Of a stretch of 64,000 bases of DNA, positions 1-64,000 are shown piece by piece; positions within the stretch are counted from its first letter, which is position 1, and each line of letters opens with the position of its first letter. The translations under genes and the position numbers were made by a program. The notes under the pieces were generated by a model. It saw only the letters and a program-made list of their open reading frames with translations. It was not told the origin of the DNA and did not search any database. The stretch lies in NCBI RefSeq assembly GCF_963921235.1, contig NC_086108.1, forward strand, positions 10,478,001 to 10,542,000. Reading direction: 5' to 3'. Origin of the DNA: Mobula hypostoma (lineage: Eukaryota).

Positions 1-362
1 AACAAAAGCCTCAGGACTCACACCACCAGGTTCATCAGCAGCTACTACCTCACAACTATCAGGCTCTTGAACAAAAGGGATAACTACACTCACTTGCCCA
101 TCCATTGAGATGTTCCCATGTCCAAAGATCTCACTTTAAGGACTCTTTATCTTGTTATTTCATTTTCTCAATTATTACTGTTTATTTATATTTGCATTTG
201 CACAGTTTGTTGTCTTCTGCACTCTGGCTGATCTTTCACTGGTCTTGTTATAGTTACTATTCTATAGATTTGCTGAGTATGCCCACAGGAATTTGAATCT
301 CAGGCTTATATACAATATATACATATATGCACTTTGATAATAAAAATTACTTTGAACTTTGG
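1..362 (+). mobile_element. Rex1/Babar-type LINE 3' end (ORF tail and 3' UTR)
   Basis: CACACCACCAGGTTCA...CATCAGGCTCTTGAAC ORF end, 3' UTR ending AATAAA..TTACTTTGAACTTTG; similar copy at 11775-12090. Confidence 0.7.
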
Positions 363-434
363 ACGAACTGCATGTTTCAGAGATTTGGACTAAAAAATGA
401 ATATCTCAAAGCACGTGGGGGTGCTTGCTGATTA

Positions 435-872
435 GTAAAGGCTTCATAGATTATGGGGAGCAAGACAAGAGAACGGGGTTGAGGGGATCATGATCAAAGG
501 ACAGAATAAACTTGATGCGCTGAATGGCCTAATTCTGCTCCCTTGTATTATGCTCTTATTGGTATCAATGCCAATCCCAGACAAAATTCATTTAAGCTGA
601 GTGAGGGAAAGTCTAAGACAGGTGTCAGAGATAGATTCTTTTGGCACAGAGATTAGTGGCTGCTTGGGAGTCCACCGCCAATGTTGGTGGAAGAAGATGA
701 TACATTAGGAATATTTAAAAGACTCTTATTTAGGCACACAGGTGCAAGAAAAGTGGAGGTTGTGGGGGAGGGAAGGGTTAGGTTGACTGTGGAGTCGGTT
801 TATATAGGTCAGCATTACATCATGGGCCAAAGGGCCAGTATTGTGTTTTACTGTTCTATACTCTACGATCAT
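435..872 (+). mobile_element. Two degenerate CR1 LINE 3' ends
   Basis: GAATGGCCTAATTCTGCTCC and VVEEDDTLGIFKRLL-type CR1 terminal motifs, TTCTAT tail. Confidence 0.75.
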
Positions 873-884
873 TCTACTCTGAGG

Positions 885-1025
885 CTGGTCAGGAGAACAC
901 CAGGAGGACAGAGAAAAAGCTTCAATGATGTTCTCAATGCGTCCTTCAAAAAACATAGCAGCCACTCTGAATCTTGACCACTCAACATGGAAAAGGAACA
1001 TTCGGTGGCACTGGAAACTTTTGAG
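885..1025 (+). mobile_element. RTE-clade LINE ORF C-terminal fragment
   Basis: RTPGGQRKSFNDVLNASFKK resembles the RTE GGQRKRFKDTLKASLK motif. Confidence 0.6.
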
Positions 1026-1439
1026 TTTATCGATTGGGATGGGAGATCGATGAAAATGGCAGAATGAACAGACCACCAGCCGAAGTATCCATCCATGTGT
1101 TCCATCAGGCGACCCCGGAAGCACGAATGGGGGAGCTTGTGGAACCTACATTGTCATCAGAACCCCAGATCCGTGGGAGATCACCACCATCTTCTGAAGA
1201 TGAACTGGAGAAAAGCTGTGAACAGCAGACCTTGCCAGCGACCCAAGATCCCAGTAATGAATTAGAAGAAATCTCACTGTGCTTTGAATAGAGCAAGCAA
1301 TCCCATAGAATTTGTTTTTGCAAATGGAATCTTCTCCCTTAGTGTTCAGCCTGCTTCTGCCTGCCTCTATGCATCTTTTCACAATACTCTCTCTGTCTCT
1401 GTCACCCCCACCCTCCTCCCTCTGGTTTCTCTTTCTTGC

Positions 1440-4400
1440 AGCCGCGCTAACGTAAGCCTCCCTCATTCATATGCATGAGACGCTGAGAGAGCTGCCGAGC
1501 TCGCCCTCCTCCAGCCCGCGTTTCTGTGCGCCCGTCCCGAAGCGGAGAATGCCTTCAGAATTGGCTGCTGGGAATCGGCAAACTGAGGGAGAGAGAGGCG
1601 GGCAGTGAAAGGGTTCGTCGCTCCCGACTCGGGCAGAGGATGTGGAGACTCTCACTTCCCAGATCGGAACGGATGTAGTCAGGATTAAGAGGAGGCGATC
1701 GGGAAAGGGGAGAGCTGCTGTTCCAGATGTTGCTGCAGCTGTGCGGTCTGCGGGTCTGTGACGGGCTCCGTGATAGGCAAACATCTGGCTAGCCCCCAGC
1801 CTCTGCAAGGACAGCGGGGTGAGTCTCTGGAGGGCAGTGAAGCGGGGTGTGAAGCCTGCCTGAGACCACACTGAGCTCTACTGAGCCTCGGGTACAGCCG
1901 CACCGCCAGTGAGGATGCCCCTAGTTCCCCTCCAGTTGATCGTAACCTTCCTGAGCGAGAGACTTTTCCGGGAGGCTCGGCAGACGGTCCGGGAAGCCCA
2001 TTCCTTCTAGCGCCGTGTACCCCCAAGGACAGGATTGCCAGCCTGGGGGCTGTCCTGCTCTTGGCCGGGAGCCGGAGCCTTCGCAAGTGTGGGTGGAAGG
2101 AAAGACTACGAGCGGTAGCCGGGAACTGACCGTGGTGCTGAAACCATCGGCAGTGAGGAGGGACGAATTTGAAGTTCCAGCGCCGTGAATTATTTCGTTC
2201 TTGATGCAAAGCTGCCTTCAGCCACCCCCCCCGAAGGCTGTGGGTTTTCTGAGGTCCTTTCGCATAAGGGGGACAGAATTTTATCCCTCCCCGGAACACC
2301 GAGGGTGCAAAGGGAGAAGTACTGAGACTGAACGGAACTGCAAATTCAATATACCGTTGGTCGTCTCCATCCGCCGCCCGATTCTGTTTAATGTTTCCTC
2401 CTAAAGGTAAACGGCTCTGCACATCCTCTTTCCTCGCCGAGGAGCGCGGTGTTTATTGCAGTATCTTAAACGATCGTTTTATAAGAGTCTTTTCCGTGTG
2501 CAGGTGGTGAGCGGGGTGTCAGTGCGTTGCCTTTCTGATTCTGCTAAATGTTCGGGTTCAACCAATCTGTAAAATGCAACTCTACCCATAATATTGTAGT
2601 GGCGCCGCAAAAAGGGGGTTACACTTTGCCCAGTTAAAAAAAGCAAAAAATATCTCTGCATTTAACTTTTCAATATGGCTGGGCTAATATTACACTACAT
2701 GAATAATATATGCCCAAAAATTCCTTCAGTCCTTGCATAGGTCTTATCGTCCTTCACCTAATTTGATATAGTTGACTTGTTTTCCCCTGAACCACTATAT
2801 TTAGCGTGCGAATCCCGGCTGACCGTCACTGGTTTAATGCAAGAAGCTCTGTAACAAAGCATGATTCAACACAAAACTGGCCAAGATTTCTAGGTGCAAA
2901 GACTGAAGGAAATTTTGAAAGCCATCACACTGTTCCCATTACAAATAATGAGTTGTGGTTCGGGTAATAAAATGCAGGAATGTGTCTGTATTCCAGAGCA
3001 ATGTTGCAGTGGCGAGCTCGCCCGTGCATAACACCGAAGGTGCTATTCCTGCATCACTCTCTCTATTACCAGGTCGGACGACGGAGACAGATAGGCGAGT
3101 CTGTGCTCACATCTCTTCGGTTACCACCAGTTCTCTCACCGAGTGAAACTTTCAGAATTTCGGTCACTTATGACGGGAGTGCATGGCGATGATTCTGCAT
3201 AAAACAAATTCCCGGGGCTGGCGTGTACCCCAGTGCAAGACAAAAAAAACCCACCGCGCTGGCAGGAGAGCACGAGGGTGGGGTTAGTGGGGCGTGGACG
3301 TTGGGAGTGGGTGTGAATGAGAAGAATTCTAAAGCAATGTAGAAAAGTGTGATCTGTGCACTGAAAGATATTCCCAATTGGGATGTTTGTGCCACACAAG
3401 TTGCATAAGTAGTTTTCGAAATTGAATAATGGACTGCTGTTAATTCGCACCGCTCCCTATTTTCTGCTGTTCCGTGTTAAACTGTGTCAGTGACCGGTCA
3501 CTGAAATGATCCATAGCCTTTTGTACACTATTATTCTCCTCAGTCTCGTCGCTGAGCCGGCGAGAAGCAGAACTGCAGCTACTCCGCTGGAGGCGGCTGC
3601 CCGAGCAGTGTCTTGTTTTAGTAACACCAATGGCGATTTCATTCTTCGTTAACCGCCGTTTCAAAGTTTAACGACTCCAGATCGGTCACCTGGCATTTTA
3701 CTGACAACATGGAGGGCCGCGCCCGGAGAAGCGGAAATATAAAAATCCCAGCGCACAGCTGTGGCTGAGATTTATCCGGCGGTCATCAGTACTCCAAGCC
3801 GTTGCACGTTGACCGAGCGTGGCTCCTGTCCTCTGCTTCCAATGTCGCCGAGCACAAGCACTTCCATTTCCGTACCTTGGTAATCGAAATACAGGAATAA
3901 TTAGCCGGCTCACAATACAAGTACTATATTATTAAAAGCAAATTCTTTCCTTGTCAGAATTATATTCCTCCACGCGCTTATTCCATAATATTCAGCTCCG
4001 CTGCTCAACCTTGGTCACAGGGAGCCAATCAGGGAATTCAAACCCCACCCGAATGCTGACAATCCCAGCTCAGTCCGAGTTTGCGGACTTTCAACTTCTT
4101 TCCCCCGAAGCAGGGTTTGCAGGATATTGGGCTCGGAATATTGACAACTGAACGCGAACAGAGGTGGACCCACGCTGGGAACGGGTCCCTGGCCGAGTCT
4201 GGAACAGATAAAAATACTGAGTCAGTGCCGGCCGATCTCCCACACCCGAGGACTCGTTCAGTCCTTCGGCAGAATCGACACCCACCCGGGTTGGAATCGT
4301 GGAACGAGGCTCCAAATCAGGGAATTTCTACAGGAGATGGAAAAGTGGTGGCTAAACTTATGCCGTGAGTGGAGGCGTCATTAAGAATGCATTGAAGGTC

Positions 4401-4700
4401 ACGGTATATCACAGTATTACATATAAAAGACATGCATTATGCAGGCTATGCAGTACGCTGAGACAACGCTGTGTCCTGCACGTTAGGGACGCTGCCTTGT
4501 TGGTAGCTTTTTCTTTTCTCTCACGTCGCCCCACCGCCCCTCTCAGATCTTGTGATCAGGGCAGTCAGCAGTAGGTGAGTGTTTCAAGGCGCGAAGAGGG
4601 TAGTAAACCGCCAGTCGCGGCGCTCCAGGTGTCCGCTCTCCCTCCGAAGGAAGTAGGACTGGTTATGTGAAAAGTTGTCCTCGCACCTTCAACACCTAGT
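1440..4700. promoter_or_regulatory. CpG island, likely promoter/5' region of an unidentified gene
   Basis: GC- and CpG-rich, free of TEs for >3 kb in an otherwise CpG-depleted, TE-saturated window; + strand donors AAG|GTAAAC (2405/2406) and TAG|GTGAGT (4574/4575). Confidence 0.75.
4547..4574 (+). other. Candidate 28-nt non-coding exon
   Basis: Long pyrimidine tract TTTTTCTTTTCTCTC...CCCCTCTCAG upstream and GTGAGT donor downstream. Confidence 0.35.
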
Positions 4701-4777
4701 CAATTTCAGTCCCCCACCTCTCACCACCCGCCCCCCCCCACCTCTGAGCTTGATGGGTGACTGCTTTGTCTGACCAC

Positions 4778-4880
4778 TTGCAGCAACACGCACAAAGTGC
4801 TGGAGGAACTCAGCAGGTCAGGCAGCATCCACGGAGGGACCCTTCATCAGGATTGAAAGTGAGTGAGATGGAATCCAGGA
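4778..4880 (-). mobile_element. Penelope-like element terminal fragment
   Basis: GCAACACGCACAAAGTGCTGGAGGAACTCAGCAGGTCAGGCAGCATC...CCCTTCATCAGG shared with the other Penelope ends. Confidence 0.7.
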
Positions 4881-5044
4881 ATGCCTAGCTGAGTGTATTC
4901 CTACTTGCCTTATTCCCCTCGCTTCTAGCTCTGCCTGTTGCTGGTTCTGTATGTTGCTCTTGGTGTCTTACTGTGCTTGTTGCTATATGAGTTTTGAACA
5001 GTACTGCGGGAGAATTGCTCATTGTACAAACTGTTACCAAAAGT

Positions 5045-5570
5045 AGTTGGTTTCCGTAGGTCAAGGTCGACCACGGATGATGCGTCCTTGCTGTCCAGAT
5101 AAACAAGCCAGGGCAGTACAATATGGAGAGCAAGTTGTTGCCTATGTAGCAGGCTACCCCTCTCCTAAGCCTATATAGTTTGGCACTAGCAACCTGGCAC
5201 AAATTTCTAGTCAGCATTGAACTCAGTGCAGGACTGCCTTAGGGACGCCAACTCTGGAATTTTCTCTTGGGGTTTCTTCCAAAGAATGGGTTTGAGATCA
5301 AAGTTTTCCTTCTGATGGGCTGATAAACCCTATCTGCCCAAAGCGATTGGTTTTTAGGTGCCAATAATCTTTTAAGGTGCCAAGGTCTTTGCCCCTTCAC
5401 CTGTCAGTAGAAACAGTTCTGCTGGGCTTAGTAGCTAAGCCACACTTAAAATCCAGGAGCTGGACTTGATTGTCGGAGGCTATCCAAGGTATATGCCATT
5501 GGGACCATTTAATAGCTAGTGGGAGCTTAACCCCATTACCAACCCTGGCTATAATATCCTTAAGGAACAT
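5045..5570 (-). mobile_element. Non-autonomous non-coding retroposon (family A, RTE-like)
   Basis: Homologous to 10770-11530; 3' part homologous to tails of the tRNA SINEs at 42147, 59010, 60647. Confidence 0.6.
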
Positions 5571-6164
5571 CAATCCGTTATCAATAATATTTTACCTATC
5601 TCATAAACTAAATCTCTCGAATCCTGAATATCTTTTGGCACCAGTCATTGGGTTGAGTTAGAGGTAGTCCGGCTCATAGACCTATACTCATCTAGACATC
5701 CATCAGTTCAGCTTCTCTGTCCCAATGAAGTTCTTGTAGATTAGAAGGAAGTATTTTACTGGAGCCTTTAGTGCAGGGGTTCCCAACCTTTATCATGCCA
5801 TGGACACTCATCATTAGCCAAGGTGATCTGTGGGCTCCAGTTTGGTATCCCTTGTTTCAGTGTGATTTTCTGAGCTGTTTGCTAATTGTTATTCAGGAAG
5901 GCAGGAAGCATTCCAAAAATGGTTGTGTGCAGTTTCAGTCGCAGAACAGAATGTTGTCTTCATTGAAAGGTGATTTTTGTTTCAATTGTCCTTCTGAGTG
6001 TTGTAGAACCAATGGATTCATCTTTGCAGTGTTTGCACTACTCTTGATACCTGAATACATGGTAAATACTGTATAACCCTCCCCCCACTTCATTCATATG
6101 CTTGCACTCTAGAAAAAGAGATATATATGAAAACTGTGTAAGGCTCAATGGTTCAATTTAATAT

Positions 6165-6850
6165 TAGATTACGAGAACACTCAGTCCTCTTTTATTGCCA
6201 TTTAGAAATGCATACATGCATTAAGAAATGATACAATGTTTCTCTGGAGTGATATCACAGAAAACAGGACAAACCAAAGACTAACACTGACAGAACCACA
6301 TAATTATAACATATAGCTACAACAGTGCAAAGCAATACCATAATTTGATGAAGAACAAACCATGGGCAAGGTAAAAAAAGGTCTCAAAGTCCCCGAGTTG
6401 ATCGACTCCTGAGTCCCCGATAGCAGGCGGCAAAAGGGAGAAACTCCCTGCCATAAACCTCCAGGCACCATCAACTTGCCGATGCCTTGGAAGCAGCCGA
6501 CCACAGCTGACACTGAGTCCGTCCGTCTGAAAACTTCGAGCCTCCGACTAGCCCCTCCGATACAGCCTCCCAAGCACCATCCTCTGCCGAGCACCTTCGA
6601 CCTAGCCCCGGCCGCTGAAACATGCAAAGCCAAGGATTTGGGGCCTTCTGCTCTGGAGATTCTGGTTACCACACAGTAGCAGCGGCAGCAAAGTGGGCAT
6701 TTCAGAAGTTTTCCAGATGTTCCTCCGTACTCTCACATCCGTCTCCATCAAATCAGAATTGTGCACGGTCCCCTACTTGACAGATTATAGATATCATTCA
6801 TCGGAGAGGCCGCGCGCACTGCCGTCGCGCCGCCATCTTCTCCTCCTCCT
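6165..6850 (-). mobile_element. ~700-bp non-coding retroposon with AAGATGGCG 5' end
   Basis: Minus strand starts GGAGGAGAAGATGGCGGCGCG, GC-rich head, ends AATAAA plus short tail; architecture like 32533-33265 and 44263-45025. Confidence 0.6.
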
Positions 6851-6854
6851 TTTA

Positions 6855-8806
6855 CCAGAGAGTTCAGAGAGCTAGGTAATGTTAGAGATCTAGAAGATTA
6901 TAAGGCTAATAGGAAGGAGTTTAAGAAGGAAATTAGGAGCGACAGAAGGGGCCATGAGAAGACCTTGGCGGGAAGGATTAAGGAAAACCCCAAGGCATTG
7001 CACAAGTGTGTGAAGAGCAAGAGGATAAGACATGAAGGAACAGGACCTATCAAGTGTGACACTGGGAAAGTGTGTATGGAACTGAAGGAAATAGCAGAGG
7101 TACTTAATGAATACTTTACTTCAGTAGTCACTATGGAAAAAGATCTTGGTGATTGTAGTGATGACTTGCAGCAGACTGAAAAGCTTCAGCATGTAGATAT
7201 TAAGAAAGAGGATATGCTGGAGCTTTTGGAAAGCGTCAAGTTGGATAAGTCGCCGGAACTGGATGAGATGTACCTTAGGCTACTGTGGGAGGTGAGGGAG
7301 GAAATTGCTGAGCCTCTGGCAATGATTTTTGCATCATCACTGAAGACGGGAGAGGTTCCAGAGGATTGGGGGGTTGCGAATGTTGTTCCTTTATTCAAGA
7401 AAGGGAGTAGAGATAGCCCAGGAAATTATAGACCAGTGAGTCAACCTCAGTGGTTGGTAAGCTGATAGAGAAGATACTGAAAGGCAGGATTTATGAACAT
7501 TTAGAGAGGCATAATATGATTAGAAATAGTCAGCATGGCTTTGTCAAAGGCAGGTCATGCCTTACAAGCCTGATTGAATTTTTTGAGGATGTGACTAAAC
7601 ACATTGATGAAGGAAGAGCAGTAGATGTAGTGTATATGGATTTCAGCAAGGCATTTGATAAGGTACCCCATGCAAGGCTTATTGAGAAAGTAAGGAGGTG
7701 TGGGATCCAAGGGGACTTTGCTTTGTGGATCCATAACTGGCTTGCCCACAGAAGGCAAATAGTGATTGTAGACGGGTCATATTCTGCATGGAGATCGGTC
7801 ACCAGTGGAGTGCCTCAGGGATCTGCTCTGGGACCCCTACTCTTTGTGAATTTTATGAATGACCTGGATGACGAAGTGGAAGGATGAGTTAGTAAGTTTG
7901 CTGATGACACACAGGTTGGAGGTGTTGTGGATAGTGTGGAGGGCTGTCAGATGTTACAACGGGACATTGATAGGACGCAAAACTGGACTGAGAAGTGGCA
8001 GATGGAGTTCAACCCAGAGACGTGTGAAGTGGTTCCTTTTGGTAGGTCAAATATGATGGCAGAATATAGTATTAATGGTAAGACTCTTGGCAGTGTGGAG
8101 GATCAGAGGGATCTTGGGGTCCGACTTCATAGGACATTCAAAGCAGCTGTGCAGGTTGACTCTGTGGTTAAGAAGTCATACGATGTATTGGCCTTCATCA
8201 ATCGTGGAATTGAATTTAGGTGCCGAGAGGTAATGTTGCAGCTATATAGGACCCTGGTCAGACCCCACTTGGAGTACTATGCTCAGTTCTGGTCACGTCA
8301 CTACAGGAAGGATTTGGAAGCCATAGAAAGGGTGCAGAGGAGATTTACAAGGATGTTGCCTGGATTGGGGAGCATGCCTTTTGAGAATAGTTTGAGTGAA
8401 CTCAGCCTTTTCTTCTTGGAGCGACAGAGGATGAGAGGTGACCTGATAGAGGTGTATAAGATGATGAGAGGCATTGATCGTGTGGATAGTCAGAGGCTTT
8501 TTCCCCAGGGCTGAAATGGTTGCCCCAAGAGGACACAGGTTTAAGGTGCTGGGGAGTAGGTACAGAGGAGATGTCAGGGGTAAGTTTTTTACTCAGACAG
8601 TGGTGAGTGTGTGGAGTGGGCTGCCAGCAATGATGGTGGAGGCGGATACAATAGGATCTTTGAAGAGACTTTTTGATAGGTACATGGAGTTTCATAAAAT
8701 AGAGGGCTATAGGTAAGCCTAGTAATTTCTAAGGTAGGGACATGTCTGGCACAGCTCTGTGGGCCGATGGGCCTGTATTGTGCTGTAGGCTTTCTATGAT
8801 TCTGTG
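6855..8806 (+). mobile_element. 5'-truncated CR1 LINE, ORF2 reverse transcriptase pseudogene
   Basis: ORFs 6965-8716: [54 protein letters not shown]; frameshifts and stops; TTCTAT tail. Confidence 0.95.
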
Positions 8807-8807
8807 C

Positions 8808-9122
8808 TCAGGGCTTCCATCATCATGTCAGTAGCTTCCTCTCGGTTTTCACTCCTGTCACTCATGCAAGTTCCAGGTGGAGACTCAGGAAAGCCATTGC
8901 ACTCAGATGTAGAAGGATTCTTCATTGCTGTTTCTGTAATAGTCAGGGATTTTGGCCCTTAGCTGAACCCTAGACCTGGAGGACCAGTGGACCACTCTTA
9001 GTCTGGCCTCTACCCTTTGATCTGCATGGCATGGTGATTCTACCAAGAATCAGAGCATGAAGCCCTGACTCCAGCCAACATAGGTCTCCGGGTCATTGAC
9101 AAGGCAGTGGACCTCTTTGAGG
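8808..9122 (-). mobile_element. RTE 5'-UTR-derived non-autonomous element
   Basis: Minus strand GGTAGAGGCCAGACTAAGAGTGGTCCACTGGTCCTCCAGG, RTE-UTR-like; second copy at 43415-43665. Confidence 0.6.
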
Positions 9123-9355
9123 AGGAAATTCTTTAGAGTGGTGAATCTGTGGAATTCGTTCTCACAGGTGGCTCTGGATATTTTTAAGACAGAGGTTGAT
9201 AGATTCTTAATTAGTCAGAGTATGAAGGGATACGGGGAGAAGGCAGGAAATCGGGGCTGAGAGGGAAAATGGGTCAGTCATGTTGAAAAGGCGCAGTAGA
9301 CTCGATGGGCCAAATGGCCGAACTCTGCTCCTATATCTATGGTTTTATGGTTTTA
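9122..9355 (+). mobile_element. CR1 3' end
   Basis: GTGGTGAATCTGTGGAATTC...GATGGGCCAAATGGCC..CTGCTCCTAT. Confidence 0.8.
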
Positions 9356-10104
9356 TAACAAATGTACTTTGAACTTTTAACATAGACACATAAAAACATA
9401 CAAATTACACATTGGTTGGAAGGTAATCAAAGATAAAAAAGACAGTATTTATCTTGGTTTCTTAAAAATAAATTCCTTGACAGAAAGAAATATATAATAC
9501 TCCACTTAATGAGAGGTAAATGTGTGAATCCACAGAGTTGAGAAGAGCCTTGCATTTTATTTCTAGCAACATGGGATTGAAGCCAGGCCTGGATTCTCAT
9601 AGCTGCACTGATAACCATCAGAGAGTGTTGTAGATAGTTCAAATCAGCTTGGAGCCGGTTCAGTTCCATTGCTCAAAACATCTGTTCTTCAACCAAATTG
9701 AAGTTAAGTTGGCCACCTCAATTCGAGTGCTTGGTTGATATAGGAAATGGAGATTTGCAATGTCAACATTAAGCGTTCTCCAGCTTTGAGATTTCTGGAA
9801 GCTCAGAGGATTTGAAAGAAAGAATTAATACAGAATCTGGATTAGTATTAGCCGATCTCCTGATGCTCTTTGAGTATGGCTGACATTGATTGGGGTTCTT
9901 TGCCTTTGTGGTTAACATATGCAGTCTCTGTGCCTCCATCCTCTTATATCGTAATCTCCAACTAAATTTTATTTAAAATCCTGACAGGATAAAGAGAAGT
10001 GTTTAGATCTTTACATCTCCATTAAAACCATCCATGCCTGCTCAAATCTGGCAAATTCTAGACATGGTTTAAAATTTATATTTGAACATTTGTTTGTTTG
10101 ATCA

Positions 10105-10435
10105 TTATGACGTGGGCAATCATGGTCTTTCCATGATCGTGATTGATCTTGGCAAATGTTTCTACAGAAGTGGCTTGCCATTGCCTTCTTCTGGGCAGTG
10201 TCTTTTCCAGACGGGTGACCCCAGTCATTATCAATACTCTTCAGAGATTGTCTGCCTGGATTAGTGGTCACCTAACCAGGACTTGTGATCTGCACCAGCT
10301 GCTCATACGACCATCCACCATCTAATTGGGGGGCTAAGCAAGTGTTACGTCTTTCACAAGCATGAGTTGCGCGCTAGCTGAGGGAAGGAGTGTCTTACAC
10401 TTTCTTTGGTAGAGACGTATCTCCACCCTGCAACA
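10105..10435 (-). mobile_element. RTE-BovB-related (Bov-A-like) non-autonomous element
   Basis: Minus strand GAAGGCAATGGCAAGCCACTTC..TTTGCCAAGA resembles BovB/Bov-A; copies at 46045-46400 and 51475-51750, 5' stub at 45340-45420. Confidence 0.65.
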
Positions 10436-10769
10436 CCATTTGACCATTAGAACTTAATAATCAGAAGAATGCCCACCTTTCAAGTTAATGTGTCAGTTCC
10501 CAATTTTCCTCTTTTTGCTTCTTTCTCCACCACCTCCCCCTCCTCTCCCCGTTCCTCTCCTCCATGCTGCTTCCATCTCAGCCCTAAAGTTCAGTTACGT
10601 TGTGACAGTTTTGAACAATCTTCAACACCTGCTGTTCAGAATCAGGTTTAATAGCACTGGCATATATCATGACACTTGTTATGTGACAGCGGTACATTGC
10701 TATACATAATAATAGAAAAAAACATGAATTACTGTAAAGATGTATGTATATCTGAGTCTGAGGCCTCTG

Positions 10770-11530
10770 TCGGTCAGAATTGACCATGGATGTTACGTCC
10801 TAGCTGTGCAGATTCACAAGCCTGGGCAGGACAATATGGAGAGCAAGCTGTTGCCCATGTAGCAGGCTCCCTCTCTCCATGCATCTGATGAACCCAAAGG
10901 AATGGCAGAGACAGATACAGTTTGGTACCAGAAGCATTGCAGGAGTTTCCAGTCAGCGTTGAACTCAACGTAGGACTGTCTTAGGGACTTCATCTCCAGA
11001 TTATTCCTTTGGGGTTTATTCCCAAAGCCTTCCCCATGGGTATAGCCTCAGGCAGTGGAGGTTTGAGATAAGAGATTTCCTTCTCCTAGATGAGCTGCCA
11101 ACCACGGCTGCTGAGCCTCATCTGCCCCAAGCAACTGGTTTTACGGCACCAGTAACCCACCTTTGCCCCTTTTCCTGTCAGTAGAAATGGTCCCATTATG
11201 CTTAGTAGCTAAGCCACACGTGAAGGCCAGGAGCTGGACTTGGTTGTCAGTCGCTACTTGAGACCATAAGACCATAAGATACAGGAGCAGAAGTAGGCCA
11301 TTCGGCCCATTGAGTCTGCTCAGCCATTCAATCATGGGCTGATCCAATTTTTCTAGTCATCGCACTCCTCTGTCTTCTCTCCATACCCTTTGATGCCCTG
11401 GCTAATCAAAAACTAGTCTATCTCTGCCTTAAATGTACCCATTTAAGGTGCATGCTGTTGGGAGCATTGAATAGGTAGTGGGTGCTTGTCCCCATTACCG
11501 CTGCCGGCTATAACAACCTTAAGGAACCAT
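10770..11530 (-). mobile_element. Family A non-autonomous retroposon split by a CR1 3' end (11262-11442)
   Basis: Collinear with 5045-5570 on both sides of the CR1 tail. Confidence 0.6.
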
Positions 11531-11774
11531 ATGTAAGTATTGAGAAAGGAGAAAATCAAAGTAGTGAAGTAGTGTTCATACCAGACGACGATGCAGCCTG
11601 TTAGAATGCTCTCTGTGGTACACATGTAGAAATTTGCAAATGTCTTTGGTGACGTACCAAATGTCCTCAAAATCTGAATGAAATATAGCCACTGTTGTGC
11701 CTTCTTTGTAAGTTCATTGATTATGATAGATCCTCAGAGATCTTTACACCCTTTTCATTTCTGATCCCTTGATT

Positions 11775-12090
11775 CAGGTTCAACAACAGGGACTACCCCA
11801 CAATCATCAGGCTCTTGAACAAAAAGAATAATTATACTCACTTGCCCCATCATTGAAATGTTCCCACAATCAACGATCTCACTTTCATGTTGTTCTCTGA
11901 TGTTCTCATTATTTATTGCTATTTATTTATATTTGCATTTGCACAGTTTGTTGTCTTCTGCACTCTGGTTGATCTTTCATTGATCCTGTTATAGTTACTA
12001 TTTTATAGATTTGCTGAGTATGCCCACAGGAAAATGAATCTCAGGGTTGTATATGGTGATATATGGCGATTGATTTACTTTGAACTTTGA
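11775..12090 (+). mobile_element. Rex1/Babar 3' end nested in an older minus-strand Rex1 fragment
   Basis: Similar to 1-362. Confidence 0.7.
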
Positions 12091-12189
12091 TAAGGACCAG
12101 TGTGTGTTCCGTTGTCTTAACCTTTCTGAAACTCACAATCAGTTTTTGGCCTTTCTTAGTTTCAACTCTTGCTGTAAACAATTTCTCTT

Positions 12190-12950
12190 AACTTTCATCG
12201 AGTCCCAACAAACTCAAAGGAAATCATTGTGAGCTTCAGGAAAGTGCAGATGAACCATCCCCCCCCCCCGCCCCCGTGAATACATGGGAGAGTTAAGTGC
12301 ACCAAGTTCCTGGGAGTCCTCATCATGGATGACTTCACCTGGTCCCTCAATATTACCTCCCCGATCAAGAAAGCACAGCAGTGTCTCTACTTCTTAGGAA
12401 ATTGAGGCAAGCGAGTCTCCCCCTGCCTCCCACCATCCTATCTGAAATTTATAGGAGCACCATTGAGACTATGCTGCATCTGCACCTGGTCTGGGAGCAG
12501 CTGAGTATCAGACCAGGAGTCCCTACAAAAGAATGTGAGAATGGCCGAGAGGATCCTAGAGGTCTCCCTACCATCCATTTGAGACATTTCTCAGGAGTGC
12601 TACATATGCAAGGCCGTTAGTATTATCAATGGTCCCACCCATACATCCAGCATCCTCTTTGACTTTCTATCATCAGGCAGGAGACTCTGGTGCATCAAGA
12701 CAAGAACGGTCAGCAGGGGAAACAGCTTCTTCCCTCAGGCTGTTAGGTTTCTGAATTCCCTGCCGCATCACATTCAAAGTGTCACTGGATAATCTGTTCT
12801 GTACCTGACAATATCTAATTTATGCACTTTACTTTGTTTATTTACGCGTGATTCATTTGTAGATATTATCTTTGCTAAATTATTGTATGTTATGTGCTTT
12901 ACTCCCTAATTCAGAGAAAAGTCTCATTTGACAGTATACATGTATGTAGT
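12190..12950 (+). mobile_element. Rex1/Babar LINE 3' fragment
   Basis: KFLGV..DDFTW, KKAQQCLYFLRKL, YRSTIE, NSFFPQAVR motifs, frameshifted. Confidence 0.8.
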
Positions 12951-13043
12951 TACTATGAAAAAGCTGAATTACATTGAGTATATATGTATATTAAATAGTT
13001 AAATTAAAATAAGTACTGCACAAACAGAAATTAAAAAGAAGTA

Positions 13044-13733
13044 ATGATGTAAAACTGAGACAGCTACACTGACACACATGTTTTGGTCTTGTTGTATACT
13101 GGAAGAGTTCTGGAAGTCAGTTTTTTCTACAATTTCTAAAGCACTTAAAATTAATTTACAACCTAACAAATTAACTGTGCTTTTTGAAATAATTCCTCAA
13201 AATATCCGTGGTATCTCTTTGTCTGACCAACATGTTATTGCATTTGTTACATTGATGGCTAGGAGGGTCATTTTGTTGAAGTGGAAGGATACATCAGCTC
13301 CCACTTTGTCACAATGGTTCTCTCAAGTGATGCTATGTCTTAGTTTGGAGAAAATTAGAAGTCAAACCTTTGAACCCTATGTTTGATTTTGAGAAAAGAT
13401 GGGGTTCATTCGCTCGTTATTAATATTTGAGTTAATTGATAGATTTCCTCCACAATCTAATTGTAAATTTTTGGTACAGTTTTTTCCTTGCTGGCGGTTT
13501 AATGTTTATCTTTAGAAGCTTTTTGTGTGACGCATGGCTCCGGGGTTGTACACCTAATGTGGTTTTTTTTTTCTCACTTTTTCTTGCTTAGTTGGGGTTT
13601 TTTTTTAAATCACCAAAATTTTTTCAATCTTTAAAGTAATTTTTTTTTCTTGAGACATTGTAAGTGTTGCTTACTTCGATGTACTCGTGTTAATTTTGGA
13701 TAATAATAATAATAAAAAGATTTGAAAAGAAAG
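13044..13733 (+). mobile_element. L1 LINE 3' fragment with TSD, inserted in a minus-strand Rex1 tail (12965-14000)
   Basis: HMFWSC..FWKSV...WKDTSAPTLSQW..LSLEKI (L1 ORF2 C-terminus), T-rich UTR, AATAAA, A-rich tail; TSD AAAGAAGTA at 13035-43 and 13734-42; TT/AAAA target. Confidence 0.85.
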
Positions 13734-13742
13734 AAAGAAGTA

Positions 13743-14000
13743 GTGGGGTAGTGTTCATGGATTCAATGTCCATTCAGAAATCGGATGGCAGAGGGGAAGA
13801 AGCTGTTCCTGAATCACTGAGTGCGTGTCTTCAAGCTCCTGTACCTCCTTCCTGATGGTAACAATGAGAAGAGGGCATGTCCTGGGTGATGGAGGTCCTT
13901 AATGATGGAAGCCGCCTTTCTGAGGCAACTCTCCTTGGAAATGTCTTGGACAATATGGAGACTAGTACCCATGATGGTGCTGCTTAATTCAATGACTTGA
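13743..14000 (-). mobile_element. Rex1/Babar 3' fragment
   Basis: KAASIIKDLHHPGHALFSLLPSGRRYRSLKTRT. Confidence 0.85.
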
Positions 14001-14419
14001 ATGGCAACACTGGACCTCATCCTGTTTCACAGTGAGGCCTGAAGACTCTTGTCAAGCCAAAGATGTCTCTGTGTCTTTCACAGTTACCAGGGTGATTAAA
14101 TCACGATAGTCAGCTCAGAGTTAAGTAAATAATGTCACAGTCTGTCATCACCGGCTGATAAGTTAATGAAGCACTGACGGCTGGCCTCTTGAGCAAGTTT
14201 TGATGTTAGAATAAGATCAGGATTAAGAAAGAATATAATATAAGCATGTGATCAATTTTATAATTCTATTTAGACCATTTCTCAATGTCAGGTTTGCTTG
14301 CAATTCAATTGTGAGTGTATTTATATTGATTGGGCCCATTAGATAGCATAAACTGGATCAGTATTAAGATCTGGCAGTTAGGCTTAACCTGTTATCTTCA
14401 ACGCGTGATCTCATTGTAA

Positions 14420-14560
14420 AGCAGAAGAATTGCAGATGCTGGAGGTCTTGAAGTGAAAATGGAAAGAGTGCTGGAGGTACACAGCAGGTCAGGCAGTTGC
14501 TGTGGAGAGGGAAGCGGAATTGGTGTTTTCGGTCGATGGCCCTCCCTGAGAAGTTACAAA
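14420..14560 (-). mobile_element. Degenerate Penelope terminal fragment
   Basis: TGCAGATGCTGG...GCTGGAGG..CAGCAGGTCAGGCAG. Confidence 0.55.
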
Positions 14561-15529
14561 GCAAGTAAACAAGTGTGTGAAGTCGCGGGGAGGTGTTGAT
14601 TTTGTTTTGCCTGTGACAGAATACAGAGCAAGGTTGTTGAGGTGACTCAGTGCTCTCGGGACTTCTCTCGTTAATCAGAGCTGGTCTGTAAGTAGAGCGA
14701 GATGGATGAGGGTTGTTAGGGAAGGCAGCAGCAGTGCTTTGGAACTGTGAGAGTTACTGGAAATCTGAATTAAGAGATGCTGCGGGAAGGAGCCTGCAGA
14801 TGAGGTGGTGGTCAGTAGACCCCGAGCCAGAGCAGAAAACGCCCCTGCCACCCAAATCTGTGCTGAAGAACAATGCCATGTCACGTCCTCTTTTGGTCAT
14901 TCGTGACTGGTGGAATAAGCTGCCAGCTCTGCGCCAGGCATCTTCTCCTCTGGCCCAAGCTCAGCATCTGAACTTCCCGAGTCTGCCCACTTCCCTTTCA
15001 CCCCCTGCCCCTCACCCTTTCACCTCACCATTCATTATTCCCTAGCCGGCTCCATTTGCTAGCCAGACAGGGGTTCTGTATTTACGCACACCCCCTTCAT
15101 CATTACACCTTTAGAACAAAATCATTGGAGGAACTCCTTGGTGAGGAATCAGTCAGTATTGTCCTTCCTACAAGTTCAGATTCATTTATTTATCAAATGT
15201 ACAGTACATGTTAACATACAATAAAACACATTGTTTGCATTAATAACTGACTTAGCGAAGGTTGTGCTGGTGGCTGCCCACAAGTTGCTGCTCATTCCGG
15301 CACCAATATAGGTCTTCATTTGATTCCTTAGGATGACCTAGCTGGTGCCCAATACCTCTTGTGAAGTCAGCATAACTACCGAGCTCTCTCCACTGCTTCC
15401 TCTTCATTTAACAACCAGCGTAACCTAACAATATGTAAAGGGGCAGCCTGCAACTTTCACTACACAGACCAGCGCCAATCCTCAGCAGAACAAGGAAGAG
15501 AAGAAAACAAGATCCTTTTCCTCCCTCTC

Positions 15530-15712
15530 ACCCACACCCACACCCACACACACACACACCCCCACCCACACACACACACCCACATACCCACACACACATA
15601 CCCACACACACACATACCCACACACACACACCCACACACACACCCACACACACACACACACACCCACACACACACACCCACACACCCCCACACACCCCCA
15701 CACACACACACA
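15530..15712. repeat. Imperfect (CA)n/(CACC)n microsatellite
   Basis: Direct reading; explains the Val/Cys-rich ORFs. Confidence 0.95.
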
Positions 15713-17044
15713 ACAGTCCTCCAACTCCAGCACAGGACTCCAGGTCCCTAATCTTCAGCCTCCAGGCTTTGGTCATTGGGCTCTGACTGCCGGACTTTCG
15801 CTCCACCTTCAGGTTTCAGTCTTCGGTATTGACCCCCGGACAAGTCAGTGATGGGACCCTGAATTCCAGACTCACTGGAGCGTGCTGACTGACTGACCCT
15901 CATGCCTCCTGCTGACACAGACATCCAATGCCAGGACCCACTGACTTGGGACAGCCTGACACCCACAGATGTTCTTTGTCACCCATCCATCTTACCGTCC
16001 TTCAAGTGTGGAGTAGAGTCTTAGATCGCTGACATCCTTCGTCACATGTCCACATCACTGGACTTTGAATGTGAACTGCAGCCTGACCTCTAACTCCTTC
16101 ACATCCTGTCCCTAAACTTAACTCCCCTCTGTGTCCAGAAAACATCCCTATGAACTTAAAAATCGACTTCTGTAAGTCTGAGCCAGAACCTTGATGGAGA
16201 CCGCAGATCGATACCACCTTGGCTGGCCATTATTTAACTCGGCCAGGATTGCATTACTTTCAGTATAGGTGAGAGGCCGCACGGTGTATGAATCAAAGCT
16301 CTAGAGGAACAGAGCAGGTTAGCGGTAGCTGTGGTGGGAGAGGGATGTCAATGCTCCGGGGGCAGGAAAGGGATGAGTAGAAGTGAAGAGGGTGAGGCGA
16401 TAGGAGGAGGCAGGGGAGGGGGAGTGATGAAGCCATGGGGAAGGGAGAGGGACATAAAAAGGGCGGGAGAAGGCGGGAGTAGCAATGGATTACAGGGGGA
16501 GTGGGTTACCTGATTTCACAACATTACTTGAAGTTTGGCCTTTGCTCTAGCATCTGCTGCCTTGTGATTTCCCCCATAACCATGCGATGCTGGGTTACCG
16601 TAAGAACTGAGTGGATTAGCCAGATGCCTGCACGTCTAAACGCCCTGCGTACGGAGGAATGTGGTCATGCACATTGAATGTGTGTTGCGATTGTCTCTAG
16701 TGTCCCTAATGGTGGGGCATGGTGGGTGGAATCCAACATGCCTGTGTTGAGGTACAAGACCATGAGACCATAAAGTAGAGGTGCAGAATTAGGCCATTTG
16801 GCCCATTGAGTCTGTTCCATCATAACTGATCCATTTTCCTCTCAGCCCCAATCTCCTGCCTTCTCCCTCAAACCTCTCATGCCAGGGGATCGGAGGAGAG
16901 GGCTTCTGCGGCCAACGCATGGACATCTGCTGGATGGGGTGTACCCAGTGAGGAAAGACCTTACATGTCTATTCAGGGGTTACATCACACCACCCCCCCC
17001 CCGCTCTTCAAAACAGATCCACAGTATAACAAAACACAGGAACA

Positions 17045-18140
17045 GACCATAAAATACAGGAACAGAATTAGTCCATTCGGCCCATCTAGTCTGCTCTACT
17101 CATCATAGCTGACTTCTTAGCCCTCTCAACACCATTCTCCTGCATTCTTTCCATAACCTCTGACACCCTTGTTGAGGGTCCCTTTCACCCATCCCACAGT
17201 CTCTTTGACACACTACCGTCAGGAAGGAGAAATGGGAGTATCAGGAACAGGACAAGGACTGCCAAACTAGATAGCAGCTTCTTCCCTCGTTGTGAGACTT
17301 ATCAGTACCCTGCTACCACTGAGATCTCGTCATGAGGTCGGTGAAATATTTACTCTTTACCTGTGCTTTGCACTATATGCATTTTGAATTATACTTTAGT
17401 GACTTATTTGTGGTAATAGTTATGCGTGATATATGTTTTATGGATGTGCCATGATCCAGATGAACGTTGTTTCGTTTGGTTGTGTATGCATACGTACAGT
17501 CAGATAACTATAAACTTCAATTACTAATTAAGAAATAATCAACCTCTACTCGGCTTCCACTGCCGCCTGTGGCAAGGAATTCCCCAGATTCACCACCCAC
17601 TGGCCGAAAATACGTTCCTCCTTATCTCTGTTCTATAGGGACAACCTTCTATTCTGAGGCAATGCCCTCTGGTCCTAGACTCTCCCACTGTTAGAAGCAT
17701 CCTCTCCATTTCCAGTCTACCTATGCCTTTCGATATTCGATAGGTTTCAACCAAAGCCCGATCTGCCATCTGGAACGACCTGTCCTGAATGCGGAAGAAC
17801 TTTCAGAGCCAAGATCGGACTTATAAGCCACTTGAGATCAACAAAACGAAGACCATCATCCTCGACCTCGAGGGATAGCCACGACGAGGTTTCAATGAGA
17901 TTCACCACCCCCACAACCATCCTTTTAAACTCTAGTGAGTACAGGCCCAGAGCCAACAACTGCTCCTCACACATTAACCCTTTCATTCCTGGGATCATAT
18001 TCGTAAACCTCCTCTGTACCCTCTCCCAATCCAGCACATCCTTCCTTAGATGTGAGGTTCATAACTGCTCACAACATTCCAAGTGTGGTCTGACCAATGC
18101 CTTATGAAACTTAAACATTACATCCTTGCTTACATATTCC
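17045..18140 (-). mobile_element. CR1 3' fragment with nested Rex1 (17175-17520, +) and RTE tail (17751-17886, +)
   Basis: ERVQRRFTNMIPGMKGL..GLYSLEF on minus; host collinear across both inserts. Confidence 0.8.
17751..17886 (+). mobile_element. 136-bp 5'-truncated RTE-clade insertion
   Basis: TCPECGRTFRAKIGLISHLR C-terminal zinc motif, (ACG)n tail, TSD AGGTTTCAA at 17742-50 and 17887-95. Confidence 0.8.
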
Positions 18141-18689
18141 AGTCCTCAAGTCCCCTTCAGGCATCTTTTGCTGAGCTACACATCTGTGATTAGGTTCTGA
18201 TGCCATCAATAGATTTGCAAGGTTGAGCTGACTTTTGAGGGTTTCAGATCTGGCCAGTTTTTTAGGGTCTATAGACAATCTTCTCTCAAGGTTTCTGTCC
18301 ATTGATGTTTGTTGGGAAGCAAAGTTCCTCAGGATTCTATTATTGAATGACTGCTCGTGCTTAGGTATAGGTGGAATGTTGGCTGGAGAAAGAGATGGAG
18401 AAAGGTCTTTCCATGGTGCAAGAGCAGATTGGAGCCTTCGTAGAATCCAGGAAATTGAAATATTTCAGCCTCACTACTCAGCTCTCATTTGGCTTGCTGC
18501 CCAGTAACACTCCCAGGCAGTCAGGACCTTTATTGTGGAATTGGCCTGTTTCTCTAACACTGCACAGTAGCACAGTAGGTAATGATAAGGAAGGACTAAG
18601 TGATGCCTCAGCCATCATATGCAATGCACAGTGCACGTTACTGAGGTGAGTCCCTGTGCAATGGAGGCAGAGTTAGAGATCTGGTTTCA

Positions 18690-20890
18690 GGTCCCACCCT
18701 CACCTCCTCAACCCTTCCTCTCCTCCTCATCTACTCCTCACCACTGCATCCATCTTCACCTCCTTATTTCTTCCTCAACTGCTCATCTCCTTCTTCCCAA
18801 CATCAATTTCTCCTCATCCTCTCCTCCCCTCCTCATCCCCTCTTCCACTCCTCAACCCTTCCTCTCCTCCTCATCTACACCTCACCACCGCATCCCTCTT
18901 CACCTCCTCATTTCTTCCTCAGCTGATTATCTCCTATTTCCCAACCTCAATTCCTCCTCATCCCCTCCTCACCTTCCCATTTCCTCCTTCCAAACCTCAC
19001 CTCATCTCATCCCCTTCTGCACCTCCTGCTCAAACCGCATACTCCTTACAACCTTCCATCCTCACCTCTCATCCCCACCCTCATCTCATCACATTCCCAC
19101 CCTCAATCTCAACTCCTTATCCTCTCATCCTCTATTCCTTATCCCTACCCTCATCTGCTCACATCCCTCCACCTTCACCTCCTCAGATCCCTCTCACTCA
19201 CATCCTCACATTCCTCACCCTCACTTCCTCACATCCCTTCATCTCATCTTCATCCCTTACCCTCACATCCCCACTGTCAACTTCATTCCTCAACCACAAC
19301 TCCTCATCCCTCACCCTTCTCACATACCCATCCTTGCCTCCTCACATCCCTCATCCTCACCTCCTCATCCCTATCCTCAGCTCCTCAGATCCATCACCCT
19401 CACCTCCTCATACCCCTCATCCTCAGCTCCTCACACCCCTCGGCCTCACTTCTTCACATCCATTATTCCTTACCCTCAGCTCCTCAGATCCATCACTGTC
19501 AGCTCCTCACATCCCTCACCCTCAACACACCCTCATTCCTTAACCTCAGCTCTTCACATCCCTCAACCTCACCTTCTCACATACCCCTCACACTCACCTC
19601 CTTACGTACCTCTAAGCTACAGCCCTCATCCTCACCTTCTCACACCCTTCCAACCTCACCTCTTCCACATCCCTCATCCTCACCTCCTCACATCCCTCAC
19701 CATCATCCCCTCCTCATTCCTCACCCTCAGCTGTTCAGATCGCTCACCTTCACCTTCTCATCCCTCACCCTTACCTCTTAACCCTCACCTCACATCCCTC
19801 ACCCTCAGCTCCTCACATCCCTCAACCTCAACTCCCCTCATCTTTTAATCACAGCTCTTCACATCCCTCAACCTCACCTTCTCACATACTCCTCACACTC
19901 ACCTCCTTACATACTCCTCACTCTCATCCCTTATCCTCACCTCCTCACGTACCCCTCACACTCACCTCTTCACATCTCTCACCCTAACCTCCTCATCCCT
20001 CATTCTCAGTGTTGTAATGTGAGCATTATTAAAAGTAAGTTAATACTAATTAGGATAATGGGTGGGGGGTTTTACTTCTGGTGGGCTTTGTACATAATGT
20101 GCCTGGCATGCTGTATGGGTTGGGAAGGCCTCTGTATATACATAACGTTTTGAAGTTTGAGATAAAGTTGTTTCTTGGGCATGAAGTTGTCAAGTGTGCC
20201 TTTTTCAAAGTAGAAGTTACTACACTCACCTCCTCACATCCCTCCAAACTCACCTGCTCCTCATCCCTCACCCTCAGTTCATCACATTCCTCACCCTCAC
20301 CTCACATCTCTCATCCTCACCTGACATCCCTCACCCTCAGCTCCTCACATCCTTCACCCTCAACTCCCCCTCATCCGTTAACCTCAGTTCTTCACAACCC
20401 TTCACCCTCACCTCACATCCCTCACTCTCAGCTCCTCACACCCCTCACCCTCAGCTCCTCACATCCCTCACCCTCACATCTCTCATCTTCATACACCCTT
20501 ATCTCCTCATCCCTCAACCTTAATTCCTGACATCTCTCATTTTCACTTCCTCATCCTCCACCCTCGCCCCCTCACATCCCTCACCCCTTCCTCATCCTTC
20601 ACCCTCAGCTCTTCACATCTCTCACTCTCACCTCCTCACATCCCTCCCCTTCACTTCCACACATCCCTCACGCACAGCTACTCTCATCCTTCCTCCTGCA
20701 TCTGCTCCTCATCTGTCACCCTTACCTCCTCACATCCCTCACCCTCAGCTCCCCACATCCTTCTCCTCATCCCCACCATCACTCTCACCTTCTCCTCCCA
20801 TCTCCTGATCTCCACCTCGTTCCTTTTCCCAGTCAGTGAACTTCCACACCTCCCCCACCCCATCCTACCACATTCCTCAGTGCATCATCA
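18690..20890. repeat. G-poor low-complexity CCTCA/CCT-rich degenerate tandem array
   Basis: ~2 kb of CCTCACATCCCTCACCCTCA-like units; the 409-aa His/Pro/Ser ORF is a by-product. Confidence 0.9.
20010..20224. mobile_element. Short solo LTR
   Basis: TGTTGTAA...TTACTACA inverted termini, flanks CTCAG/CTCAC, abrupt composition change inside the CT-rich array. Confidence 0.6.
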
Positions 20891-21029
20891 GCCTTCCTTC
20901 CACCTGACCTCCTCAGTTAGGGATTGTGGATGGGGGTGGGGGCGGACTCTGTTGAGACCAGTAAACTCTGAGGGGCTTCAATCATCAGAACCCATCCCTG
21001 TCCTATCACAGCAGACAAGCCTCAATAGA

Positions 21030-21335
21030 GAGGATGGTTGGGTAGTCTAGGACCAGAGAGCGCAGTCTCAAAAGAAAAGGGTATCCATTTAGAACAGAGA
21101 AAGGGAGGAATTTTTTTAGCCAGAGAGTGGTGAATCTGTGGAATTTGTTGCCACAGGCAGCTGTGGAGGCCAAGTCATAGTGAATATTTAAGGCAGAGGT
21201 TGATTGATCTTTGATTAGTCAGGTCACAGAGGGATACGAGGAGAAGGCAGGAGATTGGGGCCGAGATGGAAATTGGATCAGCCATGACTCAATGGGCCAA
21301 ATGGCCTAATTCTGCTCTTATATCTTATAGTCTTA
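21030..21335 (+). mobile_element. CR1 3' end
   Basis: TCTAGGACCAGAG...GTGGTGAATCTGTGG...GGCCTAATTCTGCTC. Confidence 0.8.
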
Positions 21336-21449
21336 CCCCAAATGCCCAGGGGACTACATTTACCAATTAATTGCAAACCGGCTTGGGCAGTGAGGTGGGG
21401 CAGGGTAGTCGGGGATATATTTTTGAAACTAACCTAGTTAATCTAGCAA

Positions 21450-21690
21450 ACTCAGGAGAATCTGCAGATGCTGGAAATCCAGAGCAACACACACAAAACA
21501 CTGGAGGAACACAGCAGGTCTGGCAGCATCTATGGAGAGAAGCTAACAGTCGAGGTTTTGGGCTGAGACCCTTCATCAGAACTGAACAGGAAGGGGGAAG
21601 AAACCGGAATAAGAAGGAATCGGGGGAGAGGAAGGAGAACAAGCTAGCAGGTGATATATGAAGCCAGCTGAGGGAGAAGGCAGATGGTTG
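21450..21690 (-). mobile_element. Penelope terminal fragment with decayed hammerhead (21547-21584)
   Basis: TCTGCAGATGCTGGAAATCC...CCCTTCATCAG. Confidence 0.75.
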
Positions 21691-21814
21691 GGTTTTCTGT
21701 TGACTCTGGGATTGGGCTGTACTGCTACTGAAGTAGAGCCCACCTGCACCTGCGTAATAAATGACCTCAAGGGCCAGTAGTTCAGTGGCTGAGATCCTCA
21801 TTCTTCACAGACAG

Positions 21815-22150
21815 CCATGAAACACAGAAAAAAACAAAACAAAAATGAATGACAAAAAAACTTCCGAGCCCCAAAGCCCACCCACCTCCTATACACATGC
21901 AGCAGAGAAAGCATCAACCTTTCCCCCTACCCCCCTTGCTTCGGCAGAATCTGTTCTCCTACCACCCACCATGCAAGTAATAGCAAAGCCTGCCCCAGAG
22001 ACCACAATCTAGAGTCTATCAAAGATTACTGTTCATCCTAACGCTTCGATATCTCAACAGGCTCTTTCTGTCACTAAAGCGGGAGAGAGAAAGATATCGC
22101 CCTGCCACAGTGAGAGGGGAGGCCAACAGCTTGCTGTGTCGACGTTATAC
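21815..22150 (-). mobile_element. Fragment related to the 32533-33265 retroposon family
   Basis: CACAG.GAGAGGGGAG..CAAC..CTTGCTG block shared with 32880-32925. Confidence 0.45.
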
Positions 22151-22284
22151 TGTTATCAATCTCCAGCTGTCATGAGTTGTATGTACCCCTATAACCTAAC
22201 CAATCACACTTATTCAATCTCAAGACACCGAATGGTTTGTAACAGGGTTACCAAAGCGCAGATTTGAAAAATGATGTCCAGTTG

Positions 22285-22480
22285 TTCTTCTCTGCGCCTT
22301 GTGGTGCATCAGGTGCAACCCTGGCATTTCCTTAGCATTTTTGACTGTTTTTTACAAGGCTGCATTGTTAGCTCGATGCTCAACCCAGCACTGATGGAAA
22401 ACGCGCAAGGAGCCGGCCGGATTCGAACCTGGAACACTCGCCTCGAAGTCCGGTGCAGGTGCCACTACCACACCGGCCAG
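22285..22480 (-). mobile_element. tRNA-derived SINE with RTE-like body
   Basis: Minus strand A-box-like GGTGTGGTAGTGG, B box GGTTCGAATCC, then CTGGGTTGAGCATCGAGCTAAC..TGTAAAAAA. Confidence 0.75.
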
Positions 22481-23096
22481 TTCCCTCTCATCGTGCAGAT
22501 GGATTAAAGTCTCACCATAAGAGCCGATCCTTGCAGTGGCCCCTTTTAATGTCTCTGTGCCTGAATTCACTCATATTACTTTCTTCCCAATTTTAAATCA
22601 CATTTTCACATCAATCTGGTTTCAAACAGAACAATTGAAAAAAAATCTCAATGATTGAAGAAATGGGAAGATAACAAATAAATCTCTCTTCAACATCTTC
22701 CACACTCACCACTCAATCCACTCTCATCTCTGTACATATTCCTACCTAATTACCGGTGTCTAACCGAGGTGTCAGTTTCATTATCCCAGCCCTCGAAGCT
22801 TTGAAGTTGTTTCCTGGTTACAGTGAAGCATCGGATAAAACATTCATAGCCGAGGAAGGAAGGCAGAGAGTGGAATGAAATTCAGAAGCCCATGTGAACC
22901 ATTATCACTTGAGCTTTGTGTAACATACATTCACAACCTCCGCCCACATGTTGCTGGGTGCTGTTGACGCACTCGTGGAACTCAATGCCACAGACATCTG
23001 TAGCGGCCGAGTCATTGGGGTATATAAGTTCATGTTTACTGAAGTTTATTGTCACCTGATATCCAAATGAAACACTGATCCTCTGGACCACGGTGC

Positions 23097-23470
23097 ATGA
23101 ACATTGACTTCTCTAACTCCCCCTCGTACCCCATCCATTATTACCCATCCTCTGGGCTTCCCCCCTCCCCCTTTCTTTCTTCCCGGACCTCCTGTCCCAT
23201 GATCCTCTCATATCCCCTTTGCCAATCACCTGTCCAGCTCTTGGCTCCATCCCTCCCCCTCCTGTCTTCTCCTATCATTTTGGATCTCCCCCTCCCCCTC
23301 CAACTTTCAAATCTCTTACTAACTCTTCCTTCAGTTAGTCCTGACGAAGGGTCTCAGCCGAAATATCGACTGTACCTATTCCTATAGATGCTGTCTGGCC
23401 TGCTGCATTCACCAGCAACTTTTGTGTGTGTTGCTTGAAATTCCAGCATCTGCAGATTTCCTTGTGTTTC
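23097..23470 (+). mobile_element. Penelope 3' end with hammerhead-like motif (23336-23372)
   Basis: MNIDFSN ORF end; AGTC CTGACGA AGGGTCTCAGCC GAAA TATC GACT; close relative of 40775-41230. Confidence 0.85.
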
Positions 23471-23474
23471 GAGG

Positions 23475-25070
23475 CTATATAAGGCTCTGGTGAAGCCTCA
23501 GTTGGAGTATTATGAGCAGTTTTGTCGCCTTATCTAAGAAAGGATGTGCTGACATTGGAGATGATTCAGGGACGTACATGAAAATGATTCCAGGATTGAA
23601 AGGCTCATCATATGAGGAACATTTGATGGCTCTGGCCCAGTTCTCACTGGAATTCCAAAGAATGAGGGGGGATCTCATTGAAACCTATTGAATGTTGAAA
23701 GGTCTTGGTAGAGTGGATGTGGAGAGGATGTTTCCTCTGGTGGGGAGTCTAGGACCAGAGGACACAGCCTCAGAATAGAGGGGTGTCCATTTAGAATGGA
23801 GATGAGGAGGAATTTCTTTAGCCAGAGGGTAGTGAATCTGTGGAGTTTGTTGCCAGGGCAGCTGTGGAGGCAAGGTCGTTGGGTGGAGTAAAGCATAGCA
23901 CAGGTGAACAGTAAACAGCTCACTGTTTGTACCAAGATCTCAGTGATGGCAAGGTAGTCATTGGTCTCTCAGCCTGAGGGAAGAAGCTGTTACCCAGACT
24001 AACAGTCCTAGTCCTGATGCTCCTGCATCTCCTTCCTGATGGTAGTGGGTGAAAGAGGTTGTGAGATGGATGGCAGGTTTCCTCAACAATGCTTCGGGCC
24101 TTTGTATACAACGCTCCGGATAAATTTCACAAATGGGGGGAGGGAGAGCCGGTGGTTTTTACCCTCCTCTGTAGGGTCTTGTGGTCTGATGCTTGCAGCT
24201 TCCATACCACACACTGATGAAGACAGGTAGGGTGCTCTCGATGATGTTCCAGGAGAAAGTTGTTAGAATGGGGGTGTGAAACTTTGCACGCCTCAACCTC
24301 TCAGGAAGTTCAGATGCTCCTGTGTCTTCTTGGCTTGTGAGGCCATTGTGGGTCCAGGTTAGATCAGCCATTATGTGCACACCACGCAACTTTGTGCTCT
24401 TCACCCTCTCCACGGCAGAGCTATTCATATGCAATGGAGAATGGTTGACCTGTGCCTTCCTGAAGTTCACAATCTTCTCTTTTGTCTTGTCTGCACTGAG
24501 ACTCAGCTTGTTGTTCTCACACCACTTGACAAACCTCCCTACCTCCTCTCTGTATGCCAACTCATCATCGTTTCTGCTGAGGCCAACCACTGCAGAACCA
24601 TCAGTAAAGTTGATGGTGCAGTTTGATCTGAATCCAATCAATAATCAGTGCAGTCATGAATCAACAGAGTGAACAGCAGTGGGCTGAGCACACAACCCTG
24701 GGGCGGGCACCAATACTCATTGTCATGAGATTGAGTTAATGCTCTCAACTCAGACTGACTGGCATCTTTCACCAAGACGTCCAAGAACCAGTTACAGAGA
24801 AGGTGTATTGAATCCCAACAAAGACAATTTACCCACCAGCCTTGGAAGGATGATCGTGTCAAACGCTAAGCTGAATTTGATGAAAAACATCCTGGCATAT
24901 GAGATTTAAAGCCGAGATCGATAGGTTCTTGATTAGCCAGGTTATCAAAGTGTATGGAGAGAAGGCAAGAGAATAAGGTTGAGAGGGATAATAAATCAGC
25001 CATGACGGACTGGCAGAGTAGAATTGATGGGTTGAATGGCCCGATTCTGTTCCTTTGTCTCATGGTCTTT
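23475..25070 (+). mobile_element. CR1 3' fragment split by a minus-strand Rex1 RT fragment (23885-24900)
   Basis: CR1 collinear across insert; Rex1 motifs PQGCVLSPLLFTL, AYREEV..WC, LPSGRR. Confidence 0.85.
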
Positions 25071-25376
25071 CAGGGGGTCATCACTGACGATGTCTTCATG
25101 CTGTGAACCCTCTCTTGTCCTGCTGCTTGTCGAGAAAATTAAGCCTGTGCTTAATACAGCTGTGGGATCTTCCTGTTCTCCCCAGCCATCTCCTTTCTCA
25201 CTGAGTCCTCAGTCCTGGTGTCAAAAACAAAGTCTGCTGTTTATAAGGTGCCTCTAAGGTACTGAATTAAATAAAACCATCATAAGATATAGGAGCAGAA
25301 TTAGGCCATTTGGCCCATCGAGTCTGCTCTTCCATCTTATCATAGCTGATTCACTTTCACTCTCAGCCTCAGTCTC

Positions 25377-27468
25377 ATAGAACATAGAACATAGAATAGT
25401 ACAGCACAGTACAGGCCCTTCGGCCCACAATGTTGTGCCGGCCCTCAAACCCTGCCTCCCATATAAGCCCCCACCTTAGATTCCTCCATATACCTGTCTA
25501 GTAGTCTCTTAAACTTCACTAGTGTATCTGCCTCCACCACTGACTCAGGCAGTGCATTCCACGCACCAACCACTCTCTGAGTAAAAAACCTTCCTCTAAT
25601 ATCCCCTTTGAACTTTCCACCCCTTACCTTAAAGCCATGTCCTCTTGTGTTGAGCAGTGGTGCCCTGGGGAAGAGGCGCTGGCTATCCACTCTATCTATT
25701 CCTCTTAATATCTTGTACACCTCTATCATGTCTCCTCATCCTCCTTCTCTCCAAAGAGTAAAGCCATAGCTCCCTTAATCTCTAATCATAATCCATACTT
25801 TCTAAACCAGGCAGCATCCTGGTAAATCTCCTCTGTACCCTTTCCAATGCTTCCACATCCTTCCTATAGTGAGGTGACCAGAACTGGACACAGTACTCCA
25901 AGTGTGGCCTAACCAGAGTTTTATAGAGCTGCATCATTACATTGCGACTCTTAAACTCTATCCCTCGACTTATGAAAGCTAACACCCCATAAGCTTTCTT
26001 AACTACCCTATCCACCTGTGAGGCAACTTTCAGGGGTCTGTGGACATGTACCCCGAGATCCCTCTGCTCCTCCACACTACTAAGTATCCTGCCATTTACT
26101 TTGTACTCTGTCTTGGAGTATATCCTTCCAAAGTGTACCACCTCACACTTCTCCGGGTTGAACTCCATCTGCCACTTCTCAGCCCACTTCTGCATCCTAT
26201 CAATGTCTCTCTGTAATCTTTGACAATCCTCTACACTATCTACAACACCACCAACCTTTGTGTCGTCTGCAAACTTGCCAACCCACCCTTCTACCCCCAC
26301 ATCCAGGTCGTTAATAAAAATCACGAAAAGTAGAGGTCCCAGAACAGATCCTTGTGGGACACCACTAGTCACAACCCTCCAATCTGAACGTACTCCCTCC
26401 ACCACCACCCTCTGCCTTCTGCAGGCAAGCCAATTCTGAATCCACCTGGCCAAACTTCCCTGGATCCCATGCCTTCTAACTTTCTGAATAAGCCTACCGT
26501 GTGGAACCTTGTCAAATGCCTTACGAAAATCCATATAGATCACATCCACTGCACTACCCTCATCTATATGCCTGGTCACCTCCTCAAAGAACTCTGTCAG
26601 GCTTGTTAGACACGATCTGCCCTTCACAAAGCCGTGCTGATTGTCCCTGATCAGATCATGATTCTCTAAACGCCTATAGATCCTATCTCTAAGAAACTTT
26701 TCCAACAGCTTTCCCACCACAGACGTAAGGCTCACTGGTCTATAATTACCCAGACTATCCCTACTACCTTTTTTGAACAAGGGAACAACATTCGCCTCCC
26801 TCCAATCCTCCGGTACCATTCCCGTGGACAACGAGGACATAAAGATCCTAGCCAGAGGCTCAGCAATCTCTTCCCTCGCCTCGTGGAGCAGCCGGGGGAA
26901 TATTCCGTCAGGCCCCAGGGACTTATCTGTCCTAATGTATTTTAACAACTCCAACACCTCCTCTCCCTTAATATCAGCATGCTCCAGAACATCAACCTCA
27001 CTCATATTGTCCTCACCATCATGAAGTTCCCTCTCATTGGTGAATACCGGAGAGAAGTATTCATTGAGGACCTCGCTCACTTCCACAGCCTCCAGGCACA
27101 TCTTCCCACCTTTATCTCTGATTGGTCCTACCTTCACTCCTGTCACCCTTTTTTTCTTCACATAATTGAAGAATGCCTTGGGGTTTTCCTTTACCCTACT
27201 CGCTAAGACCTTCTCATGCCCCCTTCTTGCTCTTCTCAGCCCCTTCTTAAGCTCCTTTCTTGCTTCCCTATATTCCTCAATAGACCCATCTGATCCTTGC
27301 TTCCTAAACCTCATGTATGCTGCCTTCTTCCTCCTGACTAGATTTTCCACCTCACTTGTCACCCATGGTTCCTTCACCCTACCATTCTTTATCTTCCTCA
27401 CCGGGACAAATTTATCCCTAACATCCCACAAGAGATCTCTAAACATCGACCACATGTCCATAGTACAT
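25377..27468 (-). mobile_element. Young 5'-truncated CR1 LINE (559-aa ORF2 RT fragment)
   Basis: ORF 25782-27461 with complete RT motifs, premature stop and frameshift near the C-terminus; (TTCTATG)n tail; TSD AGTCTC at 25371-76 and 27469-74; nested in an older CR1 (25278-28085). Confidence 0.95.
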
Positions 27469-28274
27469 AGTCTCCTCCCTTCTCCCTGTATCCCTTCATG
27501 CCCTGACCAATCAAGAATCTATCAATGTCTGCCATAAATATACCCAGTGACTTGGCCTCCACAGCCATCTGCAGCGACAAATTCCACAGATTCACCACCC
27601 TCAGGTTAAAGAAATTACTCCTCATCTTCATTCTAAGTGGACGTCTCTCTATTCCGAGTCTATGTACTCTGGTCCTAGGTTCCCCCACCTGAGGAAACAT
27701 CTTCTCCATGTTCACTCTTTCGAGGTTTTGAAAATTTGATAAGTTTCAGTGAGGTCACCTCTCATTCTTCTGAATTCCAGTGAGTAGAGACCTAGAGCAA
27801 TTAAATGCTCCTCAGATGATAAGCCTTCCAATCCCAGAATCCATTCTCGTATGTCTCCCTTGAACCCTGCCTAAAGTCAACACATCCCTTATTAGATAAG
27901 GGCCCAAAACTGCTCACAATACTGCAAGTGAGGCCTCACCAGTGCCTTATAAACCCTCAACATTATAACCTTTAGGGAATCCTGCACAAGGACTCCCAAG
28001 TCTTTTAGCATCTCTGATTTTTGGATTTTCTCTCCATTTAGAAAATAGTCTACAATTTTATGTTTTCTACCAAAGTGCACGATCGGACACCAGGCAACAG
28101 AGGATGATAGAGTCACGTAGCAGGGAACGAGACCCTTCAGCCTGTCTCGTCCATGCTAACTGTGTTGTCCAGTGAACCGATCCCATCCTACATTTAGCCC
28201 ATAGCCAACTACACCGCTCTTATCCATGGACCCATCTAGATGGTTATTAAACATTGCTAATGTGGTTGCCTCGA

Positions 28275-28740
28275 CCATAGAAAATCTACAGCATATTACA
28301 GGCCCTTCGGCCCACAATGCTGTGCTGACCATGTAACCTACTCTAGAAGCTGCCTAGAATTTCCCTACCACATAGTCCTCTATTTTTCTAAGCTCCATGT
28401 ACCTATCTAAGAGTCTCTTAAAAGACCCTTTTGTATCTGCCTCTACCTCCTTCGCTGGCAGTGCATTCCACGCACCCTCCACTCTCTGTATGAAAAGCTT
28501 ATCCCTGACATCCCCCTCTGAACCTACTTCCAAGCACTTTAAAACCTTACCCCCTCATGTTAGCCATTTCAGCCCTGGGAAAAAGCCTCTGACTATCCAC
28601 ATGATCAATGCCCCTCATTGTCTTATACACCTCTGTCAGGTCACCTCTCATCCTCCATCGCTCCAAGGAGAAAAGGCCAAGTTCACTCAACCTATTCTCA
28701 TAAGGCATGCTCCCCAATCCAGGCAACATCCTCATAAATC
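28275..28740 (-). mobile_element. CR1 3' end (same subfamily as 6855-8806)
   Basis: RMLPGLGSMPYENRLSELGLFSLER. Confidence 0.9.
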
Positions 28741-29027
28741 TCAACCATTACTTCTGGCAGCTCATTCCAAATACACACACCCTCTGTGAGAAAAAGCTGC
28801 CTCTGATTTCTCGTTTAAATCTCTCAACTCTGACCTTACATCTTCTCTCCCTCCAAAGACTATGCTTTTTATATATTGATTTATTTTGTTGAGATACAGC
28901 ACTGAGTAGAACCTTTCCAGTCCTGCAAGCCATGTCACCCAGCAATCACCCAATTTAACCCTAATCTAATCACAGGACGATTTACAATGACCAATTAACC
29001 TACCAACTGGTACCTCTTTAGACCGTG

Positions 29028-29580
29028 TTAGTCAGGCAGCATCTACGTAGAGGAATACACAGTCGACGTTTTGGTCCTTGACCCTTCATCAGGACTGGAA
29101 AGGAAGGGGGCAGAAGCCAGAATAAGAAAGTGGGGGGAGGGGTGGAAGGTGATAGGTGAGTCCAGATGAGGGGGTAAGGTGGCTGGCTGGATGTGGGAGA
29201 TGGAGATGAAGTATGAAGCTAGGAGGTGACAGGTGGAAGAGGTAAAGGGCTGAAGAAGGAATCTGATAGGAGACGAGAGTGGTCCATGGGAGAAGGGGAA
29301 GCAGAAGGAGGTGATGGGCAGGCAAAGAGAAGAGAAGGGGTCAGAGGGAAGCCGGAGAAAAAGAAAGAAGGGGGAAGAGATTATCAGCAGAGGGAGAAAT
29401 CAATATTCATGCAATCTGGTTGGAGGCAACCTATGAGGTGTTACTCCTCTAACCTGAAAGTGGCTTTATCGTGGCAGTAGAGGAGGTCATGGACTGAGAT
29501 GTTGGAATGGAAATGGGATGTCGAATTATGATAGGTGGCCACCGGGGAATCCCACCTTTTCTCGGAAGGAGCATAGGCTC
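29028..29580 (-). mobile_element. Penelope 3' fragment with decayed hammerhead (29060-29097)
   Basis: DSPVATYHNSTSH..LYCHDKATFRLEE (post-GIY-YIG tail) plus terminal motif. Confidence 0.8.
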
Positions 29581-29814
29581 TGGATGAAGTGGCACTCCAG
29601 TCTGGGACCCCATTAGAACTGTTTCGTTCCAGCCATATTGTCATTTTGTCTCTTCCCCAATGCTGTACCTTCTGGCAATCAAATCCAGGTTGGTTATAGG
29701 AAGGAAAGTATATCCCATGGAATGTCACCTCCTTTCAGAGGATCCCTCACCTACGGTCTCCACTTTCTTCCTCTGAGCCCAGACTGAAGCATCATTGAAT
29801 GCGTTAGACCATAA

Positions 29815-30110
29815 GTCCACAGACAATAAGATGTAGGAGTGGAATTTGGCCATTTGGCCCATCGAGTCTGCACTCATGGCTGATCCATTTTCCCTCTCAA
29901 CCCCAGTCTCCCCGTATCCCCTCATGCCCTGACTAATCAAGAATCTATTAACCTCTGCCTTAAATATACCCAATGACAAGGGCCTCTTGTGGCAACGAAG
30001 TCCATAGATTCACCATGCTCTGGCAAAAGAGATCCCTCCTCATCTCCATTCTAAAAGGAAGCCCCTTTAATCTGAGGCTGTGTCCTCTGGTCCTCTGCAC
30101 ATCCACTCTA
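29815..30110 (-). mobile_element. CR1 3' end
   Basis: LGIFKAEVNRFLISQG. Confidence 0.8.
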
Positions 30111-30679
30111 CCAACGTTAGCTGGGAGAGTATCCCACCCTTCAGGTGTGAGGAGGCTGTGCGGCTCAACACTGCTGAGATTTGAAATTTACGGGTCCCAG
30201 CAGTATCTCTCAATCTTTCATTCCAGCACATCCACTAACTCAATTTGACAACCTCTGATTTCCTGTGAACATGTTATTTAGAGCTGTCACACAGCGCATG
30301 CTATTCATACTTCACTGACCAGCACGCTATGGAGATGGTGCTTACATGAGCTTACTGCACAAATACCTGTAAGGCTTCCCCTAGTGAGGCTCACCAACGT
30401 CTGAATGGTGGGGTCAGGGTCTGTTTGAAGTGTGATGCTTCACATCCATGTAGCCAAAAACCCATCTGGGCTCAGAACAATCATAGTCTTAGTGTGGTGA
30501 AAGTAATGACTCTGGTCTTGGATTGAAAGTCTACAGGCTTTAAGTTAAAATCCCATCATAGCAGTATATAACTCCATAAATCTGAAAACACTGCGGAAAG
30601 AGTAAGCATCACCAAATTTTTACAGAAACCTAGAGGTGGATGGGTTTTTGAGAAAGATGATGTTACTGTAGAGAGCATT

Positions 30680-31190
30680 TTAACTAGCTCTGTCACCCTC
30701 CGGTATGGGTTGGGTGGTGGCTGGCGTCTGCAGAGCCACCGCGGAGGACTGAAGTAAGCTGCCGAAAGTTGTGAACTCAGTCAGCTCCATCATGGGCACT
30801 AGTCTCCCCAGCATCCAGGACACCTTCAAAGAGCGAAAGCACAAAAAGACAGCATCCATCATTAGAAACCCCCATCACCCAGGACATGTCCTCTTCTCAT
30901 TGCTACCATCAGGGAGGAGGTACAGGAGCCTGAAGACACACACTCAATGATTCAGGAACAGCTTCTTCCCCTCTGCCATCCGATTTCTGAATGGACATTG
31001 AAACCATGAACACCAACTCACTACCTCTTTTTAATTTCTATTTGTGTACTATATTTAATTAACTTTAATATATATATATACACATACACACGATTCATAC
31101 TGTAATTTAGACATTATTATTTTGTATTGCAGTGTACTGATGACACAATCTGACTACATATGCCAGTGATATTAAACCTGATTCTGATAT
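30680..31190 (+). mobile_element. Rex1/Babar 3' fragment
   Basis: HHPGHVLFSLLPSGRRYRSL, NSFFPSAIRFLN, AAACCTGATTCTGA tail. Confidence 0.85.
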
Positions 31191-32532
31191 TCCAACAGCA
31201 GCCCATCAAGCTGTTGATTGTTCTGTCTCCTGGAACGTACTGAAGGTCACCCAGCTGTGGTCAATAATATGGCTGTGGTGATGTCCTGATAGCAGCGCCA
31301 GAGGAGTAGCAGCAATCTACCCTTCTCAAAGGATCTACACTCAGCCACATCCCACACCCACACCATCAGCTCTGTCCGGGATATATCCACGAGCACTTCC
31401 GACAACTGCATCATTGTCTCTTTCCAATATCTATCCTCGACCCCTTCCCACACCCACACAATTGCCTCTGTACAGGATCTTTCCTCGATGCCTTCCCACA
31501 CACTCACCAACACCTGTGTCCAGCATCTATCCTTGAGCCTTCCCTCACCCACGCAATCGCCTGTCCAGGATATATTGTCGAGCACTTCCGATTCCCGCAC
31601 AATTGCCTCTGTCCAGGATCTATCCTTGATCCTTTTGCACGTCTATCCTTGATCCTTTTGCTCTGTCCAGGATCTATTGTGGGCCTCTTCCCACACCCAT
31701 ATCATAACCTCTGTACAAGATCCATCCTTGACTCCCACCTACACACACCATCACCTTTGTCCACCATCTATCTTCGAACCCCACCCACTCCTACACCATC
31801 ACCTCTGTCCATGATTTATCCTTGAACCCCACCCACACATACATCATCAGCTCTGTCTAGTATCAATCCTCATTCCCTTCCCACACCCACATTGATATGA
31901 TACTAATAGTGATACTCAATCCCCACCGAAACACACACCATCACCTCTGTCCAGAGTCTGTCCTTTTCACCTTCCAACACCGCACCATCCCCACTGTCTA
32001 GGATCGATCCTCGACCTTTCCCCACACCCACACCATCGTGTCTGTACAGGATCTTTCTGGACCCCAAACTACAGACACACCTTCACCTCTGTTCGAGAGT
32101 AGATCTTGTGCAGAGGTGATGTTGTGGGTGAGGGAGTCCTTGATCCCTTCTCACACGCACACCATCATTCTCCAGCGAGGATACATCCTCGATCCCCACA
32201 CAAACACACACCTTCACTTCTTTCCAGGATATTTCCTCGATCCCCACACAAACATGAACCATTGCCTCTGTCCAGAATCTATCCTTGATGTCTTCCAACA
32301 CCCACAACATCCCTAATTCCAGGATCTACTCCTGAACCCCACCAACACCCACACCATCGCCACCGTCCAGGATCTATCGTGAACCCCCTTCCCACACCCA
32401 CACCATAATCTCTGGCAATGATCTATCTTCAACCCCTTTCGACACCCACAAGATCTATTCTTGATCCCTTCCCACAACCACACAATTGCCTCTGTCCAGG
32501 ATATATCCCCGAGCAATTCTGACACCTGCATT

Positions 32533-33265
32533 AGGGTTCAATAGGTACATTTAATGTCAGAGAAATGTATATAATACACATCCTGAGATTCTCCTTCTTC
32601 ACAGACATCCACAAAAACAGAGGGATGCCCCAAAGAGTGAATTACAGTTAGAACATTAGAATCCCAAAACATCCCTCCAGCTCCCCCCTCCCGCACATAA
32701 GCAGCAGCAAGTCAACAACCCCCCAACCAGCAAAAAAGCATCAGCACCCTCCACCGAGCACTCAAATGAAGCATCAATAAAGATACAGACTTGCAGCACC
32801 CAAAAACTACTCGTTTACTCTTTAATTTGACATACTACTGGCTCTCTCTCTCCCTAATAGGGGAAAAAGAGGTGTCCCGTTTCACAGCGAGAGGGGAGAC
32901 GTAACAAACAACTTGCTGGTTTATGATGGCAGCTAACCTGCTGCTCCCGATGTTCCGTGTTCTCCCACTTCGGCCAGGGACACTGATCAAGAATCGGCAC
33001 ATCCACAGAGCCACAAAATCCCAGAACCTTGAAGGCGCGCTTGTCTTCCAGGCCGCGTCCTTGGGATATCAAGAGCGGCCGGTCGTGAGGCCCTGAGAGC
33101 GGGTCCCATTCCTGCAAAGGACTGAAGTCAGAGTGTAACTCCAGGTCAGGGTCTTCAAAAGAACCCTCACACCCTGAAAAGGACAAAAAAAAAAGATATG
33201 TGAGATAGAAATAAAGCTGTTTCTGAAGATGCAAGTAAAGAAGTTGCCGTTTAGCGCCATCTTAA
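32533..33265 (-). mobile_element. ~730-bp non-coding retroposon with AAGATGGCG 5' end and Rex1-like 3' tail
   Basis: CGCCATCTT at 33255-63; minus-strand 3' end GAATCTCAGGATGTGTATTATATACAT..ATTAAATGTAC..TTGAAC. Confidence 0.65.
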
Positions 33266-34027
33266 CTTTGCCCCTCCCCAGCCTCTTTCTAGGATCTATG
33301 TCAACCCCTTCCCACAAACACACCACAGTCCAGGATCTATCCTCAAGCTCCCCTCACAAAGACACCATCAGTTCATTCCAAGATCTATCCTAATCCCCTT
33401 GCCACCCCACGCCATCACCTTTGTCTATGATCTATCCTTGACCCCCCACCCAGACCACACCATTGCCACTGTCCAGGATGTTTTTTTAGACTCCTTCCCA
33501 CACTCACACCATCAGCTCTGTCCAGGATCTATCTTCAATCTCTTCCCACACTCACACCATCAGCTCTGTCCAGGATCTATCTTCAATCTCTTCCCACACT
33601 CACACCATCAGCTCTGTCCAGGATCTATCTTCAACCTCTTCCCACACTCACACCGTCAGCTCTGTCCAGGATCTATCTTCAATCTCTTCCCACACTCACA
33701 CCATCAGCTCTGTCCAGGATCTATCTTCAATCTCTTCCCACACTCACACCATCAGCTCTGTCCAGGATCTATCTTCAACCTCTTCCCACACTCACACCAT
33801 CAGCTCTGTCCAGGATCTACCTGCAATCTCTTCCCACACTCATACCGTCAGCTCTGTCCAGGATCTATCTTCAACCTCTTCCCACACTCACACCATCAGC
33901 TCTGTCCAGGATCTATCTTCAGTCTCTTCCCACACTCACACCATCAGCTCTGTCCAGGATCTATCTTCAATCTCTTCCCACACTCACACCATCACTACTG
34001 TCCAGGATCTATCCTTGATCCGTATCC

Positions 34028-35279
34028 TGTCATACGGCAGTGGCTGGGAACGGACCCAAGTGCAAGACACAGACACTGAAGTACCAGGGACAGGACTAGG
34101 ATACAGGGTGAGGGCAAGGACATGGACACGAAAACCAGGAACCCGGAACAGGACCGGACAAGAGAGCTAGGAGCCTGGGCTTGGACTCCGAACCAGAGAC
34201 TGGACAAGGACCCAGTACCTGGGTCTTGCTTCTGGCTCAGACCCCAGAACTAGGCAAGGACGAGACTCGGCTGGAAGGCAGGACGAGGCTGGAGCCTTCA
34301 GGCTTGAGGCTAGAGACTAGAGGCGAGGCTTGGCAGGAGGCTGGAGGCTGGAGTCTTCAGACTTGAGGCTAGAGACTAGAGGTGAGGCTTGGCAGGAGGC
34401 TGGAGGCTTCAGACTTGAGGCTAGAGACTTGAGGCGAGGCTTGGCAGGAGGCTAGAGGCTAGAGTCTTCAGGCTTGAGGCTAGAGGCTAGAGACTTGAGG
34501 TGAGGCTTGGCAGGAGGCTGGAGACTTCTCCTGGGCAGGGCGCGAATCACCACCTGATGGAGGCAAGGGACAAGAAGGGACAGAACCAACCGCAGGTAAC
34601 GGCAAGACTGCCTGGCTTACCCAATGGAGGCAAGGGAGAGGAAGGGACAGAACCAACCGTAGGTAACGGCAAGATGACCTGACTTACCCGGCGGAGGCAA
34701 GGGACAGGAATGGAGCTAGGTACGGGGTGGCTCCAGGACAAGACTGAAGGCGAGACGAGGCAAGAGTTACCAGCAAGACCAGCAAGGCTTCAGGCAATGC
34801 AAGGCGAAACAAGAACTTCAGGCAAGCTGAGAGTTACCGGCAAGACAAGGCAAGACTTCAGGCGAGGAAACAGAAGGCAGGGGAAGGGATACAAGGAGTA
34901 AGGACAAGAACAATCCAGCAGCCATGCCTAGGTCTCTGAAGGTATTTATACAGCCAGCCCCAACGAGCATCAGCTGACTCAATTAGAGCTCAACAAGAAT
35001 AAACTCAGGGTAGACAGGAAAACCTGGAGCAAGGGTCGATGGACTGGACGGTGAACCGGAATACGGACTTCACGGATTGGACCATGACAGTAACCCCCCC
35101 CCCCCCCCCGCCCCAATGGGAGCCTCCTGACAACCAAACAGGGTATCCAGACTATGGATGACCCGGGCGAGTGAGAGGGTATTTAACAGAAAGGAACCCC
35201 GGGTGGCAAGAGGAAAACGACAGTGTCTGTGTCGCTGGGTCCACGGTTGGCTGGATTGTTCTGTCATAGGATGGTGGCT
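34028..35279 (-). mobile_element. Gypsy-like LTR (34028-35089) plus short internal stub and remnant of a second LTR
   Basis: TGTCAT...ATGACA termini, minus-strand TATAAATA near 34945, G-rich PPT at 35090-35115, internal tandem repeats 34295-34525, TGTCATA..GTGGCT repeated at 35262. Confidence 0.8.
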
Positions 35280-35747
35280 TTTCCACACCCACACCATAAC
35301 CCCTGTCCAGGATCTGTTGTGGACTGCTTCCCACCCCCACTCCATTGCCACTGTATAGGATCTATCCTTGATCCCTTTCCACACCCACACCATCACCCCT
35401 GTCCAGATTCTATCCTCCACCCTCGCCCACACCATTGCCTCAGTCCAGGATCTATCCTTGACCCCTTCCCTCATCCTCACCATCATTTCTGTCCACAACT
35501 TCCTTCAACACCTTCCGACACCCACAATGTCACCTCTGTACAGGATCTATTCTTGATCCCTACCTACAACCACAGCATTGCCTTGTCCAAAATCTACCTT
35601 TGACCCCTTTCCCACACCCAAACTATCTACTCTGTCACAATCTACCCTGGGCACTTCCCCACACCCATAAGATCACCTCTGTCCAGGATCTATCCTGACC
35701 CCCTTCTCACAACCACACCACCACCTTTATTCAGGATCGATCTAATC

Positions 35748-35906
35748 TTTCCAGTCCTGATGAAGGGTCTCGTCCTGAAACATCAACTGTTTACTCTTTT
35801 ACATAATTGCTGCCTGGACTGCCGAGTTCCCCCAGCGTTCTGTGTGTGTTGTTTACCAGGATGCTTCCTGGTTTAGAGGACATGTGCTGTAATGAAAGGC
35901 TGGATA
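35748..35906 (+). mobile_element. Penelope terminal fragment (hammerhead-like) fused to a CR1 fragment
   Basis: CAGTC CTGATGA AGG..CCT GAAAC ATC AACTG, then TTTACCAGGATGCT (FTRML); same junction at ~42008. Confidence 0.7.
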
Positions 35907-38625
35907 ATTTTTAATAGGGGAAGGGCAAATTATGAGGCTATAAGGCTCGAACTTGCGGGTGTGAATTGGGATGATGTTTTTGCAGGGAAATGTACTATGG
36001 ACATGTGGTCAATGTTTCGGGATCTCTTGCAGGATGTTAGGGATAAATTTGTCCCGGTGAGGAAGATAAAGAATGGTAGGGTGGAGGAACCATGGGTGAC
36101 AAGTAAGGTGGAAAATCTAGTCAGGTGGAAGAAGGCAGCATACATGAGGTTTAGGAAGCAAAGATCAGATGGGTCTATTGAGGAATATAGGGAAGCAAGA
36201 AAGGAGCTAAACAAGGGGCTGATGAGAGCAAGAAGGGGGCATGAGAAGGCCTTGGCGAGTAGGGTAAAGGAAAACCCCAAGACTTTCTTCAATTATGTGA
36301 AGAACAAAAGGATGACAGGAGTGAAGGTAGGACTGATTAGAGATAAAGGTGGGAAGATGTGCCTGGAGGCTGTGGAAGTGAGCGAGGTCCTCAGTGAATA
36401 TTTCTCTCCGGTATTCACCAATGAGAGGGAACTTGATGATGGTGAGGACAATATGAGTGAGGTTGATGTTCTGGAGCATGTTGATATTAAGGGAGAGGAG
36501 GCGTTGGAGTTGTTAAAATACATTAGGACTGATAAGTCCCTGGGGCCTGACGGAATAGTCATAGTTATAGTCATACATTTTCTTGATCCCGAGGGAAATT
36601 GGGTTTCGTTACAGTTGCACCAACCAAGAATAGAGTATAAATATAGCAATATAAAACCATAAATAATTAAATAATGATATGTAAATTATGTCAGATGGAA
36701 ATAAGTCCAGGACCAGCCAATTGCTTCAGGGTGTCTGACCCTCCAAGGGAGGAGTTGTAAAGTTTGATGGCCAGAGGCAGGAATGACTTCCTATGACGCT
36801 CAGTGTTGCATCTGGGTGGAATGAGTCTCTGGCTGAATGTACTCCTGTGCCCAACCAGTACATTACGTAGTGAATGAGAGACATTGTCCAAGATGGCATG
36901 CAACTTAGACAGCATCCTCTTTTCAGACACCACCGTCAGAGAGTCCAGTTGCATCCCCACAACATCACTGGCCTTACGAATGAGTTTGTTGATTCTGTTG
37001 GTGTCTGCTACCCTCAGCCTGCTGCCCCAGCACACAACAGCAAACATGATAGCACTGGCCACCACAGACTTGTATAGAGATGGCTCTGACCCTTCTTGTA
37101 GACAGCCTCAGTGTACTTTGACCAGTCTAGGCTGCTCCACGAGGTGAGGGAAGAGATTGCTGAGCCTCTGGCTAGGATCTTTATGTCCTCGTTGTCCACA
37201 GGAATGGTACCGGAGGATTGGAGGGAGGCGAATGTTGTCCCCTTGTTCAAAAAAGGTAGTAGGGTTAGTCCGGGTAATTATAGACCAGTGAGCCTTACGT
37301 CTGTGGTGGGAAAGCTTCTTAGAGATAGGATCTATGGGCATTTTGAAAATTATGGTCTGATCAGGGACAGTCAGCATGGCTTTGTGAAGGGCAGATCGTG
37401 TCTAACAAGCCTGATAGAGTTCTTTGAGGAGGTGACCAGGCATACAGACGAAGATAGTGCAGTGGATGTGATCTACATGGATTTTCGTAAGGCATTTGAC
37501 AAGGTTCCACATGGTAGGCTTATTCAGAGAGTCAGAAGGCATGGGATCCAGGGAAGTTTGGCCAGGTGGATTCAGAATGGCTTGCCTGCAGAAGGCAGAG
37601 GGTCGTGATGGAGGGAGTACATTCGGATTGGAGGGTTGTGACTAGTGGTGTCCCACAAGGATTTGTTCTGGGACCTCTGCTTTTCGGGATTTTTATTAAC
37701 GACCTGGATGTGGGGGTAGAAGGGTGGTTTGGCAAGTTTGCAGAAGGCAAAAAGGTTGGTGGTGTTGTAGATAGTGTAGAGGACTGTCAAAGATTGCAGA
37801 GAGACATTGAAAGGATGCAGAAGTGGGCTGAGACGTGGCAGATGGAGTTCAACCTGGAGAAGTGTGAGGTGGTACACTTTGGAAGGACAAACTCCAAGGC
37901 AGAGTACAAAGTAAATGGTAGGATACTTGGTAGTGTGGAGGAGCAGAGGGATCTGGGGGTACACAGATCCCTGAAAGTTGCCTCACAGGTAGATAGGGTA
38001 GTTAAGAAAGCTTATGGGGTGTTAGCTTTCATAAGTTGAGGGATAGAGTTTAAGAGTTGCGAGGTAATGATGCAGCTCTATAAAACTCTGGTTAGGCCAC
38101 ATTTGGAGTACTGTGTCCAGTTCTGGTCACCTCACTGTAGGAAGGATGTGGAAGCATTGGAAAGGGTACAGAGGAGATTTACCAGGATGCTGCCTGGTTT
38201 AGAGAGTATGGATTATGATCAGAGATTAAGGGAGCTAGGGCTTTACTCTTTGGAGCGAAGGAGGATGAGAGGAGACATGATAGAGCTGTACAAGATATTA
38301 AGAGGAATAGATAGAGTGGATAGCCAGCGCCTCTTCCCCAGGGCACCACTGCTCAATACAAGAGGACATGGCTTTAAGGTAAGGGGTGGGAAGTTCAAGG
38401 GGGATATTAGAGGAAGGTTTTTTACTCAGAGAGTGGTTGGTGCGTGGAATGCACTGCCTGAGTCAGTGGTGGAGGCAGATACACTAGTGAAGTTTAAGAG
38501 ACTACTGGACAGGTATATGGAAGAATTTAAGGTGGGGGGTTATATGGGAGGCAGGGTTTGAGGGTCGGCACAATATTGTGGGCCGAAGGGCCTGTACTGT
38601 GCTGTACTATTCTATGTTCTATGTT
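35907..38625 (+). mobile_element. Young 5'-truncated CR1 LINE, ORF2 pseudogene, interrupted by Rex1
   Basis: ORFs 35892-38561 nearly identical to the 25377-27468 copy; TTCTATG tail. Confidence 0.95.
36558..37128 (-). mobile_element. Rex1/Babar 3' fragment inserted in CR1
   Basis: VASAIMFAVVCWG..RINKLIRKAS..CNTERHRKSFLP; (TATGAC)n tail; target lost TTCCCC relative to the sister CR1. Confidence 0.9.
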
Positions 38626-39019
38626 AAACTTGGGCCACCAATGCAAGACCTTCTTCACTGGCCATGGGCTCAGCCTGTCCCCAGCCACAGACTGATGTCG
38701 AATGCTATTTGGAATCTTGGCAACATATCAAATCCCAGGAGGAGGTTTGGACCTCATATCTGGTTTGACTTGAAGAACAGTGCTTGTATCCTTGTCTCAT
38801 TGCCCATTTCCAGTTCAACTGCTGCTCGCCCACGGCTGAAACCCTCACTGCACTGTTTCAGAATTGATAATCCCTAACATCGATCTCCCTGAGAGCTGTG
38901 GTGACCAAGTGTTGACTCTCTCTGGGACCCACTCACCCACCTAGTTCAGTGTCTGGTATGTGATATAAGTACTCGCATTTTTATATTCAATCCCTCCGTT
39001 GCTTAACTGCTCCCTATCT

Positions 39020-39735
39020 GTGTAACACCCTCGACATTAGCCCATCCCTCCCTGTCTCTGTAACCCCCTTCATCCCCGACACCACTCTCTGTCTCTGCTT
39101 CACCCTCCAAACACAACACTCCTCCCTGTCTCTGTAACCTCTTCCACCCCAACGCTCTTCCGTGTCTCTGTAAACCCCTCCACCCCTAAACCCCCTATCG
39201 CTGTAAACCCCTCCACTCCTACACCTCTCCCTGCCTCTGTAACCCCCTCCTTCTCCTACACCCCTCTCCGTCTGTGGAAACACTCTCCATTCATATCTCT
39301 GTGAACCACTTGAGCCTTAATATGTCTCTCTCAGGAAGCCCCTCCAGCTCCTACAATTTTCCCCATCACTAACTTTCTCCTGGTCCCACACCCCCATCTC
39401 TGTTACTCTCCATCCCCTTCACCCCTGTCTCTGTAACACCCTCTCCTGCCCCTACAATCTCCTGTCTCGCCAACACCCCTCCCTGAGTCAGTAATCTCCT
39501 CCTTCCCCTACACCCCCTCTGTCTCTGTAACCCCCACCCTCCCCTACAGCCCTCCCTCTGTAAATCCCTCCCTCCCCTAGACTCCTCCGTGGCTCTGTGA
39601 TCCCCCCTCCCCTGCACCCCCTGTCCTGTAACCCCCTCCAGCCCCTACACCCGTTGTCTCTGTAATCTCCTCCTGCCCCTACACCCCGTGTCTCTGTAAA
39701 CCCCTCCCTGTCTCGGTAACCCCCTCCAGTCTCCA
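39020..39735. repeat. Degenerate ~33-36-bp minisatellite
   Basis: Recurrent TCTCTGTAACCCCCTCC..CCCTACACCCC. Confidence 0.85.
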
Positions 39736-40141
39736 TATCGCACTTGCACTGCCCCAACATGGACATCATTGCCTGCTTCTGCCTGAGCCCTGAACTCGAG
39801 ACCTCCCTCCCCAAATAGCTGCATTTCTCTGTTGCTCTTTTACACACTCCTACGAGTGAACTTTGTGTCCCTGAACTCTGGACTTTCCTTCTGAACTGCT
39901 ACGTGTCTCTCTACTCTTCGGGTGAAGCTTGCCCACTTGTGTTTCCCGTGACAGTGTGTGCTTGATCAGCCCAGGGATGGTGGTGGGCCGTAGTTTATCC
40001 ATCCTGATCGTTACTGCTGTTCTACACTGTATCAACAACTTCCGGAGGGCAGCAGAAATCCCTGGAACTGGGATGGTCTTTGGGGAAAGGCCACTGGAGG
40101 GACGCACATGACTGAGGCAGAAGGAGCCATCCTCTCTATAT

Positions 40142-40761
40142 TACAACGGGTTAACAGTAACAGAATAGAGGAACGTATCAGGCCAGTGGAGGGGAGTGAT
40201 ATTCAATTAAATGCCTGCAAGGTGAGTCTGTGGGCTGAAATTGAAGGATTTTTCACACCACAGCGTAGACTGGGATCTGATGAAGAATCACTTCACAGCT
40301 GATATAACATTGAATTAAATCCACATAAATGCCACTAAATTGCAGCCTGAGAGAGATTTGAACCTTCAGAGCACACCAAGAATAGAAATATATTTCCGTT
40401 GTAATTCTGTTAAGTTCTAATGGGCAACAGGGATGCAAACACATATTTCAAGTTGCTGCATGCTTTGAGCTGCATGACTGCGTTGATATTTTGACCAGAG
40501 GCTTTCAGTACCTCAAACGGCCTAGCCAAAACTCTGGTTAGGCCACACTGGGAGTCTGGCCTACTGTTCTGGTCGCCCCACCGTAGGAAGGATGTTGAGG
40601 CTTTGGAGCGAGTACAGAAGAGGATTACCAGGATGCCGGTATTTGAAATGCTTAATTGGATATTTCTGCCCACAGATTCACCTTGCAGGTATTTAATTGG
40701 ATATGACTCCCCTCCACTGGCCTGCTGCGTTCCTCCATCCTGTTACTTTTAACTCTTTGTA
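40142..40761. repeat. 100-bp inverted repeat (40142-40241 / 40662-40761)
   Basis: Ungapped reverse-complement match with ~12 mismatches by manual alignment; spacer contains a CR1 scrap (40527-40635). Confidence 0.85.
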
Positions 40762-40774
40762 GGATATATAAACC

Positions 40775-41460
40775 TTAACAACAGGAATTCTGCAGATGCT
40801 GGAAATTCAAGCAACACACATCAAAGTTGCTGGTGAACGCAGCAGGCCAGGCAGCATCTCTAGGAAGAGGTACAGTCGACGTTTCAGGCCGAGACCCTTC
40901 GTCAGGACTAACTGAAGGAAGAGTGAGTAAGGGATTTGAAAGTTGGAGGGGGAGGGGGAGATCCAAAATGATAGGAGAAGACAGGAGGGGGAGGGATGGA
41001 GCCGAGAGCTGGACAGGTGATAGGCAAAAGGGATACAAGAGGATCATGGGACAGGAGGTCCGGGAAGAAAGACGGGGGGGGGGACCCAGAGGAAGGGCAA
41101 GGGGTATATTCAGAGGGACAGAGGGAGAAAAAGGAGAGTGAGAGAAAGAATGTGTGTATAAAAATAAGTAACAGATGGGGTACGAGGGGGAGGTGGGGCA
41201 TTAACGGAAGTTAGAGAAGTCGATGTTCATGCTATCAGGTTGGAGGCTACCCAGTCGGAATATAAGGTGTTGTTCCTCCAACCTGAGTGTGGCTTCATCT
41301 TTACAGTAGAGGAGGCCGTGGATAGACATGTCAGAATGGGAATGGGATGTGGAATTAAAATGTGTGGCCACTGGGAGATCCTGCTTTCTCTGGCGGACAG
41401 AGCGTAGATGTTCAGCAAAGCGGTCTCCCAGTCTGCGTCGGGTCTCACCAATATATACCA
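40775..41460 (-). mobile_element. Young Penelope-like element 3' part (GIY-YIG C-terminal half and terminal repeat)
   Basis: Minus frame YIGETRRRLGDRFAEHLRSVRQRKQDLPVATHFNS...LEEQHLIFRLGSLQPDSMNIDFSNFR*. Confidence 0.9.
40873..40910 (-). ncRNA. Minimal type I hammerhead ribozyme motif
   Basis: UAGUC-CUGACGA-AGG(GUCUCGG)CCU-GAAAC-GUC/GACUG: complete core, stems I and II, palindromic ACGU stem III. Confidence 0.75.
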
Positions 41461-41464
41461 GGGT

Positions 41465-42007
41465 TTCAATTCTACTTCCTGTTCCCGTTTCAACATGTCA
41501 GTCCTTGACCTCCTCTACTGCTGCAATCAGGCTTAATTCAGGTTGGAAGGGCAACACCTTATATTCTTTCCATCTTGGTAGTCTCCAACCTGATGGCATG
41601 AAATTTGATTTCTTGAACTTCTGGTATTTGCACCCTCTTACTCCATTCCCCATTCCTGCTGGCTGCTCATACCTTACCTCCTTACCTGCCCATCACCTCT
41701 CTCTGGTGCTCCTCCCTTTTCCCTTTATCCATGGTTTTCTACCCCTTCCTATCAGGTTCCCCCTTCACCAACCCTTTATCTCTTTCTCCGATTAACTTCC
41801 CAGCTCTTTACTTCAACCCCTCCCCCCTCCTGGTTTCGCCTCTCACCTGTCACCTTGTCCTTCTTCCTCTCCTCCCCTTACCTTCTTGCTGTGACTTCTT
41901 ATTGCTTCCAGTCCCGATGAAGGGTCTTGACCCGAAACATCAACTGTTTACTCTTTTCCATAAATGCCTCCCGGACTGCTGAGCTCCTCCAGCACTTTGT
42001 GTGTATT
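41465..42007 (+). mobile_element. Older Penelope 3' fragment, head-to-head with the previous copy
   Basis: LGSLQPDGMKFDFLNF; decayed hammerhead at 41909-41946. Confidence 0.8.
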
Positions 42008-42805
42008 ATTTCCCAGGATGCTGCCCCGTTTGGAGGGCATATGCTGTGATGAGAGGCTGGTTAAACTTGGGTTGTTTTCTCTGGAGTGGCAGCTGCTGAG
42101 GAGAGATCTGATAGAGGTTTACAAGATTAGGAGAGGCAAAGATAGATGTGGCCAAGTGGCTAAGGCATCGGTCTAGTGATCTGAAGGTCGCTAGTTCAAG
42201 CCCCAGCTGAGGCTGCGTGTTGTGTCCTTGAGCAAGGCACTTCACCACACATTGCTCTGCGACGACACCGGTGCCAAGCTGTATTGGCCCTAGTGCCCTT
42301 CCCTTGGACAACATCGGTGGCGTGGAGAGGGAAGACTTGTAGCATGGGCAACTGCCGGTCTTCCATACAACCTTGCCCAGGCCTGCGCCCTGGAAACCTT
42401 CCAAGGCGCAAATCCATGGTCTCACGAGACTGGCGGATGCCTAAAAAATGTTAGAGTAGACAGGGAGTATCTGTTTCCCAGGGTAGAAAAGTCGAATACC
42501 AGAAGGCATGCATTGAAGGCGAGAGGGGGCTGTAGGTTCAAGGGGGATGTGAGGGGTAAGTTTTTCACTCAGAGAATAGTGGATGCCTGGAATGCGCTGC
42601 TTGGTATGGTGGTAGAGGCAAATATATTAGAGGCTTTTAAGAGATGAACACTTAGATCTGAGGATGATGGTGGGATATGGATATTGTGTTGGTAGGAGGG
42701 ATTAATGTTCGGGTGTTTTTGATTGCTCTTTAGTTGGTTTGGAACAACATTGTGGGCCGAATGGCCTGTTCCTGTGCCGTACAGGTCCATGTTCTGTGTC
42801 TATGT
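42008..42805 (+). mobile_element. CR1 3' end split by a tRNA SINE
   Basis: RMLPRLEG..LGLFSLE..DLIEVYKI, resumes AGAGTAGACAGG at ~42453. Confidence 0.85.
42147..42450 (+). mobile_element. tRNA-derived SINE (CORE-like centre)
   Basis: A box TGGCCAAGTGG, B box GTTCAAGCC, GTGTCCTTGAGCAAGGCACTT; copies at 59010 and 60647. Confidence 0.85.
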
Positions 42806-42938
42806 CTACGAAAGGATGACCTGCGTGGGTTTTCTTGGAAGTTTCAATTAATTAATAACTTAATTGTTCATTACACAGTTGGTGCTTAGGGCTGCAGTGA
42901 AAGCCTACCGTCCCTATCTGTCCGTGGTCGCAGATGGC

Positions 42939-43411
42939 ACTATGCACAAGTCTTATGCATCTTGATATATATATATAGTTAGTGTCCCGCGTATTGCACT
43001 GTACTGCTGCCACAAAAAACAAACTTCATCACGATAAACCTGATCCCGACATGGGTCTCTATTGTGGATGGAGGGTGGGAAGGGGAATCATGGTTGGGGA
43101 AAGAGGGAGCAAGCGGGAAGCACCAGAGAGACATTCGGTAATGATCAATAAGCCAATTGTTTGGAATCAAATGACCTTGCCTGGAGTCTCAGGACTGGGT
43201 GTGTCTGCACCCGCATGCCAACCCTCCCTGGCACTTCTCTGCCACCTGTCCCACAGCCATCCCGCGGCACTCCACCCTCATCATTCCCAACATTCTGCAC
43301 TCCCTCCAGATTTTTAAACTCACTCTCTGCTTCATGTTGACAAATACAATACTGTGCAAAAGTCTTAGGCACCCTAGCTATATATATGTGCCTCAGACTT
43401 TTGCGCAGTAC
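42939..43411. mobile_element. Tc1/mariner-like MITE with palindromic TIRs
   Basis: ACTGTGCAAAAGTCTTAGGCAC..GTGCCTCAGACTTTTGCGCAGT hairpin at right end, related sequence at left end; second copy 56562-57075. Confidence 0.65.
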
Positions 43412-43414
43412 GTA

Positions 43415-43665
43415 GAAGTAATCTTCATTCCTGTTTCCATAACAATTGCTTTTTAACCAGTCAGGGTTGTTCGCCCTGAGCTGGACGCCCAAACCTGGAG
43501 GAAAAGTGGACCACTCTTAGTCTGCCCTCTACCCCTTGACCTGTTTGGCATGGGTGACCCTACCAAGAGACGTAGCACAAAGCCCTGACTCCAGCCAATA
43601 CAGCTCTCAGGATCACTGAGGCACAGAAGCCTCCAACCCACGGCAATGTTGAGGTCCTCTAGGAG
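43415..43665 (-). mobile_element. RTE 5'-UTR-derived element
   Basis: Homologous to 8808-9122. Confidence 0.6.
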
Positions 43666-44129
43666 GATTATTTGGAAGCAGCCATCCAAGCACAATTTCA
43701 GATGTAGAAACGCATTTACTTAGAGATGTAATGGGAACAGGCACTTCCGGTCCCAACAGGCCTGTGCCACCCAGCAAAACACCAATTTAACACTGGCCTA
43801 ATCACGGGACAATTTACAATGACTAAATAATATGAGGGCCATGGTGCAGTTGCAGTTTGATAGGGCAAGGCAAAGTAAGAGTTTGGCAGTGACTAGTTGG
43901 GTTGAAGGGCCTGTTTCTGTGCAGTTATGCTCAATGACTCTGGATAGGATCCAGTTGACTGGGGCTTTCTTCAGATGGATCAAACCACGAGCTCCTCCCT
44001 CTCTTCAGTGCAGATCCTTTCAATACTGTGGGTCACCTCCCTATGCTAGTGATGCTTGGAATCAGACTGCTTGCCTACTCTTTTCATTATCTCCCTATCA
44101 GAAACCTACTGAGTACTAAGGAAATCATA

Positions 44130-44260
44130 AGCACAAGAGATTCTGCAGACACTGGAAATCCAGAGCAACTCACACAAAATGCTGGAGGACTGGGCAGGTC
44201 AGGCAGCGTCTATGGAGAGGAATAAACTGTTGACGTTTTCGGCTGAGACCCTTTTTCATC
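44130..44260 (-). mobile_element. Penelope terminal fragment
   Basis: TCTGCAGACACTGGAAATCC..GCTGGAGGA..GACGTTTTCGGCTGAGACCC. Confidence 0.75.
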
Positions 44261-44262
44261 AC

Positions 44263-45025
44263 CAAATTCAAAGTTCAAATTTCAAAGTACATTTATTATC
44301 AAAGTACGTATACATTATACAACCTTGAGATTCGTCTCTTTACAGGCAGCCATGAAATAAAGAAACCCCAAAAGAACTCATAAAAAAGACTGTCAAACAC
44401 CCAATGAGCAGAGAGTAAAAAAAAACAAATTGTGTAAACAATAAAAGTAAGCAAATAGCATTCCAGACAAAGGTGAGTTCATGATGTGAAGCCAGGATCG
44501 ATCAGCGGGAGCAGGCCACAGCTTCAGCTCAGTTCAGTCAGGGTCGAGTAAATGTTGTGGAGCAGTGAGCAGATCTGACCTGACCCTCACCTCTGGTCCC
44601 GACACCCTGCTTTGTCAATCCATCCGGCCTGGCGTTTAAATCATCCAAATGTTGAGTCATTCCTCACGAGGACCCAGGCCGTGTCACATCAATATGCTCT
44701 GGGCTGGATCCCGCCAGTATGTTCCAGCCCGTACCCGACCTTTCCAAATCGGCCTGAGGCTTAGACTGATCGAACCTCGCTTGCCGTTCGGGTGAATCTG
44801 CCTCTCCTCTGCTCTGCTCTCCCCGACTTTGCCTCAATTATGTCTTGACTTTGCCTCGCACCCATACGTTCTGACCCTCAACTCAGCCTCGCCTTTGCTC
44901 ACCTCTCAATTTTCTGCGGTGATCATTTACCAGAAAAAGTGTTATTAATAAAGCATTTAGTTGTATTCTTTGTCTTGCTTGCTGCCAGTAAGTAGTCCCT
45001 GGGCTTCACCAGTGCCATCTTAAAC
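44263..45025 (-). mobile_element. ~760-bp non-coding retroposon with AAGATGGC 5' end and Rex1-type tail
   Basis: GCCATCTT at 45014-21; minus-strand end GAATCTCAAGGTTGTAT..TTTGATAATAAATGTACTTTGAAATTTGAACTTTGAA matches the tail at 295-362. Confidence 0.65.
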
Positions 45026-45477
45026 CAGAATGAAACCCTTCATCATCACCAGTCAGTCCTGTCCGTAGATACTGCTGAGCAACTCCAGCATTTGGTGAGG
45101 GTTGCTCTGAGTACTTGGGAGGTCAGATTCAGACAGAGAGGAAGTTAGCAGTCATACACAACAGGGTGCAATAAAGCTCGCAGAGTGAATGTTAAACGCA
45201 GCAATAATAAATGCAATGATAAACACAGCGGTGAGCAAACATACAACTGAATTGTGGATGGATTATACTGCAAAACAGAACTGGAAACAGACAGCGGGAG
45301 AGTTAAGAGTCCGAGAATATGGCAGCCCACTGGGCTGCGGACAGGAGAGAGGTGGCCTGCAGGCTAATGGAGGGAGGCAGTGCCTTATACCTCCTTAGGC
45401 AGAGATGTATCTCCACCCTGTCACCTCACCAAGTCACCCTCCGGTTCAGGGATTTGAACATCAGCATTGATTGACCA

Positions 45478-45815
45478 ATGTGCTGCTGGGGAAGAGCTGA
45501 TTGTGTGGTGTGCTGCTGGGAATGGTGGTGTGCTGCTGGGAAGGGTGGTGTGCTGCTGGGAAGGGTGGTGTGCTGCTGGGAATGGTGGTGTGCTGCTGGG
45601 AAGGGTGGTGTGCTGCTGGGAAGGGTGGTGTGCTGCTGGGGAAGAGCCGATTATGTGCTGCTGGGGAAGAGCCGATTGTGTGGTGTGCTGATGGGGAAGA
45701 GCTGCTTGTGTGGTGTGCTGATGGGAAGGGTGGCGTGCTGCTGGGAAGGGCGGCGTGCTGCTGGGAAGGGTGGTGTGCTGCTGGGAGGGGTGGAGTGCTG
45801 CTGGGGAAGGGCTGC
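45478..45815. repeat. 20-bp tandem repeat GGTGGTGTGCTGCTGGGAAG with variant units
   Basis: Direct reading. Confidence 0.95.
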
Positions 45816-46044
45816 TTTGCAACAGTAACATAAGTGAGTTTGTCTTAGATGGCTTGTCATGGGGAAAGATCCACTCATTAAGACCATTATCTGCCATTAA
45901 GGACCCCGAACAACCAACATATGTCTTCTCATTGCTGCAGTCAAGAAGGCGGTAGAGGGGCTTAAAGACACACACTCAAGGTTTGAGGAACAGCTTCTTC
46001 CCCACTGCCCTCAGATTTCTGAATGGACAATGAACTCATCATTG

Positions 46045-46400
46045 TCATGTGCTGTGTCGTATGGCATAAGTGATCGTGGTCTCATGACTATGGTTGTTCT
46101 TGGCAAATTTTCCCACAAAAGTGGTTTGCCATTGCCTTCTTCTGAGCAGCGTCTTTACAAGACGACAGCCATTAACAGTTCTCTTCAGAGGTTGTCTGCC
46201 GGGCATTAGTGGTCACATAACCAAGACTCATGACATGCACCAGCTGCTCAAATGACCATCTCGTGCTTGCTCCCATGGCTTCGCGTGACACTGATCGGGG
46301 CCTGAGCCGGTGCTGCACCTTGCCCAAGGGTGAGCTGCAGGCCAGCGGAGGGAAGGAGCACCTCACAGCGCCTTTGGTAGAGATGTATCTCCTACTCCAC
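46045..46400 (-). mobile_element. BovB/Bov-A-like non-autonomous element
   Basis: Homologous to 10105-10435. Confidence 0.65.
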
Positions 46401-46894
46401 CACTCACCCCAGAAGGCAGAAGGGAGAATGGAGAATGGCCAGTATGTCCGGTACCCCTGATGATACTGTTAGACGGGGCGGAGGTGAGTAACAGGCCTGT
46501 GATGGACTGGACAATGTTTACTGCTCTCTGCGCGTTCTGTTGATGCAGAGTGGAACAGTTGCATAAACACAAGTTGCTGCCTGATTTGCTGAGTTCCTTC
46601 ATCAGTTGTGTGTGTTGCTCGAGGCCCAGCCCACAGGATACTTTCTACAGCAGCTTTCTGTGGAAGTTTGACAGAGTCCTTGCAGACAAGCCAAATCTCC
46701 TTGGGCACTTAAGAAAGTAAATCCTCTGAAGTTTTTCCTTGATCACCTTAGGGACCAGGTGAGGCTGTTGTTGATGTAGACGCCTGGGAACCTGAAGGCA
46801 TCGGTCATTGCTATAGCAACTCCAATAATGAGTACAGCATAGTGTTTACCACACCTCCCCCCAACTTCCTACAGTTAATAAATAACTCTTTCAT

Positions 46895-48342
46895 TTTGCC
46901 AATGCTGAAGCTGGTCCTCTGTCTCATTATTGTTATTGATCCTGCCAATAACAATGGTGTTATTAGAGAACGTAAAGACTGTATTGGCGGAGTACCTGGT
47001 AAAAGTGTCAGCAGTGTACAGGGAACGGTGCGGGACGCACAACCCTGGGATAGACAACAGACAATAGGTGCAGGAGTAGGCCATTCAGCCCTTCGAGCCA
47101 GCACCGCCATTCACTGTGATCATGGCTGATCATCCACAATCAGTACCCTGTTCCCGCCTTCTCCCCATATCCCTTGACTCCGCTATCTTTAAGAGCTCTA
47201 TCTAACTCTTTCTTGAAAGCATCCAGAGAATTGGCCTCCACTGCCTTCTGAGGCAGAGCATTCCACAGATCCACAACCCTCTGTGTGAAAAAGTTTTTCC
47301 TCAACTCCATTCTAAATGGTCTACCCCTTATTCTTAAACTGTGGCCTTTGGTTCAGGACTCCCCCAACATCGGGAACATGTTTCCTGCCTCTAGCGTGTC
47401 CAATCCCCTAATAATCTTATATGTTTCAATCAGATCCCCTCTCATCCTTCTAAATTCCAGTGTATACAAACCCAGTCGCTCCAATCTTTCAACATATGAC
47501 AGTCCCGCCATCCCGGGAATTAACTTCGTGAACATACGCTGCACTCCCTCAATAGCTAGAATGTCCTTCCTCAAATTTGGAGACCAAAACTACACACAAT
47601 ACTCCAGGTGTGTATTGGTGAGACCACACCTGGAGTACTGTGTGTAGTTTTGGTCTCCAAATTTGAGGAAGGACATTCTAGCTATTGAGGGAGTGCAGCG
47701 TATGTTCACGAAGTTAATTCCCGGGATGGCGGGACTGTCATATGTTGAAAGATTGGAGCGACTGGGTTTGTATACACTGGAATTTAGAAGGATGAGAGGG
47801 GATCTGATTGAAACATATAAGATTATTAGGGTATTGGACACGCTAGAGGCAGGAAACATGTTCCCGATGTTGGGGGAGTCCTGAACCAAAGGCCACAGTT
47901 TAAGAATAAGGGGTAGACCATTTAGAATGGAGTTGAGGAAAAACTTTTTCACACAGAGGGTTGTGGATCTGTGGAATGCTCTGCCTCAGAAGGCAGTGGA
48001 GGCCAATTCTCTGGATGCTTTCAAGAAAGAGTTAGATAGAGCTCTTAAAGATAGCGGAGTCAAGGGATATGGGGAGAAGGCGGGAACAGGGTACTGATTG
48101 TGGATGATCAGCCATGATCACAGTGAATGGCGGTGCTGGCTCGAAGGGCTGAATGGCCTACTCCTGCACCTATTGTCTGTTGTCTATCCCAGGGTTGTGC
48201 GTCCCGCACCGTTCCCTGTACACTGCTGACACTTTTACCAGGTACTCCGCCAATACAGTCTTTACGTTCTCTAATAACACCATTGTTATTGGCAGGATCA
48301 ATAACAATAATGAGACAGAGGACCAGCTTGAGCATTGGCAAA
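46895..48342. repeat. Near-perfect palindrome: 718-bp arms, 12-bp spacer, containing a CR1 3' end plus flank
   Basis: 46895-47612 is the reverse complement of 47625-48342; mirror-image ORFs in the ORF track. Confidence 0.97.
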
Positions 48343-48629
48343 GGACACCTAGATCTGCAAAATTGAATATAGCATGGGAGCTGTGCTTAGCCACACAGTG
48401 ACAGCTGTAAAGTGAGTGGAGCAGGGAGCTAAGCATAGAGTCTTGTGGTGCACCTGTGCTGATAGTAATTGTGAAGGAGATGTTGGTGCCAATCCAAAAT
48501 GATTAAGGCTTTCAAAAGAGCAAATCAAGGTTTCAAGACGGCACTGGTGACACATGGTGATGTTTCACAAGCAGCTCACAAAACTTCTAGATATACTTCT
48601 AAGCAACTATTACTGCAATAGGCCGCCCA

Positions 48630-49110
48630 TAATTTCCTTTAAAGTCAAGAGGAAGAAGAAGGCGTACTTATGGTTTAGGAAGCAAAGATTAGACTCAGCT
48701 TTGAAGAGTTATCAGATAGCCAGGAAGGAGTTTAAGGAGGGACTTAGGAGAGCTAGAAGGGGACATGAGAAGGCCTTGGAAAGTAGGATTAAGAAAAACC
48801 CAAACGCATTCTATATATATGTGAAGAGCAGGAAGATGACTAGAGAAAGGGTAGATGCTTTCAGGGATAAAAGAGAAAACATGTGCCTGGAAGCGTAGGA
48901 GGTAGGGGAGGATCATTACCGAATACTTTGTTTCAGTATTCATCACTGACAGGCACCTTGATGAATGCAAGGATGGCATAGAGCAGGCTAATATGTCAGA
49001 ACATGGTCACATTAAGAAGCAGATGTGTTGGAGCTTTTGAAAAACATTGGGAAAATAAGCCCCTGGGGCCGGGTGGGATATATCCCATTACAGAGGGAAG
49101 AGATTTCCGC
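48630..49110 (+). mobile_element. CR1 ORF2 internal fragment
   Basis: RRARRGHEKALESRIKKNPNAFYIYVKS. Confidence 0.85.
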
Positions 49111-49164
49111 ATCTTTGTTGTATGTTGTATGTTGTGTGTTCTACGTTGAATGTTCTATGTTCTC

Positions 49165-49730
49165 CAAATCAGAATCAGGTTTAATCTTGCTGGCATATGT
49201 CATGAAATTTGTTGTTATCCAGCAGCAGTACATTGCAATACATAGTAATAAAAGCTATATATATATAAAACATTAAATTAAATAAATAGTGCAAAAACAT
49301 AGAGAAAAAAACATAGAGAAAAAAGTGATGAGTTAGTGTTCATGGGCTCAATGTCCATTCAGAAATCAGATGGCAGAGGGAAAGAAGCTGTTCCTGAATC
49401 GTTGAGTGTGTGCCTTCAAGCTCCTGTACCTCCTCCCATTTGGTAGCAATAAGAACGAGGGTGATGGGGGTCCTAAATGATGGATGCCACCTTTTTGAGG
49501 CACTGCTCCTTGAAGATGTCTTGGATGCAGGGGAGACAAGTGCCCATGATGAATGGGACTAAGTTTACAACTCTCTGTAGCTTATTTTGATCCTGTACAT
49601 TAGCCCATGCCTCCGCGTGCCAGACGGTGACGCAGCCAGTTAGGTCGTTTTCCACGTACATTTATAGAAATTTGTGAGTGTATTTGGTGATATAACAAAT
49701 CTCCTGAAACTCCAGGTGATACATAGCCCA
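49165..49730 (-). mobile_element. Rex1/Babar 3' fragment
   Basis: LTGCVTVW..KLQRVVN..CLKKVASII; AACCTGATTCTGA tail. Confidence 0.85.
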
Positions 49731-50797
49731 TCTTCAAAACCTCCCGAAGAGCTGATATACCTCAAGGTCACAGTTCCATGCATTATTTGTGAAGTCACTG
49801 TGACATTAAGGCTGAAAATCTAATGGCAGGTGATATTAGGGTGAGATCCATGTTGCAGGCTCATTGCTGTCATTCTGTGATTGATTCTGCTCATAACTCT
49901 GTAAATAAGTGCTTCGGCAGAGCTGTGGCATAACTAGTGCGGGAGCAAAGAGAATTCCTGTTTTATTCTGTCTTCAGAACAGGACAGAGTTCAGGGCTAC
50001 TGCATTACGGCATGTCGTAGCACTCTGATGGGGTGAGAAACACCACTGTGGAACTGAGGAGAATAGACTCCAAACTTAGATTTCTTTACAAAGTAAGTCC
50101 AAATTAATTTAAGAGTAATAGCCATTGTGACTGTATTAGAAATTCAGCACTTGTTTCGTGTAAAAACACTTCATCCAGTGAATAACAGTTACATAGTACC
50201 ACAGATGGCAGCTTGAATTAATTAATAATGACAACTGGGCATAAATTTTCTTCCTAATTAAAGGAAAGAGTTTGGTGCAGGTCGCCTTACCAAGTACCAA
50301 GAACAAATGAGCGGCAGATTTATTTATTTATTTATTGAGATACAGTGAGGAAGGCCCTTCTGTCACTTCTCCCAAGGCCACTGAAATATTACCTCTCTTG
50401 CATGCCTTTTCTACCTCCCATTGTAACTTGAAGCCCACATCCTGGCTACTGTTCAGAGGCCAGTATTTCATCCTAACAGAGTCTGTTTAACCTTTTCAGC
50501 TTCTTAACTCTACCCACAAGGACCCTATATCTTCAGGTCCCATCACTTCTTTAAGGATTTGATTTCATTTTTTACCACGTCATTCCTTCTCTCTAGCTGC
50601 CTATTTTTTCGATAGGATGTGTATCTCTCAGCGATCATTTTCTTTCAGCCAACACTCACGATACCCAAAGCATTGGACCTGTTCATCTCTAACTATGCTG
50701 GAAGCACATCTTTCTCATTTCATCTACCGTGTGACTCAAATATACCACCTTCAGCCCCGTCTTCACCACCTCTCTTCTCAAGTTTGTTTCCACGCTA

Positions 50798-51325
50798 GAG
50801 TCATGGAAAAGTACGGCGCAGAAACAGGCCCTTCAGCCCATTTAGTCCATGCCAAACCATTTAAACTGACTACTCCCATTGATCTGCATCAGGGCCAAAG
50901 CCCTCCATATCCCTACCATCCATGTGCCTATCCAAATTTCTCTTGAGCGTTGAAAACAAAATCACACCTACTACTTGCACTGGCAGTTCGTTCCACACTC
51001 ATCACCCTCTGAGTGAAGAAGTTTCCCCTCATGTTCCTCTTAAATTTTTCACCTGTCACTCTTAACCCACGACCTCTGGTTGTAGTAAAGTGCATTTCCT
51101 CTACCTGTACCCCTCATAATTTTGTATACCTTCATCAAATCCACCCCCCCCCACTCCAGTCTTCTACGTTCCAAGGAATAAAGTCCTAACCTATTCAATC
51201 TTATCTTATAACTCAGGTCCTCCAGACCCAGCAACATCCTTGTAAATTTTCTGCATTCTTTCAATCTTATTTACATTTTGTTTGTAGGAAGGCGATCGAA
51301 ACTGCACATACTACTCCAATGTTGC
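50798..51325 (-). mobile_element. CR1 3' fragment
   Basis: FTRMLLGLEDLSYKIRLNRLGLYSLERRRL. Confidence 0.85.
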
Positions 51326-51474
51326 CTAAAGTTAAATTCTCAAACCTTTCTCAACTTTTCGTCTTCTTCATTATCTGGAGACTTCAGTAACCTCTCCTGC
51401 ACTCTCCTTCCCTTTTACTTCTCTGGACTTTTTCAATCTGTTGAACCGACCACTCCCTGCTGAACATCATTACT

Positions 51475-51750
51475 TGCTGTGTCGTATGACATCATCATGA
51501 TGTGCCGTGTTGTATGACGTGGGCGATCTTGGTCTCATGTCTACAATTGTTCTTGGCAAATGTTTCTCAAGAAGTAGTTTGCCATTGCCTTCTTCTGTGC
51601 GGTATCTTTCCAAGCTGGTGGCCCCAGCCATTATTAATTCTCTTGCGAGATTGTCCACCTGGCGTGAGTGGTTGCATATCCAGGACTTGTGACATACAGC
51701 AGTTGCTCATATCTACCACCTCCTCCAATGGCTTCACGTGACCCTGATCG
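51475..51750 (-). mobile_element. BovB/Bov-A-like non-autonomous element
   Basis: Homologous to 10105-10435. Confidence 0.65.
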
Positions 51751-52430
51751 GAGGAACTCAGCAGCTCAGGCAGCATCTATGGCTATGAACAAAAGGTCGA
51801 CGTTTTGGGCCAAGACCCTTCACAGGACAGAGAAGGAAGTGGGGAAATGCCAGAATGGGGGGGACAGAAAGCAGGAGAGCTGGAAGGTGATAGGTGACAC
51901 CAGATGGATGGGAAAAGTCAAGGTCTGGAGAACAAAGAGTCTGATCGGAGAGGAGAATTGGACCAAAGGAGAAAGGGAAGGAGGAGGGGACTCAGGGAGA
52001 AGTGATAAGCGGGGGGAAGAAGTGAAAGGTCTGAGTGGGGAATAGAGGAAGGTAAGTGGGGATTTGTTAACTAAAAGGAGAAATCAATATGCATGCCATC
52101 AGGCTGGAGGTCACCAAGGTGGAATATAAGGTGTTGCTCCTTCACCTGGAGGGTGGCCTCTTCTTGGCACACGAGGAGGACTTGGATCGATACGTTGGGG
52201 CAGGAACGGGAATTGGCTACTGGGAAGCCCTGCCAGTGGTGAATGGTACAGGGGTGCTCGATGAAGCAGTCCCCCAATTTATGACGGGTCTCACCAGTGT
52301 AGGGGAGGCCACGTCGGGAGCACTGGACATTAGAGGAACCCCAGCAGATTCGCAGGTGAAGTGTTGCCTCACCAGGAAGGACTGTTTGGAGCCCTGAATG
52401 GTAGGGAGAGGGGAGGTGTAGCACTTAGGC
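51750..52430 (-). mobile_element. Penelope 3' fragment (GIY-YIG remnant)
   Basis: CSRRGLPYTGETRHKLGDCFIEH..EQHLIFHLGDLQPDGMHIDF. Confidence 0.85.
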
Positions 52431-52904
52431 TAGTTGCAAGGATAAAATGAAACTCCCTTTGGAGCCTCTTGTCAGCATGTTGTGAAAGGCTGTGATGTGG
52501 CCCTGTGACGTTAGAGACACCATTGCAACACAGTGTTGGGACTGAGCTCTAACACAGGCACACACAGAATCTCCACATAATTGCTACTAATGGCTTTAAT
52601 CACCTATAAATTAATCTGTAAAAGCAATGAGCTGGTGTCAAGACCTCTGCACAGGCTGTTTAGTTAAAGTACTTACCAAGCAACTTTCACATCCTTAGAC
52701 TTCCTTCATCCTGTAACAGTGGGAATAGGTAAGCAAACATCAACCAGCCAGGACAGAGCACGCAGTAAAAGCTAAGAGTGTAAACACATCACAGTTACCC
52801 TACGACTGGACACAAACAGGGCATTCGACCCAAATGAGCCTAGGCAGTGAGTAATCCCAGCTTTGTCACGATGAGGGGCATTGGGTATACCTATCTTCAG
52901 CTGG

Positions 52905-53070
52905 CACTGAGTCACTCCCCATTGGCTGAAAGGCTCATGAATGGCATTGGATGCAACTGTTTGTATTTCACTCTGAAGAATAGTCACTCCCATTGGCTGA
53001 AAAGCTCATGAGTGGCATTGGATGCAATTACGTCGATCTCACAGAGAGAAATGGTCACTCCCATTGGAGG
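52905..53070. repeat. Short local tandem duplication (~72-bp period)
   Basis: GTCACTCCC(C)ATTGGCTGAAA.GCTCATGA.TGGCATTGGATGCAA twice plus a partial third copy. Confidence 0.8.
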
Positions 53071-53849
53071 ATGGTGAGCCAGTGTGGAAGCTAGAGCTAA
53101 TACCTTGTCCCAATGTCCAACATCAAACTTGCCTACCACTGAGACCACCCTCTAGACTCTCGGATTATCTCTCGCTCCCTTCCTAGCTCCAGAGTAACCA
53201 TTTCATTCTACTTTACACTTGCATACTGATGAATGACAATAAAAGATCTTGAATCTTGAATAACAGCCTCGAATCGAATGGTGGGGTGGTGGGGCAGATT
53301 CAGGGAGCCTGGTGACTGACACATGCTTCCTTTTCTCTGTTCCTGTGCTGCCTGCGTGGAGTCTGCACGTTCTCCCTAGAACCATGCTCCCCCCCCCCCC
53401 CACCTCCGGAGCTCTAATTCCCTTTCTCATCCCACTAACAACACATGGGCTGTTGGATTAACTGGCTGCTGTATATTGCTCCTTGTGTGTGGGTGAGGCA
53501 TAGAATGTGGGGGGCAGTGGGGTCTGATCGCAATATGGTGGCACAATTGCATAGTAGTCACCGAAGAGACACTGAAGCTGGTGGATATGGAAGCCTTATA
53601 CCTAGCAAAAAAAGTATATAGGCATTGTATGCGAGCTTGAAGGAAAACGCCTCCCGGCCCTATATGACACGATATTTTTATATATGCTTAAGATCAAAGG
53701 TAACAGTAGGACAATTCTACAGTTACAATGTCTCTACAATGTTTCCTCGAAGTCACATATAGTTTTCACACACCTCCTTCTTCGCACCCACAATCCAGGC
53801 ACCCACTGACTCAGCTGCCTTTATGCATAAGCAGGCATCTGAGGTGCAA

Positions 53850-54430
53850 GTGGAATGGAATAGAATAGAATTTACTTAGATCTTGCATCCATCCCACAAC
53901 GTGAGGGAGTAAAATCTTTGTGTTATGACTCCATTGCAACGTACAGACATGTGAATTTAAAAGTCTAATGGCTTGTAGAAAGAAGCTGTCCCATAGCCTG
54001 GTGGTCCTGGCTTTAATGCTGCAGGAATGTTTGCTGGATGGAAGCAGCTGAAACAGTTTATGGTCGGGGTGACTGGTGACCCTGATGATCTTCCAGGCCT
54101 TCTTTCTGCACCTGCTGCTGTAAGTGTCCTCAGTGGAGGGAAGTTCACATCCACAGGTGCACTGGACTGTCTGTACCACTCCCTGCAGTGCCCAGCGATC
54201 AAGGCTGGTACAGTTCCCATACCAGGCAGTGATACAGCCAGTCAGGATGCTCTCAATTGTGCCCCTGTAGAAGGTCTTGAGGATTAGGGGGCCCACAGCG
54301 AACTTCGGTCGCCTGAGGTGGAAGACACTGTTGTGATTTTTTTGTCGCAAAGCCGATGTGGACAGTCCAGGTGAGATCTTCGGTGATGTGTATACTGAGA
54401 ATCTTGAAACTACTCACCCTCTCGGGCCGA
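53850..54430 (-). mobile_element. Rex1/Babar 3' fragment
   Basis: FYRGTIESILTGCITAWYGNC..HPDHKLFQLLPS..DSFF; (TTCTA)n tail. Confidence 0.9.
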
Positions 54431-54574
54431 GCCTGTCTCCAATCCTCCTGTAATCCTCAGTGTTCCTTTGATTGTGGTTGACCCTAACCTGTACTTCCAG
54501 GAAGCCTATTGCTCTGAGCTGTGTTTTAAACTCAATCTGTAATCCACATACAAATCTGAAGACTATTTATCTGC

Positions 54575-54832
54575 TTATTTATTAAGATAAGGCACGGAAT
54601 GGGCCCTTCTGACCTTTCAAGCTACACCAGCAATCCACCGATTTGATCCTCGCCAAATGATGGGACAATTTACAGTGACCATTTAACCTAACCCATACGT
54701 CTCCGAACTTTGAGTGGAAACCCACACGGTCACAGGGAGAATGTGTAAACTCCTTACAGGCAGTGGTGGGAATTAGACCCGGGTCACCTGTACTGTAGAG
54801 TGTCGTGCTGACCACTATGCCACCGTGGCCCC
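54575..54832 (-). mobile_element. HE1/V-SINE-like tRNA SINE
   Basis: GGCCACGGTGGCATAGTGGT head, TGTAAGGAGTTT..ATTCTCCCTGTGACCGTGTGGGTTTCC body, CR1-like tail; fragments at 28875, 43710, 53330, 57450. Confidence 0.75.
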
Positions 54833-55699
54833 CAAATTTATATTTGCTATATACCCTAACTGCAGAATACGTCCTAACATAGACTAATCTCTTTACAGCG
54901 CAAGTGACCGCTGATCGGGATTCGGTTCCCACATTCTAAAGACGTGCGATTACAGGTTAGGGTTAGTAAGTTGTGGGCATGCCACGTTGATGCTGGAAGT
55001 ATGGTCCCCCAGCGCAGTCCTTGCAGATCTGATTCAGCAAATGTGATGCCATTTTGAAGTTTCAATGCATGTCTGACAAATAAAACTAATCTTTCTCTTT
55101 ATGAATGTGATTTTTGTTAGATTGGTTGAAATCGGTGGATGTTTCCACTTTCTGCAAGATAAGTATTTATTTATTTTGTAATTTAAATCAAATTTAATGC
55201 CTCTGTTCCGTACTGCTACCACAAACTACACTTCAGCCGTGTCGCTGATAATGAACATGGTTGTGATTGTGACTCTGGTGGACGGTTAGCATGAGCTCAC
55301 TGAGCTGTAGTGTTATTTCTATAGTCAGAGACTCATAGAACAGTACAACATAGATTCAGGCCCTTTGGCCCATCTAGTCCATGCAAACCCATTGATCACA
55401 TTCCCTGCCATATCTCCTAGTGACTCTGTGTGCGAGTGACCACTACAAGAATGGTTCCCGTGCCTGTGAACTTTGGAAGGCAGCAGTAGTATTGAGAAAC
55501 CCAAGCACAATTAGCCTCAATTCTTTTCCTTGCCTTCTGGTTCTGAGCAATGTGGGATATCTGGATGTGATTCCCTTTAATGTGGGGCAGTGGTCATCAG
55601 AGATCCGCTCCATGTGGTGTGGACAGAGACAGGACTTGGCCCTATGATAAGGAGCTACAGGGTAACTGGAGTCTGAGCTTTTTTGCTCAAAGTTACACC

Positions 55700-55895
55700 C
55701 CGCCCCACACACCCACACACACACACTTATACACACACATATACACCTATACACGCACAAACATGCACACACACAGACACACCTACATATACACAAAAAT
55801 GCACATACACACAGACATACACACACACACTCACACACCCACGCACACAGACACACCTATACACCCACGCATGCAATCACACACATTCTCACACA
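55700..55895. repeat. Imperfect (CA)n microsatellite
   Basis: Direct reading. Confidence 0.9.
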
Positions 55896-55917
55896 AGGAG
55901 GAGAGACAGTGTCCTCG

Positions 55918-56066
55918 GGTGAGTGACCAGATGAGGTGATGTGCGGGAGGGTGTGTGACAAGGCAGAGAGATGGCATCGTCAGGTGAGTGACCAGATGAG
56001 GTGATGTGCGGGAGGGTGTGTGACAAGGCAGAGAGATGGCATCGTCAGGTGTGTGACCAGATGAGG
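55918..56066. repeat. 65-bp tandem repeat, ~2.3 copies
   Basis: Identical units start at 55918 and 55983, partial unit at 56048. Confidence 0.9.
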
Positions 56067-56561
56067 AGGGTCTAAAATAGTTGGTATCTGACGTGGAGAG
56101 GAGACGAGGAAACATTTCTCTGCCCGAGGTTTTTTATGCTGCCGAAGGTGCGTGAGATCAGTTTGAGCAGCGTCTGTGATTAAAGCGGAATGTCAGCTCA
56201 GAATAAAACTGCAAGGAAGGTGATGTATGACCTTTTCAGCTGTGTCTGGATACCCTGGCACCAAGGAAATACTCAGCTAATCATGTTAATCCTTCAAAAA
56301 TGTGTTTGAAACAAGCCTGACATTGCTTTCAGTGCAGTCAGATGTTCAGTTGAAAAGGTTAGCTAGTGGACACTCTCCAGAATCTCCCACAAGGCAGCTC
56401 ACCGATTGGTTTGGCTTAGCGCTCACTCCTTCCCATCCACCCAGCATTCTCCAAGGTGCTTCATTCCGATCAAGTTTGCGGAAGACGGGCTAACAAGGAG
56501 GGAGCAGCGTTACTGGAGCTGCTGTCTTGCATGCCAAGACATTAGCTAGAGAGAAGACAGC

Positions 56562-57075
56562 ACATGCTATATATAGTTAAGATGCATAAGACTTTTGCAC
56601 AATACTGTAGTAATTTTATGTATTGCACTGTACTGCAACCACAAAATTAAACAAATTTAATGGCATATGTGAGTGATGATAAACCTGGGACTCTGTTGTG
56701 GACTGAGATTGGGAAGGGGGCAGGGAGAGGGGAATCATGGTTGGGAAAAGGGGAAGGGAGAGGGGAGGGAAGGGAAGCACCAGGGAGACATTCTGTAATG
56801 ATCGATAAACCAACTGTCTGAAATCAATCTTTCCTGGAGTCTCAGAGCCGGGTGTGTCTGCACCCGTGGCCCCACCCCCCCACCCCTGACGTTCCTTCTC
56901 TGCCACCTGCCCCACACCCCTCCCGCGACGCTCCACCCTCACCATTCCTAACATCCTTTTCTCCCACCAGATTTACAAACTCGCTCTCTGCTCCACGTGG
57001 ACAAAAACAGTCCTGTGCAAAAGCCCTGGGCACCTGGCTGTATGTCTCTGTGCTTAAGTCTTTTGCATAGTACTG
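56562..57075. mobile_element. Second copy of the palindromic-TIR MITE
   Basis: Collinear with 42939-43411. Confidence 0.65.
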
Positions 57076-57169
57076 GATTTGTCTGCTAGTCTCAATCTTT
57101 CTCTTTCTCTTTGAATAGGGGTGTTACATTGATGTTTGTATCAACAATTCGTTAAATGAAAACGACGGG

Positions 57170-57445
57170 GAGACTAGAGGTCATGGATTAAGGGTGAAAG
57201 GTGGAAAGTTTAAGGGGAGAATGAGGGGAAATCTCTTCACTCAGAGGATGGTGAGAGTGTGGAATGAGCTGCCAGTGCGAATGGTACATGTGAGCTCAAT
57301 TTCAACAGTTACGAGAAGTTTGGATAGGTACATGGATGGTAGGGTATGGAGGGCTGTGGTCCCGGTACATATCAATGGGAGTAGGCAGTTTAAATAGTTT
57401 TGCCATGGACTAAACGGGCTGAAAGGCCTGTTTCTGTGCAGTACT
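57170..57445 (+). mobile_element. CR1 3' end
   Basis: GGKFKGRMRGNLFTQRMVRVWNELP. Confidence 0.85.
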
Positions 57446-58019
57446 TTTACATGATTAACCTGCCAACTGGTATGTCTTTGGACTCTGGGAGGAAACCAGA
57501 GCACCCGGAGGAAACCAACGCAGTCATGGGGACAGCGTACAAACCCCTTACAAGCTGTAGTGGAGAAGAGTAAAGTTCATGGGAATTTGATGGACATCTT
57601 GGAGGAAGTGGGCCAAAGGCCCTCTTTTTTTATTGTGTCAGTCTGTTCTTCTATGATATACTCAGTTGTAAATTCCTCTCTTTGTTTCCTTTCTATTTGA
57701 CAATGACACAATATATTTTATCAAATATCTGCTGCTCTTGGTCTGAGAGTTGGGCAGGCAGTTGAGACCTAAAAGCTTGGAACTTTGGAATTTAGAATTG
57801 AAAAGCTCGTCTTGCAGACTGTTCTTTTCCAGTCTTTTTATTGATCTTCAAAATTTTAAACATAACAATAATATTGATAAACAGAGAATGGGATTACATT
57901 ATTGATAGCTAACATTTGCAAATATAAAATTGCTGATAGTACAAGTATGTTAGATCTCCCCAACTTTAAACATAATTGAATGCAGTCTGTTCATACAGAT
58001 CAAATTATTTCACAGTTGG

Positions 58020-58705
58020 GTTGGGTTGAGTTGTTCTCTGATCTTGGCATCCACTTGCAAACATTTTGTCACCATGCGAGGAGACACCATGAGTCTGCTG
58101 TTGAGTGTAGTTGTCCTCCAAATGCTTGGCCTTTAAATACTCTTCAGTCAGCTGATTTGATGACTCAATTGTGATGTGGGGAGGTGTTCTCGTTGCCAAT
58201 TGGTTGCGTGATGAACTTCATGTGTTGTGATGTATCATTTTGCACATTTTGGCTTATAAATAGGATTGAGGTCTACATGTCTTTTCGCAGAAGACCATGA
58301 TTCTAGGCAGGCCACATGCTTGCTTGCGCCATGACTTTCACTGATACGCAGTTGAATTTGTGCCCCTCTTGATCTTCATGGGTGGAGACAAAGAAGAGTT
58401 GGTCATGTTGCTTCACAGCCAGTTGATGTTCATGGATCTTTATGGTTAGTCTTCTCTAGTTTGGCTGATATAATATTTGTTGCAGCCCCTGCTTCGGAGT
58501 TTGTAGACTACATTGGTTTTGGTTTGTTCTTTTGGTCTGCAGAGTAGTCTCCTCAACGTTGCTGTTGGCTTGTGTGCAACCAGAATTCTGCGCTCGTGGA
58601 GCAGTTGGGAGACCATTTCTGAGATGTTTTGAATGTATGGAAGAACAACTGGACTGGTGGTTTCTTGGTTAGTGCATTGTTGACCTCGTAGACATCTTCC
58701 ACAGT
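58020..58705 (-). mobile_element. Second Penelope family, GIY-YIG fragment
   Basis: LPYIQNISE..VAHKPTATLRRLL..TNVVYKL..CNKYYISQT..IHEHQLAVKQHD. Confidence 0.85.
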
Positions 58706-59009
58706 ATATTGAGGTATGGTAAAACAGTAAAAAGTGTAGAATAAAGTGTAGCAGAGAGAAAATGTAGCGTATGTAGACAATAAGGTGCAAGATCACAATG
58801 AGGTCAAATGTCCATCTTATCCTATCAGGGAACTACTCAATAATAGCTGGACAGAAGCTATTGAGCCTGGTGGTACATATTTGTAGGCTTTTGTAGCTTC
58901 TGTCCAGTGGAAGGGCAGACAGAATGTCCAGGGGTGAGAGTGATCTTTGATTATGATGGGTGATTTACTGAGGCAGTGAGAAGGATAGACAGAGTCCATA
59001 AAGAGGGTG

Positions 59010-59322
59010 TGGGCACGTGGCCAAGTGGGTAAGGCATTGGACTAGTGACCTGAAGGTCGTGAGTTCGAGCCCCAGCCGAGGCAATGTGTTGTGTCCTTGA
59101 GCAAGGCACTTAACCACACATTGCTCTGCGACGACACCGGTGCCAAGCTGTATGGGTTCTAATGCCCTTCCCTTGGACAACATTGGTGTCGTGGAGAGGG
59201 GAGACATGCAGCATGGGCAATCACTGGGCTTCCATACCACCTTGCCCAGGCCTGCGCCCTGGAGAGTGAAGACTTTCCAGGTGCAGTTCCATGGTCTTGC
59301 AAGACTAATGGATGCCTTTTTT
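59010..59322 (+). mobile_element. tRNA SINE inserted in a Rex1 fragment
   Basis: Same family as 42147. Confidence 0.85.
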
Positions 59323-59424
59323 TCATATAAAGGGGAGGATGGTTTCTGTGATGTGCTGAACTGTGTCCATAACTCTGTGCAGTTTCTTGTGGTGATGGGC
59401 AGAGCAGATTCCTCACTCTTTTTA

Positions 59425-60030
59425 AACACGAGAAAGACTGCGGATACTGGAAACCCAAAGCAACACACACAAAATGCTGGAGGAACTCTGCAGGTCAGGC
59501 AGCATCTATGGAAATGAAAAGATAGTTGAAGTTTCAGACTAAGATCTTTCTTCAGGACTGAGAAGGAAGGGGGAAGGTGCCAGAATGAAAAGGTGGGGGG
59601 AGGGAGGGAGGCTAGCTGGAAGGTGATAGGTGAAGCCAGGTGGGTGGGAAAGGTAAAGGGCTGGAGAAGAAGGAATCTGATAGGAGAAGAGAGTGGACCA
59701 TAGGAGAAAGGGAAGGAGGAGGGGACTCAGGGAAGTAATAAACAAGTGAGAACAAATAAAAGATCAAGAGTGGGGAATAGAGAAAGGGGGTGGGAATTTG
59801 TTTTACTGGAGAAGAAATTGGTATTTATGCCATCAGGTTAGAGGCTAACCAGACGGAATATAAAGCGTTCCTCCATCCTGAGAGTGGTCTTGTCGTGGTG
59901 CAAAGGAGACCATGGACTGGCACATCGGAATGGGAAAGGGAATCAGAATTAAACTGTTTGGCCACCGGGAAGTCCCGTCTGTGCTGGTGCAGAGGTGTTC
60001 GATGAAGTGGTCACCCAATTTGCGACTGCT
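59425..60030 (-). mobile_element. Penelope 3' fragment
   Basis: Collinear with 40775-41460 and 51750-52430. Confidence 0.8.
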
Positions 60031-60349
60031 CTCACATCAGGAGAACCAGACACAATAGAGCATCACTCTTTTGTTGTGAAGATCTTGAGCTTGCCTGCCT
60101 TCCTTGCAAGCTTCCAACTTCCACTGCCTTGAGCGAGAGGGCAGTGTTCTGAGGGAAGTTGCCAAGAGATGCAGAGATGGGAATCTTCCTTTTCTGATGA
60201 AGGATTTTGGGAATGGCATTAGGTGGCATTAGATGGCTCACTCTAATACTATCCTCATTATTTAGGTTCGGAACAAGTGTCCCAAAGAGTCCCTGCCTTC
60301 GAGACATTAAAGCTTTGGGAAAATCCCAGCCCAGTTTAGAAGGCTTATA

Positions 60350-61290
60350 GAATACTTGCTTTTATTATTCAAGACATTGAGTTCAAAAGTCAAGAAGTTA
60401 TGTTGCAAATTTATAAAGCTCTAGTTAGCTTTCATCTGTAGTATTACGTACAATTCGGTTGCCCCGCTATAGGAAGGATGTTGAAGATTTGGAGAGGGTG
60501 CAGAAGTGGTTTACTAGGATGCTGCCTGGTTTAGAAGGCATGTGCTGTGATGAAAAGCTGGATAAACTTGGGTTGTTTTCTCTGGAGCAGCAGCTGAGGG
60601 GAGATCTGATTGAGGCTTATAAGATTATAAGAGGCATAGATAGAGTGCAGGCACGTGGCCAAGTGGTTAAGGCATTCGACTAGCGACCTGAAGGTCGTGA
60701 GTTCGAGCCCCAGCTGAGGCAGCGTGTTGTGTCCTTGAGCAAGGCACTTAACCACACAGTGCTCTGAGATGACACCGGTGCCAAGCTGTATCGGCCCTTG
60801 CCCTTCCCTTGGACAACATCAGTGGAGAGGGAGAGACTTGCAGCATGGGCAACTGCCAGTCTTCCATACAACCTTGCCCAGGCCTGCGCCCTGGAGAGTG
60901 AAGACTTTCCAGGCACAGATCCATGGTCTCTCAGGACTAACAGATACCTTATTATTAGATAGAGTAGGCAATGAAAATCTTTTTCCCAGGGTTGAAATGT
61001 TAATAGCAAATGGTATGCATTGAAGGTGAGAATGGGTAGGTTCAAGGGGGAATGTGAGGGCTAAGTTTTATACTCAGTGGTGGATGCTGATATGCGCTGC
61101 CTGGTGTGGTGGTAGGGGCAAACACATTTGAGGCTTTTAAGAGACGTTCAGATAAATACATGAATGTGAGGAAGATGGTGGGCTATGGACATTATATAGA
61201 CAGGAGGAATTAGATTTGCTTTTTAGCTGGTTGGGCACAACATTGTGAGCTGGATGACCTGTTCCTGTGTTGTATTGTTCAATGTTCTAG
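60350..61290 (+). mobile_element. CR1 3' fragment split by a tRNA SINE (60647-60955)
   Basis: PRYRKDVEDLERVQKWFTRMLPGL; SINE TSD TAGATAGAGT at 60637-46 and 60956-65. Confidence 0.9.
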
Positions 61291-61934
61291 CTCCAAGCAG
61301 AGAAATAAGAGAGAGGCAATGGCAGGAATCCACTTCTGAAAGATTCCAAGGAGAGGAAGTGGGCACAGAGAGAGTACAACTAGAGTAGAGCTCCTGATAC
61401 AGTGGTTAGGCTCCAGAATGCAGAAAATATAGCTGGCTGGTACCGGTGCTGGGTATGTTTGGTGCTGCTGGGGAAGTTTCCTTAGGATGGCTGTCAGAGC
61501 TTGCATCAGTCTGTGGTCTGCGCAGAGCAAGGGCTGTAATTAGTAAATGAAAGTAATTAGAGACTGTGGGGATTTGAAGGATTTTGCCTTGGTACCTGGT
61601 GCTCAGTATGCATAATTCAATAGCAGATTGTTTTGCACAGAGGAGCTACATGATCTACACTGGGCCCCACACGGAAGAACACCATTTTATGTATATCATA
61701 CAGCAGAATTCCTGGGAATCAGAGCCACAAACCTGTTGGGCATTTCATTCCACATGCATGTTGCTAAGGCAACCACAGCCTAATTAAAAATTGCAATAAT
61801 CAATAACAATATTTACATTTCTGGAAATGAATGCTTCAGTCATAGTGCAGAAGACAAAGGGGAAGATGGGAGAAGAGATGGAGATAGAGAAATTATGAGA
61901 GAAGGAGATAAAAGAGAAGTGAAAGGAGATCAAG

Positions 61935-63245
61935 AAGTGTGGTTAGGAAGATGAATAGTGTTTTGGCTGTCATTAGTTGGGGGATTGGGTTCAAGAGCCG
62001 CAAAGTAATGTTGCCGCTCTATAAAACCCTGGCTAGACCACACTTGAAATATTATGTTCAGTTCTGGTTGCCTCGTTATAGGAAGGATGTGGAAGCTTTG
62101 GAGAGAGTTCAGAGGAGATTTACCTAGATGCTGCCTGGTGTAGAGAGGATGTCTTATGAGGATAGCTTGAGCGAGCTAGGGATGTTGTCTTTGGCGAGAA
62201 GGAGGATGAGAGGTGACTTGATAGCGGAGTACAAGATGATAAGAGGCATCAAGTTAAGTTCAAGTTTTTGCCCTTCAACCGTATACATGTATACCATAAA
62301 ACAGACCGGACCAAGATACACAACACAGTACATATAACACCATAAGACTGCAAGATATAGGAGCAAGATTTGGCCATTTGGCCCATCAAGTTTGCTCCCC
62401 TATTTCATCATGGCCGATCCATTTTGCGTTCAGCCCCAATCTCCTTCTTTCTCCCCTTATCCCTTGTGCTCTGACTAAACAAGGACATATCAACCCCTGC
62501 CTCAGTGACTTAGCCTCCACAGCCACCTGTGGTAATGAATTCTGTAGGTTCACCACTCTCTGGCCAAAGAAATTTCTCCTCTTCTCCATTCTAAATGGAC
62601 GTCCTTCAATTCTGAGGCTGTGCCCTCAAGTCGTAAACTCCCCCACCACAGGAAACTTCCTCTCCACATCCACTCTGTCGAGGCTCATTCAATCGGTTCA
62701 ATGAGGTTCTCAGAGTTCTTCAGAGTTCCAGTGAGTACAGTCCTGGGGCCTGCTGCTCATATGATAACCCTTCCAATCTTGGAACTCACATGCAACACAT
62801 GAAGATATAATACCACAAATACATTAACAAATAATAAAATATATTCCATATAAAATATATTTAGCATATATGACACAAGTTAAAAAGTAATGAATATAAC
62901 ACTACAGCACTTCATACGGGATGAGATCTGGGTGATGGAAGGGACTCGAAGGGAGCTCAGTGGTCTACAAACAGAGTGGACAGCCAGTGTCTTTTCCCAG
63001 CAGGGAAATGACTGATACAAGACAGCATAACTTTAAGACGATTGGAGGAAAGTACTGGGGGATGTCAGAGGTAGGTTTGGAATGCATGGAACACACTGCC
63101 AGAGATGATGGTAGAGGCAGATACATTAGGGGCGTTTAAGAAGCTCTTGGATAGGCACGTAGGTGATGGAAAAATGGAGGACTACGTAGGAGGGAAGGGT
63201 TAGATTAGAATAAAAGGTCAGCACAACTTCGTAGGGCTAAAAGCC
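61935..63245 (+). mobile_element. CR1 3' fragment interrupted at 62250-62970 by a LINE tail and an antisense CR1
   Basis: LARPHLKYYVQFW..ERVQRRFT..MIRGI, resumes RVDSQ at ~62972. Confidence 0.8.
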
Positions 63246-63249
63246 AAGA

Positions 63250-63730
63250 GCATTCTAACACCATCCAGTAAGGAGGGGCCACTGCACAGGATCAAAAAAG
63301 GCTGCAGAGAGTTGTAAACTCAGCCAGCTTGTGGGCCTTGGGCACCAGCCTCCCCAGCATCCAGGGCACCTTCAAAAGGCGATGTCTCAAAAAGGCGGCA
63401 CCCATCGTTAAAACCCTTATCACCCAGGACATGCCCTCCTCTCATTGCTACCATCAGGGAGGAGGTACAGGAGCCTGAAGGCACACACTTAATGATTCAG
63501 GAACAGCTTCTTCCAATCCGCCATCAGATTTCTGAATGGACATTGAACCCATGGACACTACCTCACTTGCTATTTCTCTTTTTGCACTACCGATTTAATT
63601 TTATATATATGTACTTCTTGTTGTAATTTATAATTATTATCATTATTACGTATTGCAATGCACTGCTGCCGCATAACAACAAATTTCATGACATGTGCCA
63701 GTGATATTAAACCTGATTTGGATTCTGAGT
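63250..63730 (+). mobile_element. Rex1/Babar 3' fragment
   Basis: HPGHALLSLLPSGRRYRSL; AAACCTGATTTGGATTCTGA tail. Confidence 0.85.
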
Positions 63731-64000
63731 TTTTCAGCACTTCTGCCTTCTCTTTTGGTCTCTGTGTTCGTAGGTGTTTCTATCATGTCTCCTCTGATCC
63801 TCGGTCCGGGCTTCAGGAAAGTGTAGCTTCCTTGTGCTGCGTTCCAGTCTGAGAGGAAGGTTACGTGGTGCGGAAGGGTTAGATTGACCTTGGGATAGAC
63901 TAAAACGTCGGCACAATGTTGTGGCCAAAGGGCGTGCACAGTGTGGTAATATTCTATGTGAAAGTGCATTAGAAAGAGAAAGATACAATCTGCATTTCTA

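Follow-up and report, generated by a model that had tools for sequence, protein, structure and literature searches.

The window analysed here, a stretch of 64,000 nucleotides from Mobula hypostoma, carries a minimal type I hammerhead motif (min-HHR) on its minus strand. Very probably it is the min-HHR of a very abundant, probably Neptune-type Penelope-like element (PLE) family that was passively copied into a recent 5′-truncated insertion, where it rests as an idle passenger. Both the motif class and its genomic setting have already been published, and the window copy is ordinary in kind.

Re-reading of the window sequence from 40910 to 40873 on the minus strand gave UAGUC CUGACGA AGG-GUCUCGG-CCU GAAAC GUC^GACUG. 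The core CUGANGA / GAAA / UH is complete. In standard hammerhead numbering, which provides the labels C3–A9, G12–A15.1 and C17, the GAAA (G12–A15.1) occupies 40885–40882, the ACGU palindrome 40882–40879 and C17 position 40878. Cleavage is predicted 3′ of C17, between 40878 and 40877. Stem I (UAGUC/GACUG) consists of five pairs, four of the Watson-Crick type and an outer U-G. Loop III is absent, and the palindromic 15.1–16.1 stretch ACGU, which is the dimer-formation criterion of PLE min-HHRs, is present. An extra nucleotide, A40898, separates A9 from G10.1, and the 10.1–11.1 pair is G-U in place of the usual G-C, which is highly conserved but not invariant. The preliminary description had given the same letters with a complete core, the same stem I and the loopless ACGU palindrome as stem III, and all of this agreed with our reading. 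Its term "intact" holds for the core letters but overstates the case for the motif, whose conserved G10.1-C11.1 pair is G-U here. Coordinates of the features are compiled in Table 1.

Table 1. Features of the Penelope-like element copy and its neighbour in the window.
Feature	Position	Strand	Evidence
5′-truncated copy of a Penelope-like element (tail of the nuclease, 3′ UTR, hammerhead, pseudo-LTR end), ~675 nt	40783..41457	-	contig depth
GIY-YIG endonuclease C-terminal part (YIGET..RF.EH..H..E..N) and stop; begins at the YIG motif, without RT	41201..41457	-	
Pyrimidine-rich 3′ UTR; last 20 nt can pair with hammerhead CUGACGAAGG in the predicted lowest-energy fold	40911..41200	-	
Minimal type I hammerhead motif (min-HHR)	40873..40910	-	sequence, descriptor match, relatives' alignment, covariance model
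Core C3–A9, CUGACGA	40899..40905	-	sequence
Bulged A (40898) and 4-bp stem II GGGU/GCCU with CUCG loop; first pair G10.1-U11.1	40886..40898	-	relatives, folding
GAAA, C17 and the loopless ACGU palindrome, which forms stem III only in a dimer	40878..40885	-	sequence; architecture as in passages of PMC4209133
Pseudo-LTR end and tail region, where 3′ ends of the family cluster beside A/T-rich flanks	40783..40872	-	
Older, decayed Penelope-like end, ~64% identical overall, not a partner in cis	41464..42007	+	

A stem II of three base pairs, AGG/CCU, had been proposed in the preliminary description. This register was rejected because its first pair holds in only four of 20 rows of distant relatives. 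With A40898 bulged, the first pair holds in all 20 rows (16 G-C, four G-U), and folding of the isolated motif gave pair probabilities of 0.87–0.97 for this register and 0.02 for AGG/CCU. Stem II, according to the relatives and the folding, has 4 bp (GGGU/GCCU) and is preceded by a bulged A. Hallmarks named in passages of PMC4209133 include the extra nucleotide (A9/G10.1) and the G10.1-C11.1 pair. Position 40886, read on the RNA strand, is C in 36% (run X1), 31% (X3) and 26% (X9) of the family contig depth, shares that are biased towards the window copy by an 88% likeness filter, and among the variable sites listed it is the only one within the motif. A G-U pair at 10.1–11.1 would probably lower the cleavage rate. 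Passages of PMC544870 and PMC2837043 give no rate for G-U at this position.

When the window was searched with a min-HHR descriptor comprising the core, at least three stem II pairs and at least three stem I pairs, the motif at 40873–40910 was the single match. Sixty Markov-1 simulated 64-kb sequences contained a mean of 0.033 loose matches, and a strict match occurred in none of the 60. Furthermore, a covariance model built from 12 distant relatives, with no window sequence included, ranked 40873–40910 first in the window (30.6 bits, with a rough E of ~7.5e-6). A chance resemblance without ribozyme ancestry would be compatible with three other results. There is no enrichment of the bare pattern CTGANGA..GAAA (11 occurrences in the window at a shuffled mean of 7.25, with 12 of 100 shuffles reaching 11), the fold of the isolated motif is unremarkable (z −1.24), and Rfam produced no hammerhead match in the window, neither at the gathering score nor at E≤10. 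With 0.03 descriptor matches expected, the top rank in the covariance model, a core downstream of the nuclease in relatives and a position within the element that agrees with published PLE hammerheads, chance is nevertheless practically negligible as an explanation, and position-specific conservation together with compensatory pairing among distant relatives, described below, already refutes it. Judged by its sequence, 40873–40910 is a genuine min-HHR and no chance match. The model search named as a check in the preliminary description came out in favour of the motif with the descriptor and the covariance model, but not with Rfam.

A metagenome scan with the nuclease alignment yielded 44 loci at 34–61% identity, and in nine of them a descriptor match in sense orientation follows closely downstream of the nuclease match. 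A core-only search, which allowed two mismatches and used a pattern derived from these descriptor matches, was applied to the 300 nt downstream of the nuclease match. Of the 32 loci with room for it, 22 contained a core there, and none of the 32 did so in antisense orientation. These 22 loci correspond to 20 distinct rows from about five families, for which the stems were not used for selection and which hold few independent compensatory events. The inner three pairs of stem I held in 53 of 60 cells (18, 18 and 17 of 20 rows; types A-U, C-G and U-A), compared with a shuffled mean of 39.5 and none of 5000 shuffles reaching 53, and the outer two pairs held in 10 and 11 of 20 rows. In alignment A2, 91% of the cells pair and seven of nine pairs change on both sides, while slid controls reached at most 50.5%; this result is partly circular, since the 14 rows of A2 were selected with the descriptor, which requires stems. 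C3, U4, G5, A6, G8 and A9 are invariant in A2, whose rows were chosen for a complete core. Taken by these alignments, core letters and covarying stems are retained across families at ~50% endonuclease identity. These counts, along with the first pair of stem II holding in all 20 rows, bear out among relatives the core conservation and covariation asked for in the preliminary description.

In five relative loci, the strand opposite to the nuclease match bears a hammerhead upstream of it (L002 267–305, L015 1582–1620, L017 1485–1523, L020 2138–2176 and L021 548–586, all on the minus strand), as expected for inverted pseudo-LTR arrangements of PLEs.

The endonuclease frame upstream of the motif is open over 84 codons (41455–41204), starts with YIGET and is closed by TAA at 41203–41201. 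The distance from the stop codon is 291 nt to the start of the motif and 323 nt to the cut site. Contigs of three runs aligned to 40400–42200 revealed a 5′ break at 41457, beyond which the family sequence continues into upstream nuclease codons. The 3′ end of the copy lies at ~40783–40777, and loose contig ends cluster at 41457 and 40777/40783. Between the 40766 and 41437 bins, contig depth climbs from ~10 to >1e6. The copy is truncated and has neither the RT, nor the linker, nor the first half of the nuclease motif, and it keeps the YIG half and two His residues. The preliminary wording of an "uninterrupted" GIY-YIG terminus is correct for the open frame of 84 codons but not for the domain, which is cut at 41457. 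At the element flanks we found no target-site duplication, and direct repeats were limited to short TA runs. None of the contigs listed reaches across a junction between element and flank.

A protein search provided 51 relatives among 103 candidates. The closest were annotated ray proteins with 94% (Mobula hypostoma) and 88% (Hypanus sabinus) identity. The aligned relatives, including these two, exhibit RT motifs, a CX4CX2C linker, CxxC and a GIY-YIG domain, in line with an EN+ PLE, where the RT precedes a C-terminal GIY-YIG endonuclease with a CCHH motif, and a CX2-5CxxC linker between RT and EN was seen in P0001-P0004, P0006, P0017, P0020 and P0043 (alignment A1). In Pfam, the longer relatives matched PF01541 and RVT_1 weakly, and the nuclease fragment alone had no match. 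Passages of PMC8557442 describe such an RT-EN linker as a mark of the Neptune and Nematis clades. Because its relatives carry this linker, the host element is probably a Neptune-type PLE, an assignment made from the linker of relatives and from a feature that Neptune and Nematis share. The layout of the motif and the relatives with RT and GIY-YIG support the earlier identification as a Penelope-like element's minimal type I hammerhead. Neither viral nor metagenome contigs contained a locus with exact DNA patterns taken from the sequence downstream of the motif, and of 38 candidates from a protein search in viral contigs none was confirmed.

In runs X1 and X3, contig depth summed to ~10 for the unique flanks but reached 2e6–1.8e7 across most of the element, a measure that is no copy number and indicates only a very abundant family. 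At least six sites of the element (41004, 41037, 41094, 41204, 41233 and 41255) read another letter in at least 80% of the X1 depth. Among the variable sites listed, the copy differs from the family majority at ~1% of the copy, which fits a young copy, as had been stated in the preliminary description. Family depth was highest over the hammerhead and tail bins (40783–40887), ~3–4x that of the ORF end, with loose ends at 40777 and 40783. This depth peak and the clustered ends suggest many short terminus-only copies with preferred 3′ ends.

About half of the window consists of self-similar repeat sequence. Nine hammerhead-length termini are present, four of them with all core letters (40.9k, 23.3k, 35.8k and 59.5k), and among these four only the copy at 40.9k retains both stems and the palindrome. 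Many of the differences among the window termini are CG to TG/CA changes. The sister copy at 23335–23373 (+), which is 91% identical over 329 nt, has all core letters and AUAU instead of ACGU, so that its stem III palindrome survives a double change; one stem II base is lost. In the plus-strand neighbour of the element, the hammerhead at 41910–41947 shows a U4→C exchange and a broken palindrome. With only ~64% identity between the two, this neighbour is not taken to be an inverted half belonging to one insertion with the element. The nearest same-strand look-alikes are located 3.3 kb upstream (44226–44265), where the core is destroyed, and 11.8 kb downstream (29059–29098), where G12 is changed to A. 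No intact same-strand partner hammerhead exists within the 64-kb window, and no second same-strand unit was found in 39900–42200.

Other repeats surround the element. A 105-nt inverted repeat (40137–40241 / 40662–40766; 87% complementary, arms 420 nt apart) adjoins its 3′ end; the covered arm has single-copy depth, and a high-depth repeat fragment lies between the arms at ~40522–40643. An open frame of 578 codons at 25782–27518 (-) matches RVT_1 with an E of 3.5e-35 and is probably a LINE fragment. A tRNA-like sequence at 42149–42207 (+), which scored 22.1 bits and stayed below the Rfam gathering score, lies in a high-depth region and is probably the head of a tRNA-derived SINE. The second weak Rfam match in the window is a chance miRNA match.

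Folding predictions bear on the prospects of cleavage. In the natural context, pair probabilities of stem I and stem II did not exceed 0.02. In the monomer, GACG of the core pairs with CGUC, and in the natural context the upstream pyrimidine tract pairs with the core. The active dimer was calculated at −11.5 kcal/mol and the inactive duplex at −30.3 kcal/mol. A low stem I probability (≤0.19) was likewise obtained for all ten of ten relatives. As the energy model omits tertiary contacts and the ten relatives behave alike, these energies point to a need for help and not to a dead window copy. The pyrimidine tract at 40906–40925 (-) can pair with GAAGG, which spans core and stem II, and a similar pairing of an upstream tract is apparent in some distant relatives (L005, L016). 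This pairing could be either an off-state hairpin or a by-product of composition.

Passages of PMC4209133 report no cleavage for one min-HHR alone and weak cleavage for dimers and trimers. For the Anolis Poseidon hammerhead, parts of PMC11167929 describe cleavage that requires the protein of its element. Cleavage at the window locus is unlikely, because no intact same-strand partner lies within 64 kb, because predicted folding favours other structures and because the minimal PLE hammerheads in the literature depend on dimer formation or on the protein of the element. The window sequence may cleave weakly as a dimer construct.

Min-HHRs in the pseudo-LTRs of metazoan PLEs were described in 2014 by Cervera and De la Peña (PMC4209133), whose supplement contains many 5′-truncated PLEs with a single 3′ hammerhead as well as a Neptune min-HHR of Acropora digitifera. 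According to these parts of the study, the window motif shares with them type I architecture, the missing loop III, the palindromic 15.2/16.2, the extra A9/G10.1 nucleotide, a short stem I, the location at the 3′ end of 5′-truncated copies and the predominance of solo motifs, and the Acropora motif has the same layout. In contrast to the G-C pair reported there, the window copy has G-U at 10.1–11.1, its host is a ray-like cartilaginous fish, and its family seems to exceed by far the abundance given in those passages, thousands of motifs per genome. The portion of the supplement text that was searched does not contain the words "shark", "Callorhinchus" or "Leucoraja".

A second comparison is provided by the Poseidon element of Anolis carolinensis (PAc) with its protein-assisted hammerhead (Frangieh et al. 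2024, PMC11167929). As far as the passages of this paper describe it, PAc resembles the window copy in having a pseudo-LTR hammerhead downstream of a C-terminal GIY-YIG ORF, and it resembles the window family in 3′ ends ~95–100 nt past the cut site, beside A/T-rich flanks. Unlike PAc, the relatives of the window element have a Cys-rich linker of the Neptune/Nematis type by the criterion in passages of PMC8557442, and no PAc-like ORF start was identified in the window element. Non-LTR retrozymes, which carry a type I hammerhead of PLE origin, are the subject of a preprint (bioRxiv 10.64898/2026.07.22.740005), passages of which report PLE-derived hammerhead repeats in its one sampled chondrichthyan genome. 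They are described there as non-coding units in tandem, whose consecutive repeats each contain a hammerhead, whereas the window holds a single motif on a nuclease-coding fragment. The identity as a non-LTR retrozyme was rejected on account of the single motif, with no second same-strand unit nearby and none intact in the window. Our literature search returned no work joining ribozymes, Penelope and cartilaginous fish and none on PLE hammerheads of rays. The ray family may be undescribed by name; supplements of the preprint could name species and motifs.

Two further readings concern function. It is improbable that the solo copy is cleaved in trans in vivo by pairing with family RNA, with or without protein, so that a host or read-through transcript would be cut at 40878/40877. 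All core letters and an intact ACGU palindrome would permit it, the family is abundant and present in the contigs of a putative RNA run, deepest over the hammerhead and tail bins, and a related hammerhead is switched on by its element's protein (passages of PMC11167929). Contigs of that single run, which is only guessed to be RNA, leave the unique flanks at depth 0. A scan of 149 of the 169 non-repeat ORFs of at least 55 aa, in which short exons would escape notice, detected no host exon. Moreover, a trans dimer would be held together by three short helices and is outcompeted by other folds in the energy model, and according to passages of PMC11167929 the Anolis cut site has no RNA-seq reads ending at it.

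Somewhat less improbable, although still doubtful, is a family motif that no longer cleaves and is retained or inherited, either for a structural or protein-binding role in the pseudo-LTR or by hitch-hiking, with G10.1-U11.1 of the amplified subfamily reflecting relaxed selection on catalysis. U is found at 11.1 in about two thirds of the family depth, but this share is biased by the likeness filter mentioned above, and G-U at 10.1–11.1, which also occurs in four of 20 distant rows, may be tolerated. Core mutants of the Anolis hammerhead insert as well as the wild type in vitro (passages of PMC11167929), and Naiads proliferate without canonical hammerheads (passages of PMC8557442). The retention of core and covarying stems across families speaks against a loss of catalysis.

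Under the preferred reading of a passively copied, idle motif, an active family master would carry the min-HHR in its pseudo-LTR, from which it would have been copied passively into the recent 5′-truncated insertion. In full-length tandem elements, as the literature leads us to infer, two motifs on one transcript would exchange strands, their ACGU palindromes would form a 4-bp stem III and, with the element's protein helping, the RNA would be cut 3′ of C17 (40878/40877). The window copy would be a solo passenger that is probably not cleaved in vivo, because it has neither a same-strand partner nor an RT.

A far-reaching alternative, which we regard as a long shot, is that the very numerous young core-complete solo hammerheads of a ray genome are activated in trans by protein or family RNAs and cut host transcripts. 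If so, host pre-mRNAs and non-coding transcripts would be cut at many sites, and the two amplified variants (G-C and G-U at 10.1–11.1) would be a ready-made comparison for the role of catalysis in transposition. The single copy matters little, given that most genomic copies of PLE min-HHRs are solo fragments. The function of PLE hammerheads is called unclear in passages of PMC8557442, and the motif is dispensable for insertion in vitro according to parts of PMC11167929. The window copy adds nothing beyond its family, and it is this young, abundant family with two natural stem II variants that is convenient material for studying their function in vivo.

What the first reader, a model, noticed from the sequence alone, without database searches (positions are those of the whole stretch)
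46895..48342. 1.45-kb near-perfect fold-back palindrome duplicating a CR1 end together with its flank
Seen: two 718-bp arms (46895-47612, 47625-48342) with only about 3 mismatches found by eye (GCTGAAG/GCTCAAG, GLD/VLD codon, AATACT/AGTACT), separated by 12 bp (TATTGGTGAGAC). The spacer is CR1 sequence continuing the right arm (VLVRPHLEY). Each arm also carries ~155 bp beyond the CR1 3' tail, which is old Rex1 sequence. Inference: this is one recent DNA-level inverted duplication (fold-back priming or template switch), not two independent insertions. Beyond the right arm the sequence resumes in a different Rex1 RT remnant, suggesting a coupled deletion. Established: long palindromes with tiny spacers form hairpins/cruciforms, are unstable, and give ~700-bp dsRNA if transcribed.
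Basis: partly seen in the sequence, partly recalled or inferred. Interest (0 to 1): 0.8.

Follow-up and report, generated by a model that had tools for sequence, protein, structure and literature searches.

The report
Young fold-back duplication of retrotransposon DNA
A 1.45-kb near-perfect DNA palindrome, likely from a ray, is a young mirror-image copy of an old jumping-gene end plus its flank, likely made by a DNA-copying template switch that likely also deleted neighbouring DNA; it is a clean but ordinary case of a known kind of rearrangement, with no function shown.

Summary
Confirmed: two 718-bp arms, 3 mismatches, 12-nt spacer. Each arm is 563 bp of a CR1-type LINE 3' end plus 155 bp of an older Rex1-like remnant. 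The left arm continues into that remnant, so the right arm is the new copy. Contigs from public runs bridge the right outer junction in two samples and branch exactly at one arm mismatch. A related species has the CR1 here but only one arm. Arm divergence is 0.42% against 2.9% between species, and both arms share six near-private CR1 changes, so duplication came long after insertion. Depth ratios of 1.45 and 1.64 favour a heterozygous carrier. The spacer is inverted, as in inter-strand template-switch events, and both junctions likely carry short templated inserts. The central junction was not displayed in the read output; the ancestral allele, deletion size and transcription are unknown. Best reading: a microhomology-driven replication template switch with deletion (0.6). 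The scan noted shorter template-switch palindromes in other genomes and Penelope fold-backs in this one, but no CR1 case. Known kind; interest 0.3.

The parts
46408..46894 (-). Rex1-like LINE remnant A, left flank (end of RT and following region); continues in register from the left arm, so this side is the ancestral join
   Evidence: tblastn of RT homologues runs 47024 to 46408 across 46895; 12 of 12 homologues scanned carry RVT_1 and 7 of 12 carry PF09004; the name Rex1/Babar is recalled
46895..47049 (-). Left arm, outer part: 155 bp of remnant A
47050..47612 (-). Left arm, inner part: 3' end and tail of a CR1-type LINE (stop codons at two places, shared with the right arm)
47613..47624 (+). 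12-nt spacer, colinear with the right arm and so inverted relative to the ancestral left arm. The last 9-10 nt match the CR1 family, the first 2-3 nt do not. Equivalent parse: perfect symmetry around a 3-nt loop (47620-47622) plus one 5-nt insert within 47611-47617
   Evidence: (loose ends)
47616..47626 (.). Native 4-bp inverted repeat with 3-nt loop (TGGT-gag-ACCA); candidate primer for the switch
   Evidence: its role is inferred
47625..48187 (+). Right arm, CR1 part (new copy); carries the derived letter at 47832
48188..48342 (+). Right arm, 155-bp copy of remnant A
48343..48352 (.). 10-nt junction insert holding GACACC, the Asp-Thr codons expected to follow the FAD of remnant B, in inverted orientation (likely templated)
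   Evidence: bridged by contigs in runs X1 and X5
48353..48529 (-). Rex1-like remnant B, a different copy (covers the same RT stretch as remnant A), cut off at FAD

Best explanation
The palindrome is a young inverted duplication of an old CR1 3' end plus 155 bp of its flank, likely made in the germline by a microhomology-driven template switch during DNA replication, likely with loss of the DNA that lay to its right, and it likely has no function. Steps: (1) the CR1 inserted into remnant A before the split from species B and then mutated (shown). (2) A nascent strand moving rightwards left its template at about 47612 and, after a slip of a few bases, primed on the opposite parental strand at or beside the native 4-bp inverted repeat (inferred). 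(3) It copied about 730 nt backwards, giving the inverted spacer and the right arm (structure shown, process inferred). (4) It rejoined inside remnant B through a 10-nt, partly inverted insert, dropping the CR1 5' part, the 5' part of remnant A and the 3' part of remnant B (junction shown, deletion inferred). The allele is probably still polymorphic (inferred from depth).
For: Arms differ at 3 of 718 positions, against 26 of 892 letters between species A and B in four orthologous contigs (Fisher p about 1e-4; 21 differences expected if as old as the split). Six near-private CR1 letters (family share 97.7% or more for the other letter) are in both arms. Species B: one 852-nt contig covers 48151-48342 at single-copy depth (42.9 against 44.5-57.3) and runs on unbranched for 660 nt, with no second contig over 48213-48328. 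If it follows the left flank it would end at 46235, inside a dispersed repeat. Species A: a contig bridges 48342|48343 in X1 (48300-48600, 0 differences) and in X5, a second sample (33 nt left of the junction). The arm contig ends at 48329 in both X1 and X2, one base before the 48330 mismatch, as expected if both arm versions exist. An inverted repeat with an inverted spacer is the outcome of type 3-1-2-4 switches, which the paper ties to inter-strand copying (PMC5453318, passages). Two of three mismatches lie within 14 nt of a junction (p about 0.004, post hoc).
Against: No listed contig displays the central junction; the region was swamped by family copies and most rows were not shown. X1 and X2 may be the assembly's own source, and X5 need not be another animal. 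The ancestral allele was not seen, so switch point 4 and the deletion are inferred. The microhomologies are short (1-4 bp). The templated-insert readings are post hoc, with chance levels of about 5% (3 of 64) and 0.8%, and three sources compete for the 2-3 foreign spacer letters. A crossover between the arms could flip the spacer later (own knowledge), so its orientation is not proof of an inter-strand switch. Yeast ODIRA junctions favour repeat units of 40-80 bp, longer than the 11-22 nt here (PMC10766183, passages). Arm-to-arm conversion could make the event look younger than it is.
Confidence: 0.6

Rival explanations
1. Break-induced fold-back: a double-strand break was resected, the 3' end folded back at the 4-bp inverted repeat and primed synthesis of the second arm, and end joining to remnant B closed the gap. 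The spacer was then inverted by a crossover between the arms or by resolution of a sister fusion, and the 5-nt central insert came from repair of a later hairpin nick.
For: Dropping one 5-nt block makes the centre perfectly symmetric around a 3-nt loop. Inverted repeats of 5-9 bp with 3-12-bp spacers drive palindromic duplication in Mre11- or Sae2-deficient yeast (review PMC7999016, passages). The central insert formally meets the three SD-MMEJ criteria for snap-back synthesis (PMC5728401, passages). Short hairpins prime inverted duplications at break ends (bioRxiv 2024.12.14.628481, passages).
Against: A single intra-strand fold-back from the ancestral left side would leave the spacer colinear with the left arm; it is colinear with the right arm, so a second event is needed.
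Confidence: 0.24
2. The duplication is real at its outer ends, but the centre (or the whole) is mis-assembled or a read artefact, for example a longer middle skipped at a hairpin or two haplotypes joined.
For: The central junction was not displayed. The depth ratio of about 1.5 is below the 2 expected for a homozygous duplication. The best-holding runs may be the assembly's source.
Against: The right outer junction stands in two samples and the branch at 48329/48330 recurs in two runs. Fold-back artefact reads turn near their midpoint and were almost absent from PacBio HiFi data, at about 0.6% in nanopore genomic data (PMC12870357, passages). A symmetric fold-back read would run back into the left flank and would not create a recurrent junction into remnant B.
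Confidence: 0.08
3. The inversion arose while the CR1 was inserting (target-primed reverse transcription with remodelling of a break end), as described for human L1.
For: The turn lies inside the LINE, and L1 insertion can give local inverted duplications and fold-backs (bioRxiv 2024.12.14.628481, passages).
Against: Both arms share six near-private changes, including both stop-creating ones. Species B has the same insertion with one arm.
Confidence: 0.04
4. The right arm is an RNA-templated insert made by a Penelope-like element, which in this genome often leaves head-to-head arms with host cargo.
For: Unchecked scan notes describe many such inserts in this genome. The spacer plus one base has an exact 13-nt copy 6 kb away in a YIGET motif of a likely Penelope element (label recalled).
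Against: No flanking direct repeat of 5 nt or more around the whole palindrome, and only 5-nt chance matches around the right arm. The arms are fully accounted for by CR1 and remnant A. No Rfam family reaches its gathering score in the window. Ten or eleven of the 13 letters are also CR1 sequence.
Confidence: 0.04

Closest known systems
Four-point template-switch events, type 3-1-2-4 (Loytynoja and Goldman 2017, PMC5453318; passages read)
   Same: Reverse-complement copy of adjacent DNA, giving an inverted repeat with an inverted spacer; such events are found as human polymorphisms.
   Different: About 730 nt copied here, whereas the paper treats short-range events; extra inserts at both junctions imply more than one round, which that model leaves out; a sizeable deletion is inferred.
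MMBIR-type templated insertions (PMC8421209; passages read)
   Same: Inverted copy of a nearby template, short microhomology, multi-template junctions, present as germline variants in humans.
   Different: That search was limited to read-length inserts with templates within 100 bp; this event is several times longer.
Inverted duplication with deletion: fold-back model (Hermetz 2014, PMC3907307) and ODIRA model (PMC10766186; PMC10766183); passages read
   Same: Inverted duplication next to a deletion, 2-8 bp inverted microhomology, local templated inserts at junctions.
   Different: Human cases listed are hundreds of kb to Mb, terminal, with spacers of 766-70,466 bp. ODIRA starts from an inverted triplication with two turns and favours 40-80-bp repeat units. 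Here there is one turn, an interstitial site and a 12-nt spacer.
Small inverted triplications (PMC13334657; passages read)
   Same: Sub-kilobase scale, short spacer (median 30 bp), replication origin of the error.
   Different: Those have three copies (DUP/IN/DUP); here there are two copies and a different right flank.
Maize Mu killer (PMC3440606; abstract and passages read)
   Same: Inverted duplication of part of a transposon, with arms of similar order (about 1.3 kb), able on paper to give a long hairpin RNA.
   Different: Mu killer is transcribed and silences its family; no transcript across both arms, no small RNA and no silencing is shown here.

Membership tests
Template-switch event type 3-1-2-4 | Inserted fragment is the reverse complement of adjacent sequence | tested here: met
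   715 of 718 pairs; the left side is the ancestral join
Template-switch event type 3-1-2-4 | Spacer inverted relative to the ancestral strand | tested here: met
   9-10 of 12 spacer letters continue the right-arm CR1; a later flip is not excluded
Template-switch event type 3-1-2-4 | Return point 4 lies downstream of points 1 and 2 on the ancestral allele | tested here: inconclusive
   Both flanks exist in species B, but no displayed contig joins them
Template-switch event type 3-1-2-4 | One short-range round explains all changes | tested here: not met
   2-5 extra letters at the centre and 10 at the right junction; it works like this class but is a multi-step case
ODIRA inverted triplication | Junction at a pre-existing short interrupted inverted repeat | tested here: inconclusive
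   A native 4-bp repeat is present, but the ancestral allele was not seen
ODIRA inverted triplication | Three copies with two turning junctions, including an origin | tested here: not met
   Two copies and one turn; origin not testable
Human fold-back inverted duplication with terminal deletion | Single-copy spacer of 766 bp or more and a terminal deletion | tested here: not met
   12-nt spacer; DNA continues on both sides
SD-MMEJ snap-back junction | Repeat motif of 4 bp or more within 30 bp, with primer and microhomology of 1 bp or more | tested here: met
   6-bp inverted match between 47597-47602 and 47612-47617; weak, since 3 of 64 possible inserts would pass
LINE-insertion-coupled inverted duplication | Duplication as old as the insertion | tested here: not met
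   Shared near-private changes; one arm in species B
Penelope head-to-head insertion | Penelope arms inside a target-site duplication (definition taken from unchecked scan notes) | tested here: not met
Fold-back read artefact | Symmetric read turning near its midpoint, with no new outer junction shared between samples | tested here: not met
   Outer junction in X1 and X5; branch point in X1 and X2; centre not displayed
CR1-clade LINE (arm core) | Homology to the ORF2 end of an RT-bearing LINE and a short-repeat 3' tail | tested here: met
   55% identity over 73 aa to the window element at 38040-38558, whose upstream ORFs carry RVT_1; tail ends at 48187
CR1-clade LINE (arm core) | Assignment to a named family (such as HER1 of sharks and rays) by a repeat library | not testable with these tools
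   No repeat library; HER1 seen only as a table entry in PMC3747384; the names CR1 and Rex1 are recalled
Mu killer-like silencing locus | Inverted duplication of part of an abundant mobile element | tested here: met
Mu killer-like silencing locus | Transcription through the arms | tested here: inconclusive
   Run X5 is only guessed to be RNA; its locus-specific contigs lie in the right flank and 33 nt of the arm
Mu killer-like silencing locus | Small RNAs and silencing of the family in trans | not testable with these tools
   No small-RNA or methylation data

The most novel reading that the evidence does not exclude
A segregating vertebrate 'LINE killer' allele: read-through transcription folds the 718-bp arms into double-stranded RNA that is edited or diced into small RNAs against one of the genome's most abundant young CR1 families, as Mu killer is proposed to do in maize, while the germline tolerates a near-perfect palindrome with a 12-nt spacer.
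Probability: 0.05. Interest if true: 0.75.

Novelty: new member of a known kind. Interest (0 to 1): 0.3.

Why it matters
Long palindromes with tiny spacers are described as unstable and rare in natural genomes, and are proposed as the short-lived precursors of larger inverted copy-number variants (PMC10766186, passages). Inverted Alu pairs with a 12-bp spacer stall forks in primate cells (PMC7999016, passages). A natural germline example with 718-bp arms, junctions still readable, a one-arm orthologue in a relative and probably the ancestral allele on the other chromosome is a tidy test case for how such events form and decay, at a size between the short switches and the clinical ones. It is one instance in repeat DNA, with no coding exon recognised in the window and no function shown, so it does not change a model.

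Tried and rejected
No whole genome was held, so no genome-wide count of such palindromes was possible. A CR1 family pattern found 0 stretches in metagenome contigs; the CR1 protein found 0 relatives among 21 pattern matches in viral contigs; the word-based protein search for remnant B found nothing, but the full HMMER search did. No RNA holder was on record; this says nothing on expression. Run X5 has no locus-specific cover over 48213-48309 and none carrying the private CR1 letters; this blank is not used as evidence. Its bridging contig has 37 unaligned letters before 48310 that the output did not show; splice, editing, a cDNA switch or another allele all remain open. The joint 47612 to 47777 in table 5 occurs in both species with only 20 letters on one side and was set aside as another CR1 locus. 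All 282 non-repeat ORFs of 45 aa or more were scanned (267) with no Pfam match, so no host exon could be named; short exons would be missed. Rfam: 0 matches; tRNA genes: 0. Mismatches 47599/47638 and 46907/48330 could not be polarised from the output; only 47832 could (right arm derived). Literature: no paper on such a palindrome in sharks or rays turned up (one unrelated listing, none). These searches cover open-access text only, no supplements were read, and supplements of the bioRxiv preprint were closed. Scan look-ups for this locus and its relatives were empty.

Full report
Observation. The palindrome is as described: arms 46895-47612 and 47625-48342, 718 nt each, ungapped, with three mismatches (46907/48330, 47405/47832, 47599/47638) and a 12-nt spacer. 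A self-search of the window gave no other near-perfect adjacent inverted repeat. As RNA the region is predicted to fold into one rod of about -1480 kcal/mol, which follows from the symmetry and says nothing about expression.

Anatomy. The inner 563 bp of each arm encode the end of a LINE ORF2, 55% identical over 73 aa to another element in the window whose upstream frames carry RVT_1; I call it CR1 from recall. The outer 155 bp belong to a different LINE. A HMMER search with the right-flank peptide gave 293 relatives at E 0.001 or better, of which 150 were returned; 12 of 12 scanned carry RVT_1 and 7 of 12 also PF09004, a pairing I recall as typical of Rex1/Babar. Aligned back to the window, these proteins run on the minus strand from 47024 to 46408, across the left arm's outer edge (remnant A), and separately from 48529 to 48353 (remnant B). 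The two remnants cover the same RT stretch, so they are different copies. The left arm is therefore in its ancestral place and the right arm is the new copy. The host is likely a ray; this comes from unchecked scan notes on the same genome and my recognition of the repeats.

Is it real? The run index listed 23 runs; four from one sample of species A held 0.79-0.83 of the words. I laid four runs on 47575-49300: X1 and X2 (species A, one sample, possibly the assembly's source), X5 (species A, another sample, guessed RNA) and X6 (species B). All are contigs. X1 has a contig 48300-48600 with no differences that bridges the right outer junction. X5 has one from 48310 to 48578 (one difference, 33 letters left of the junction, then 37 unaligned letters not shown). 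X2's listed flank contig starts at 48370 and does not bridge. In both X1 and X2 the arm contig ends at 48329, one base before the 48330 mismatch, as expected where two arm versions part. The central junction is not among the displayed pieces; the area is covered by family copies at summed depth 10^5-10^6 and 79,407 pieces were not shown. So the outer junction and the double state of the arm are shown, and the 12-nt centre rests on the assembly alone. Fold-back read artefacts turn near the read midpoint and were nearly absent from HiFi data (PMC12870357, passages); they would not create a shared junction into remnant B.

Age and zygosity. In species B a single 852-nt contig covers 48151-48342 at depth 42.9 (listed neighbours 44.5-57.3) and runs on for 660 unlike letters without branching; no other contig adds depth over 48213-48328 (84% of that run was read). 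If it follows the left flank it ends at 46235, inside a dispersed repeat; those letters were not shown. Species B thus has the CR1 tail at this site but one arm. Four orthologous contigs differ at 26 of 892 letters (2.9%), the arms at 3 of 718 (0.42%); the ratio is 0.14 (0.03-0.42). Six letters that 97.7% or more of family depth reads otherwise, including both stop-creating changes, are shared by the arms; a seventh (47832) is in the right arm only. The duplication therefore came long after the insertion, unless conversion has homogenised the arms. Arm-to-flank depth is 1.45 (X1) and 1.64 (X2). A simple coverage simulation favours three copies to two (heterozygous) over four to two by about 4-fold for 150-nt reads and about 190-fold for 15-kb reads; the library type is not on record. 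Against this, X1's bridging contig is unbroken where a second allele should branch, and contig depths are coarse.

Junctions. Family contigs diverge from the window before 47615 or 47616, so the last 9-10 spacer letters continue the right-arm CR1 and 2-3 do not. The spacer is thus inverted relative to the ancestral left arm. Removing one 5-nt block within 47611-47617 makes the centre symmetric around a 3-nt loop, closed by a 4-bp inverted repeat native to the CR1. Three sources could explain the foreign letters. One is a snap-back copy of 47597-47602 (6-bp inverted match; 3 of 64 inserts would pass), which meets the SD-MMEJ criteria (PMC5728401, passages). A second is a CR1 variant one substitution away, as at 18087-18099. 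A third is a likely Penelope sequence: the spacer plus one base has an exact copy at 41441-41453, with 6 of 9 upstream letters also agreeing. I cannot choose among them. At the right junction, remnant B stops at FAD. In the homologues 98 of the 113 listed continuations (top 12 triplets) begin Asp-Thr, and the 10-nt insert holds such codons on the opposite strand (chance about 0.8%). There is no microhomology at the arm's outer end and no target-site duplication.

Mechanism. An inverted repeat with an inverted spacer is the product of type 3-1-2-4 switches, 23% of high-confidence human-chimp events with their mirror type; the paper notes that spacer inversion cannot come from an intra-strand switch (PMC5453318, passages). 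I read the event as a nascent strand leaving its template at about 47612, slipping a few bases, priming on the opposite parental strand, copying about 730 nt backwards and rejoining inside remnant B with another short inverted insert, losing what lay between. Multi-template inverted inserts of this type occur as human germline variants (PMC8421209, passages). The structure is shown; the process and the deletion are inferred (0.6). The main rival is a break-induced intra-strand fold-back followed by a spacer flip and repair (0.24); spacer orientation alone cannot exclude it. ODIRA fits less well, since it gives triplications and favours 40-80-bp repeat units. Coupling to CR1 insertion, as reported for L1, fails on the shared changes and the one-arm orthologue. 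A Penelope-made insert, a lead from scan notes, fails on the lack of Penelope arms and of a target duplication.

Function. No Pfam domain was found in any of 282 non-repeat ORFs and no Rfam family in the window; a CpG-rich stretch lies at 2-4 kb. X5 holds flank contigs at depth 3.5-5, but it is only guessed to be RNA. The closest functional model would be maize Mu killer, an inverted duplication of part of a transposon that silences its family (PMC3440606, abstract and passages); nothing here shows that. The likely fate is neutral drift or loss by central deletion; inverted Alu pairs with a 12-bp spacer stall forks and break in model systems (PMC7999016, passages).

Verdict. A very probably real (about 0.9), young and perhaps segregating inverted duplication, likely with a deletion. 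It works like an inter-strand template switch but fails the single-round test of that class, and it is far smaller, with a far shorter spacer, than human fold-back cases (PMC3907307, passages). Two open-access searches found no report for sharks or rays. New member of a known kind; interest 0.3.

Noticed in passing
window 41207-41621: Old head-to-head pair of likely Penelope-type fragments (arms 67% alike); the turn carries a YIGETRRRLGDRF motif whose DNA matches the palindrome's spacer plus one base exactly (13 nt at 41441-41453). The label is recalled.
   Followed up: partly
window 25381-27468 and 35990-38625: Two CR1-type copies of one subfamily, 94-95% alike, in inverted orientation 8.5 kb apart; the right one is interrupted at about 36561-37129 by a Rex1-like piece. 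The left one keeps a 578-aa frame with RVT_1.
   Followed up: no
run X5 contig at window 48310-48578: Bridges the right junction but has 37 unaligned letters before 48310, not shown by the tool; could be editing, a cDNA switch across the stem base or another allele.
   Followed up: no
window 2001-4000: CpG observed/expected 0.87 against about 0.3 elsewhere: a likely CpG island, with no coding exon recognised nearby.
   Followed up: partly
window 31330-35750: Several degenerate arrays of a 48-nt unit (best array 33328-34013, 14 copies, 86% matches).
   Followed up: no
window 46907/48330 and 47599/47638: Two of the three arm mismatches lie within 14 nt of a junction, more clustered than chance (p about 0.004, post hoc); could reflect error-prone synthesis at the switches or weaker conversion at arm ends.
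   Followed up: partly
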